A stretch of DNA of 64,000 nt from assembly GCF_001194135.2 (NCBI RefSeq), contig NC_068990.1:45614827-45678826 (forward strand), written 5' to 3'. The stretch is from Octopus bimaculoides (Eukaryota). The position numbers and the translations under genes were made by a program. The notes under the pieces are model-generated. The model saw only the letters and a list, made by a program, of their open reading frames with translations. It had not been told where the DNA came from and searched no databases. Of the stretch, positions 1-64,000 are shown in pieces. Position 1 is the stretch's first letter; every line of letters starts with the position of its first letter.

Positions 1-640
1 AGAGTGGATTGTTAGAAGTGTGGAGTACAAGGACATTCAACAAATTGTATGTATTGAGGAGAGGCCAATTCATTTCAGCAGGAAAACCATTTGGTCTGCT
101 GCAAGAGTTTAACTTAGTTAAAAACCCCTTTGAACATGGCATACTTTGGTTCATCGATGAGAAAAACTTTGAACAAGACGAAAAGTCTAACATGAAAAAC
201 AACAGGTCATTATGTACAGATCCTTCTGGTATCTCTTGAGTGCTGCATACTAAGTTTCCAGCTACTCTGATAGTTTTAGGAGTGGTGAGCAACAAAGGTC
301 ATTTATGCTATGTCATGTCTTTCCACAGGGTCATAGAATTAATGCTGAGGTGTTGAGACAGTTAAGTCTAGGATGGATGAAGTATGTAGTGGAAGGCCAT
401 ATGTGTTTCAACAAAACAGCACCATTTTACAAAGCTCGCATAACAAGAACGGATGTCAGACAATGTTTACAATTATGTAACACAAAACATTACCTCCAAA
501 CTTACCAGATTTACACCTGTGGATTACTACGTTTGGAGCCTTTTTAGAAGGGAGACTAATCTACATACAACAATTCCACTCCTGCATTAAAGCAGTCACA
601 GAAGCTGAAGGGTGATCCATAAAATAGTCTTAGAAAGCTT
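1..640 (+). mobile_element. Degenerate Tc1/mariner transposase remnant (maT/DD37D-like)
   Basis: Frameshifted pieces GILWFIDEKNF, HTKFPATLIVLGVVSNKG, FPQGHRINAE, APFYKARIT and a degenerate PPN.PDL/DYYVW segment cover the three catalytic regions; multiple stops. Confidence 0.75.
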
Positions 641-679
641 ATTGAGAATATATGCATACATTTGTATTACAGTTGTTTT

Positions 680-838
680 ATTGACCCTTTAGTATTCAGA
701 TTTCTCTGTCAAATCTAATGCTTATTTATTCACATTATTTATTTTTGCATTGTTGGGTAGGTGTGAGAGGCCAGATCTGGCTGGTTTGAACATAAAACAG
801 GTAGAATATTTGGGTTGGATATGGTGGCCAGTTTAAAT
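680..838. mobile_element. Degenerate piggyBac-like MITE remnant
   Basis: Begins ttga-ccctttagtattcag and ends gtttaaat, resembling a TTAA-CCCTTTAGCATT...AATGCTAAAGGG-TTAA MITE recalled from octopus DNA; right end eroded. Confidence 0.4.
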
Positions 839-904
839 TACCAAATATGTCCTCAAACACTTCTCACATTCTGTGTACATGTGTATGTACATTATATGCA
901 TGCA

Positions 905-914
905 CATGTATATA

Positions 915-951
<37 letters not shown>

Positions 952-1217
952 ATGTATATATATATATATATATGTATGTATATATTTATATATATATATA
1001 TATGTATGTATATATTTATATATATATATATATGTATGTATATATTTATATATNNNNNNNNNNNNNNNNNNNNNNNNNNNNNNNNNNNNNNNNNNNNNNN
1101 NNNNNNNNNNNNNNNNNNNNNNNNNNNNNNNNNNNNNNNNNNNNNNNNNNNNNNNNNNNNNNNNNNNNNNNNNNNNNNNNNNNNNNNNNNNNNNNNNNNN
1201 NNNNNNNNNNNNNNNNN

Positions 1218-1250
<33 letters not shown>
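905..1250. repeat. (TA)n/(TATG) microsatellite around assembly gap 1054-1217
   Basis: Direct inspection. Confidence 0.95.
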
Positions 1251-1254
<4 letters not shown>

Positions 1255-2726
1255 TGCAGATGTATAATTATACATCTACATATGTACATATTTTAATTTT
1301 TTTTAAAAGAAATTTTCCTCTCTAAATGAAATATTGAAATGCTTCAGTTGCAAGTGTACAAATATTTACATGTGTGTGTAATTCTGATGATATAACTGTA
1401 TGAGTACATGCATATTATGCACACACACACACACACGTGTTTTCCTAAAATGCAACATTGACACTATTTATAACTCAGCAGTAACTGAGAGTTCTCATAA
1501 AATTAAGGTTTGTACTCAACAGTCACTATAAATTTTGGACATTTGAAATGGTAATGATTGGAAGAAAAGACAGAATTATAATTTTAAAATTAGCTTTATT
1601 ATTGTTTTCAAATTTAACAGACGGTATTAATAAAGATAATCTGAAGGTAATACTCCACTGAGACTTCATTCTACTGTTGTTTGATGTTGGAACAGTTTCA
1701 ACTAATGATAGTGGCAATAGTTTTCTATACTTCTGTTGTGGAGTGAAATGAACCTGAAGTTTTGTCACAACTTCAAGAGCTAAACAGTCTTGTAATCCAA
1801 ATGAGCAGCACGTTACATGCACACACACATGCAGTTTTACAATGTAATTTCAACCTAATTAGTAACTGAGCAAACACACAATGGTAAATGAAGTACTGAA
1901 CCTGCTATCTTTGGCCATTTTAGCAAAGATGACAGTGGATGGAGTGAAGACATGTCATTGCGATAACAAATACTCAACCAAAGTCTCAGTTATATTTTCA
2001 AATTTTATGTTAATATAATTCAAAAAGTGAAGCAAATTTGAATGCACTGAAATAGTTAAAACCTATAGCTATAGATGGAGAGAATGAAATTTGTCTTGTG
2101 GCTAGAGAATAGTTATACAGGGTGAAAGCAGATTCAGATACATCAGCAACTTGTCAACTCTTCAAAGCCTAAATTTATAAAGGATCTTTCGTTTCTTCAT
2201 GCTAACTACTCACAAAACCCAACATAAAGACTTACATTCCATGATTAAAATTTGTTTTAATTTGAGGAATGGGTTTCATAAAGCAGTTTTCGTTCTACAT
2301 CATTCAAACTGCTAGTAAACATGATTTGAACTGTAAATGGAGAGAAAATGATGGCATTTTAAGGTAAAAATATCTTTCTTTCTTCACTTAATGAAATTTT
2401 AATAAAATTAGGATTTTCTTTTTTCATAAATTTGCTATGAATTTAAATTTCCTTTTTAAGTGAAAAGAATAAAAAGACAGTAATTTGACAAATAACTGCT
2501 GTCATCTATGCAGTCATTTGCATACAAAAAGAAATGCCAGCACTGAAGCATTCAGAACAGATACATAAATATGTGTCAAACCTTTAGTAATGTTATCTAT
2601 TATTAAAGACTTCCTACTTGCAAAAGCAATGGCTAAACATTTGGGACAAAATGTTTTTAATAACATTGTAACATTGGCTTTATAATAATAGTAGAGGTAG
2701 CATTAACTGATAAATTTGCTTCACTT

Positions 2727-2745
2727 TATATATATATATATATAT

Positions 2746-2786
<41 letters not shown>

Positions 2787-2859
2787 CATATGTATATATA
2801 CACATATATATATACACATATATACATACATATATATACACACATATACATACACATAT

Positions 2860-2912
<53 letters not shown>

Positions 2913-3044
2913 TATATATATATATACACACATATACATACACATATATACATACATATATATATATATATATATACGGACACACACCACCAGTAATTTA
3001 CAGACACCTGAAAGAGAAAGAGCTGATAGTTGTTGTTATTGTTG

Positions 3045-3081
<37 letters not shown>

Positions 3082-3090
3082 CATCATCAT
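2727..3090. repeat. Compound (TA)n/(CA)n microsatellite followed by (GTT)/(ATT)n/(CAT)n
   Basis: Direct inspection; source of the YIYI ORFs. Confidence 0.95.
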
Positions 3091-3774
3091 CATAAGACGA
3101 AAGAGAGTTACTGATCAGTCTTTTGAGATGTGTTTTTGTCTGCTGAAAGAATCTGAAGAAGAACTTGAAACAAAATATAGTGAAATATAATGGTGTTTTT
3201 GCTTTGTTGTTGCTGAGACAATATCTGTTGTATTTATATCACTAAATACAACAGTACACACGCTTCGCTACATCTACACACTCAAATTCTACTTTCACTA
3301 CCTTCACAAGGTTGACTTATCTTCCCCACCAACTCCTTCTCCTACCATTTACTTCGCAATCAGAATAGTTTTGGTCATTTGTTTTCAGAATCATTTGCTT
3401 TTCAAGTAAAAAGATTCTAAATTGTTTTCCTGTTTTGCTTGCATTTTGCTTTTTTTTTTGTTATTTTTCTTTTTATTTTAATTATATTTCCCTCATTCAC
3501 TTTCACTAGTGAACTTTTCTATTGGTCAGTGTAAAAATTATAAATTAATATTTTATATTATTATCATTAATTATTATTATTATTTTTATTATTATTATTA
3601 ATTATTATTTTTATTATTAGTATTATTATTATTAATCATTATTATTTACAAAACTTATGTTGAACTGAAAGCTGTATGCCAGCTTTGTTCATTTAATGAA
3701 AGGGCAGGAAGTACTGAAGGGATCAAGGAAACACTAAAGAAGGGAATGTTACTGAGTTTTCTCTAGTCATTTCC

Positions 3775-3780
3775 TTTATT
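3775..3780 (-). promoter_or_regulatory. Candidate proximal polyadenylation signal AATAAA in the SMAP 3' UTR
   Basis: AATAAA on the minus strand about 180 nt after the stop. AT-rich context makes a chance match likely; another lies at 1595-1600. Confidence 0.25.
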
Positions 3781-3956
3781 TCCTCCAGCTGCCCATTTAC
3801 TTCCCATCCACATCTCAGCTATGAAGTCCCAGCTTCTTGCATAACCTAAAAATTGCAGCAAACAGCTGGTTAAGAGCTAGTTCTAGTTGAATGGGGAAAG
3901 AAAATAACAAAAAATGAAAAAAAAAATAATAATAATAATATTAATAATAATTTGGA

Positions 3957-4124
3957 TCATTGCCACAAGTTAGTTGATAAAGTCTGTCCTGAAGTAGGCT
4001 GCATGCCCCAGGGATTACTAGCTTGATTAGCAGGAGCTCCAACAGGTGGCCGTACTCCCATTTGACCAGTGGGTGGGATGACATTTGATGTATTTAAACG
4101 CATCGCTGCTAACTGGTGTTGCAT
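3957..4124 (-). CDS. SMAP1: SMAP terminal coding exon MQHQLAAMRLNTSNV...PWGMQPTSGQTLSTNLWQ*
   Basis: tctttcttacag|ATG at 4124, TGA at 3959-3957; C-terminus GQTLSTNLWQ matches the SMAP GQTLSTQLWK-type terminus. Confidence 0.93.
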   Translation of the reverse strand: MQHQLAAMRLNTSNVIPPTGQMGVRPPVGAPANQASNPWGMQPTSGQTLSTNLWQ

Positions 4125-4237
4125 CTGTAAGAAAGACATTGAGAAGAAATTAGTTGTAATGAAAATATGAGAGTTTTGTGGGGTAGAAAGTAAAATAAGT
4201 AAAAGATTTAAATTGAGTTCCTTCTACACTAAAACTA

Positions 4238-4420
4238 CAGTGTTTTCTGGCATACAAGTCAAATTTTTCAGACCAAAGTTTAGTCAAAATGGTAGGTCAA
4301 CTTATACTCCAAGATGATTTTGGAGGACCAAAAATTCCATATGAAATGCAGCAGGACTTGGAGAGATAGATGCAGTATTTGAATGTTTACACAACATCTT
4401 TACACTATATGAACTTGTAT
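4238..4420 (+). mobile_element. Tc2/pogo-like non-autonomous DNA element fragment, copy 1
   Basis: Starts TA-cagtgttttctggcatacaagtc; aligns by eye over about 170 bp with 55910-56090. Confidence 0.55.
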
Positions 4421-5109
4421 ATTATAATATGGTAATTCCTATTGAATGTCATCATCTCCATCAGTATAATGTGCATTCTTTTCTGTTGGCATGGCTAGAG
4501 AAAGATTATACAATTTATCTTAACTATGAAGGGTAATAACTAAGGTCTTATCTTATTCCTTCCATACTATACAGTCCCAAGTAAGGTACTGTATACACAT
4601 GTCGTTATGTTACAAGAGCAGCTGTATGTTTTGTCATTGTGACCCATCTTTGAAACATATACCCATTTCCTATATATATATCTGCCTACAATTCTATTCT
4701 ATTACCTCTCTTTTGACTAACATTACATGCATAATGTATCACACATGTATAATGTATCATAGCTGTTGTTTGCAAGTGAGTATGTCTTGGCAGCATGTAC
4801 AATACTTTTGCTAATTGTTTTAGATGTATAGGTAGTTGCAAGCAGATACAGACAACTTCTGGCCCTCTTACCTCTTGACCCAGCAGGACACCATGGATAT
4901 GACAACTGAGGTGCAAAAGGGCTGCATCAACACTGGGATAATACTCATTTTTGGTTGATTAGACTAAAGCAAAGTGAAATGAACTGTTTTGCTCAAAGAC
5001 ACAATGCACTGCTTGGTCCAGAAATCAAACTCACAAGCTTACAATCCTGATCCCAATGCTTTAATCACCAGACCATGTGCCCTCACAAATACATAATGTA
5101 AACTACAAA

Positions 5110-5335
5110 ATCATCATCATCATCATTTAGCATCCATTTTCCATGCTGGCATGGTTTAGACAGTTTGACTGTGACTGGTAAGCTGGAGAGCTGTTAGGCT
5201 GCAGTCTGATTTAGCTTGGTTTTCACAGTCGGATACCCTTCCTAACACTAACCACTCCAAGAGTATAGTGGGGTGCTGGCATGGGTGCCTTTTACCTGGC
5301 ACTGGTCACAACTACAATTTCACTTGGCTTTACAT
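5110..5335 (-). mobile_element. RTE LINE 3'-end fragment with (GAT)n tail
   Basis: catcatcatcatttagcatccattttccatgctggcatgg is the reverse complement of the RTE tail at 53040-53100. Confidence 0.75.
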
Positions 5336-5619
5336 GAAAAACAAAGTTAATGTCAGAAAAGTTATTATAAAATGCTATCGGCTTTTTTAATCTTTAGGGA
5401 TCTTAAAAAATACTTACAATCAAGGTTATATTGTACTATGAAATATACCTATAGATTTTAAGTCAAAACTATACATATAGACAGAGATAAATGTCTCGTC
5501 TTTACATACAATATTTTTGTGAACAGGATAAGAAAGATAAGCTGGATTAGTTTCAATCCTGTTCTAGAATTTCATCAATGACTGATTATCCTCTTTGCTA
5601 CATAAATAGCACTGATGCT

Positions 5620-5850
5620 GATGCCATGTAAAAAGCACTGATGCTGGAGCCATGTACAAAGCACTGGTGTTGGAGCCACATAAAAAGTACCCAGTACACT
5701 CTGTAAAGTGCTTCATGTTAGGAAGGGCATGCAGCTGTAGAAACCAAGCCAAAACAGATTATGAAACTTGGTGTGACCTCTGGCCTTGCCTGCTCCTGTC
5801 AAGCTGTCCAACCCATGCCAGCCTGGAAGACAGACATTAAATGATGATGA
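5620..5850 (+). mobile_element. RTE LINE 3'-end fragment; further short copies at ~7985-8095 (+), ~8945-9180 (-), ~56945-57060 (+), ~60985-61130 (+), ~62640-62880 (+)
   Basis: ggaagggcatgcagctgtagaaacc...acccatgccagcctggaagacagacattaaatgatgatga, homologous to the RTE 3' UTR. Confidence 0.7.
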
Positions 5851-6601
5851 TAATCCATAGAGACACTGTTTGTAAAGCCACAATTATTAAAGGCCTAAAT
5901 GGATAGACTAATGGCATATACAGAACATTGTGTGAAACTAGTTTAATTAATCAACAAAGATGATGTGTTTCCATTTGTTTGTACACAGTGCTGTAATACA
6001 GCATAACATTGAAACAAAACCTTATTAATGCACCAGCTAATTATTTTCAAGATCAAGGAACAGAAGGAAACAATGAAGATCTTACAACAAAATTTATGCC
6101 AAATGGTTGAACAATAAAATGACTCTGTTTTCTTTTACAATTTTTTTTTAAATGAAGGAAAATAAAGCCTAGTTTAATTGATCCAAATTAGAAAAGCCAA
6201 CATGCAGAAAAAATATTTGTTATTCTATAAGAAGGACAGTTTCTAAACATATAAACAAATTATTTTTAGATAGATATCCATATTCTGTGTCTTTCTCTGT
6301 TCTGCTCAACAAAGCAGGCAACCTGTTCCATATTTATTATTTTTCAATTAACAACCTATTTGACTTCTTTTATTTTTCTTGATTTAAAAGAATTTCATGT
6401 GACTAATATTTCAATTTACAGCCAATTTGGGAAATCACTCCACTGTTGAGTGGTTGTATGTAAAACTATTCAGTGCCTCGAGACAGTGATGGCTCAGTTA
6501 CATATTATTCACTCAACCATTTCTATCACTAACAAATCAGTGATATCACTATAAAAGAAAAGCTGACAATGTTGAATAGATCAATATACAAAATCAATTA
6601 C

Positions 6602-6763
6602 CTGTTGCATATTCATTTGGTTCATCTGTGGTTGTGCTTGAGTAGCTGCATACATCCCCATCTGAGGAGGCTGCATCATCATACCAGCTGCTGCTGGCAT
6701 AGAATTGCTTCCAGGGGCAGTTGCCATCATACCAGTTGCATTCAGTTGATACAAGCCAGGTTG
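6602..6763 (-). CDS. SMAP1: SMAP exon QPGLYQLNATGMMATAPGSNSMPAAAGMMMQPPQMGMYAATQAQPQMNQMNMQQ
   Basis: attttaattacag|CAA ... CAG|gtaatt; 162 nt, phase 0-0; M/Q-rich low-complexity tail. Confidence 0.9.
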
Positions 6764-7249
6764 CTGTAATTAAAATATCAGTGAAAATGACAACTAAACT
6801 ACATTTAATGGGTAGTTCACTTGGTTCAACCAATTATTCATTGAAACTGTACAATAACAGTAGACATGAACAACACATAACACCCATTTCATTAGAGTGA
6901 AACTACTAATACATGCATTGTATATGGGAAATGTGCCCCCTCACACCAATTTTTGATATATACTGAAAATGAAGCATATCAATTTTGATTACTTCATTAA
7001 TGACAATTATTAATTATTTTTGTCACTGCTTTAATTATTTTGGTCCAATTAATCTTGCTAATATGAATTTGGGATGAACTGATGCGAAAACAATTTAGTG
7101 ATTTATTCTTAGAATAATATGAATGGGTTTTATATTTTGTTGGACAATCCCAGTTTTGAAAATACATATACTAAAGCTAGTGAATAACCATTATCATCTG
7201 ATATTAATGTTCAACGAAGGGTTATAGACTTTAAATAATCATAACTTAC

Positions 7250-7368
7250 TGGCATGCCAACTAATCCTGGATTCACCATCCCTGTCATGCCTTGCTGTAC
7301 AGCCATAGAATTGTTGGCTGGCATTGTTGGCTGAACATTGATTCCTTGGGCTGGCATATACATCCCCC
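7250..7368 (-). CDS. SMAP1: SMAP exon (G)GMYMPAQGINVQPTMPANNSMAVQQGMTGMVNPGLVGMP
   Basis: ttctttaactttcag|GG ... CCA|gtaagt; 119 nt, phase 1 to 0; Met/Gly/Pro-rich SMAP tail. Not in the supplied ORF track. Confidence 0.9.
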
Positions 7369-9248
7369 CTGAAAGTTAAAGAAGTTTATGAAAACATTTA
7401 AATGCTCAGTTTTTACAATTATATGAGAAATGATCTTTTTAGTTATGAGCATTTCAACAAAAAGATATTCAGAGTAAAATGAAGGAATAGTTTGAAATAA
7501 ACATGTTCAAGTTTCTCTATCTAAACAATGGTAGGTAGAAGTTATGCGTGACACTGTCTTTTGCAATAAAAAGATGCCATTATTTCTCAGCTTGGCAAAT
7601 AACTGAGTTACTACTGAGCCATTTAGAGGAAAGAATAACTACAAACAAAATGACCTATATTTAAATAAGGCAAAGGAGAAGAAATAAATGAAATTAAATT
7701 TAGGAATAAATTATTCTTAAGTTTGAAGTTACAGAAAAGTTTACCAAAAAGAAAACAAAGTTGATATATCGCAAAATTAGGTATGCGAGTACAATGTGAA
7801 AGATGCTGAAAAGAGGTGGAGAAGAGAAAGGAATATAACATGTATCATACAATAAAAGAAAGGAAGTATGGTGCATCTTTGACATGAAAAACTGCAGAGA
7901 CTATATTTTTCATAAAGAATATACATTTTCTCTCATACTTTTATCTATCTTTTACACCCCATCTTGTAGCATAAAGTTACCCTCTCGGGGTTTGTTGAAT
8001 TGCAAACTGCATGCTGGCCTCACTAGTGCTGGTGGCATGAAAAAAGCACCCAGTCCAACCCATGCCAGCATGGAATATGGATGTTAAATGATCAAGATGA
8101 AGCTGAATATACAGTAATATGTCAGTATAATCAGATTGATGATAATAGATAACTAATTTATAGTTATACATATGTAATGTAAATAAAAATATTTCAATAC
8201 CAACAGGTTACAACCATTTACTTGGTCTTAATTATTGTCTGTTTATGAGTTGCTATACTGATAACTTTAGCTTCCAGTGGTATCGGATATAGAAGTTATG
8301 AAATGTATACAATTATGCTTCAGAGCAAACACTTCCAAAGAGCATTAAGACAGTTCATCGTTGGTTAGTATTTCAAGTCATAAAGCCACTAGGTTATTTC
8401 ATTCAGCTGTTCTGTCTTCAGATTGTAATGTTTGTTTTTGTTTTAATTCATGAAGAACAACAATTGTTTAACTCTGGAAATTGAATAGGTGTTGAATTAT
8501 TGCTATAAGCAGTGTTTCTTGGAATGTTTTGAGCTGGTTTTGCAGTATGAAATGTAAATAAATGAAGATGATGATTCCAGAGATCTAGGAAAGATAACAA
8601 TGAGAATAACTTATATATATCAAAAACAAATAGTTGGCCACAATGGATACAAATAAATATCAATCTGCAAAAATATACCCAGTGAGGAGAAACCAAGCCC
8701 CAGCCCTGCTACCACAAAAAAAAAAAAAAAAAAAAAANNNNNNNNNNAAAAAAAAAAAAAAAAGAAAAAACTCAGGAGATATAAACAAGTACATTAGAAA
8801 TGTGATAGACAATTACAATTCTAATAAAAAGAAAAAGAAAGTATTGAAACTTTGCTAATCAATCTAACTTGAATATCTCAATGTTTTTTGTTAACTTTAG
8901 TTGTCTTTTTTGCGTGCCCTTGATAAATTTTTACGTATGAATATTCATCATCACCATCATTGTTTTAATGTCTACTTTTCTATGATTTCATGGGTTTATA
9001 TAAGCCCTCACTGAGGTAGAATTTGCTACAGCTGGATGCTCTTTCCATTGCCAACCATCGCCTGTTTCCAAGCAAGGTAATATTTCCCCTAGTCTACTGA
9101 ACAATGAATAGTACAGACATCATTTGTATTAGTGATGACTCATTAATTGCAATCAGCACACGCGTCAAGATAAGGGGAATACAGACCTTCTCTCTATCTA
9201 TCTATCTCTCTCTCTCTCTCTCACACACACCATGAGCTTCTAGTTTCT

Positions 9249-9482
9249 TATTTCTTTATTGCCCACAAGGGGCTACACACAGAGGGGACAAACAAGGACA
9301 AACAAACGGATTAAGTCGATTATATTGACCCCAGTGCGTAACTGGAACTTATTTAATCGACCCCGAAAGGATGAAAGGCAAAGTCGACCTCGGCAGAATT
9401 TGAACTCAGAGTGTAGCAGCAGACGAAATATCGCAAAGCATTTCGCCCGGCGTGCTAACGTTTCTGCCAGCTCGCCGCCTTA
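9249..9482 (-). mobile_element. Young tRNA-derived SINE with perfect 18-bp target-site duplication
   Basis: Minus strand AGGCGGCGAGCTGGCAGAAACGTTAG (A box) ... GAGTTCAAATTC (B box); CpGs intact; catgagcttctagtttct at 9231-9248 and 9483-9500. Confidence 0.85.
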
Positions 9483-10092
9483 CATGAGCTTCTAGTTTCT
9501 GCCAAGCAAATGTCACTCGCAAGGTNNNNNNNNNNNNNNNNNNNNNNNNNNNNNNNNNNNNNNNNNNNNNNNNNNNNNNNNNNNNNNNNNNNNNNNNNNN
9601 NNNNNNNNNNNNNNNNNNNNNNNNNNNNNNNNNNNNNNNNNNNNNNNNNNNNNNNNNNNNNNNNNNNNNNNNNNNNNNNNNNNNNNNNNNNNNNNNNNNN
9701 NNNNNNNNNNNNNNNNNNNNNNNNNNNNNNNNNNNNNNNNNNNNNNNNNNNNNNNNNNNNNNNNNNNNNNNNNNNNNNNNNNNNNNNNNNNNNNNNNNNN
9801 NNNNNNNNNNNNNNNNNNNNNNNNNNNNNNNNNNNNNNNNNNNNNNNNNNNNNNNNNNNNNNNTTTCACTGTTTCATTTTCCTTTTGACATTCCATTCAA
9901 ATTCATCACATCTCAATCTGAATGGAAAGAGGAAACTTTTATTCTTTTATGTTAGTTCAGTATCATGGTTAAGCACCATCTAATAATCTGGTGCTATTCT
10001 AACTTGGATTTTGGCAATGAAAAAGTGGAAACTTTAAAACATTGCCAGAATTGTGAGAGCATTAGAAAAATGTCTTGCAGTATTTCTTCAGA

Positions 10093-10143
<51 letters not shown>

Positions 10144-10944
10144 GCAGACAGGGGGGAAAAAGAGCAGGGAGATAAAAGAATATACTACGCCATTTAGAAA
10201 TGGAATCCAAAGAAGGAACATCAGTCACAAAGAAAATTTAGAACTCTTACTTATAACTGTTTTGCAGGCTGAAAGTCATTCAGTTTGGGATAATTTGGAA
10301 ATTCATGCCTATTTCAAGGACATTAGTAAGGTGAAGCTGAGATGCATGAAGTGGGAATTGAAACCAGGCTGCAGAAGTCATTCCATCCTTTTTCAAATTC
10401 CCAGTATGAGTTTTGATGTAAATGTGTACATTGCCATTCATTAAGTAATATTGCCATATCTCTTTTGAGAAGGGTATCCAGTATTATGTTGACATTCTAC
10501 ACAGTAATTGTTTTAAATAGGTACAAGAGCAAAATTTTCAGGGAAAATACTTTAGTCAGTTGAATTCAATCTAGCATATTAAGGCGCTTATTTTATTGAT
10601 CTAAGTCACTAAAAAACACTTTAAGTTTTGAAATTACAAACAAGGAAAGGAGTAAACTAAATACGTCTATAGTTCTTGCATTGGGCAGCAAATATTGAAA
10701 AAAAAAGTCAAAAATAAATAATTGTGTTTAAAAAACAGAGTTAAATGTCATCTATAGAGATAACATCTGTACTTATCAGTAAGAATAGAATGCATGAGGT
10801 TTATAAATGTGCATTTACAGATATATTTATTAATAGCAAGCATGCACTAAGAGGCGTGTACATGTATGTGTGTACATATGTGTGCATGTGTGTATGTATG
10901 TTCATATAAGTTATTGATTAGGATTTTAAGATAGATAGTATTAA

Positions 10945-11206
10945 CTCTTTTGAGACCATATTTCTGTTCAAATACACCACCTTTGTTTCAATTCATTTGA
11001 AAAATAACGAAGAATTTAATGAAATAATTTTGTTATTAAGCTGGTATTTGAAACATAAATCAGCATGAAATTTTGATGGGAAATTTTAATTTAGATAACT
11101 TTGAGGTCTCTGTGTAGTAGCTAAATTTCCTTCAAATCATACCCTAAACTCTGAAAGTTTATAACATAGAATAGGGGTGGTCTCAGGTGCGTTGGTACCA
11201 AAAGAG
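10945..11206. mobile_element. piggyBac-like MITE (~262 bp)
   Basis: TTAA-ctcttttgagacca ... tggtaccaaaagag-TTGA: imperfect 14-bp terminal inverted repeats with a TTAA-like target site. Confidence 0.55.
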
Positions 11207-12509
11207 TTGAATAGGTCTTGCATGGCATGTGACAGATATAAATTCCAAGTCTTATCAGTATAATTGTTATTTTTATTTTAACCTCAGATTTGGTGTTTAG
11301 AAATGTTTAATGTTTAATCAATATATTTCATTGTGCTTGCTATCATATTTGAAGATATTTTTATAAATTCTTAAGTAAATAAACAAAATAATTTTTTCTT
11401 TTCTCTATTTTATAATTATGTCTCCATGACAACATGGTTAGAAGATTGTTTGAAAAATTTTGAACATTGCTATTGTTGGAATCAGCATGATACTATTCCT
11501 TCAGCTAACTTTTTGTCTAAGAAAGAAGCACCTTATCCGACAGTCAAATTGAGGTAAGCAAAATAATGTATCTTGCTCAGACATACAATACAATCCGTAC
11601 TGTGTATGTATGCATGTTTAATCTTACTGTGAAGTTCAAAAGAGCACATAACAATCTTTACAAAGTTTATACATGATTGATTGAAAGAGCACAAGCATAC
11701 TCAATTATTTTGAGTTGGAGGAGGTTCAAGTAGGAACTGAAACTATGATTGTTCTATTGTTGATCATAATTGTTTAATTTTCTTTCTGACCATTTTTATT
11801 TCACCCCACACGAGATCATCCATACTAAAGTGTTCATATTTAAGTTAAAATCTTAATAAAAATTTCATTACAATGTAAAGGAATAACATGGGATTTCAGT
11901 TGGTCAACATGTTACATAACATAAACCAATATATAAAGCTAAAGGTATTTTATTAAACTCTTCTCTTTCATTATATAGAAAGTTAAGTGAGACATCTAGG
12001 CAGTCTACTCATTAAAATTTTAATCAGGAAACTGTTGACTTGAAATGACATCTCCACAGTAAGACTAAGTGTGTTTATGGATTATTGTAGGCATGGCTGT
12101 GTGATCTAACATATAATTAACTTTGTGGAACACAATAGCTGCAGTAGTAAGGATTGAACTCATGACCCTGTAGTCAGTAGCCTAGTGCCTTGGCTGCACA
12201 AAAATGAAGAATATGTGATAAAAGATATCACAATAGAACATTACTAAAAACATCTAATTATAGTTAGGTAAAGAAGAAAAAAGAAAAAGACAATGCAAAT
12301 GAATTAGTTGAAAGTACAAGGATTAAGGGAGGAAGGTAAATGGATGTGAACTACATGAGTTCAAAAGTTCATTGCAAACTAGAATATTGTAGATTGGTGT
12401 GAATATGTGAGAAAGACAAAATAAATAAATAAATAAATAAAGAGTAAAATATAGAAAGCCATTGCAAGGAAGCACCATCAAAATAGAACCCAGTCACCAA
12501 AAGATGTAC

Positions 12510-12662
12510 CTGGAGTGGTTGTGTCTGTAAACAACTTGTATTGGTTGACAGGTTCAGTATTAGGCTGCTGAGCCAAGAACATAGAGCCTTGGGGAGCCAT
12601 GCCAGGTTGGCTAAACATTTGCTGACCACTGAAGAAGGAAGGCACTTGGCTGTAGGCACCCC
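12510..12662 (-). CDS. SMAP1: SMAP exon (G)GAYSQVPSFFSGQQMFSQPGMAPQGSMFLAQQPNTEPVNQYKLFTDTTTP-G; symmetric phase 1-1, possible cassette
   Basis: cctattgtag|GG ... CCA G|gtacat; 153 nt open frame with Q/P/M/G composition matching neighbouring exons. Confidence 0.72.
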
Positions 12663-15235
12663 CTACAATAGGACTTGCAACTATATCCAAACAATGCAAC
12701 AGGGAGAATAATTTTAGTCATTTCATCTCTGCTAATAATATATTCAAAGTTATAAATATTAAACAATTAGATATACTGATTTAATAATTACATGCTTGTA
12801 ATAATAATAATAGCATTCAATAAAGCCTTATAAGCACTAAATTTAGTGCTAATGGACTTTAATTACTTTAGAATTGCTTCATTAAAATATTGCAGTTAGC
12901 TTGGTAAAGCCTATATATCCAGTACTTGTGTCTATTTATACAGCTATAATGTGTGTGTGAATGAATATCTATGAATGTCTCATGCTTTAGTGCAATTAAT
13001 AGAGTAAAATTGCTTGAACTATTGTGATCAGAACCATCAGCTAAAAAAGCATTAGCTTCCAACAAAGGAGAAGATGGGAGCTGTAGCACTGATGCTGTTC
13101 CTGTGAACATTATTAGTAAGATAGCTACATTTGAAAATTGAAACTGAACCCCAGAATAGGATTATCAGGAAGCCACATTTTGATTAATGGTTGTTAAATT
13201 TGTGAATTACTATCAAACACATACATGACTTCTGTGCACAATGTGTAATTATAGTAGCATATTGCAAATAAGTTTGCTGTTACAAACACTATTGGTTAGA
13301 GACAGACTTAGCTGGTCTGCTGTTGAAATTTAATGCCAATTTCCTTCAGAACCAAGATAGATTGAGATAGAAATGTCACATCTTCCTTGTGCCTACTACA
13401 TAATACAAAAGATGTGCTGTGTGCAGCAGCTTTTAAACAGGATTCTGTTTTCCATTGTAATTTGTTAAGCACTCTACTACTTCAGACATGTTCTCAAATA
13501 GCAAATTGATTTGTTGTTACAATTACATATTGATGCTTTGAGGTGTACAATTATTCCTATTAATTTTATTTATCTCGTTATTTTTCTCATCAGTACAACT
13601 GTAGCCTAAGTTTAACATTGTTGTGATATTTGTGATTGATGGGGGAAATGTTTCCAGAACACCTCAAATAAGTTAATAGCAATGTTGGTTACTATACTCA
13701 GAACCTTTTGCTGATGAGGAAAGGCTTAGAATTTTGATTTCTATATAATAATTAATTGCTTAGTTTTTATATGGGTAGTACTTCCTAAAAGTGAGATGAA
13801 GCATTTTGTTTAGTTGTACAATGCAATAATTATGTTACAGTGGTATTGTGTTTATCTTTATAGCCCTTATATATTATTACACATCAGTTTTTATTTATCA
13901 AGAATAAGCAGTTAGCATTTTCTTCTCTGTGATAGCAGCAGTACATTAAGATAACAAGTAATAGAAAATATATATAAAGATAAACATCTGGTTTGTTGAT
14001 TCTGAGTCATCAGCAAGATCTAGAATGACATATTGAGACCAACAACAAAATCTTGATTATGTGTCCCTCAAACATTTCCAATCATTAGAGCAATCACGTT
14101 CTTTCTAAATTTTTTTCTAACTTTGGAATACTGACCAACTCTATTGCTAAATTAGAGAGAGAAAATGGGGTGTCTTAGAACTGACACTTGTCTACCAGGT
14201 CATTATTTTACTGAGAATTGTGTATCTTTGACAGAATGAGTTAATCCTTAATTCTACAGCAGGTAGAGTTTAGTGCACACTACTGAAGGATACAAGAGTG
14301 GAGTGGGTGGTGGTGGTGATGATGGTGGTCATTATCAGGTTAAAAACTGATATTCAGCCATTGGAAGCAAGTCAATCCTATTTCTGATAAATATTAATTA
14401 AGATGTTGCTTTATTACTTAATTTTTATACACTTCTAGGGCTAAAGTAAGTTTAAGCAATATTAAAAAACACACAAAAGCAACTCAAAAGTAAAGGTAAA
14501 AATGTAAGCAATCAAATTACAAGTCAACAAAAATTGAAAAAAAAAAAAGACAAAAAATGTTTGTTGTTCAAACTGAGCTTTAAAACAAATAATAATTAAT
14601 TGTAATTATCTATTATTCCAATAACATCAGCAATAATAACACAAAGGATAAAAGATGGTTAAGAGATTTCACAATTAATTAAAATGCAACATTTATTAAC
14701 ATTACTACATTTTACAGTAGATAGTGGTAGTTGAAGTGTATCCATTCACACATATATAAGTACATTTATTTCTTTAAATTTGTTCTTCCATGCTGGCATG
14801 AATCAACATGAAAGCTACAAATACAAATATCAGCATTTCAATTTTCATTAAGTAATTTTATGATAAAAAAAAGTAGTTTTTGTAGAAATCAAAACTGAGA
14901 CGACACATTTTTTTTTCTCAATAAATTCATTAATATATTTTGTCTATGACATATTGGTATTAGTGACATACAAACAGTTTGTCCAATACCATAATTATTC
15001 CCTTGAAATAACAACAGAAATATTTCCTTTAGGGAACAATTTCTCAAACTCCAAATATACATATACTTGTTCATCCTCTCTACGGAGGAATGTGAATCAG
15101 AGAAATCAGAATTAGTTCTCTAACTGGTGATAAAGTTTCTGGAGTTAGGTGAAGAGAAAGTGATTCCATCTCAGTAATGGTAAATAAAAAGCTGAAGAAG
15201 GTAAAAGTTGTGAAGAAAAATTTTGCATGCTATAC

Positions 15236-15374
15236 CTGGAACGCCGAAGATGTTCTGTTGCTGGGGAGTTGAAGATCCATACAATGCCATTATGGATTCT
15301 TTCGTGGTCTTATCATTACCACTCTTAGCATCAGAACTGGCACTGGTGAAAAGAGAATCATCAAATGCTCCATT
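15236..15374 (-). CDS. SMAP1: SMAP exon NGAFDDSLFTSASSDAKSGNDKTTKESIMALYGSSTPQQQNIFGVP-G
   Basis: tttctttccag|AAT ... CCA G|gtatag; 139 nt; TKESIMALYG corresponds to the conserved SMAP SKDSILSLYG-type motif. Confidence 0.9.
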
Positions 15375-17194
15375 CTGGAAAGAAACAGTTGTCTTAGATA
15401 TTTATGGACTAACATTTAAATGATCAGGGAATTCATACCTTCCATGGTTAAAACTAAAGTATGCTGGAGCCAATGGGGGAGGTTCTACATGTTTACTTAA
15501 CCTGAAAGAAATAGAAGGTAAATTTCCTTCAAATCACACCTTACAGATTTAAATAAGATAGGGAAATATTACTTAATGTAGCTCTCTTATGCACACCTCA
15601 AAAGACAGGACAGTGATAGTTGGAATACCTTTGGTTATAAGTTTGCTCATTTGGAATTTGAATTGAGATAAACATGTGTGTATAGTGATTAGGTCAGTCA
15701 GTCTGCAAACCCAAAGATATTACATAAAATAGTCATATCTACTTGTATTTTATTTGATCTCCAAATATTATAAGTCATCACTTTTAGATAGATATATTCA
15801 CTATCAATACTGCAAGATACCTTTTGTTATACATAGATATATTAATTTTCCCTTGGTAGTATGGCAGGAGTGATTTTTGTTGAAGCAATTATTTTTACAA
15901 TTGATTGCTCCTCTTGTCACTCAATAGTGATGTTGGCTCATGCTGTGAAATGAGTTCACTACCAATCATATGGAAGTAGAATTGTGCACTTCTCTCCAGA
16001 TTGCTCAACTGATATAAAACAAGTTCCACAATTAAGTGGTTAACAATAGCAATGTCCAACTCCAAAAAAAACAAAAAAACCCATGAATGTGAGCCTCTTT
16101 GTGTTTGCTAGAGCTGTTGGAAATAGAAGACAAATCTTCACTAAATTTTACTTACCCACCTTATTGAAATATTGGTATATAGGCTAATAATATGAAAATG
16201 CATTCTACATTCATAATTCTTATTATACACACATGGCATATTCCTTAGGGCAAGGAAATTATAGCATATATTGATAGTAAGGCAAGCCTTTAAAAAAAGT
16301 TACTCCTTGATAGGAAATTGTAAGGGAATTTGGTCTAAACAAAATTTCTTAAACCATCTTCATAGTATATTATGAATTTAGCACTGCCAAGCCTTTCAAA
16401 GATAGTTTTATGTAATTTAATTTTATAAAAGAGAAAGAAATTTAATTTTATAAAAGAGAAAGAAAAAGATTAATGTAGATATATATTAATTCTTATGTAC
16501 ATGTTTCTCTAAGAATGAACAAGTTAAGAAATGATGCATTAGACAATGTAGTCTAGATATGGCCACAACTAAAATGCATTTGATCACATGTTTACTCGAT
16601 CAAGTTCAATCTAGGTGCTAACAGGAAATTTGGACTCTGCTACTAAACTCGTTTCTTTGTTGCCAAATAAATGAAGTACAGTGATACAATAAGAACTTGC
16701 TAACTTTTCAGTTGAAAAGTTAACAACCACTGCAACCCCATCAGAAAATGATAAGCTTGGAGAAATGTTTAAAGCAAGTTTAGAAATTTATCATTCATAT
16801 ATATGTAAAATTAAACAGAATTAACCTTACAAAATTGATGTAATTACATAAACTAAGATTCAGTTTCCCAAAACAAAAGTAAAACTATTTAAAAAAGTTT
16901 TTGCCTTAAACAACACTACTTTTACAGATTTTTTGTATAACAATTTTTCCATGCTCTCTTGGGTTAAACATCTACAAAAATGTGACTATCTGTATGGAAT
17001 GTTATGTCATGTGGAGTCACCTGAATGCCCACTTTTAATACAAACCAATAAACTATAAAGTAGAAGTAGAGATAAGAATAGAAAGGAACACATATTGCAT
17101 ACTCCTGTATTTTAAAACTCTCATCTACTGTAAATAATAAAATAGAAATAGGAGTAGAATGAATTAATATTATATTAGCAACAGTTTCAGGAGG

Positions 17195-17405
17195 AGAGTT
17201 GGTAGAATTGTTAGGACACTGGACAAAATGCTTTGCAGAATTTCATCCCTCTTTATATTCTGGGTTCAAATTACACTGAGGTCAATTTTGTTGTTTATCC
17301 TTTTGGGATTGATGAAATAAATATCAGTTGAGCACTGGGGTCGATGTAATCAACTAGCTCCCTCCCCCAAATTTTAAGCCTTGTGTCAACAGTAGAAAGG
17401 ATTAT
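17195..17405 (+). mobile_element. tRNA-derived SINE, same family as the 39.4-42.0 kb array; other copies ~26665-26880 (-) and ~30465-30600 (-, partial)
   Basis: gagttggtagaattgttag ... gggttcaaatt ... aagccttgtgtcaacagtagaaaggattat. Confidence 0.75.
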
Positions 17406-18226
17406 ATAAATGACAGTTAATTATACAAAATCAGAGCAGTATTTTCTAAAGCTAAGGTAACAATACCTATATACTAACTGGTACATTAGCATCATACATG
17501 TGGGTAGCAATGCACTGAAAGTATTTCAATGGAGTGAAATTTCATAATACTAGAGACTTCCTTTTCATGAGAGTAATCATAACTGTAACTGGGGTTAAAA
17601 GCAGACTAAAATTTCAGGATAAGTAAAGCTTAACAAGAAATTGAAAGTGAAATAAAGATGCTAATAACTGTAATTTAATTTCAGATCCCAATTGATTAAT
17701 GATAACCAAAGTATTTATTTTATGATTATTTGAAAACACAGTGACAAACAGATTAAAATGTCAATCTTTAGTATCAAAAAAAATTTCTGTACTTCATTCT
17801 TGAACCTCAAGAGAAATTACATTTTTAAGAGAGAGACGTTCTATAAGACACTGTAAGGAGAACAAAAATGTATGTGCTGTGTTGCTAACAGACTAGCTAC
17901 ACTGAAATGATGGTTTTAGTGTCACTCAATCAAAAGGTTCTTTGGTTTGAAGTCAGAACACTTTCAAATCAGAGGAATTTAAGATGTTTTGCACCAACAA
18001 GGTGTCTAGTTACAACGATCCACCAGTCCTGTAGCAACGCAAAGAGATTTACCTTCCTAGCTCAAATCTGTAACCACACCATCATTAAAATCAATGAACT
18101 ATCAACAAAATGCATCATGTAATCAGATGAACATGAAATTCTTTACAAGATGATTACTGTAGGAAAAACATGCATTTTAGTTACTAGTTAAATCCAAATG
18201 AAAATAGGTAAAAATATGTATTGTAC

Positions 18227-18402
18227 TTGTTGGAATGCCTGTTGGCTGGAATTGGCAGTGTTTGTAGGTGTCTGTCCAGAGGTTTGGCTTTGAACAGCAT
18301 TTATAGGAGCAGCAGGTGCTGCATTTGCTGTAGAAGCTCCACTGCTTCCAAGGAAGTCATCTAATAGGTTTGCATTGTTTGCAGAAGATTCACCAGGAGA
18401 GC
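18227..18402 (-). CDS. SMAP1: SMAP exon (S)SPGESSANNANLLDDFLGSSGAS...NSSQQAFQQ
   Basis: ttttcattatcag|GC; open frame within ORF 18188..18436; 176 nt, phase 1 to 0; only plausible phase-0 GT donor is CAA|gtacaa (weak), so the 3' boundary is less certain. Confidence 0.8.
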
Positions 18403-19760
18403 CTGATAATGAAAATAAAATGAAATTTAAAAACAAAACTTAAATATGACTGTTATAAAATATAATTGATGGATTAGCAGAATCATTAAAGCATTCATGA
18501 AAATGTCTTAAAGTATTAACTAAATATGGCTCTTTATGTTCAGAGCCAACCAAGATGAATCCCATTTTGGTAGGCTTTATCTTCCAAAGTTGACCAAATA
18601 AGTATCAGCTGACTACCAAAGTTTATTTAATCAATCAACCTCTCCTATTAAATTTCTAGTCTTGTGTGCATGCTAAAATTACTACTACTTCTACTACTAT
18701 AAATATCACTTCTGCTGCTGTCACCATCACTACCACTACCTACCTCTACAGCTGCAATTTGATCCAGGCACTGTAAACCATTGATCAATCTTTAAAAATG
18801 TTGAAATACAGCCATTAAAACCATCACATTCTCTTTTCACTTGATTTGTTGCTACTGGGTATGTGGGATGGAGAAATAGAGTACTGGTACCAAACTACAA
18901 GCCACAGAATATAGATAGCAACATCCCATTCATTGTCAGTAGATGAAATGGGACTTAAGTCAGTCACATAAACACAGATCTTGGAACATGGCTGGACAGA
19001 TTCAACAATCCGATGGCAACAGTCTGAGATAGGGAGAAGTATAATGTTTGTGATTGACTGTAATGTAATGACTGGGAAAGGTAATTTTAAAAAGCTTTAA
19101 GAAACAACAACTGGTCTAACAAATAAAAATAGCCATTAAAAAAAAAATACATGATAATGCATAAGAAATCAATTATTTCCTAATTGCACATTAGTTTACT
19201 TTGTCATAGTAGTAAATGCACATAGTGTACTTTCTCATAGTACAAGTTTCAACCAGTGTTGTATGTGTAACTGAATACATTAGCGGCAAGAACAGGCATG
19301 GCTAAAACCTCTCCAAGGCGGTGCCTCAGCCTGTCTCCAGTACAATGACTGAAACAAGTAAAAGATCAAAGATAAATATATACACTCACGCGCACGACAC
19401 GAGTCCGCACATAGAAGTCAAAGGAGATAACTCATAAAGCTCGGAGTTGTCTCCCTTAGCTTTATTATCAAATTGAGTGGCTAAACCAGTAAAGTTATGT
19501 AAGTGTCAAACGGTGTTCAGTTTACTGAACATAAAACTATCGTTACGTAACTACTTCGCTAATTTTCTCAAACGATTAAAAATAAAAATAGTAGCAAAAC
19601 AAAAATCGATATTATGTATTTCTAGCTAGATTGTTGACAGCAGGTGGCGATTTATACGAAAGAAAAGAAAATTCCACAGTTGTCAAGAACAAAGAAAGTA
19701 GTTTAATTAAACCTCAACTCTAAATATATATAGTGATCATAAAGAAGTTGAAATATATGT

Positions 19761-20187
19761 GGTACTTTTTGGTTATCTCACCCCCATTAAAAAATTGGAT
19801 TATCTCCCCAAGTTTTATGAGAAATATTGGTACTTTTGGTTATCTCACTCATTTAAAAAAATTGTTTAACCCTCAATTAAAAAAAAAAAAGTGAAAAGAT
19901 GAAATATCTTATTGAATCTAATAATATTTTTGTAACAAATTATACAAAACTGAAAAGATTAATAAACATGAAAACTGAAAAAATTAAACATCTCACTGAA
20001 TTTGATAACATTTTTATAACAAATCATACCATTCCTATTGAGGAGGCCAAACGTCAACAATGTGTTGAAGTAGTGAATCAAAAGGATCTGACTCTTTTAA
20101 TCCAATCTCTTGTCGCCACATAAACTCAGCTTTTTAGTGGGGAGATAACCCAGTTTTTTAATGGCAATGAGATAACCCAAAAGTACC
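19761..20187. mobile_element. MITE-like element with ~50-bp terminal inverted repeats (unclassified)
   Basis: 19761-19810 ggtactttttggttatctcacccccattaaaaaattggattatctcccca pairs with 20138-20187; no clear TSD. Confidence 0.6.
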
Positions 20188-20244
20188 CACTAAGTATTTT
20201 ACAAATTCAATAACAAAGAATAAATATATAAACAATAGCTATGC

Positions 20245-20246
<2 letters not shown>

Positions 20247-20301
<55 letters not shown>

Positions 20302-20551
20302 TATTCTCAACCAAAACTGCTCAATGAACTGGAATGTAAAACTCTGAGTAACAGTTTTTGTGATGTTTTTGTTTGCAGCTTTATTAATAAAGTGTGTGTG
20401 TGTGTATATATATACACATATATATATACACATATATATATACACATATATATATACACATATATATATATACATATATATATATACATATATATACATA
20501 TATATATATACATATATATATATATACATATATATACATATATATATATAC

Positions 20552-20582
<31 letters not shown>

Positions 20583-20837
20583 NNNNNNNNNNNNNNNNNN
20601 NNNNNNNNNNNNNNNNNNNNNNNNNNNNNNNNNNNNNNNNNNNNNNNNNNNNNNNNNNNNNNNNNNNNNNNNNNNNNNNNNNNNNNNNNNNNNNNNNNNN
20701 NNNNNNNNNNNNNNNNNNNNNNNNNNNNNNNNNNNNNNNNNNNNNNNNNNNNNNNNNNNNNNNNNNNNNNNNNNNNNNNNNNNNNNNNNNNNNNNNNNNN
20801 NNNNNNNNNNNNNNNNNNNNNNNNNNNATATATATAG

Positions 20838-20868
<31 letters not shown>

Positions 20869-20877
20869 TACATATAC

Positions 20878-20939
<62 letters not shown>

Positions 20940-20945
20940 ATATAT
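20247..20945. repeat. (GT)n plus compound (TA/CA)n microsatellites around gap 20583-20827
   Basis: Direct inspection. Confidence 0.95.
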
Positions 20946-20949
20946 AAAA

Positions 20950-21070
20950 GCACAGGTGTAGCTGTGTGGTTCCAGGTTCAGTTGCACTGCATGGCACCTT
21001 GTGCAAGTACCTCGGGCCGACCAAAGCCTTGTGAGTGGATTTGGTAGACGGAAACTGAAAGAAGCCCGTC

Positions 21071-21072
<2 letters not shown>
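20950..21072 (+). mobile_element. tRNA-derived CORE-like SINE (family 2), internally deleted
   Basis: gctgtgtggttccaggttcag...catggcaccttgtgcaagt...gccgaccaaagccttgtgagtggatttggtagacggaaactgaaagaagcccgtcg, shared with 24425, 49395 and 62447. Confidence 0.75.
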
Positions 21073-21129
<57 letters not shown>

Positions 21130-22410
21130 GTGTTGGTGATGGTGGTGGTAATGGTGGCAGCAACAGTCACAGACTATCAGATGTGGTTATACCCTGCTAG
21201 TTACAATGCACTTTCTCATATTGTTATAGCCTTCAAATGATGCCACCTCACTGGTTAGGTGGGCAGGCCAACATAACTCCTGACTGGGAATGCTAGTCTA
21301 CATGGTTACCCATTTATGGCTGAATGGACTGAAGCAATTTGAAATTGCTCTGCTCAACAACACAATGCAATGCTGGCCTTGGGAATTGAACTTGCAATTT
21401 TGAGTGCAACAGCCTAACCACTGGTTTATGTATCTTTATATATCTGTATACATATAAGACTTAATCAGATGAGACATTGACTTCTTTTTTTTTTTCTCAG
21501 GACCTTCAAAACAAATGGTAGGAAGTTCTCCTCAGACCAGAGACCTGGCCTCAATACTTGCAACAGGGTAAATCCAGCAAAAGGCACCCTTATGCTAGGT
21601 GGTGGCATTGTTAAACCAGGTACCACCTAAGAACAGGAATGATCCCTCTGATGAGCATACAGATTCTGACTACCAAATCTTACTCACAGGACATTGCTGA
21701 CCTGAGGTAACAGCAGAAGACACTTGTCGAAGGTTCTGCATTCTATACAGTGTGATCAAACTTGAAATCGCATAAATACAAAGCTAACTTCTTAAATACA
21801 CATCTTTATATAAACATAAAAGCATATATTTTGTTTATACTGCGATGACAAGAGTGACAAGGAAACTTCTGTAGCTAGGGCAGAACAAATGCCATGAAAT
21901 ATTTGTTTGAAAGTATCAGTTTATGACTTTCTCACCACTATATATTGGTGAATTACACATATATACACATTTAGACGGCAAATTGGCGAAGATATTAAGA
22001 GTGTTGGGTTGAATGCTTTGCAGTATTTGGTCTGACTCATGCTCTCTTAAGGACACATGCTGTTGAGGTTAGTTTTGACTTTCACCCTTTCAGGGTTGAT
22101 AAAAAAAAGTCCCAATGCAGGGTGATGGATTGGTGAAACTGTTAGAGCATTGAGTGAGTTGCCTTGCAGTGTCCGTTTTGGCTCTGTGTTCTGAAAGTAA
22201 TATATGCGGTGATACTGGTGTTAAGCTGCCTTTCACTTGGATAAAAATCTGTGACATTGAGAAGGAAGACTTGTATGTATGTGCAACTGCCAGTCTTCCT
22301 CAAAGGACTGCCACATTCTGTTGGCATATAAACTATACTATTCAGTACTGTTACTGTATATCTCTCACTTAGAGATTTAAAACAAGTTGTTTTTCTCTCT
22401 CTCTATATAT

Positions 22411-23180
22411 ATAGGGTGTTTGGGATAAATTTGACAGTTTGCTTAAAAGGAAAAGAAAACACAATGTCCTATCCAAAAATAAAAGTATCTTTAAAAAATC
22501 AAAAAATATCATCTAGATTATGGTTGGGAGATAACAATTTACTCCAAGAAGCCATCCTAAGCTTTCCCTGTGGCCTCTACATAGCTCCGGGACCAGGTTC
22601 ATGTGTTCCTCACTGTGGCCCTAGGAAGATTTTCCAACACCTCCTTGATTTTGGCCACCAGCTTGGCTTTGGTGTCTTTCTCAACTGTCCCCACACATAG
22701 TAACTACAGTCCGGGTAATTAGGAGGCCAGAAATTAGGGATGATAAAATCACAGAAATTCTCCAAAAACCACTTCTGACTCTTTCCAGAAGTATGGCAAG
22801 GAGGCAAATCCTGCTGCCACACATGGCCTTCCAGCATCAACCTCTCCAGCAGTTTCACATAGTTGTCTGTATTGAACCCTAAAGCTCTGCTCAAAAATGA
22901 GGGGATAAATTTTGGCATGTGGATGCAGTGAGAATGCCTGGTATGTGCCTTCCTGCTGGCATGGATTCATAGACTCCATTGCAGCTGTTCATGTCACATC
23001 TTACAGCCTTTACAGTGTTCACAGAGCATTGAGCAGCAGACATTTTGATACTCAGCATGAATCCTCATGATACAGGTAAACTCTTTTCCAATATTCAGAT
23101 AGCTTCCAGTCCTTCATGTCAGTAATCTTTTTTCTCAACACAACTTTAATCTTTATGCTGTCCAGTGCCATTGACTGTTG
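22411..23180 (-). mobile_element. Degenerate Tc1/mariner (maT/DD37D-like) transposon, same family as 1-640
   Basis: ORF 22610..22918 contains HVWQQDLPPCHTSGKSQKWFLENF and FWPPNYPDCSYYVWG; putative terminus tagggtgtttgggataaatt at 22411; left part frameshifted. Confidence 0.8.
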
Positions 23181-23381
23181 ACTAATATATCAAGCTGTTT
23201 CTGATAAATGGAGACAAAAAAAATCATCAAATTTAGTCTGAATACCTGTAAGATGCTTGCTTAAGATACCACAAAGTAGGATTGAACCTGAAACCATATG
23301 GCTGCAAAGTGACAGCTATGCCTGCATGCACAACATTACAATTAAATGTAAAAATAAAAACAAATAATAAAACTGGCATAC

Positions 23382-23493
23382 TCAAGTTGAGTAGATCATC
23401 AGCATGAGAACTCTTCTTGGTTTCTTTAGCAATCTCCTTTAATGGCTGAGCAGTTGTTTCTGTTACTTCTTTTGACTCAACCTTTTGAGAAGG
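23382..23493 (-). CDS. SMAP1: SMAP exon PSQKVESKEVTETTAQPLKEIAKETKKSSHADDLLNL
   Basis: attttgtag|CCT ... TTG A|gtatgc; 112 nt, phase 0 to 1; ends in DLLNL, at the position of the SMAP clathrin box. Confidence 0.86.
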
Positions 23494-23807
23494 CTACAAA
23501 ATACAAAAATTAAATATAAATAATAAGATATTCAATTTGAAAGTGCTGAATCAATGAACAAAACATCCAAATTTAGGAAACAATGAGGTTGACTCCAAGA
23601 TATTTTTTTAAGTTCTGTCCACTCCACAACATAAATGTGAAATGTCAAAGTTCTAAGAAATAGCTGCTGGTTTTATTTTTATTTTGTTTAATGCATCACT
23701 TCTAATAAATGTAATCTGGATTTCTTAAGGTGAAATGCCTTACCAGAACTCTCATGTAATAAAACATTTGAAGTAAACAAAAATGTGAATATTTTATTGA
23801 AGCTACA

Positions 23808-24040
23808 TCATCATCATCGTTTAATGTCTACTTTCCATGCTGGTCTGACTGAGGACTGGCAAACCAGGAGGCTGTACAAGGCTCCAATCTGCTTTGGCAA
23901 GATTCCTACAGCTGGATGCCCTTCCTAACACCAACCACTCTGAGAGTGTAGTGATTGCTTTTTATGTGCCACTGGCATAGGGGCCAGTCAAACAGCACTG
24001 GCATTGGCCATGACTACGATTTCACTTGACTCAACAGGTC
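23808..24040 (-). mobile_element. RTE LINE 3'-end fragment
   Basis: (CAT)n then ttaatgtctactttccatgctgg...gctggatgcccttcctaacaccaaccactctgagagtgtagtg. Confidence 0.75.
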
Positions 24041-24424
24041 TTATGTATAATAATTTAATAATCCTTTGTCTGATATCTGAAAATCTCCAGAGTTTGAAAT
24101 TTTTGTAAGCATAAGAAATGAAAAACTAAAGAAGTGCTTGAAAGGCACTAGTGTATAGTTGTGGACTATCAGCTTACTCAAGGGTTTTCTCAATTCAGTA
24201 TCATTGCAGTCAGTTTATTACCAGCAGCTACCATAGCAATATTTTTATGCATGAACTACTGTGTGTTCTATTCTGTGTGTTGAAAATACTGAAAAGGCTT
24301 GCAGATAGTCTTAAGAGGAAAAATGTTTAGCAGAGAATTTGTTGAATTAGATAAATTAGACAATAGAGATAAGCAGAGAATCAGTTGTATGAGGTGAACA
24401 CTTGGAAGTATCAAGTAACTGGAA

Positions 24425-24752
24425 TGTGTAGTAAAATGTTTGCTTCCCAACCACATGGTTCTGGATTCAGTCCCACAGTGTGACACCTTGATCAAGTGTC
24501 TTCTACTGTAGCCTCAGGCCAACTAAAGCCTTGTGAATGGATATGGTAGATGGAAACTGAAAGAAGCCCATTATGTGTGTGTGTGTGTGTCCCACCACTG
24601 CTTGACAATTGGTGTTGGTGTGTGTAAATCCCTGTAACTTAGCAGTTTGGCAAAAGAGACCAATCAGTACTAGGGTTGATTCATTCAATTAAAAACTCTT
24701 CAAGGCAGTACCCCAGTATGGCCGCAGTCTAATGACTGAAACAAGTAAAAGG
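24425..24752 (+). mobile_element. Near full-length tRNA-derived CORE-like SINE (family 2); other copies 49395-49787, 61216-61300, 62447-62605 (+) and ~4855-5085, ~12085-12200, ~21235-21425, ~23240-23330 (-)
   Basis: tgcttcccaaccacatggttctggattcagtccc (B-box region), gacaccttgatcaagtgtctt (CORE-like), internal (GT)n, tail gtctaatgactgaaacaagtaaaag. Confidence 0.75.
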
Positions 24753-25794
24753 TTATGGTGAAATGTTAGGGATATTTGTCACATATAACCTATCTCAACA
24801 TGTTCAAATCCTTCAATAACTTGGTATACTGTCTTGACATGCTCAGTCTATTTTATTTGAAGCTACACAGTCAGTGAATGCATGTTAAAAAGAATTTTGT
24901 TCAACATAGTGAACTGGCATTTTCTCAATAATGTTCAGTTTTCTTTCTTTCTTCTTTCCCAATTAATTTAAGGTTAAAGATAAGTCTTTCTTTCATACCA
25001 AGATATAAATTCTTAAAAGTCATTTTAAGTTTTCAGCCATTCAAACAAGTAATTTAAAAAGCAGACATTTAATAGTTTAATGCTTTTCCCCAACAATGAA
25101 TTATCGACGGAGGGGAAATAACTTTCTGCAGGACTGACTTGAGTAAATGTCTGTTCTTAAGGAAGGATAAAAGTTAAAACCAATATATATCACTAAATCC
25201 GGCTCTTATGTCAGATCTAAAAATGATGGTAGCATTAAATAACATTTACTACATATGAGAGAGAGAGAGAGAGAGAAAGAAAAAGAGAGAAAGAGAGAGA
25301 GAGAGATGCGTCAGTTAAACACAAGACTCCCAGCTAATAGGCCAGCAGCTCATAATCTGCACAGTGAAGTCCACTTGATTCTAAGTAGGTATTAATATAA
25401 TTTGCAGCTGAAAGTAGTAGCAGTGTTGCGGAATTGACAAATGATTTCTTAGTTTGCAGGTTCATTGACTTCTGAGAAAAGAAAAAGAAAGAAAAAAGGG
25501 GAAAAAAAGCAAACACCTTACTGAGGAAATGCCTTATTCGTTACTCTTGAAATTGGAGATAAATGCCAGTAATATAGATCTTAGTGATTAGGAAAAGGAT
25601 TAGCTAAGCTGATCCATGTATCAAGAAAAGGATATATTACCAATGAATTAACCCGAACAGAGCAAGAAAAATAATATGTAAAGGAATAAAATTTTAATGC
25701 ATTTGCTTTCATGTGATGCTGTGGCTAATTGTTCTGGAATTGAAAGGAGACACATAAGTAGGACTTGAATTTTTAATAGATTTAATGCTTGTAT

Positions 25795-26254
25795 AAGTGA
25801 AATCGAAATCGAACTAAATTTGACGACTGGCACCCATGCCAACGTCGTCTCCTTCATTGGACACTAAACTCGGCTTGCGAAAACCTGTTTGGGGCAAGTG
25901 AAAGCGAAATCGTGATGGCACCTGTGCCCAGCGTCGCCTTACTGACACTTGTGCCAGTGGCACATGTAAAGACATTCGAGCGAGATCGTTGCCAGTGCCG
26001 CTGGACTGGCTCCTGTGCAGGTGGCACGTAAAATACACCATTTTGAGTGTGGCCGTTGCCAGTACCGCCTGACTGGCCTTCGTGCCAGTGGCACGTAAAA
26101 GCACCCACTACACTCTCGGAGTGGTTGGTGTTAGGAAGGGCATCCAGCTGTGGAAACACTGCCAAATCAGATTGGAGCCTGGTGTAGCCATTTGGTTCAC
26201 CAGTCCTCAGTCAAATCGTCCAACCCATGCTAGCATGGAAAGCAGACGTTAAAC

Positions 26255-26302
<48 letters not shown>
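25795..26302 (+). mobile_element. Relatively young RTE 3' UTR copy ending in long (GAT)n
   Basis: CpG-rich; collinear with 52750-53100; ends gacgttaaac(gat)n at ~26256-26302. Confidence 0.8.
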
Positions 26303-28385
26303 AATATATGTAACAATTATCAATAACCTTTTTTATCAATCTATTGGCAAACAAAGCTATCTAAAAGTGATATAAATCAAATATTTTTATATAGAGAAAA
26401 TATTTTCACAAATCCAATTACCTACTATAAACCTCTTAATCATAAAGTCAGAGTAGTGCTTGATTTCCAGCTAAGCAAGCTGAAACACACAGAATAATAT
26501 GCCTTATCCAGAGACACAAACCAAGTTACGATAATATTTGAACTCATGAGCAAGTTGCTGGTACAAATCTGTTCTTTTCACACACATACTATAATTCTTA
26601 GATATCGGAATAAAAATTACCGTTATGAGTACACGTGATCTGTAAGTTATCTAAATATTGGTTTCGAATTTTTGTTACAAGGTCAGCAGTTTGGGGGGAT
26701 GGGGTAAGTTGATTACATTGACCCCCCAGTGTTTAACTGGTACTTATTTTATCAACCCTGAAAAGATGAAAGGTAAAGTCAACCTTGACAAAATTTGAAC
26801 TTAGAATGTGAAACTAGACAAAATGCTGCTAAGCATTTCGCTTGACATGCTTAATGATTCTGCCAGCTTGCTACCTTGCAGTTATCTAAATATTGCTACC
26901 TCGAACTAATTCAACCTGTTTTTCTGTGAGACTCCACTCTTCACTGCTCTATACAAGATGTGAGCTGGAAATTTTCTCATTTTACACAGAAGTATCAAGA
27001 AGTTGACAGACATCATCAGCATGAAAGAGGATGCCAGCTTGTCACATATTTTGCTCATGTAGTGGGTACCCCAGCCCAGCATTTCAAGCTATTAATTACA
27101 CTGCATACTAGCTAAGCATACAGTGCAATACTATCAACTTTATGTCATTCATCATAAAAATTAATGTATGCAAAAAGATTTATGGCTAAGTATATAACGA
27201 ACAGCTGATACAGCCAAATAAACTAACCTTTGAATATTTTAAAGAGCTTCAGGAAAGAAAAGCATATGGAGCACCTAACTAAACACTGAAAAACCATATA
27301 GTTTGGTTCTGTTGTCTATACAATAGCCACAGTTCTTTCATTTTGACTTTTAAAATAATACCATTAACAAGAAAACATTTACTCATGTCCTGGAAAAAAA
27401 AAAGTACTCTTAACTCAATTTCCTAAGAGATTGATTTTAAAAAGCTATACAATTTTTTTTTCTATTTCATTTTCTTTGTTGTTGTTTTTACTATAGTTGA
27501 ATAGATGACATGTAACATCTGCAGATTTGATTATTTGAATATGAACTGATGAAGCAAGTAATTCTTATAGCTGCATGTAAGTTAGGTGTGAAGTGGAAAA
27601 GACATTTCCTTTGACTTAAGAGGGGAAATGATTTTATTTATTTATATTTTTTTTTTTTTTAGCAAAGTTTCAACTTCTGATTGTAACAATTTTAAACCAA
27701 CAGTCAAATCCACCATAAGTTAGATATTTGTGCAGTTTGAGAGATTTGTGTGAGTGTGTGTTTTTACCAGTAAATATTCTAGCTGGAGACCATTTTAACC
27801 ACTAACAGATAAAACAAGTAAAGGAATGCAGACATCCCAATGGCTTGCTGTGAATCATTTGTGGATCAGTTTGGAAGTCTGTCTTGATGATTATAATTTG
27901 TGATAGCTGTGATTAAATGTTTAGGCATGGGGTTGTTACTGTAAGATAGGACAGTCATTGAAATGCTAGGATAGAAACATATGCAACAAATTGTAACTGT
28001 CTCCTATTATCATCATTGCTTTATGTCTCTTTTTCTATGCTAGCATGGACTGGACAGGTCTTGTCATTCATTTGATCTGCACCATTTTGCACACAAAGCA
28101 AGAATGAAACATGTTGGATTTTGTCAATGTATGTTTTACTGCGTGGAAAGGACGTATTTTAGTGAGAGGTCGTCCTATGTAAAAAGGCTAAGAGCCCTTT
28201 CTTTTCTGTATCAGTTCTTATTCGCTTATTACCTTCCTACACAAGTAGTCTACAATGCAGCAGGTGAAGTCCAGTGTCCTGCTTGTATGCCCCATTTTCT
28301 GGCATACCTTCTACAGTTGGATGCCCATCTTACCATCTGCTAAATTAGACTCAAATACTAGCTTAAATAAAAACAGAATACTCAC

Positions 28386-28457
28386 AGCATTTAACTGAAT
28401 CATCGAAGATGGTCTTCCTCGGGTTTTCTTTTTCTCGGGTTTTTCATCATCAAGTAA
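28386..28457 (-). CDS. SMAP1: SMAP exon LLDDEKPEKKKTRGRPSSMIQLNA (lysine-rich linker)
   Basis: ttttcattttag|TTA ... GCT|gtgagt; 72 nt, phase 0-0; GC-richer than flanks; K-rich segment as expected after the SMAP ArfGAP domain. Confidence 0.85.
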
Positions 28458-28595
28458 CTAAAATGAAAAAGGGGAAAACAAAGAACATTTTCTAAGTAGC
28501 TGAATATACCATAAAGAAAAAAAGACAAAAAAAAGGAAAAAAAGCATTCACTAGCACACAGTTAGTTAATGTAAGTACAAATAAAATATAACAGC

Positions 28596-28597
<2 letters not shown>

Positions 28598-28674
<77 letters not shown>
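28598..28674. repeat. (TA)n microsatellite
   Basis: Direct inspection. Confidence 0.95.
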
Positions 28675-28676
<2 letters not shown>

Positions 28677-30721
28677 ACAATACATACAATTGATATGTAC
28701 ATTTATGGACAGAAGTAAAGATATACATACACATATACAATTTTTGACTGGTAAAATTAAAATTGAAATGATGACTAAAATGTCTAAAATTATTGTATAA
28801 TAGAAAATTATTTTGTCACCACCAATTTATGTTTTTGTCAAAAGATTCCTTCTAAGCTACATAAAATCAAGTCATTTTTACAAAGCAAATCCTTGAGCAG
28901 GGCTGACTGTAGAGTCAGAAGCAATTATTGGGCTGTCAGAGTCAGTACAATTTTTTACCAACTGCAACTAAGTGTAAATTGTAAATATATTAAAATTTCT
29001 AAATTTGCAGATACTAATTCTACTGTTTTACTACATTGAAAATAATTGAATCAGATTTAAGTTCTTCTATGGAGAAGGATCTGTTGAAAATAATTCTGTT
29101 ACTAAGAACAAGACTAAGTTATATATTTGGATTTTTTTTTTTATTAAACCCCTATTTCATAGATAAAACATTTCGCAAATATTTTTTTGCAAGAATACAT
29201 TTTTTAAACTTTTACAATATAATTTTTATGTCAATTTAAATTTCATCTCTCATGTTACATTCACTTCAATTTTATATTCATTGTTGTAAATTACTGAAAG
29301 GAGGAGTTATGTATTTGAGTTTATTTCTTTAAAAATGTTTATTTGTTGAGTTGCTTTGGGTGTTCAGACTTAGTTTTAATGTGATTAAAATTCAATTAGT
29401 TTTAATTTAATTACACGAGACTTTAGAAGTTGTAAACAAAGATATTCCTGATATTTTCTTGTAGTGTTTTACCATTTTCCTTTCATTGACTTTTGATAAA
29501 AACAACCTTATTGAAAAGAAAAAAAAATTATAAGCTGATCTAATACTTAATTGCTTCCAATTTCTTTAATAAATGAATAAATATTTTTAAAAAGCCAAGA
29601 TGGTATAGCTATAGCCTTTAGACCTCAACTTTTTCGGGTGCTAAAAAAGAAGCTTAATGATTCACATTTGTCATTTATGTTGTGTGTTTTCAATCAATTC
29701 ACAAAATATGTGATTAGTCTAATTAAAAATAGAGGAGTCAGAGTCAATGGTACCACCATAATAATCTGGTGAGTAGGCATCGAGGTCTTGTGTACTGACT
29801 GCACAGTACAGTTTCTGAGGAAACTAATTATCACGTCTATTGTTCAAGTTTTAATATCAAGGATGAAATTACAACTCTTGATCAGATGGAATTCAACTTT
29901 TAGCACCCTAGTTCGTTTTTCAAATAATGTATAAAGATAAAATAACTGTAATATGGGAGACACAAATTTTGTCAGTGATTAGGTTGCAGTTTTGAGTGAT
30001 GAAACTTTTGACACCATATTACAAACAATAAATATTTAAGTGAAGTTAATGGTCATTGTATGTTTCTGAATGGTTGTTTTCCACTCTGCAATCTTTTTAG
30101 TTTCAACATACCATCTCAGATCAAAACACTTGCTATGCAAATACATCTTTGTTTAAAGAAAGGCTTTTATTTTTATGTCACTTTATAGGTTTCCAATATC
30201 TAGGCCTGGAAATATTATATAATCAATGAAACCCTAGTTTTAATTTCTGTTATTCATTTAAGAGAAAATAAATTGTCATGTGACAAAAAGACAGTACTGG
30301 TGCAATAATTTTTGTGGTGGGTGGGTTGTAGAGTGGATCAGTTAAGCTGACAAAACTAATCCTTATATTACACTGAACAGAAATGAAATTTTTTTTAGAG
30401 CTGGCTATAGTTCAGGTTCAATGTATTGACCTGAAGCCGGCACCAACCTCAAGACCTTTCCAGAAAATGTCCTTTTCTACTCTAGGCAGAAGGCCTGAAA
30501 TTTTTATGGAGGGGGGGGGGTGATTAGATCAATCACAGTACGCAACTGGTACTTAATTTATCGACCCTGAAAGGATGAAAGGCAAAGTCAACCTCGGCAA
30601 TCTGATCATGCATGTTTGGCAATTCGTGTTCAAAGAAAATTGTGTGATGGTGCATCATAAAAGTAGATGAATTTAGTTATGTGAATTCATTAATTTTAGG
30701 TAAGAATATATATTTCTAGTC

Positions 30722-31276
30722 ATATATATATATATATATATATATANNNNNNNNNNNNNNNNNNNNNNNNNNNNNNNNNNNNNNNNNNNNNNNNNNNNNN
30801 NNNNNNNNNNNNNNNNNNNNNNNNNNNNNNNNNNNNNNNNNNNNNNNNNNNNNNNNNNNNNNNNNNNNNNNNNNNNNNNNNNNNNNNNNNNNNNNNNNNN
30901 NNNNNNNNNNNNNNNNNNNNNNNNNNNNNNNNNNNNNNNNNNNNNNNNNNNNNNNNNNNNNNNNNNNNNNNNNNNNNNNNNNNNNNNNNNNNNNNNNNNN
31001 NNNNNNNNNNNNNNNNNNNNNNNNNNNNNNNNNNNNNNNNNNNNNNNNNNNNNNNNNNNNNNNNNNNNNNNNNNNNNNNNNNNNNNNNNNNNNNNNNNNN
31101 NNNNNNNNNNNNNNNNNNNNNNNNNNNNNNNNNNNNNNNNNNNNNNNNNNNNNNNNNNNNNNNNNNNNNNNNNNNNNNNNNNNNNNNNNNNNNNNNNNNN
31201 NNNNNNNNNNNNNNNNNNNNNNNNNNNNNNNNNNNNNNNNNNNNNNNNNNNNNNNNNNNNNNNNNNNNNNNNNNNN

Positions 31277-31323
<47 letters not shown>

Positions 31324-32360
31324 CACACACACACATAAGGATAGCATATTAAAAGGAGTCCATGGGAAAACTCATTTAAATAAAAGGGGGCCTTGGTAGT
31401 GAAAGGGTTGGGAACCACTGTTGTAAAGTATAAGGTTTATTGAAACTAAATGCTTACTTATGACCCATATCTCACACCTTAAGAACGCAATAGCATGAAA
31501 CTCAAGTTGAAAGATAAGCATTCAGTTTCAATAAAAAACAATAACACACAAACACATATGTACATAAATATGTATGCATATATTGTGTACTGTTCTGTTA
31601 TTAGTGGGATCAACAAAAAAAGCAGTCCATCTTGTGAAAGATAAATATCATTGAATACACAGAGGATTTAGATACAAGCTACAATAAGTTTCATGTCTCA
31701 AGTAATACAACAGTCAGACAAACTTGAATAGCATGTCATATATTATCAGGCAATCATTCAGATTCACAATTAAATCCTGTGTATGTATGTATGTATGTAT
31801 GTATGTATGTATGTATGTATGTATGTATGTATGTATGTATATTATATGTACATATATATGTGTGTGTATATATATACACACACACACACAGATATGAAAT
31901 ATTATATGTCAGTGAACAACAAGGAAGTAACTATTCTTTGAGTGATGTTTTAACCAAAAACTGTCAAGTGTTAAAAATATTTTCAAGTTCATGAATTTTA
32001 TTTTATTTATTTATTTTTTTGTGTGTATCACTGTAAACAAACACATACCATGAGTTTATCAGCAAGCAGAAAAATAATGAAAGCTGATATACATGATAGC
32101 ATACAAGGTATACTCTCAATTATGAAGTAGGAAGCGTTGTCTGAATAAATCCATGGCAAGAGAAAGAGGTCCAGAACTCCTGATATTTCATGCCAAAGTT
32201 TTGTAAAGGAGTATGCTGTATATATTACTATGCAGTCTTTGGTTGTGTGTAGTATAATAGTGTCTGATAGTCAAGGCAAGAGATGATTTGTGTACCATAC
32301 CATCATACAAGAGGCATGCAAAAAGGACTTAACATATGATATAATGTCAGCATTACTTTA

Positions 32361-32417
<57 letters not shown>

Positions 32418-32962
32418 TGTATGTGTGTGTGTGTGTGCTAAGAAGGCAAGAGATAAAACCAGCTCTTATATGACTTGAAAACTCTTGCTGCATATANNNN
32501 NNNNNNNNNNNNNNNNNNNNNNNNNNNNNNNNNNNNNNNNNNNNNNNNNNNNNNNNNNNNNNNNNNNNNNNNNNNNNNNNNNNNNNNNNNNNNNNNNNNN
32601 NNNNNNNNNNNNNNNNNNNNNNNNNNNNNNNNNNNNNNNNNNNNNNNNNNNNNNNNNNNNNNNNNNNNNNNNNNNNNNNNNNNNNNNNNNNNNNNNNNNN
32701 NNNNNNNNNNNNNNNNNNNNNNNNNNNNNNNNNNNNNNNNNNNNNNNNNNNNNNNNNNNNNNNNNNNNNNNNNNNNNNNNNNNNNNNNNNNNNNNNNNNN
32801 NNNNNNNNNNNNNNNNNNNNNNNNNNNNNNNNNNNNNNNNNNNNNNNNNNNNNNNNNNNNNNNNNNNNNNNNNNNNNNNNNNNNNNNNNNNNNNNNNNNN
32901 NNNNNNNNNNNNNNNNNNNNNNNNNNNNNNNNNNNNNNNNNNNNNNNNNNNNNNNNNNNNNN

Positions 32963-33000
<38 letters not shown>
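30722..33000. other. Two assembly gaps (30747-31276, 32497-32962) bordered by (TA)n; also (TATG)n at ~31780-31820 and a hAT-like terminus ggttgggaaccactg ending at 31420
   Basis: N runs and simple repeats seen directly; the terminus is the reverse complement of a CAGTGGTTCCCAACC hAT/Charlie-type TIR. Smaller gaps lie at 8738-8747, 9526-9863 and 36315-36324. Confidence 0.85.
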
Positions 33001-33710
33001 TGTTTTGAAAATTATTCATCACCATCATTTAATGTCTGTTGTATTTATAAAAATTAATTGATCAACTAGCTATAACAATAACATTAATAAATAGGTATGA
33101 AACTTATTTGTAGAAGAAAGTCTTGCTTAAGCATACAATATCAGTGTATTAAGGGCACAATAATAGTATGTTATTTATAGTATTAGCACACTTTTTATAG
33201 GACTAGTAATACCACAAATATCACTTAAAAAATGGTAAAACCAGTCATAAAACCAATTAGAATAACCCCTTGATATTGCGTGACAACATTATAAGATAAC
33301 CATTTTTTTGTTTTACATGTCTACATTGCAAAAGTGGTAACTGAATGTTTGAAGAACTCTGAAATCTGTAACTACAAAGTTGTAAAATAAGAGAGAGAGT
33401 ATTTGATATGTTCATTTCAAAAGAAAATATCAAATTGTGAGAAAAGTTCACCTCAATTAAACTTGTGATAGTCAATAGTCAACGCAGAAATAAATTATTC
33501 TGATACCCATCTATTGAAGTTTAATTAAAAATAAGGAACAGTAAGGGATTATGAATAATTAAGGAGATAATCTAGGCTTGTGTACTGCAAAAGGACATGC
33601 TATATGAAATTGGCAGACCATACAAAAGTGAACATAAACGTTAGTGTTCAGCTATTTATTAGAGTAAAAAATCTCAGAAAAATAAACATTAAATGTTCAT
33701 ACAAATAACT

Positions 33711-33711
<1 letters not shown>

Positions 33712-33785
<74 letters not shown>
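33712..33785. repeat. (CA)n microsatellite; others: (AAT)n ~37841-37890, (GT)n ~48508-48585
   Basis: Direct inspection. Confidence 0.95.
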
Positions 33786-33789
<4 letters not shown>

Positions 33790-33993
33790 TAAATATAAAG
33801 AAACATTATCAGTACTTAAATATAAATATTTATACGACAGATTTGAAGAATGGGTAGAGATGGAGAAATAGCAGTGCCTGACAGCTGAAACCAATAGAAG
33901 AGAAACTAAATATTGTGTTGGTATGTGGTGTGCTAGTGGTTGTAAGCTAGAAGCTGAAATGTGTTCCTAGGAGAAAATAACATTCCCAAGTTG

Positions 33994-34140
33994 GTAAGAA
34001 ATAATTTTGAAAGTAATGTACCTAAACTATTATAACCATTTTGTAAGAACTCTAATTTAGAAAGTATATTATGTCTAAACTATTATAACTATTGATGTAA
34101 GAACACTAATTTTGAAAGTAATATATCTAAACTATTTATA
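33994..34140. repeat. Minisatellite, about 3 copies of a 49-54-bp unit
   Basis: gtaagaa...taattt.gaaagta...ctaaactatt recurs at 33994, 34043 and 34097. Confidence 0.75.
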
Positions 34141-35719
34141 GTGACTATGGTCACAAAGAATAGATGACTTGAGCAATTAGAGAAGTTCTACCAAATAATA
34201 ATAGAACAACAGACCAAAGAGATTATCTTCTGTAAATGGGAGAAAATGATTATAAAGATTTCTCATCTAGACTATGAGAAAACTAAAGAAGTATACAACC
34301 AAAGTGAAATGATTAGGATTTGGTAAATGTTCAAGATAATTCTATTGACCAGTTGAACGAACTCTGATGAGTCCTGAGATACTTAAAACAAAAAAGAAAG
34401 ATAAGCAAAAGACAAAAATGAAAATACAGCTGGTGTGGACATAATACAATAAAAATGAATAATATTGTTTGCTAGCCATAATCAAAATGTGAAAATGACT
34501 AAAGGTAAGATAAACAGGGAAGCGAATCTAATGCATAACTCTAAAGACAAAAAAAAAAAAAAAAATGATGTAAGAACAGATGGGATGGTCATGGCTGGAA
34601 CATCTCAGAGGCTAAACAACAACAACAGTAGACAATGTGGAGGATGAGCAAGTGAAGAAAATGACATACAAAACAGCTGAAATGAAATGTTAAACCATTG
34701 CTAATTTTCTTTTGTACAATTAAAAATAATCGCTAGTAAAACACAATTTCAGAAAAGTAAACACAGAAATAACAGAGTGGAATCACAAAACATGTTTGAT
34801 GGCATTACTGCCAGTATGGCTGAAGCCTAGTAACTGGAACCATAAAATATAAAATTGACAGTGGTCAGGATGAATAAAAGAATACATATGCAGATGCCAA
34901 CTTACATCAAATTCTTCTCCATCATCAAAGGACTCTAAAGTTTTATAACTAAAAGCCATGATAATGGTGGAAAGTTGGTAGAATGAGTTGATAACATTAC
35001 TGAAACTTAGGAATGTCAGCTCTTGACTAAAATGTTGAAAAAAAATAGCCTTATCAAAGAAGGGGACTGTTAATTAGTAAATGAAGTTATATCTAAATAA
35101 GACAGCAATATTCATTGGCTAGATTGTGTACAGTCACAAGATAGTACCACTTTGCTATTCTGTCACCACAAAGCCACATTGAAGATAGATTAAACAAAGA
35201 GTGTATCTTTTTAGAATGCTCATTAAGGATCAAGTTTCATTCAATTAGTTGTGAGAACTTTATATCTAATGAAGGCCAACATTGGCAATCTCCGACTCCA
35301 CTCATTTTAATAATAAACTTCTTTAATATTTCATTTTACCAACTGATATTCAATTAGACATTCTTCAAGTGTTCTTAATAATGAAGAATGAATTTGTAAC
35401 ACACAAAAACAACTATGATGATGATGATTGTCATCATCATCACCACCACACCTGTCATCATCATATCCCCACTGCTTTACATTTGATGTCCCTGGTAGCA
35501 TAAATTAAATAACCAAGTAGGACAAGGATTTCCTAACTAATATTTTGATTTTTCCTTCCATTTTTGGGACACTTCAATCTCATTACCACCACTTCATGAA
35601 TTCTACAATTTGTCTTGTTAAAATTAGATAGGATGAAGAGGAGGGAGTACTGCTTCCACCACCTCCAGCAACAACAACAATTACAATATAACAGTGTGAT
35701 AACATATGAATACTATCTT

Positions 35720-35975
35720 TGCTGTCAGCGTGTCCATCATTCTATGTTTTATGAGCACCCACTGAGTACATAGCCCCATAGGGTACACTGTATGGAGACC
35801 CTCCTCAACCTCTTCTGCATATGAAGCATCATTTTCCAGATGGCATCAGAGTCCTGGCTTAGCACTTCAGTACTGGCTAAGTTTATTTTAATGCCCTTCA
35901 ATTCCAGGTTTTACGTTTGGATCTTCTTTTCCAAATCTTCCACAGGTTCTACTATAAGAACAAGGTTATCAGCAT
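35720..35975 (-). mobile_element. Old RTE LINE reverse-transcriptase fragment
   Basis: Minus strand reads YADNLVLIVEPVEDLEKKIQT*NLELKGIKINLASTEVL, homologous to the YADDL...GL.VN..KTKVL segment of the 51.3 and 58-60 kb copies. Confidence 0.65.
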
Positions 35976-36569
35976 ATAGATATATATATGTATGCACACA
36001 TATGTGCGTGTATGTGTGTGTGCATGCATGCACATATCTGTATCATCATCACTTGGCAAACAATAGTGGTTTGTTTATGTCCCTATAACACATTTCAAAA
36101 TACGAACCAACTGATGGAAAAAGTTCTGTGTGTGTATGGTGGTGGTGGGGTCACAAATTATGTGCCTTGGTACAAGCAGAAACTCTGCCTGTCCTGACTC
36201 CATTTACACAGATTCTCTTAATAAGGAATGGGAGCAGCTTGTTGCTTTTAGCTGGAGTCAAAAGTCCAAGTATCTTGCATTGCTTCTTAGCAAGACAATA
36301 TATATATATATATANNNNNNNNNNTGACAAGTCACCTGTGTTGCTAAGAACAAAAATAGATGTGATACTAATGTTAACATTCTGATTGGTCATAATCAAC
36401 AACTACATTATATATATAGTCAACAGATGAGATCCAGGGATTCACGGTATAGAAAACACTTAGTAATGCTCAAATGATTTGAATTTAGGCTCTGATGTCT
36501 TTATGAAGGACCAATTCCACAGAGTAAAAAGTGGCTATAAGAGGACTCAAAGTGAGTAGATATGGAGGT

Positions 36570-36618
36570 AATTATGTGGATAAACAAATTAAATATAACA
36601 GCTTGGGTTTGATATACA

Positions 36619-36655
<37 letters not shown>

Positions 36656-37032
36656 TGTAAACAGAAAGAAAGCAAAGACTGAAGACTTTCAGATGATGAA
36701 TATTTAAGTATAAATACATAGATATTTATATCACTAGATCAAACTGACACAGAGTATAAATGACAGAGAGAATTAAAGGGGAAGAGGTAAGATGTTCAAC
36801 AGCTGTTTCTAGGGGACTTATAACATCTTACCTCTTCCCCATTAAATCTCTGTCATTTGTATTCTGTGTAATTTGATCTATTGACATAAATATCTATATA
36901 TTCATACTTAAATATTTGTCCGAAAATCTTGAATCTTTGCTTTTTTTTTCTGTTTGCATTTATACATATGTATATATTTATTTTGTATATATAACCCAAG
37001 CTGTTATATTTAATTTGTCTATTCGCATAATT
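36570..37032. repeat. Fold-back inverted repeat (~225-bp arms, 25-nt loop), probably a palindromic MITE
   Basis: 36570-36796 pairs with 36822-37032, e.g. ggggaagaggtaagatgtt/aacatcttacctcttcccc and acaaattaaatataacagcttgggtt/aacccaagctgttatatttaatttgt. Confidence 0.85.
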
Positions 37033-37837
37033 GACTACATTATACACACACGCACACAGAGTTTCTGGTGTTCAGCTATTCTACCATTTCAATTTATATA
37101 GATGATTACAACAATGCTAAGCAACAATTTATTTCAGATAGAGACAAGTTTTAAAAATGAAAATAAACACCAACAACAACATAAAAAAAAGGAAAGAAAT
37201 TAAATAAAACTGCTCAAAAGAGAATAGCACAATTATTAATATAAAACCAATGACGACCAAAACAACGTTTAATATCTTCTAAATTATTATGTAAACATTT
37301 TAAGAAGATTTCTTAAGAGTGGATTTTAAGTTTTACTTAAACTGATCAGTTAAAAGAAAGAAAAAAAAAAATCAAAGGATTAGCTTGTACTGTTACGGGT
37401 AAAGTATGTTGTTGAAGAAGAGATTGATGATACAGATAAAGAACTGACCAAAATAGTAACAAAAGGTTTTAGGATAGTACAAAATGGATTGATTCTTCTG
37501 ACTGACAGAAAAATAAACAGAAAAAAACAACAACCTTATGCTAATTTAATTAGATTTAAATCAATTGTAACATGAAGGATGGGAATTGTTGAAGTTATAA
37601 AACTTAGTGCAGTTTATTAACATTTTTGTGATATTTAACTATTTACTATTTTAAAATCTTTACAAAGATTGCTCCAACTTGGAAACAAAATTCAAAAGAA
37701 CAAGTTCATTTGGGACATTGAAAATGAAATTGAAAAAACAAAAACAATTATAATAACTAAAAGTAAAAAATAGGGCAATTTAAGGTACAGTTGAAACATT
37801 GTTTCATGCAAAAAAGGTTTTTCTAACAGGGAAATGT

Positions 37838-37893
<56 letters not shown>

Positions 37894-38949
37894 AAATAAA
37901 AATGAAAAAAAAAAACTAAAACTGAGTGCTTACAGAAAGACATCAACATTTGCTAAGTGTCACAAACCCCACCCCCTATTTTATATTGTATAGTTTTTCG
38001 TAAAATAGACAATATTTGTAAACACAAAAATATTTTCATACACTAAGTCCTTTTAAGAAATAGTTTAAATTGACAGGATTGAATTAGCAAATGAAGATAT
38101 TAGGGAAGTTGAAAACAATAAATAAATAGAAATTCAGCAGTGGTTCTAACAAAAAAATTTGTTTTCAAAAAAATGCCTTTTTTTTTTTTTATTATAAATT
38201 ATATAATAATTTTTTAAAGAAATCTAGAATCTGTAATGTGGTTATTCAAAACATTACCAACAACTTTCAGAACCTTATTTTTCACTCTTCTGACTAACAA
38301 TGAATATTACAACATAGGATAGGATGATATGTAGAATAAATCTGAGCTGATTCAATAGGGGTTCCCAGTTTCGCAGAGTACAAAATTTTAAAAAAATATA
38401 AAAAAAAAGAAAGAAAGAAATAGAAAAGCCCTTGCCACCGAGTAGAATAGAACCATGCACCATTGACCAGTAGTACAGACAATAACCAGTTGATATAGTA
38501 AGAAGTTACAACATGCATCAACCACCACCACCACCATCAATTTGTTATCATTATATCCTGGTTAAGTGTGTAATAGTATACAGTATGAAAAATTACGTTT
38601 TACAGTGTCAGTCATGTGCTTCAAATTGCTCTCCTCATCGTTGAGGTTAATAATAATGATTTTCTTTATTAGCCTTAAGAGTATAGAGAAGGAGTACCTT
38701 ACAAGGACGGTCGGCAATTTGTGAGGTTTTACATAAAAGATGAGAACGAAATGGGAAAAAAAAACAGTGAAATGAGATAAAAGTGCACAAAGTATACAAT
38801 TGTGTGATAACATGAATGATGCAGTGTCCTTGATAAAGGAGAAACTCCAAGTTGGGCAAATCAAGGCAGCCCACAGGTCCAAGATTACCCTGACCACCAA
38901 AGGTACAAATCTTTGCCCAACTGTTGTTCTCCAATTTACGTGTGCATGC

Positions 38950-39365
38950 CTAGAGTAGGTCCATTTACCCTAACCATTTTTGCCACAGTGACCTATCTTT
39001 TCAGAAATTCACTGAGAGAACATTTGGCTCTCCAATCTCATTGTGCTTGACTGAAGAGGAAGAGGTATTTTCTCAATCCTTTTAGTCTCATCTATCACAT
39101 AACCTCTTTTGTCATAGTGACTACACAAACATGCCTGCCTTGCCTTGTTAGAGGTGAGTGGCGAGGCAATCCTCACAATGGGTTCAGCTGATAGATCCAT
39201 CCCACACATGATAGCAGCTGTTCAACATAACTTCACAAATCAGCAATGCTTGGACACTGCACAAATGCATGCAGTAAGGTGCTTTGCAAGCACCTTGGAC
39301 AGTCTTGCCTGGTAGCACTTCTGAGCCTGCAGTGCTTATTTCAAACCAGCGGTGCTCCTTGGTAG
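38950..39365 (-). mobile_element. Tx1/L1-clade LINE C-terminal remnant with CCHC zinc knuckle
   Basis: Minus strand reads DCPRCLQSTLLHAFVQCPSIADL*SYVEQLL (~39304-39210), a C-x2-C-x6-H-x4-C knuckle typical of L1/Tx1 ORF2 ends. Confidence 0.6.
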
Positions 39366-39379
39366 CACTGTCAGGCTAG

Positions 39380-40135
39380 GGATTACAAAATCAGTAATTT
39401 TGAGGGGATGGGCAAGTTAATTAAATTGATCCCAGAGTTTCAACAAGAACTTATTTTATTGAATCCTAAAAGATGAAAGGGAAAGTTGTCTTCAGTGAGA
39501 TTTAAACTCAGAACATAAAGCTGGAAAAAATACCACTAAGCATTTTGTCAGTTCACCACCTTAATAATAATACTAATAATAGTCCTTTCTACTAGAGGCT
39601 CAAGGCCTGAAATCTGGTAGGAGGGGGTTCTAGTCAAATACATTAACCTGAGTGTTCAACTGGTACTTAATTTATTGACTTCCAGAAGGATTAAAGGTAA
39701 AGTCAATCTCAGTGGAATTTGAACTCAGAATGTAAAGAGCCAGAAAAAATGCTAAGTATTTTGCCCAACATGCTAACGATTCTACCAGCTCAAGGTTTCT
39801 AATTTCAGTACAAGGTCAGAAATTTTGAGAGGAGGAGCAAGATTACATCAACCCCAGTACTTGACTGGGACTTTATTTTATTGACCCCCAAAAGGGTGAA
39901 AAGCAAAGTTGACCTTGATGGGATTTGAGCTCAGAATAGAAAGATCTTGAATCATAATTGCTTCTCATTTAGGTAAAGGCCAGCAATTTTGAGAGGAGAA
40001 GGTTACTCAGTTACATCAATCTCAGTACTTCACTGGTTCCTTATTGATTTCTGGGGGATTTGAAGTTGGAACATAGAGCGCCAGAGCAAATACCCTAAAG
40101 CATTTTGATCAATATTACAATGATTCTGCTAAGCC

Positions 40136-40176
<41 letters not shown>

Positions 40177-42040
40177 CCCCTATACTAAAGGCACAAGGCC
40201 TGAAATTTTGGGGGAGGGGATTAGTCAATTACATCAACCTCAGTGTTTCACTGGTACTTAATTTATCAACCCCAAAAGGATGAAAGACAAAGTTGACCTC
40301 AGTGGAATTTGAACTCAGAACGTAAAGACAGATGAAATGCCACTAAGCATTTTGCCCAGCATGCCAATGATTCTGCCAGCTTGCAGCCTTAATAATAATA
40401 ATAATAATAATAATCCTTTCTACTAAAAGCACAAGGCCTGGATTTTTGTGGGGAGGGGGGGGGCAATCAATCACATCGACATCAGTACTTGACTGGTACT
40501 TAATTCATTGACCCCAAAAGGATGAAAGGCAAAGTTGAATTTGGTGGAATTTGAGCTCAGAATGTAACGATAGATGAAATACCACTAAGCATTTTGCCCA
40601 GCATGCTAATGATTCTGCCAGCTCACCACCTTAATAATAACAATAATAATAATAATAATAATAATAATCCTTTCTGCTAAAGGCACAAGGCCTGGAATTT
40701 GTGGGGAGGGGGATAGTCGACCACATCAACCTCAGTACTTGATTGCTACTTAATTTACTGACCCCGAAAGGATGAAAGGCAAAGTTGACCTTGGCAGAAT
40801 TTGAACTGAGAATGTAGTGGCAGATGAAATGCAGCTACGCATTTTGGCCAACATGCTAATGACTCTACCAGCTCACCACCTTAATGATAATAATGATAAT
40901 ATGGTTTCTGATTTAAGCATAAGACCAGCAACTTAAAGGGAGAGAGTACCAGTTGATACTATACTTGACTGGTACTTTATGGAGGAATGAAATTCAAAGT
41001 TGACCTCAGCAGGATTTGAACTCAAAATGTAAAATTCAGTTAATAATAATTTCTGACACAAAAACAAAGCCATCAATTTTTCAGGAGAATAAAGTCAATT
41101 TACAATTGATCCCCTGTATCTGACTGGTACTTTATTATATCAACTTTGGATGGATGAAAGGGAAAGTCAAGTCTAGTTGAATTTGAACAGAATGCAGAGG
41201 TATGAAACAAGATGTTGCATTTTTGCTCGTCACTTTTGAAATTCTACCATCAACCACCTTTTTTTAGTTTCTTTTTTCCTAAATGTAATTTATATTATTT
41301 AATGATTTAGCAGAATTATTAGAGTATAACACAAAAAAAAGTGTTGCAATATTTGTTCTGGCTCTGAGATCAACTGTAACTTTCATGAAAAGAGAGTGTT
41401 TAGTTCATACCACTGACCCCAGTACTTGACTGGTACTTGATTTTTTTGACACTGGAAGGATGAAAAGACAAAGTTAACCTTGGTGAGATTTGAACTCGGG
41501 ACATTAAGAATTAGAACAAATACTGCAAAGCATTTTAATCCAATATTCCAATGATTCTGCCAATCTACTATCCAAATAATAATAGTAATTTCAAATTTTG
41601 GCACAAGGCCAGCAATTCTGAGGGTAGGGAACAAGTTGATTACATCAACCCCAGTACTTGACTGGCACTTATTTTATTGACTCTAAAAGGATGAAAAGCA
41701 AAATCGACCATGACAGAACTTGAACTCAAAACATAAAGAGATGTCACTAAGTATTTTGTCTGACATGTGAACAATTCCGCCAGCTTGCCTTAATAATTAT
41801 AGTAATAATAATAATGATAATAATAATCCTTTCTACTATAGGCACAAGGCTTGAAATTTGTGGGGATGGGACTAGTTGATTACATTGATCCCAGTGTTTC
41901 ACTGGTACTTAATTTATCAACCCTGAAAGAATGAAAGGCAAAGTCGACCTCAGTGACATCTGAACTCAGAATGTGAAGAGTCAGAAGAAATGTTATTAAG
42001 CATTTTGTCTTCTGGCCCTGTGCCAAAACTTGAAATTATT
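39380..42040 (-). mobile_element. Array of about 12 co-oriented tRNA-derived SINE copies (~150-215 bp) separated by (TAA)n
   Basis: Repeated blocks gcacaaggcc...cccagt...actggtact...gatgaaaggcaaagttgacc...gaatttgaactcagaa...aagcattttgccc...attctgccagc start near 39380, 39585, 39795, 39960, 40177, 40414, 40668, 40900, 41050, 41400, 41590 and 41828. Confidence 0.9.
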
Positions 42041-44630
42041 ATTATTATTATTATTAATATTATTGTTATTATTATTATTATCAGCCTTATTCTCTCATTA
42101 AAATGTCTTTCACTATCAACTAATGACATGACATATTCATGTATTTGTTAATGACTAGGCTTGTTAATAACAGCTAGCAATTACACAAGTAAATGACTGA
42201 ACCATACTAATAATTCATTCCAGCTGTAAAAAATAAAAAAGTATCTGAACTAAGACATTATAAGTTTTGTTTATCTACAGAATTTAGAAATTGATTTATT
42301 TAATTAGGAAACTTTCGTTTTTTTTTTTTTTTAAACTAATACTCAGTTAACCAGGATATAGTAACATTATGAAAGAAAACAAGGATAACATCAACTTATA
42401 AACCAGCAGCAGCAGCAGTAAGTAAACAGTCTTACCTCCCTTACCTCTTTTTTCACCTGATGTTGATAGAATAGTGAAAAAAAAAAGAAAAGAAAAAAAA
42501 AATTGAGAGACTGAAAGTCAAAAGTTAGGGAAACATTCAATAGCCAGGCCTCCAGAAACCAGAGTTGGGCAATTGTTGAGGAGACAAGAAAAGATCTCAG
42601 AGATAAGAAGGCAGACATGCAACCAACAATACAGGATAGATAGTTTTAGAAGATACAACTGTGAGAAATATCTGACAGTGACAGAAAAACCTAAGACATG
42701 TCATAGGAACAGAGAAATGTAAAAAGAAAAACAACTGGAAGCTGGTATGAAAAAGAAACAAAAATCACTTGGGATTTACAAGAAAATTTGTTAATTAATG
42801 TTCTTAGCAATATTCCCAGAATGAATACATATTACTTCATAAATTCAGACTGAAGAAGAGAAAGATTAGGATAAAAACAAGAGAATAAGAAAACAGAAAG
42901 AGGTCAAAGAAAGAAGCGGTGTACAATGAAACCAATGGATGACTGTGAAAAGAAACGGTTTGTTTATCTAATCTGACTTCATAACATCTCATATTTAGGG
43001 ACTCAAAGACAAAATTTTTGTAAATGAAACCTAGCCGGATAATATAAGAGTGAACAAAATAATCCAAAGTAGTAGTAAACAGTTTACAGTATGTCTGATA
43101 GAATTCAGTGTGTCCAAAAGCACAAACACATTCACAATTTTCATTCTTGGTAAAGGAAAAAAAAAAAAAAAAAGAAGCAATACCAATTCTTAATGTGACA
43201 ATACAAGCAAATATCTTCAGATAATCTCCAAATATTCTATGGCTAAAGATGGTTGTTCTAATCATTCCAAGACAAAGGTAATCTCTCTGTTGAATGGAGA
43301 ATACAAATCAGTTTAGTTGAATTCCTACCGAGTTTATTTCTCTCAAAAGATAAAAGCAATTAAGTGAAATTGAACCGACTCTTGGCAGAAAAAGTATGAC
43401 AGAATATGGTCAGTTAATTATATGTTCTTAGAACAGGGGTGAAAATCAATGAGAATGGAATTTAAGATGACTTCTTGTCGAGTGCTAATGTTCACGTGAA
43501 TGCCAATAATTTGTCTGTGATATAAAAATTAACATCTCTAAATTTTACACTTTCAATTCAGCTGTTGATATTCCTAACAACCTATTTCTTTCTTAATAAC
43601 AGATTCTTCGTGTAATTGTCCAACGTGTTCAATATGACAGATGATATTCTTCAATAAACCATTTAAAAAATAAGAACGTTGTGCTCCTTGATGAAAATGA
43701 GATAACCTTCGTTAGTATGTGGATGAAATGTCGATAGACAATTTAAACTAAAATGTTAAACACCTTATATCAACATATGCAGGGTGCTTAGTATGTATAG
43801 GTTGCTCCTAAATTATTTAGTTGGGTTTAAAGGTCTGGAAAACTTACTAAAGCTATTAAAACTTTAACAGCTAATTTTTTCTTTTCTTTATATTTTCATC
43901 TTTTTAAAAACTTTTCTTGAGAAATCAAATCAAAATGGACGGAGTTATTTGTATTTATTAACACCATTTGATTCTGTAGAACATACAGTCACCAAGATTA
44001 TACATAAGTACCAAATATGAGTTAACACGTCCTGAATTGAGTTGCTCAAACATTGCCAAGCAAATAACGGACATATACAGATATCAGCCTCATCAGTTTA
44101 ACAGCCATTTTTTCATGCTTGCATGTGTGAGATGGAAGTTGTTGAGATAAATTGTATACCTGTAACCAACCCTGGCCTATTTCCAAGTAAGGTAATGTTT
44201 CCCAGCATATACACATACATAGTGGTGAACAGTGAGAATGAGTATTCAACAACGCATTAGAGGAATAGTAAGCACAAGCTTCAACAAATTATTTAGGAAA
44301 TACTAAAAGTCAAAATTTACTTGATGTCTAGGTGGGGTGCAATAGAGATAGGATAATCCTGTAATACAGTTTGTTTGATTTAAAACAGGTTGTATGCACT
44401 TGGTACATGATCATTTGGAATTCTTAGGGTTCATTGAGAGTGGTTGGTAACCCAGTAAAGAGTTTGCACTCAAAATGGAAATATTGTGGCCATTTATGTT
44501 TTGTCTTTGGTTCAGGTAAGAGAGATAGTTGATGATGTGTCCAAAATGCTTTGTGAGTGGATGGGCACCAAGTTTAAAGGCCTGCATGGTTTTAAAGAGA
44601 CAACAGATATGAAATGTGCTCCTGCAATCA

Positions 44631-45197
44631 TCATCATCATCATCATTTAACATCTGTTTCCCATGCTAGTCAGCTGAAGAGCTGCCCGGGCTCCATTTTT
44701 CTGTTTTAGTATGGTTTCTACAGCCCTTCCTCATGCCGGCCACTTTATAGAGTGTACTGGGTGCTTTTACATGGCACCAACATGGGTGCTTTTAAGTGGC
44801 ACTGACACAAGTGCTTTGACATGGCACCAGCACCCATCAGCCCACAAGATTAGGATCAGCTGAGAGAGGGATGTAGAGGACATGCCTGCATGCATGGACA
44901 GCCACAGTTTTACTTAGCTTGACGTATCTTCTCAAGCACAGTAAACCATCAGAAATCTCAGTCCCTTGTCATCTCCGCTGTGAGATCCTTTCTTACCTCT
45001 GTGAGATCCTTTCTTACCTCTGTGAGATCCTTTCTTACCTCTGTGAGATCCTTTCTTACCACTTCATCCCATGTCTTCCTGGGTCTACCCCTTCCATATG
45101 TTCCCCCCACAATTAGAGACCAGCACTTCCTGATGCAGCTGCCCTCATCCATACACATCACATGACCATAACAGCACGGACTTTCCTCTTGCACACT
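44631..45197 (-). mobile_element. RTE LINE 3' fragment (ORF end plus 3' UTR plus (GAT)n) with internal 21-bp tandem repeat
   Basis: ORF 44958..45194 YGHVMCMDEGSCIRKCWSLIVGGTYGRGRPRKTWDEVV matches the RTE C-terminus at 52174..52554. Confidence 0.85.
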
Positions 45198-47361
45198 ATC
45201 TAAATAATTTTTTTACCATTTTTGTTTCGTTATACTGTTGTAGTGTAGCACAAGACTAACTTTCACTGAACAAACACATTCTAGCATTAATCACTGTGCT
45301 CTAAAGAATATTTGTGACAACATTATCTACAGCATACTATAATTTTCCAAGCTGATGACCTGATTTGAGGGAAATTTAGCTGTTGCTCCTAACAGGCTGA
45401 GTGAGTATGTAGCAGCTCCCTAAGGCCCATAAACAACTTAGTATAGTTCAAGACATAGTAACAAAGAGTTTTATAGTGGTTTTCTCATTTCAATACCAAT
45501 AAATGCTTGCAGTTTTGAGTAATTACTTTAGTCTTAGTCTTGTATGAATTTTTTTTCTTTTGCACAAATTTGTTTGAGATTATTATTTTCTCTTCAACAA
45601 ACTTGTCTCTATCAGGATTTTTAAAAGCTAATTTGCACTGACTGGGAGATGTTTCTTTTTTTGTAATTCTAAAGGATAAAGTGAAATTTTAACCTCAGAA
45701 CTAGAATCTTGGAATTTAGTCAGTGATAAATACAAATTCCATCACACCAATCTGTGTGTCTCTTTAAACGCTCATATAACACACATAATTAAAATTAAAA
45801 TATTTCTACTTGGAAGACATATTAGGATTAGTAGATTATCTAAAATTAATGTTATCATCTTATGCAAATGATTAGCAAAGATCTTAAGTAATGTCCAACC
45901 CAATGAAAATTCTGACTTAAAAGCAGACTTTATGCATTGCAGCCATGACCATGCTGTCTTTTTTAGTGGTATGTCAAGCCATATTATCTAATGAATCATT
46001 TCCCTATGTAAGACATTAGCAGTTTAAGAGGTTTGGCTAGTATTTCTATGAAGTCAAACGACCACATAGAAATAACCTCATTGGCTTGTTTTAGGTGAAG
46101 TAACAATGACAAAAGACAGTATTAATATCTCAGGCTTTTAAGCTGGTAAATCTTGAGTTAACCACAATGAAATTTTAATTAAAAGCATTTTATAACTAAA
46201 ATATAATGTGTCTCGAATGGCGCAACAATGCAGAGTGGACTATAATAACTGTTATAATTCAATTGTCCATAGTCTGATATAATAATAATATTTTGGAATG
46301 CAAAAATTCCTTCTTCAGATATCGCTAGGAATTGATTGAGTCACTGCTATCAGTGGTTTCCCAATGGTTACTCTTAATAACTAATACTCCATACAAAGTA
46401 CTATGTTCTCACAAATAATGAGTAGATAAATTATTACAATGCAGCACTTAATAAACAACACAGTAGTAAAACATAGAAAGATAAGTTAAAACTTAACATT
46501 TTGACTGGGAACAGCTAATTTGAACTGACCAACACTGATTAAAAGGAAACAGCACATTCACACAATAGACACTCTCTACTTACAAACAGGATTATGAGAG
46601 AGAAGAAAACTCTTTTGGTTGCACAAATAAACAGATTCCTATAATCTTTTTCATGTCAGATTCTTGGCTATTTGTAACTAGTAAGGCACTATGGAGAATA
46701 AATCTCAAATAAAATTATTAGAAGAACAAAAGATAAAAGATTTGCCAATAAAAACATGAATAAAACAGAGGTGTACTGAAATATTTTGTTTACAATTATA
46801 AAATGAAGTGGGTTCTTATTAGAATTGTATTTTTGGAATAAAATAAATAAAAAAATAATTATTGAAATCAAAATTAAAATCATTTCAAGGAAACAATAAA
46901 ACAAAATTATTTTAAGAAAATATTTGTAACAAGATCACATCAAAATATGCAAAACAAGGTTGATATTATTAAAATGACAAATTCAAGAAACAAGAATTCA
47001 GAGGGGCTGGGTTAAAAACATGGATGTGATTAGGGTAGAAAAAAAAAAAGGAGTCTAAAATGGTAAAATGTTAGATAAGGACTGAATAAGAGTTAGACTC
47101 ATACAAACCACACAGCTAAATAGAGGAAACCATATTTAGTAGTACATAGATGAAACATTTAGAAAACAAACTTATTATGAACAGCAGAAAGATAACAGCT
47201 GGACATGAGTGTAATGTATTTATGGTAGATTTATTTAGAAAGCTATAACTATTAGAGAAATAATAAAATTAGTTTTGGGGCATGTGTCTTTTACCAAATC
47301 CTTAAGTTGATCAATGCTTTGTGAGTAAAAACTTAATAAACAGAACCTGTACAAAAGCCTG

Positions 47362-47393
<32 letters not shown>

Positions 47394-48507
47394 ACGAGAG
47401 AGTGAGTGAGTGTGTAATATAGATAATTGTATATCAGCAAACTATATATATGTATATCTCACAAATTTGTGAGAAAATTGCCAACAAACTGGTATGCCAA
47501 AGAAAAATACCCTGCAGCATTTATTCCACTCAACTCACATAGATATTTCCTTGTTACTCATGCTATTAGAAATGCAGTAGACCAGTGCTTGGTCTGTTGA
47601 AAATCTATAACAATGCAATTTTTCTTTTCTTGTTTTTTTTACAAAATGCATGATATGTATTAAATTAAAAAAAGGAAAAAGAAGTTAAGAAACAACAGAG
47701 AGGTAGTTTCCTGGGCAAAGGTTTTCAAATATACAAGGACACCTGCAGAGAAACTATTTTGTAGAACCAACCAGCCCAAATGACTGGAATAGTAATTGAT
47801 CTGATTTTCATGTATGCATGTATACATGTGTTTACATATACTGATACACTGACAAAAGAGAGATTATTTCTTTTAAACAGGACTAATACCACCAGAATCA
47901 ATAATTTAGCACCATATGTAGATTTAACAAACAAATGTAAACATACAATTCAAGAAGCAAAATGTAAAGTAAATCACAAAAACAAACACAAAGAATATAT
48001 ATTCCTTCTCTTCACATTCTAAATTAAGGATAAAATTGTCATTTTTAAACCCATTTATGTCTTTGTTCGATTTACATTATTTCATTCACTCACTATTTTG
48101 AAATCAATTTGAAACTATGACTATAAGTCATTCCATTTTTGAGACCATTTTATTCGGCTTTCTGTAGAAGAGAACAATTCTTAATGTTGAACATGATAAT
48201 AATTAATAATATTTTGATAATGAGACACAAACTGCTGTTGCTGGATATATCTATACGCATGTCAACATTTGAATGGTTCTTATCACTATCAATGAAAGTA
48301 CTAAATGAAGGGTGCAGACTAATACAGACAATAGCAGTCGAAAGAAAGACTGAGAGGTAATATACAGACATATATAAACTATTATTAGTTATCCAGATTG
48401 AACGAGTTCACAACTCAAAAAATGCAGATAATCATAGATCTATCTGATCAAGGCTAGAATGAGATTAAGCAATAACAGATGTTAACAATTAATTTTATGA
48501 ATGGCAG

Positions 48508-48550
<43 letters not shown>

Positions 48551-48558
48551 CGCATGTA

Positions 48559-48589
<31 letters not shown>

Positions 48590-49805
48590 TTGTAGTGTGA
48601 TAGTAGTGTATGAGGAAAGACAAACTAAATTATGTAATACAGCTGTTCTCCTGACAATCATATTCATGTCTAGGTAAGGAAAGAGAAGCTGGTGAATACA
48701 GAAAGAAGTACCTAAGGACACCAATAATTTTCATTGTTCTCCAAATACATATAAGGATTCAGAAAGCAAGTAGTTAACTTCCACCTGCATTCTTGGCAAA
48801 TATCTTCAAGTATGTACATTCACAGAAGTCTGACAACCTTGGGTGAAAATATCCTTACCATCTGGACAAGAAACTATAATAACAATTATCATCTTTTCAT
48901 TCCACCACAGGTAATTTGTCAGAATACATATTTGATTCATACAAATACAACAGGAATATTCATCCTCAAACATATAGAGTACATTCTTCCTAATATAAAC
49001 TAGTCATAATTTTAAATTTGAATATACGCCTTGTAGTATGCCTTTTAAAGCCTGTTTACTATTTGGCTACCTGATGACATCAACAGTATGGATTTAAGTG
49101 CCACTGGATTTACTTCAGGAATTCCTTTTATGTCCATAGAGTTTATAAAATATGAGAGAAAGAGAAAGAAAATGGAATTCACAAGACTTTTTATTATTCA
49201 CTACAATCATTTCAACTCATTGTGCATTGGAGATTAAAAAATGAGGTACTTTTTGTCAAGTCACCAGACGAGACACATCTGCACCAATGATGCACCACAA
49301 GTGTTTGTACAGCATCTCAACTGAGAGGCAGTGATGTATGATGCGTTGAAACAATTGTAGTGAATAATAAAGGCTTGTGAATTCCATTCTCTCTCTGTGT
49401 GGCAAGAAGCTTGCTTCCCAACCACATGGTTGCAGGTTTAGTCCCACTATATGACACCTTGGGTATGTGTCTTCTACTATAACCTCAGGCCAACCAAAGT
49501 CTTATCAGTGGATTTGGTAGACAGAAACTGAAAGAAGCCCATTGTGTATACGCACAAACACACACACATACATATATATATATGTAGATATCTAAATGTC
49601 CACCCATCACTGTTTGACAACCAGTGTTGGTGTATTTATGTCTCTGTAACTTAGTGATTTGGCTAAAGAGACTGATAGAATAAGTAGTAGGCTTAAAAAA
49701 ATAAGTCCTGGGGTCATTTGTTCAACAAAAAACTCTTCAAGGTGGTGCTCCAGCATGGCCGCAGTCAGATGACTGAAAGAAGTAAAATATATATATACAT
49801 ATATA

Positions 49806-50641
49806 CGTGGTCTGATCAATAAGTATCCGAACTGTTGCTATAGTAATGAAGCTGAAGCATGCAAAGTGAAGCTGCTTGGCACAGATTGACCTTGAACTCT
49901 GCTGTGTATGCACACTGAGTTTTAACATCCTAGCTCACTTCTGCTGTTTACAGCAGTGCTTAGAATGAAGGTGTGTAGCATTTGATTGTCACATTCACGA
50001 TGACAAAGTTGAGCAGAGAATCTGCATTAAATTTTGCCAAAAGCTTGACAATACCTGCTCAGAGGCCTATGCAGAGTTTTCAAAAAGTTTTCATCGTTCT
50101 TGACACAATCAAGGAGATCTTGTGCAACTGAAACTCGAGTGTCCCTTTGGTCAGCTGAAAGCAATTTTGGCACAAACTTGGCAGACATGTGTCTCACTGA
50201 ACTGTAACTAATCTGCACAGCCTCTGATAAATCATGGATGGTGATTCAATGATTTCCCCTCACAGCTGCATGCACATCTGCGATGTTTTTCTCAGTTCTG
50301 CTGGTTGCGGGTCTCCCTGAACATTCGTCAATATTAACATCTTTTCAGCCATCTTGGAAATGTCTGAACCACTTGTACACTTGTGTGCAGCTCATACACT
50401 CCTCTTCATATACTTTCGGCAACTTTGCGTAGGCCTCTGAGCAGGTATCACAATGACAATATTCTCTATCATGGTTAATGCGATGATCACACCTTCCTTC
50501 CAAGCACTGCAGTAGACAGTGGAAGTGAGCTAGAACATTAAAACTTTGTGTGCATGCACAGCAGAGTTCAAGTGGCTTCACTCTGCACGCTTTAGTTTTA
50601 TTGCTATGGCAACACTCTGGATACTTATTGATTAGACCTTG
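49806..50641. mobile_element. Non-autonomous mariner derivative (836 bp) with ~67-bp inverted termini and TA flanks, composed of two inverted 5' ends
   Basis: TA-cgtggtctgatcaataagtatcc ... ggatacttattgattagaccttg-TA; transposase N-terminus (HTH) on both strands: EQRICIKFCQKLDNTCSEAYA (+) and TCSEAYAKLPKVY...VYKWFRHFQDG...FVPKLLSADQR...DENFLKT (-). Confidence 0.88.
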
Positions 50642-51259
50642 TATATAAGGAAAACAGAAGTTGAAAATGCACTGAGAATAATTGAAATATTTTTTATTAA
50701 TATATTTGAAGCTTTAACCAGTTTCACAGTTTACACTGATTTTCAAACAGTTGAAATAAAATAGAAAGATGTTGCAGCTGTCTTGCTTCGACTAGTGTTT
50801 GAAGCTTGCCCTATTTTTATAGGGAGTTCATGGCTCAAATTAGTATAAGTTTTGAATAGGATATGATTGGTAGAAGATAGTCACACAGCTGGTCATAGGA
50901 ATTTTTGTAGGTTCCCCTTCCTGTTATCAAGTGACAATGTTTGGCATTGTAAATTAAGGCTGATACAGTTGACTGAACATGACAGAAAACATTCAGAGCA
51001 TTGATTGTTTGGACAAGTGTTTGTAGAGAATGAACACATAATTAAGTTTAGACCCTTTTGTACATTTCCTGCTACGTCCATGTGTTAGTGTCATGTGACA
51101 GTATATTTTGTGCCTAAAAAGAAGGTTGACAGGGCAGAGTGAACATGTTTAGTTACAATCAAAGCACTCTAAATTTAATCTGTCTGGTGGGAGAGTGGAC
51201 AGGAGCCGTTTGTATGTAGTCTAGTGGCTAAAGTTTAGGTTGTTAGCTGTATAGGCTCC

Positions 51260-53100
51260 TCATGTTAAGTGGTAGAATGAGTTGGAGAGAGTCTGCTTAG
51301 ATGAGATGCAGTTTGGTTTTGTGTCAGGTAGAAGCACCACTGATGCTATATTCTTGGTATGGCAACTGCAGGAGAAATACCTAGCCAAAGATAAACTCCT
51401 ATACTTGGCTTTTGTGGACTTGGAGAAAGCCTTTGACAGGGTCCCCTGATCCCTTATCTGATGGGTGATGCAGAAACTGGTGATTGACGAATGGTTAATA
51501 AGGGCTGTACAGGCCCTATACAGAGATGCCGTTAGTAAGGTTAGGGATGGCAATGAGTATAGTGATGAATTTCGGGTAGAAGTAGGGGTCCACCAAGGGT
51601 CAGCCCTCAGCCCCCTCTTATTCATCATAGTCCTCCAGGCAATAACAGAGGAATTCAAGACAGGTTGTCCTGGGAGCTCCTCTATGCTGATGACCTGGCC
51701 CTCATAGCAGAATCACTACCAGAAATAGAAGAAATTTCAGGTGTGGAAGCAAGGTTTAGAATTGAAAGGCCTTTAGAGTCAATGTTGCAAAGACCAAAGT
51801 TCTGGTAAGTAGGAAAGCGAACACATTACACACCCCTTCAGGTAGGTGGCCATGCTCGACCTGTAGAAAAGGTGTAGGTAGAAACTCCATAAGATGTACC
51901 CGGTGTAAGCTATGGACACATAAAAGGTACAGCAGCATCAAAGGAAGATTAACCGGGAAGATAGCCTTCATATGCAGCAGATGCACAGGGGCAATAAACA
52001 TCACAGATGCTCAGAAAACAGATTCCATCACATGCCAGGGGGAGAAACTAGAAGTAGTTAATAGCTTCTGCTACCTAGATGACCAAGTCTGCAGTTGGGG
52101 TGGATGCTCAGAGAGTATTACTACAAAAATAAGAATAGCCTGGGCAAAGTTTAGAAAGCTTCTACCCCTACTGGTGACAAAGGGCCTCTCACTCAGAGTG
52201 AAAGATAGATTGTATGATGCATGTGTGCGAACTGCCATGCTTCACGGTGGTGAAGCATGGGCTGTGACTGCTGAAGACATGCGTAGGCTCGAAAGAAATG
52301 AAGCTAGTTTGATCAGTTGGATGTGTAATGTCAGTGTGCACACACGACAAAGTGCAAGTGCCCTGAGAGAAATGTTGGACATAAGAAACATTGGATGTGG
52401 CGTGCAAGAGAGACGTTTGCACTGGTATGGTCATGTACTACGGATGGATGAGGAGAGCTGTGTGAAGAAGTGCCACTCCCAAACAGTGGAAGGAATCCAG
52501 AGTAGAGGGAGACCCAGGAAGATATGGGATGAGGTGATGAAGCATGACCATTGAATGTTGGACTTCACAGAGGCAATGACAAAAGACCAAGACCTCTGGA
52601 GATATGCTGTGACCGAGAAGAATCGGCAAATAAAGTGAGTTTACAGCTGTAACCTACACCAGTGTCGCATAGCCAGCCCACTCAAAAGTACCTTGGATCG
52701 TAGGGTGACATGCCGTACTTGAGGAGACCTATTGAGTCAAGTCCATCAACATCAAATGGAAATTGTAGTTGTGATCCCCATGCCGGTGGCATGTAATAAG
52801 CACCATCCAAATGTGGTCGATGCCAGCACTGCCTTGACTGGCTTCCATGCTGTTGGCACGCAAAATGCACCAACTGATTGTGGTCGTTGTCAGCCCCCTC
52901 TGGCTCCTGTGTCAGTGGCATGTAAAAAGCACCCACTACACTCTTGGAGTGGTAGGCATCAGTAAGGGCATCCAGCTGTAGAAACACTGCCAGATCAGAC
53001 TGGAGCCTGATGCAGCCTCCTGGCTTCCCAGACCCCAGTCGAATCGTCCGACCCATGCCAGCATGGAAAACGGATGTTAAACGATGATGATGATGATGAT
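51260..53100 (+). mobile_element. 5'-truncated RTE-clade LINE (RT domain, C-terminus, 3' UTR, (GAT)n tail), frameshifted
   Basis: QFGFVSGRSTTDAIF, FVDLEKAFDRV, GVHQGSALSPLLFIIV, LYADDL, RLHWYGHVLRMDE, GRPRKIWDEV; tail gatgatgatgatgat at ~53083-53100. Confidence 0.92.
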
Positions 53101-55909
53101 ATATATATAATACACAACAGTCTTGTAAAGCCTCAAGCATTTTTAAGCAGATGTGAAATGAAACTTCTAGACAAGACATTGATCTATCATCGTGTTCTGA
53201 TACCTTACTAGATGAACTGGTAACTATTCCAGCTGGCTAGATGAACCAAAAGCACATAGTCCCATAGTTTATTGGCTTGGCTACCCACCTCTACAATGTC
53301 AACCTGTTTCAGAAGTGAGCAAATCTACAATTAATATACAAGTGACAGTTCCTGTGCCAAAGTTGAGTTGATATGTAAAACATCCTAGATTCAGTCCAAT
53401 GTTTTTATGGAACATTGGATAACAGACAGAAAAAAAAGAAATAAAAATCTCTGCACTATCTCTACCTCCTTCTGTATTTAGATCAAACAGAAATTAAATT
53501 GGTTAATATTTTGCACTCTGAGAATCAAATACATCTCTAGATAATGCAATATGTATATTCTAGTTTCATCATCATAATCACTGTCATTTTGTCAAATAGG
53601 TCTTCATTTACAATTGTCACCATCTCAGCAAATTATACAGAGGTTTGATATTGAGTACACATCTAAAAGGATTGGCTGAAAGAAGTATTAGCCATGTAAT
53701 AATAACAGAGATGGAAAAAAATAAGTATGCTAGCAGTACAATACAGGCCACTGAAACAATGAAGGAACTGGTAACAAGGCCAGACTTGCTCTACAAATGA
53801 AAAGTGTCATACAATAAAATACAGACAAGGAAACTTGCAGAACTGGAAACAAGAAGATACCAACAATGTCAAAGACTGAGAAGTGAAATGAATAGACTCA
53901 AAGTTCCTGATATTGGTGGAATATGCTGGACTCAATCTAACTGAATTCCCAATGTAATATCTAGAATTTCTAATTATAATTACAATGTCAGCAGGCCATT
54001 ACGCAGAAAAAAATTGCATGTCTTTTTCACAGCGATACACATTATTTTATATTATATTCTTCCATATAAACACAAAAGACCCCAGACTTGGTTTAAAACT
54101 GACTCGTAATAACTTGTTATAACAATGAGGTTTTCAAAATAATTTCAATAAAGTGAACCTTATTCAAACCTATTTTGCAATAATGACTTTATTTTTATTT
54201 TTACTCTGCAAAATACTGTAACAATCTGTCAAAATTAAAACATTAAATCTGAAGAATTCAGTGAGATATTGAAAAATTAATAGAACACCAACCAAAAGAA
54301 AGAATAAAGAAATAACACAGAGAAAAAAAGGGAAGTAAAGGTTAATTTAGGAAAAAAAAAAACCCATTTATCTCAAAAAAAATTTTTAAATAGCTATTAT
54401 GTAAAATTGTTAGGATGACTAGGAATGAGACAATACAGAGCTTACAGCTATTTTTCAACAATTATTCAATTGTAAAAGAATAATATTATCATAATCCACA
54501 AATTATTTAAAAGAATTTTTTGTTTTTTGCATTTTAATATTTCTAAAATATATTTGTCAGTAACCTGTGTATTTATAAAGAACAAAATGAAAATGCTTCA
54601 TTCAAATCACTCAAAAAATTCCTGCTTCCAAATAGTGGTTTCCACTTACATATCCCTATTTCTAGTGCATGTATCTTTTAAGAACATCTGTTATATTAAT
54701 ATACAATCTCAAAAGAAATATTAACAACATCATATACCTACAATTAAAAGGAATATTCTTTTAAGAAATACCATGATATAATTTGGAGAAAACTACATAT
54801 AAATTACTAAATATAATAAAGGAAATCACATTTTCAAAGAAAATAAGATAAAAGTTAGTGTCACTCTGTTTAAACAGAAATTCGAAAATATTTCTTCTAA
54901 CATCTGTCTTAGTATTGCACCCCCGTCAAAGAGTTAATAGTTGATTCTTAATAAATGAATACTAATCCAGGAAAGTTTTCATTCTGTAATCAATAAATGA
55001 CAGAAATAAAATGAGACGGCCAATTTCTCCATCTCCACTGTTTGGACCAAATGTCATATAAACTAGTTCAATAGCTCAATAGTAGATTTTTTAAATTGGT
55101 GTCACAAAATGCTAGGATGAAGTTCTGTGATAAACACTATACTTTAAATATCAGAGCTGTGGCAGAACTTGGTCTTAGACTCCATGGAAACAAACTGTAG
55201 TGTTTGGTTCAATTAGTTACATTTTATTGAGGAGTATCATGCTACCAAAGCTTGTATAATACATTGTCTCTCATGTTTAAGGTGAAGGCATGAAGGAAAA
55301 AAACAAAACCCCCCCAAAAAAAAAACCCCAGAAATATAACATAGCTTACAACAACAACAAAAAATTTAGCAGGATTCATCTTACTAAATAATAACAAGAA
55401 CTAAATGAAGTGCAAACATAAAAAGAAACAGAAGTTTTAATGCTCAGAGAATAAAATGTCAGTAATAATGTTCCTTTTTAATACCCTATTTTCAATTGTG
55501 TTATGCTTGAAAGACATTAATACCTGCTTCCTTTTGTATGCTATCAACAGACCTATGTCCCCTGTTAAGAACTGGCAAACTAACCAGGATTGCTATTACA
55601 TTTTTAAATACTGTACTCATAATGAATAGTAATTACATTTATGAGACCTCACAACTTTCTTCTTTCAGTTAAAATACACTGAGTTAACATAACAAATAAC
55701 TATATTGTTTTAATTTGGTCTTTTTTTATAAGTCAGGGTTGTTAAAAACAAATCTGGACATTTAGCTTAATTTATTGGAGCCAATGCCCAACATATCTCC
55801 AAGCTGAAACATAGAAAGTTTGTCTCATAAAAAGTCACAATAAAATGCATGGCCATGAATCATGGAGACAAACTTGTAAAATGTCATAAAATCGGCCATT
55901 TCACATTTA

Positions 55910-56090
55910 CCATATTCTTCTGCTTACAAGTCAAAGGTTTCAGACCAAAATTTACAACCAAAAAAAGATAAGTTGACTTATACACCAAGGCAACTTGGAG
56001 GATCAAAAATTTCATGTGAAATGCAGAAGGATTTGGAAAGAAACTGACAATGTTTGAACGTTTACACTACATGTTTACATTACATTGACT
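55910..56090 (+). mobile_element. Tc2/pogo-like non-autonomous DNA element fragment, copy 2
   Basis: Starts TA-ccatattcttctgcttacaagtc; shares ttcagaccaaa, acttatac, ggagga.caaaaatt, gaaatgcag and gtttacac with 4238-4420. Confidence 0.55.
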
Positions 56091-56257
56091 AACATACTGA
56101 AAAATATGGCATAAATTCTAAAACTGTCAAATTTAATTGCGGGAATTAAATATATTCCATGAATAAATAATAATAGTAAGATCACATTATATATTTCAAA
56201 GTATCTTTCTTTTAAGAAGATTTACTGAGCATAAAAAAGAGAAAATGATCAAATTAC

Positions 56258-56348
56258 CTGTTTTGGTACTGTTGGCTTTGGTTGAACCCACTCACGAGCT
56301 ATATAACGCTTGTGTTCATATTTAGCCCTGATAAAAGCTTCCAATGCA
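56258..56348 (-). CDS. SMAP1: SMAP exon ALEAFIRAKYEHKRYIAREWVQPKPTVPKQ (end of ArfGAP domain); start is 56348 (GG acceptor) or 56354 (AG acceptor, adds CG)
   Basis: Matches the ArfGAP FIR.KYE.K.Y motif; donor CAG|gtaatt at 56257; both candidate starts keep frame. Confidence 0.92.
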
Positions 56349-57133
56349 CCACAACTTAGTCAAAGTACAATAACAATCAGATGAAAGTTAATCATTTAAA
56401 GTAACTCATTATAAATGTTTGTAGGCTGAGGACAAAACAAAAATCGAATAAGAAGAAAATCATTAAATTTAATTTAAATTCATACTGATTATTGATCGCT
56501 TTCACTTTCATTAAACAATAATATACCTGTAGGTAAAATTAATTACACATTCCAATTTCACATGTAAACAATCGTCAAAAAGAACAGAAAGCTCCTTTCT
56601 TGCCAGTAGGAACAGAAATCCTCCATCTAAACACACACAAATTCCCATACCATCACTACCTGCGCCAAAGTTCCACATGTGAGATTTACATACTAGATGA
56701 AGCTTGCAATATATTCTAGTGACCTTGCTTTACACTTGGAAGAATCAGAAAAATATCAGATGAGTGAACACACTGTAAGCGTTCACTGCACCACATTTAG
56801 TGGAAATAACAAAATCATCACATTAATAAACAATATAATAAAATTGATGAAGGATAATGATAGCCTAGCTTGGACTCAGTCTTTTTTCTCCCACAAACCT
56901 AAGATTATTCCAACCATACATCACCTTACACTCTACATCACTGCATGTCCATGCCATAGGGTATAGTATGAACCTTAGCAGAATGAGTTGTTTGGATGCT
57001 GGCGATTTGGCAAGGTTGACTGGACATTGAACCTGTTATGGTGGCAATACTTTTTGGCACTGAAAGCAGACACACAGGTATATACACAAAAAGAGAAATA
57101 TGCTTCACACACATAGACAGGGGGAAAGAGGGT

Positions 57134-57173
<40 letters not shown>

Positions 57174-58163
57174 ATAAGAGAATCATTAAATGAGAGAAAT
57201 ATTAACACATCTGATGTCAAATAAATCAGCATCAAATCAGTGATGCCAAATAAGTGGTGCCAAAATGGCTGTACTACAATGTGACACAATATAACTGAAA
57301 CACAAACCTGACGGCTATGTCAGTTCATTTCGCACCATGTAACTGTTTAAATAGAGTTGACATGAGGCAACACTCTCCTGTTCACTGTATGTTCCAATCC
57401 AAACAGACACACGTACATGTACAACTAACTACAAACACCCAAATATTAATATCACACCAGTACAAATATTATGTCACTCTCAATAAACATAAAACACACA
57501 CTAAAATAACTGAAGTACCAACTGTCACATTAGCTTTAAACAAAATCTGTGCTGTCCTGTTAACCTTCTCTAATGAATCCTTGCCTAAAAAAAGGAAAAC
57601 TTGTGTGTGCATACTAGTCTCCAATTACACCACAAGCAGCATAATAATACAGACACAACTTAGCCTGACTGTCAATGTGTACCTTATGTGGTTAAATGGT
57701 TGCATATAAGAACATAGAGTTCAGAAATAACTCTCTCTATATAAAATCCAAACAAAGTTAGCAGTAGTAACTGAGAATTAAATGAAAGAGATCAATGACA
57801 TGGAATATTTTCAGGCCATTGATTTCTTTCATTTATTGAATAGCTCCTCCTATCTCTTCTTTTATTATATTTTTGTATGCAAATAATCCGGCATTTATAA
57901 ATATGACCCAAATTATCAAACTTCAAAACTAAAACCACTTACTTGAATACTGACAAAATAAACTTTTATATTGTATTAAAATAGTTTAACAAATTGACAA
58001 GTTCAAAAATGAACACACTTCCTGTTAATTAAAGAGTGTCACTACCTATGGAAAATACAAATTTCAAAGATTCCTGGCTGTATGTGAATGTGTGTGTGTA
58101 TATATATATATATCGTTATTTAATGGCAGCATGGAGGACATACATTAAATGATGATAATGATG

Positions 58164-60815
58164 TATATCATCATCATTTAATGTCCACTTTCCCTGCTGG
58201 CATGGGTTACACAGGTTGACTGAAGCTGATAAGCCAGAGAGCTGCAGCAGGCCCCAGTCTGGTTTGGCATGGTTTCTACAGTTGGATGCCCTTCCTAATG
58301 CCAACTGCTCCAGGAGTGTAATGGGTGCTTTTATGACCTTGACTATGATTCACAGGTGCTATTTACATGGCACTGGCAATAACCATTGTTACAATTCACA
58401 GGTGCCATTTAGATGGCACTGACCATGACCACGACAATTCACAGGTGCCATTTGCATGGCACCGCCAATGACTATGATTCATGGGCGCCATTTACAAGAC
58501 ACTGCCGATGGCCCAACTCCAATTTCACAGCTGCTATTTACATGACACTAGCAATGGCCATCACTATGATTTCACGGGTGCCATTTACATGACACCAGCA
58601 TAGCCACAACTATGAATTCACTTGACCTGACAAGTCTTCACATGCACAGTATATTACCAGAGGTGTCAGTCATCACCTCCATGAGGCCCAACATTCGCAG
58701 TTCATGCCTCACCACCTCATCCCATATTTTCCTGGGTGCACCTCTTCCACAGGTTCCCTCCACAGAGATCGACACTTTACACAACTGTCCTCATCCATAT
58801 GCGTCATGACCATACCAGCACAGTCATCTCTCGTGCACACTACATCTGATGGTTCGTATACCCAACTTTTCTCTCAAGATGCTAACACTGTCATACATGC
58901 ACACTGACATTACACATCCAGCAAAGCATACTAGTTTCATTTCTTTCAAGCAAGCCTACGCATGTCCTCAGCAGTCACAGCCCATGTTTCACTGCCTTGT
59001 AGCACAGCTGTTTGCATACAAGCATCATACAGTCTGCCTTTCATTCTAAGGGAGAAGCCCTCTGTTACCAACAGAGGTAGGAGTTCTCTGAACTTTGCCC
59101 AGCCTATTCTTATTCTCACAACTACACTTTCAGAGCATCCACCTCCACTACTGACTTGGTCACCTAGATAACGGAAGCTATCAACTACCTCTAGCTTACC
59201 TCCCTGGCATTGGAAGGAGTCTATTTTCTGTATATTTGTAGTGTTTATTGTACCTGTGCACCTTTCACACACAAAAACTATTTTCCATGTTAACCTTCCT
59301 TTGATATTGCTGCACCTCTTATGCGTCCATAGCTTACACTGAGTACATCTTATGGCATTTCTATCTACACCTTTCCTACAGATCGAGCAGGGCCATCTAC
59401 ATGAAAGGATTTGTGATTTGTCCTCTTTCTTACTTACTAACTAAGGCTTTGGTTTTTGCTAGATTAACTATAAAGTTCTTTGATTCTTAACTTAGCTTCC
59501 ACACTTGAAATTTCTGCTCTAGTCCTGGAAGTGATTTAGCTATGAGAACAAGATCATCAACATAGAGGAGTTCCCAGGGGCAGCCTGTCTTGAATTCCTC
59601 TGTTATTGCCTGGAGGACTATGATGAACATGAGGGGCTGAGGAATGATCTTTGGTGAACCCCTACTTGTACGCTGAATTCATTGTTATACCCACTGCCAA
59701 CCCTTACCTTACTGACAGCATTCCTGTACCTGGCTCGTTTGGCTCTCACCAATTTGTCTATCCTTAGTTTCCATATTGACCACCTGATAAGGGATCGGGG
59801 GGATCCTGTCAAAGGATGTCTCCATGTCAACAAAAGCCAAAAACAAAGGTTTATCTTTGGCTAGGTACTTCTCCTGCAGCTGCCTTACCAGAAATATAGC
59901 ATCAGTGGTGCTTCTCCCTAGCACAAAACCAAACTGTATCTCATCTAGACTTTCTTCCTAATTAGTGGGCTATGACCCTCTCTGTAACTTTCATTACCTG
60001 ATCTAACAGTTTGATACCCCTATAATCATTTCTCTCTAAGACATCACCTTTACCTTTGTAGCAGTTGACTATGATGCTGCTACACCAGTCATTGAGTATT
60101 ACTCCCTTGTGTATAACCTGGTTTACTATATGGATAACTAGACTATACCTCACGTCGCCAGATATTTTAAGCATCTCAGCAGTGATTCCTGATGGGTCAG
60201 GGGCTTTCTTGGTCTGCATATCTTTTGTAGCTTTTTCTACCATGCTACTGGCTATTTGGATTGCTGGTCCCTCTGTTGGATCCACATTAGGTGACTCTCC
60301 TTCTCTTATGTGTTCTCTACATTTAGTAGCCTTTCATAGTGGCACTTTCAAGCCTCTTTCTTTGCGGAGTCACCAACTGCAAATGAACCATCATCCATGC
60401 AAATACACTTCTCTCCCACAACATCACAATTTTCCCTGGCACACTGTCTTGCAAGCTGAAAGACTTCAAGCCTCTGTAAGACATTGGCAAACTTCTTCCT
60501 TTCTGCTTCACTCCTAGCTAAGTATTCCTAGCTTCCATTCTAGCTGCCTGATATAACTCCTTGCAACCAGCTCCCTTGCTGGGACTTTGCACCAGCCACA
60601 AATTTGGTCTGAGCCTCTCAGTAAGTTGTCCCATAGGAACTTCCAGTTATCCTCTATATTGTAAGTCTGTAACTCCTCCTCCTTCGCATCAAATGCATCA
60701 TTTAGGAAGTCTCTAAATCTCTGACTATTCAAAGGATCCTTAAACTTCTAGATCCTGCTTTTCCAAACTGGCTTGCTTCTTGGAATCCTTCCAGCCAGTA
60801 GCTTGAAGTCCCCAA
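58164..60815 (-). mobile_element. 5'-truncated RTE-clade LINE (~2.65 kb) inside the U12 intron, sense to the host gene
   Basis: ORF pieces KAPDPSGITAEMLK, NCYKGKGDVLERNDYRGIKLL, RSTTDAIFLVRQLQEKY, LEVVDSFRYLGDQV, SETWAVTAEDMRRL; (CAT)n tail at ~58168-58177. Confidence 0.92.
58345..58618. repeat. Minisatellite, 6 degenerate 40-47-bp units in the RTE 3' UTR
   Basis: Units of cacaggtgccatttacatggcac...gactatgatt. Confidence 0.8.
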
Positions 60816-60949
60816 TAAGTAACCTATGCTGTAGAATACATTCTTCTCCAGGTAAGACCTTTGCATATATATGTGTGTGTGTGTGTGTGTATAAGTATAT
60901 GTGTGTGTGTATGTATATATATATATAATATGTATGTATGTATTATGTA

Positions 60950-60986
<37 letters not shown>

Positions 60987-61482
60987 AGTGGTTGGCATTT
61001 GGAAGAGCATCCAGCTGTAAAAACTCTGCCAAAACAGACATGGTAGCATGGGGTAGTCTTCTACCTAGCTGGCTCCTGTCAACCGTCCTACCCATACATG
61101 CATGGATGACAGAAATTAAATGATGATGATATATATACACACATGCATATATGTATGTGTGTGTGTATGTGTATTTTTATACACACATTCGCACACAAAC
61201 AAATGTCCGTGTTGTTAAGAAGTTAGCTCCCCAGTCACATGGTTTTGGGTTCAGTGCCACTATGTGGCACCTCAGACAAGTGACTTCAACTATAGCCCTA
61301 CAGTGGTATACAGATTCATGATCCAACAGCCATTAGCCTAATATCTTATCCTTTTGTGAGAATGTACCAGTTTTATATGTGTACAATGCTTTAATTTTAA
61401 ATAGTGCTTGTAATTGAAATAAAATTTGAGAAATACACTTTCAGTTTGAGTGTTTTTCACAAAAAAAAAAAAAAAAGGATAC

Positions 61483-61568
61483 GAATCTGTCTGCGGTCTT
61501 CGGAAATTATCGGGAATGTTAGCTTCATAAACAGCTCTTGCACGACTGTTTCCCATTTCCATTAACAT
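61483..61568 (-). CDS. SMAP1: SMAP-family ArfGAP, first coding exon visible in window (ArfGAP domain C-terminal half), MLMEMGNSRARAVYEANIPDNFRRPQTD-S; gene 5'-incomplete
   Basis: Acceptor ttttttgcag|ATG at 61568; 86 nt (phase 0 to 2); donor |GTATCCTTT at 61482. Peptide matches the recalled SMAP1/2 ArfGAP segment MGN..AR..YEA.LP..FRRPQ.D. SMAP1 versus SMAP2 cannot be resolved, so the symbol denotes the family. Confidence 0.93.
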
Positions 61569-63921
61569 CTGCAAAAAATATAAAAGAGAAACAATATTAC
61601 AAAAGACTGGAAAAGAATTCAAATAGCTACTGTATATATTTCCAGCTTAACAGAATTGTTAAAGTACTCAATATGTATAATACAATGAAACATCATAAAG
61701 TTGCTATTGTTGAGCAACTTCCATTGAATAGATTTTGGCATGGAAGCAGCTAGTCAAACCATGGTGTATTTATATTGTGTACTAATACATTTCTGCACTG
61801 TTTCTATCTATTTAACATTTTCTACACTATTTATGAACACAGGAAACTGTCATTTAAAAACACATCATTTGTAAAACAATGTTCAAGTTTATTTTCTAAT
61901 AAATGTCAGGCATACTGTCTTTCACTAATCACAATATACCACAGCTCTCATCATTCCATATTTAGTAAGCAGACAGGATGTCTACCATAACACTCAAGAT
62001 TTGGCACTCAAAGCAACGAAGATTTAACCACTGACTTAAATGTTTCAGTTGTTCATTCACTTAACTATAACTCAATCAATCTATAGTTAAGGTGATGGTA
62101 CTGATGGAGGAAAAGGTGAGTCTAAGGCAATGAGAAAGGACAAAAAAAAAAAACAAAAAACTATTGAAACAAAACTTGAAAGAAATCATCTCTTAGATTT
62201 TTTCTTTCCAGTGTATGAAGCAACAAATACTAAGTTTAGAGCATAGTTCATAGAATTTAATGGTTGAGAAACATCTCCCTTCCTCTTATTAGTTGTAGTA
62301 ATCCAGTGATTCTGAATCTGGTCCCCATTTTCCTTGGAGGTATGGGAGTATGACATTCTAAATCTACTATAATTTTCTCTAAAATATACATGACAAATTC
62401 CTTATGATTTCTGTACCTGGATTCCCATACATGAAGTATATGTGCACAGGCATGGCAGTGTGGTTAAGAAATTTATTTCCTAACCAAATGATTTGGGGGT
62501 TTAATTCCAGTACATGGCACCTTGGGCAAGTGTCTTCCACTATAGCCCCAAGCTAACCAAAGCTTTAGATGTGGATTTGGCAGATGGAGACTGAAAGAGC
62601 CCTTCATAAGTATATATGTGTGAGTGAGTGTGTATATTTTGTATCTCCTTGTCTTGACATAACACAAAAGTTGTAAATAAGTGTCATTGTTATACATGCA
62701 GTGTCATTCACTTCCAATATTCTGAAGAAACATGTCTGTCCAAAGGGTATGATTACTTTACTTGGAAACAAGTAGGGGTTGGCAACAAGAAAGGAATCTG
62801 GTGATAGAGCATCTGCCCCAATAAACTCCATCCATATCATGCAAGAATGAAGAAGCAGACATTAAAACAATGATGATGAAAGTAAAAACAAACAATTGAC
62901 ATATTTTGAAGTCTAATAGGAGTAGTTGTAGGGATGTTGATTGCAACAATCTGTGAAGGGGATATAGAATTATAAAAAAGGTGAAGAACTTTGTGCTAGT
63001 GGATGGATCTGTGTTTAGCATTTCAAGCCAGAGAAACTTTAGTTATACAACACCTCAGTGATTTGTACCTTTCCATAGTATACACATATATATGGATAGA
63101 TGGATGAACCAAAAAAAGGGACCCTATACATAGTCATTCAACTTACTAGAAGTAACAGCTAAATTTCCTTTAAATTAAACCCTACCATCAAGAAAAAGGG
63201 AGGGAACATTGGATAATGTAGTCCTACACTAACAGTTGCCTGGGAAAGAATGGGATAGTTGTATCTGTCAGGTCAAGCTGATCTGGAACTATACAACAAT
63301 AACCTTTATTGTCCAGTAAGTGTTAAATATCTTTGCTGCAGATAGTAGAGCACTGACACTAGAATATAAACTGAAACCTTAACTAGTGGCCTTCATTCTA
63401 ACAAATCAGCCATTTATGGCTTTCAACAGCTAAAACAGACTGCCCGCTTTGCTCCTTTGGAGATGATACTGATGTCACTAATAAGTACCCTTGCTTTTAA
63501 AATTCTCACAGTAGTGGTGCTGCTTTATCTGAATATTCTCATGTAAGCTTTCTAGATTCCTACAGTGACATTATATTTATTTCATATGACTGCATGAAGG
63601 CAAAGCAATTTTAGTTATTGGATAACATATAAAACTTTTATGTAGAAAGGGAATTACCACAAAGGAGGGAATAAGAACAACAAATATAAACAACAACAAT
63701 CCTTGTTATAATGGAGCTTTTGTAAGTATATCTATATATGTAAGTGAAACACTGCTAGCCCTTCCTCTTCTACCAACCACTTCAGAGAAGTACTGAAGCA
63801 GAAGTAATTGTGTTGTCTCTTACACAAACCACATCTCTGAAGGAATGAAATAGAAAGTGTAATACACACACACACCATATTATACCTATAAGGAGTAGGG
63901 AATTAGAGAGAGAAAGCAAGC

Positions 63922-63924
<3 letters not shown>

Positions 63925-64000
<76 letters not shown>
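63925..64000. repeat. (GA)n microsatellite running off the window
   Basis: Direct inspection. Confidence 0.95.

What the first reader, a model, noticed from the sequence alone, without database searches (positions are those of the whole stretch)
56340..61490. U12-type intron in the SMAP ArfGAP domain with a probable non-canonical GT-GG terminus
Seen: the donor after ...ACA GAT TC is GTATCCTTT, a perfect minor-spliceosome 5' site. The 3' end reads ttgTACTTTGACtaagttgtgg|T GCA TTG GAA. The U12-like branch A (56360) is only 5 nt from the sole nearby AG (56356-56355) but 11 nt from GG (56350-56349). Established: U12 3' sites are set mainly by distance from the branch point (roughly 10-20 nt), and rare terminal dinucleotides are tolerated. 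Inference: splicing at GG gives QTDS-ALEAFIR, the same register as recalled vertebrate SMAP (QTDQ-AVEFFIR). Splicing at AG inserts an extra CG dipeptide into the ArfGAP fold. Both are in frame, so an AG-only annotation would silently mis-model the protein, or two isoforms 6 nt apart could coexist.
Basis: partly seen in the sequence, partly recalled or inferred. Interest (0 to 1): 0.82.

Follow-up and report, generated by a model that had tools for sequence, protein, structure and literature searches.

The report
Minor-class intron ending in GG
An ancient minor-spliceosome (U12-type) intron in the SMAP ArfGAP gene ends in GG instead of AG, and RNA-seq shows it is spliced only at that GG; this is a rare but already described kind of intron.

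Summary
On the minus strand, exon 61568-61483 ends ...CAGACAGATTC and is followed by GTATCCTTT. This 9-mer occurs once in the 64 kb. The 5,134-nt intron ends TACTTTGAC(A=56360)TAAGTTGTGG|TGCATTGG.

In three raw RNA-seq runs, 150 reads cross from 56348 directly into the end of the upstream exon. Depth at 56349-56354 shows no reads ending at the AG site (95% upper bound about 2%). Transcript contigs from four other runs, covering three species labels, carry the same junction. Two independent DNA runs have the same genomic sequence, GG included.

The intron sits at the same phase-2 position as the catalogued minor introns of human and mouse SMAP1 and SMAP2. Six other invertebrate loci have GTATCC(T) there. 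Five of those six have TTCCTTGAC 10-14 nt before a normal AG, and the sixth has a weaker branch site.

So this is a U12-type GT-GG intron. Its 3' site is chosen 11 nt after the branch A, and the AG 5 nt after the branch A is ignored. GT-GG minor introns are already known (5 human, 3 mouse in Sheth 2006). This is therefore a new member of a known kind and of modest interest. Dependence on the minor spliceosome itself was not tested.

The parts
61483..61568 (-). Upstream coding exon (86 nt; MLMEMGNSRARAVYEANIPDNFRRPQTD + first 2 nt of the Ser codon), part of the ArfGAP domain
   Evidence: RNA-seq depth is confined to 61483-61568. Loose ends at 61568 lead to an exon outside the window. With the next exon it matches Pfam ArfGap positions 69-116 of 117.
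61474..61482 (-). U12-type 5' splice site GTATCCTTT (followed by a T run)
   Evidence: only copy in the window. Depth falls to 0 in two runs, and to 2 unspliced reads in the third, exactly after 61483.
56349..61482 (-). The intron, 5,134 nt, phase 2, termini GT...GG. It contains degraded retroelement fragments and microsatellites.
   Evidence: length; tandem repeats; RT-like ORFs inside the intron. The only ORF that scored against RVT_1 lies outside it, at 51465-51707.
56359..56367 (-). Branch-point sequence TACTTTGAC, inferred branch A at 56360
   Evidence: It aligns with TTCCTTGAC of orthologues. The core CTTTGAC is present in 27 branch-site entries of the human/mouse minor-intron list. The branch nucleotide itself is inferred, not mapped.
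56355..56356 (-). Unused AG, 5 nt after the branch A
   Evidence: There is no depth step at 56354/56355 in any run.
56349..56350 (-). Terminal GG, the 3' splice site actually used, 11 nt after the branch A
   Evidence: 150 reads have loose ends starting at 56348 that continue as the reverse complement of the upstream exon end. Contigs of X1, X11, X13 and X14 show the same. Genomic DNA of two independent runs is identical.
56258..56348 (-). Downstream coding exon (91 nt; third base of Ser + ALEAFIRAKYEHKRYIAREWVQPKPTVPKQ), followed by a U2-type donor cag|GTAATT
56426..56427 (-). [quoted passage not shown]
   Evidence: 5 loose-end reads at 56427 continue at 57685-57714. Pyrimidine fraction is 0.77.
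57683..57757 (-). Rare cryptic exon inside the intron. Its 3' end at 57683 (aag|GTACAC) is defined; its 5' end near 57757 is approximate.
   Evidence: 3-5 reads in X21 only

Best explanation
This is the orthologue of the conserved minor-class (U12-type) intron of SMAP-family ArfGAP genes, in a genome where the terminal AG has become GG.

Inferred from established knowledge of the minor spliceosome: U11 and then U6atac recognise the perfect 5' site GTATCCTTT, and U12 pairs with CTTTGAC, bulging A56360.

Shown by RNA-seq: the second step takes the first acceptable nucleotide pair at the preferred distance, which is GG at 11 nt. It does not take the AG at 5 nt, which is too close to the branch.

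The result is the conserved protein register ...RRPQTDS|ALEAFIR... inside the ArfGAP domain, essentially as a single isoform.

The change from the ancestral ...AG|TGC is either an A-to-G substitution or a 3-nt deletion of TAG. It was tolerated because choice of the U12 3' site depends on distance from the branch more than on the dinucleotide.
For: Junction:
- 74+40+36 reads have loose ends at 56348 whose consensus is the reverse complement of ...CGATAATTTCCGAAGACCGCAGACAGATTC.
- In 3-nt bins, depth is 80/40/31 at 56346-48. At 56349-51 it is 6/0/0, with no step at 56354.
- Depth drops sharply after 61483.
- Transcript contigs of X1 and of organisms B and C carry the same junction.
- No bases are shared across the joint, so its position is unambiguous.

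The genomic GG is real:
- DNA contigs from 2015 and 2025 runs are identical over 56230-56480.
- The 6-8 reads of X21 that run on into the intron past the 3' site show no difference there. Most of them belong to the rare cryptic-exon isoform rather than to unspliced pre-mRNA.

Minor class:
- The 5' site matches 9/9, in the only copy in the window.
- The branch-site core occurs in accepted mammalian minor introns.
- The 11-nt spacing lies within the reported 11-13 nt optimum, and lack of a polypyrimidine tract is a class feature.
- Pyrimidine fraction is 0.59, against 0.82 and 0.77 at two U2-type acceptors in the window.
- SMAP1 (TCA|GTATCCTTT, TTTTCCTTAAGT) and SMAP2 (CCC|GTATCTTTT, TCATCCTTAATA) are listed minor-intron genes in human and mouse, and the exon ends fit the same phase-2 position.
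- L001, L002, L003, L009 and L011 have GTATCCTT ... TTCCTTGAC ... 10-14 nt ... AG at the same site. L010 has the same donor with a weaker branch site.

The GT-GG minor subtype is already documented.
Against: - No functional test of minor-spliceosome dependence was possible.
- The branch nucleotide is inferred, not mapped.
- The branch site deviates from the consensus at two positions (TACTTTGAC against TTCCTTGAC).
- Only three raw RNA runs, all from one study, were sampled at about 6% each, so a tissue-specific AG isoform cannot be excluded.
- The taxon and existing annotation of the locus could not be seen, because run and organism names are coded.
Confidence: 0.9

Rival explanations
1. The intron is removed by the major (U2-type) spliceosome using a non-canonical GG acceptor.
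For: U2-type introns with non-AG 3' ends exist (Sheth 2006 lists candidates). At one orthologous locus (L012) the intron at this site is U2-type (GTACGT plus a pyrimidine tract).
Against: - The donor ttc|GTATCC lacks -1G, +4A, +5G and +6T for U1 pairing, but matches the U12 consensus 9/9.
- There is no polypyrimidine tract.
- A U12-type branch site sits at the class-typical 11 nt.
- Mammals and five other invertebrate loci have clear U12 signals at this site, and a sixth locus (L010) has the U12-type donor with a weaker branch site.
Confidence: 0.04
2. The GG is an assembly error or a reference-specific allele, and the transcribed allele really has AG.
For: A related species (L009) has ...GGTGGTAG|TGC, only 3 nt longer.
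Against: - Contigs of two independent DNA runs (2015 and 2025 studies) are identical to the window over 56230-56480, with no differences.
- The reads of X21 that run on across the site into the intron show no substitution or insertion, even with the reporting threshold at 1%.
Confidence: 0.02
3. Two isoforms coexist: GG is used for the conserved register, and AG at 56356-55 gives a protein two residues (Cys-Gly) longer.
For: Both are in frame. Selection of U12-type 3' sites is reported to be error-prone.
Against: In X22 and X23 depth is exactly 0 at 56349-56354. In X21 depth there equals the background of reads that run on into the intron, with no step at 56354. That is 0 of about 145-150 spliced reads, a 95% upper bound of about 2%. 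A branch-to-AG distance of 5 nt is far below the 11-13 nt optimum.
Confidence: 0.04

Closest known systems
Minor (U12-type) introns of vertebrate SMAP1 and SMAP2 (Olthof et al. 2019, PMC6717393, supplementary list)
   Same: Same gene family and the same phase-2 position after ...RRPQ(T/I)D plus 2 nt, inside the ArfGAP domain. The 5' site is the same, GTATCCTTT (SMAP1), and a U12-type branch site is present.
   Different: The vertebrate introns were catalogued with standard branch sites (TCCTTAA). Their 3' dinucleotides were not read here. The window's branch site is CTTTGAC and its terminus is GG.
Mammalian U12-type GT-GG introns (Sheth et al. 2006, PMC1557818: 5 human and 3 mouse, e.g. ARAF conserved, SLC12A7 GG in human and AG in mouse)
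   Same: U12-type 5' site with a GG 3' terminus. It differs from the canonical terminus by one base. Switching between GG and AG among related species is documented.
   Different: Different genes and phylum. Here an unused AG lies 6 nt upstream, and RNA-seq shows exclusive use of GG.
Orthologous introns in other invertebrate assemblies (L009, L011, L003, L001, L002, L010)
   Same: Same site and phase, with the donor (T/C)TC|GTATCCTT. Five of the six have the branch site TTCCTTGAC 10-14 nt from the 3' end.
   Different: All end in AG. Intron lengths run from 186 to 4,844 nt, against 5,134 nt here. L012 has converted to U2-type, and several genomic ORFs show that the intron is absent in other taxa.

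Membership tests
U12-type (minor-class) spliceosomal intron | Conserved 5' splice site [G/A]TATCCTT(T) at +1 to +9 | tested here: met
   GTATCCTTT at 61482-61474, a 9/9 match and the only copy in the window. The exon end at 61483 is verified by RNA depth.
U12-type (minor-class) spliceosomal intron | Branch-point sequence resembling TCCTTRAC close to the 3' end (optimum 11-13 nt from the 3' splice site) | tested here: met
   TACTTTGAC, with its A 11 nt before the verified junction. The core CTTTGAC occurs in listed mammalian minor introns. Distance criterion from the Turunen 2013 review.
U12-type (minor-class) spliceosomal intron | No distinct polypyrimidine tract before the 3' splice site | tested here: met
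   Pyrimidine fraction 0.59 and longest pyrimidine run 5. Two U2-type acceptors in the window have 0.82 and 0.77 with runs of 10.
U12-type (minor-class) spliceosomal intron | Excision depends on U11, U12, U4atac and U6atac snRNPs | not testable with these tools
   This needs knock-down, a morpholino or in vitro splicing. No snRNA gene lies in the window.
U12-type (minor-class) spliceosomal intron | Positional orthology with recognised minor introns (supporting, not defining) | tested here: met
   Human and mouse SMAP1 and SMAP2 are listed as minor-intron genes with matching exon-end codon phase. Six invertebrate loci have the U12-type donor at the same site, five of them also with TTCCTTGAC.
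GT-GG subtype of U12-type introns | Terminal dinucleotides GT and GG defined by transcript evidence, not by annotation alone | tested here: met
   150 junction reads in 3 raw runs and 4 transcript contigs. The junction is unambiguous and the genomic GG is confirmed in independent DNA runs.
SMAP-type ArfGAP gene | ArfGAP domain (PF01412) and SMAP-like C-terminal region | tested here: met
   The two-exon peptide matches ArfGap positions 69-116 of 117 at E=1.5e-6, exactly at the curated cut-off. Homologues carry PF01412, and some are named stromal membrane-associated protein. tblastn with a human SMAP1 sequence recalled from memory finds C-terminal exons at 15240-15362 and 3960-4136 (a lead only).

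The most novel reading that the evidence does not exclude
The loss of the terminal AG may be a recent, lineage-specific event in this group. The weakened GG terminus might then make removal of this intron rate-limiting or regulated. The rare cryptic U2-type exon and acceptor inside the intron, seen in one of three samples, could be a non-productive outlet, because an in-frame TGA follows. In that case the locus would be a natural in vivo demonstration, outside vertebrates, that the minor spliceosome picks its 3' site by distance alone and skips an AG 5 nt from the branch.
Probability: 0.15. Interest if true: 0.45.

Novelty: new member of a known kind. Interest (0 to 1): 0.3.

Why it matters
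It is a clean, RNA-verified natural example of how minor-intron 3' sites are chosen. GG at 11 nt from the branch is used exclusively, while AG at 5 nt is ignored.

It also shows that gene predictors that insist on AG would either insert two residues (Cys-Gly) into a conserved ArfGAP helix or break the model.

It adds an invertebrate case to the small set of GT-GG minor introns. It also traces one ancient minor intron through four states: kept (AG), kept (GG), converted to U2-type, and lost. It does not change what is known about the mechanism.

Tried and rejected
The junction was therefore read from loose ends and fine-binned depth on each side. The donor-side loose ends were never printed ('not shown').
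The genomic 3' end of that near relative is therefore unknown.
- Transcript contigs of organisms B and C give the junction but not the genomic dinucleotide.
- A look-up of the window's own 31-aa ORF over the 3' exon found nothing.
- One protein query was too short. The third protein search returned only 6 hits, none from close relatives.
- The organism's annotated SMAP protein is not in the collection (best hit 86% identity), so the suggestion that the annotation mis-models the site could not be tested.
- Full-text searches for SMAP1 or SMAP2 together with U12 or 'minor intron' found nothing relevant. The information was in a supplementary table.
- No formal intronIC or PWM score was computed, because the matrices are not available here.
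- An Rfam scan of the window found nothing.
- A-to-I editing cannot create AG from a genomic GG, so it was rejected as an explanation.
Full report
**What is in the sequence.** On the minus strand an exon runs from 61568 to 61483. It follows an ordinary acceptor...ttttttgcag|ATGTTAATGG, and ends ...CCGCAGACAGATTC. The next bases are GTATCCTTT followed by a T run.

About 5.1 kb downstream the sequence reads ...ttattgTACTTTGACTAAGTTGTGG|TGCATTGGAAGCTTTTATCAGG..., and the next donor, cag|GTAATT, follows 56258. The positions are as follows:
- The A of GAC is at 56360.
- The only nearby AG is at 56356-56355.
- GG is at 56350-56349.

GTATCCTTT occurs once in the whole window on both strands. About 0.8 copies would be expected anywhere by chance, and the single copy sits at a verified exon end.

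**Which junction is used.** Three raw paired-end RNA-seq runs of the source organism (X21-X23, each about 6% sampled) were laid on the acceptor region.
- 74, 40 and 36 reads stop matching at 56348. They continue with GAATCTGTCTGCGGTCTTCGGAAATTATCG at agreement 0.99-1. This is the reverse complement of the last 30 nt of the upstream exon.
- No base is shared between ...GATTC|GTATCC and ...TGTGG|TGCATT, so the joint cannot be slid. It is 61483^56348, and the intron is GT...GG, 5,134 nt, phase 2.
- In 3-nt bins, depth is 80/40/31 at 56346-56348. It is 6/0/0 at 56349-56351 and 8/0/0 at both 56352-56354 and 56355-57. No read therefore ends at the AG-defined position 56354.
- That is 0 of about 145-150 spliced reads, a 95% upper bound of about 2%.
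- On the donor side, depth falls from about 73/42/28 to 2/0/0 exactly after 61483.
- Transcript contigs from an independent study (X1) and from two other species labels (X11 and X13 = organism B; X14 = organism C) carry the same exon, 56258-56348, and the same junction.

**The genomic GG is real.** Contigs from two independent DNA runs (studies of 2015 and 2025) match 56230-56480 without a single difference. The reads in X21 that run on from the exon into the intron show no substitution or indel.

**Which spliceosome.** Direct sequence evidence points to the minor class.
- The 5' site is a perfect U12-type GT-subtype site. It is a poor U1 site: -1C, +4T, +5C, +6C.
- CTTTGAC can pair with the U12 branch-binding sequence as C-G, U.G, U-A, U-A, G.U, bulged A, C-G. 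This pairing is my inference from the established U12-branch site interaction.
- The same core occurs 27 times among the branch-site strings of catalogued human and mouse minor introns, for example CNEP1R1 TTTCCTTTGACC.
- The 11-nt spacing lies within the reported 11-13 nt optimum. The class is characterised by lack of a polypyrimidine tract and by tolerance of non-canonical termini (Turunen et al. 2013, PMC3584512).
- The pyrimidine fraction at -25 to -4 is 0.59, with a longest pyrimidine run of 5. Two U2-type acceptors in the same window have 0.82 and 0.77, with runs of 10.

**Comparative evidence.**
- The supplementary catalogue of Olthof et al. 2019 lists SMAP1 (TCA|GTATCCTTT; TTTTCCTTAAGT) and SMAP2 (CCC|GTATCTTTT; TCATCCTTAATA) as minor-intron genes in both human and mouse. 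I infer from recalled vertebrate SMAP1 and SMAP2 protein sequences that the three exonic bases fit ...gaT CA| and ...gaC CC|, that is Asp plus two bases of the next codon. That is the same phase-2 site as gaT TC| here.
- A protein search with the exon read through into the intron found many genomic ORFs from other animals ending ...RRPQTDSYP... This is the translation of TC|GTATCC.
- For seven of them the contig held the donor region.
- L009, L011, L003, L001 and L002 have (T/C)TC|GTATCCTT, then TTCCTTGAC, then 10-14 nt and a canonical AG.
- L010 has the same donor with a weaker branch site.
- L012 has GTACGT plus a pyrimidine tract, so it has converted to U2-type.
- Other hits are genomic ORFs in which RRPQTDSALEAFIR is uninterrupted and flanked by intron-like sequence, so the intron has been lost there.
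- In every homologue the protein register is ...QTD(S)-(A/S/G)LE.F.R, with no two-residue insertion.
- The two exons together match Pfam ArfGap positions 69-116 of 117.

**How the GG arose.** L009 is the closest relative for which both intron ends were recovered. Its exons are 84-85% identical in DNA and about 96% in protein. Its intron is only 186 nt and ends TTCCTTGACTACATGGTGGTAG|TGC. The window has TACTTTGACTAAGTTGTGG|TGC.

Two alignments are equally parsimonious:
- a deletion of TAG, which leaves the preceding GG as the new terminus;
- an A-to-G change at the penultimate position together with a 3-nt indel in the spacer.

Either way the exon boundary and the protein were preserved. L004 is a closer relative (81% identical through 1.4 kb including intron sequence) and has the same donor, but its 3' end was not recoverable.

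**Comparison with what is known.** GT-GG is a documented, rare subtype of U12-type introns.
- Sheth et al. 2006 count 5 in human and 3 in mouse. ARAF is conserved as GT-GG, and SLC12A7 is GG in human but AG in mouse.
- The pan-eukaryotic survey of Larue and Roy lists GT-GG among the non-canonical minor termini found in conserved minor-intron sets of animals and plants. It also reports that most human minor introns are conserved in an octopus.

The mechanism and the class are therefore known. New here are this particular member, the demonstration that GG is used exclusively although an AG lies 6 nt upstream, and the comparative series for one intron position.

**Limits.**
- Minor-spliceosome dependence and the branch nucleotide are inferred.
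- Only three raw runs from one study were sampled.
- The organism is coded in the tools.
- Whether current annotation has the right junction could not be checked.

**Verdict.** This is a new member of a known kind, of modest interest.

Noticed in passing
window 56425-56427 and 57683-57757 (minus strand): In run X21 only, 5 reads join a cryptic exon inside the U12 intron (ending ...CCACATAAG at 57683, donor GTACAC) to a U2-type acceptor (pyrimidine tract + AG at 56427-26). They then read through the last 77 nt of the intron into the exon. The in-frame TGA inside the branch site would end the reading frame. This is about 5 reads against 74 for the main junction. The 5' end of the cryptic exon is not defined.
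   Followed up: partly
window 3960-64000 (minus strand): The SMAP-like gene spans essentially the whole window and continues beyond 64000. The exon encoding ...LDTWTAEQLA is not in the window. tblastn finds C-terminal exons near 15240-15362 and 3960-4136 (...SGQTLSTNLWQ). Introns are many kilobases long.
   Followed up: partly
window 58600-60300 (minus) and 51280-52560 (plus): There are two degraded retroelement-like stretches in opposite orientation with similar ORF fragments (e.g. ...RSTTDAIF.VRQLQEKYLAKDK...). One lies inside the U12 intron and one in the next intron. Only a weak sub-threshold RVT_1 match was found (E=6e-5), for the ORF at 51465-51707.
   Followed up: partly
window 58348-58621, 57134-57173, 60866-60985: The intron contains a 46-nt tandem repeat (about 5.6 copies, 71% matches) and (GA)20, (TG)15 and TATG-type microsatellites.
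   Followed up: no
L012:7675-8320 and hits P0129, P0131, P0133, P0134, P0137: At the same intron position some species have GTACGT, GTATGT or GTATGC donors instead of GTATCC. In L012 this comes with a pyrimidine tract and CAG, an apparent conversion of this minor intron to U2-type. In other taxa the intron is absent (e.g. P0011, P0016, P0044).
   Followed up: partly
window 61516: In run X23, 3 of 58 reads show C instead of A on the plus strand (T>G on the transcript strand). This is not the A-to-I editing signature and is probably an error or a rare variant.
   Followed up: no
runs X37-X41 (organism D) versus window 56230-56480: The index reports 52% of the sampled 31-mers in five runs of a fourth species label. 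Yet none of the three of these runs that were tried (X37, X38, X40) had a contig that could be laid on the stretch, even at 80% likeness. This is unexplained.
   Followed up: partly
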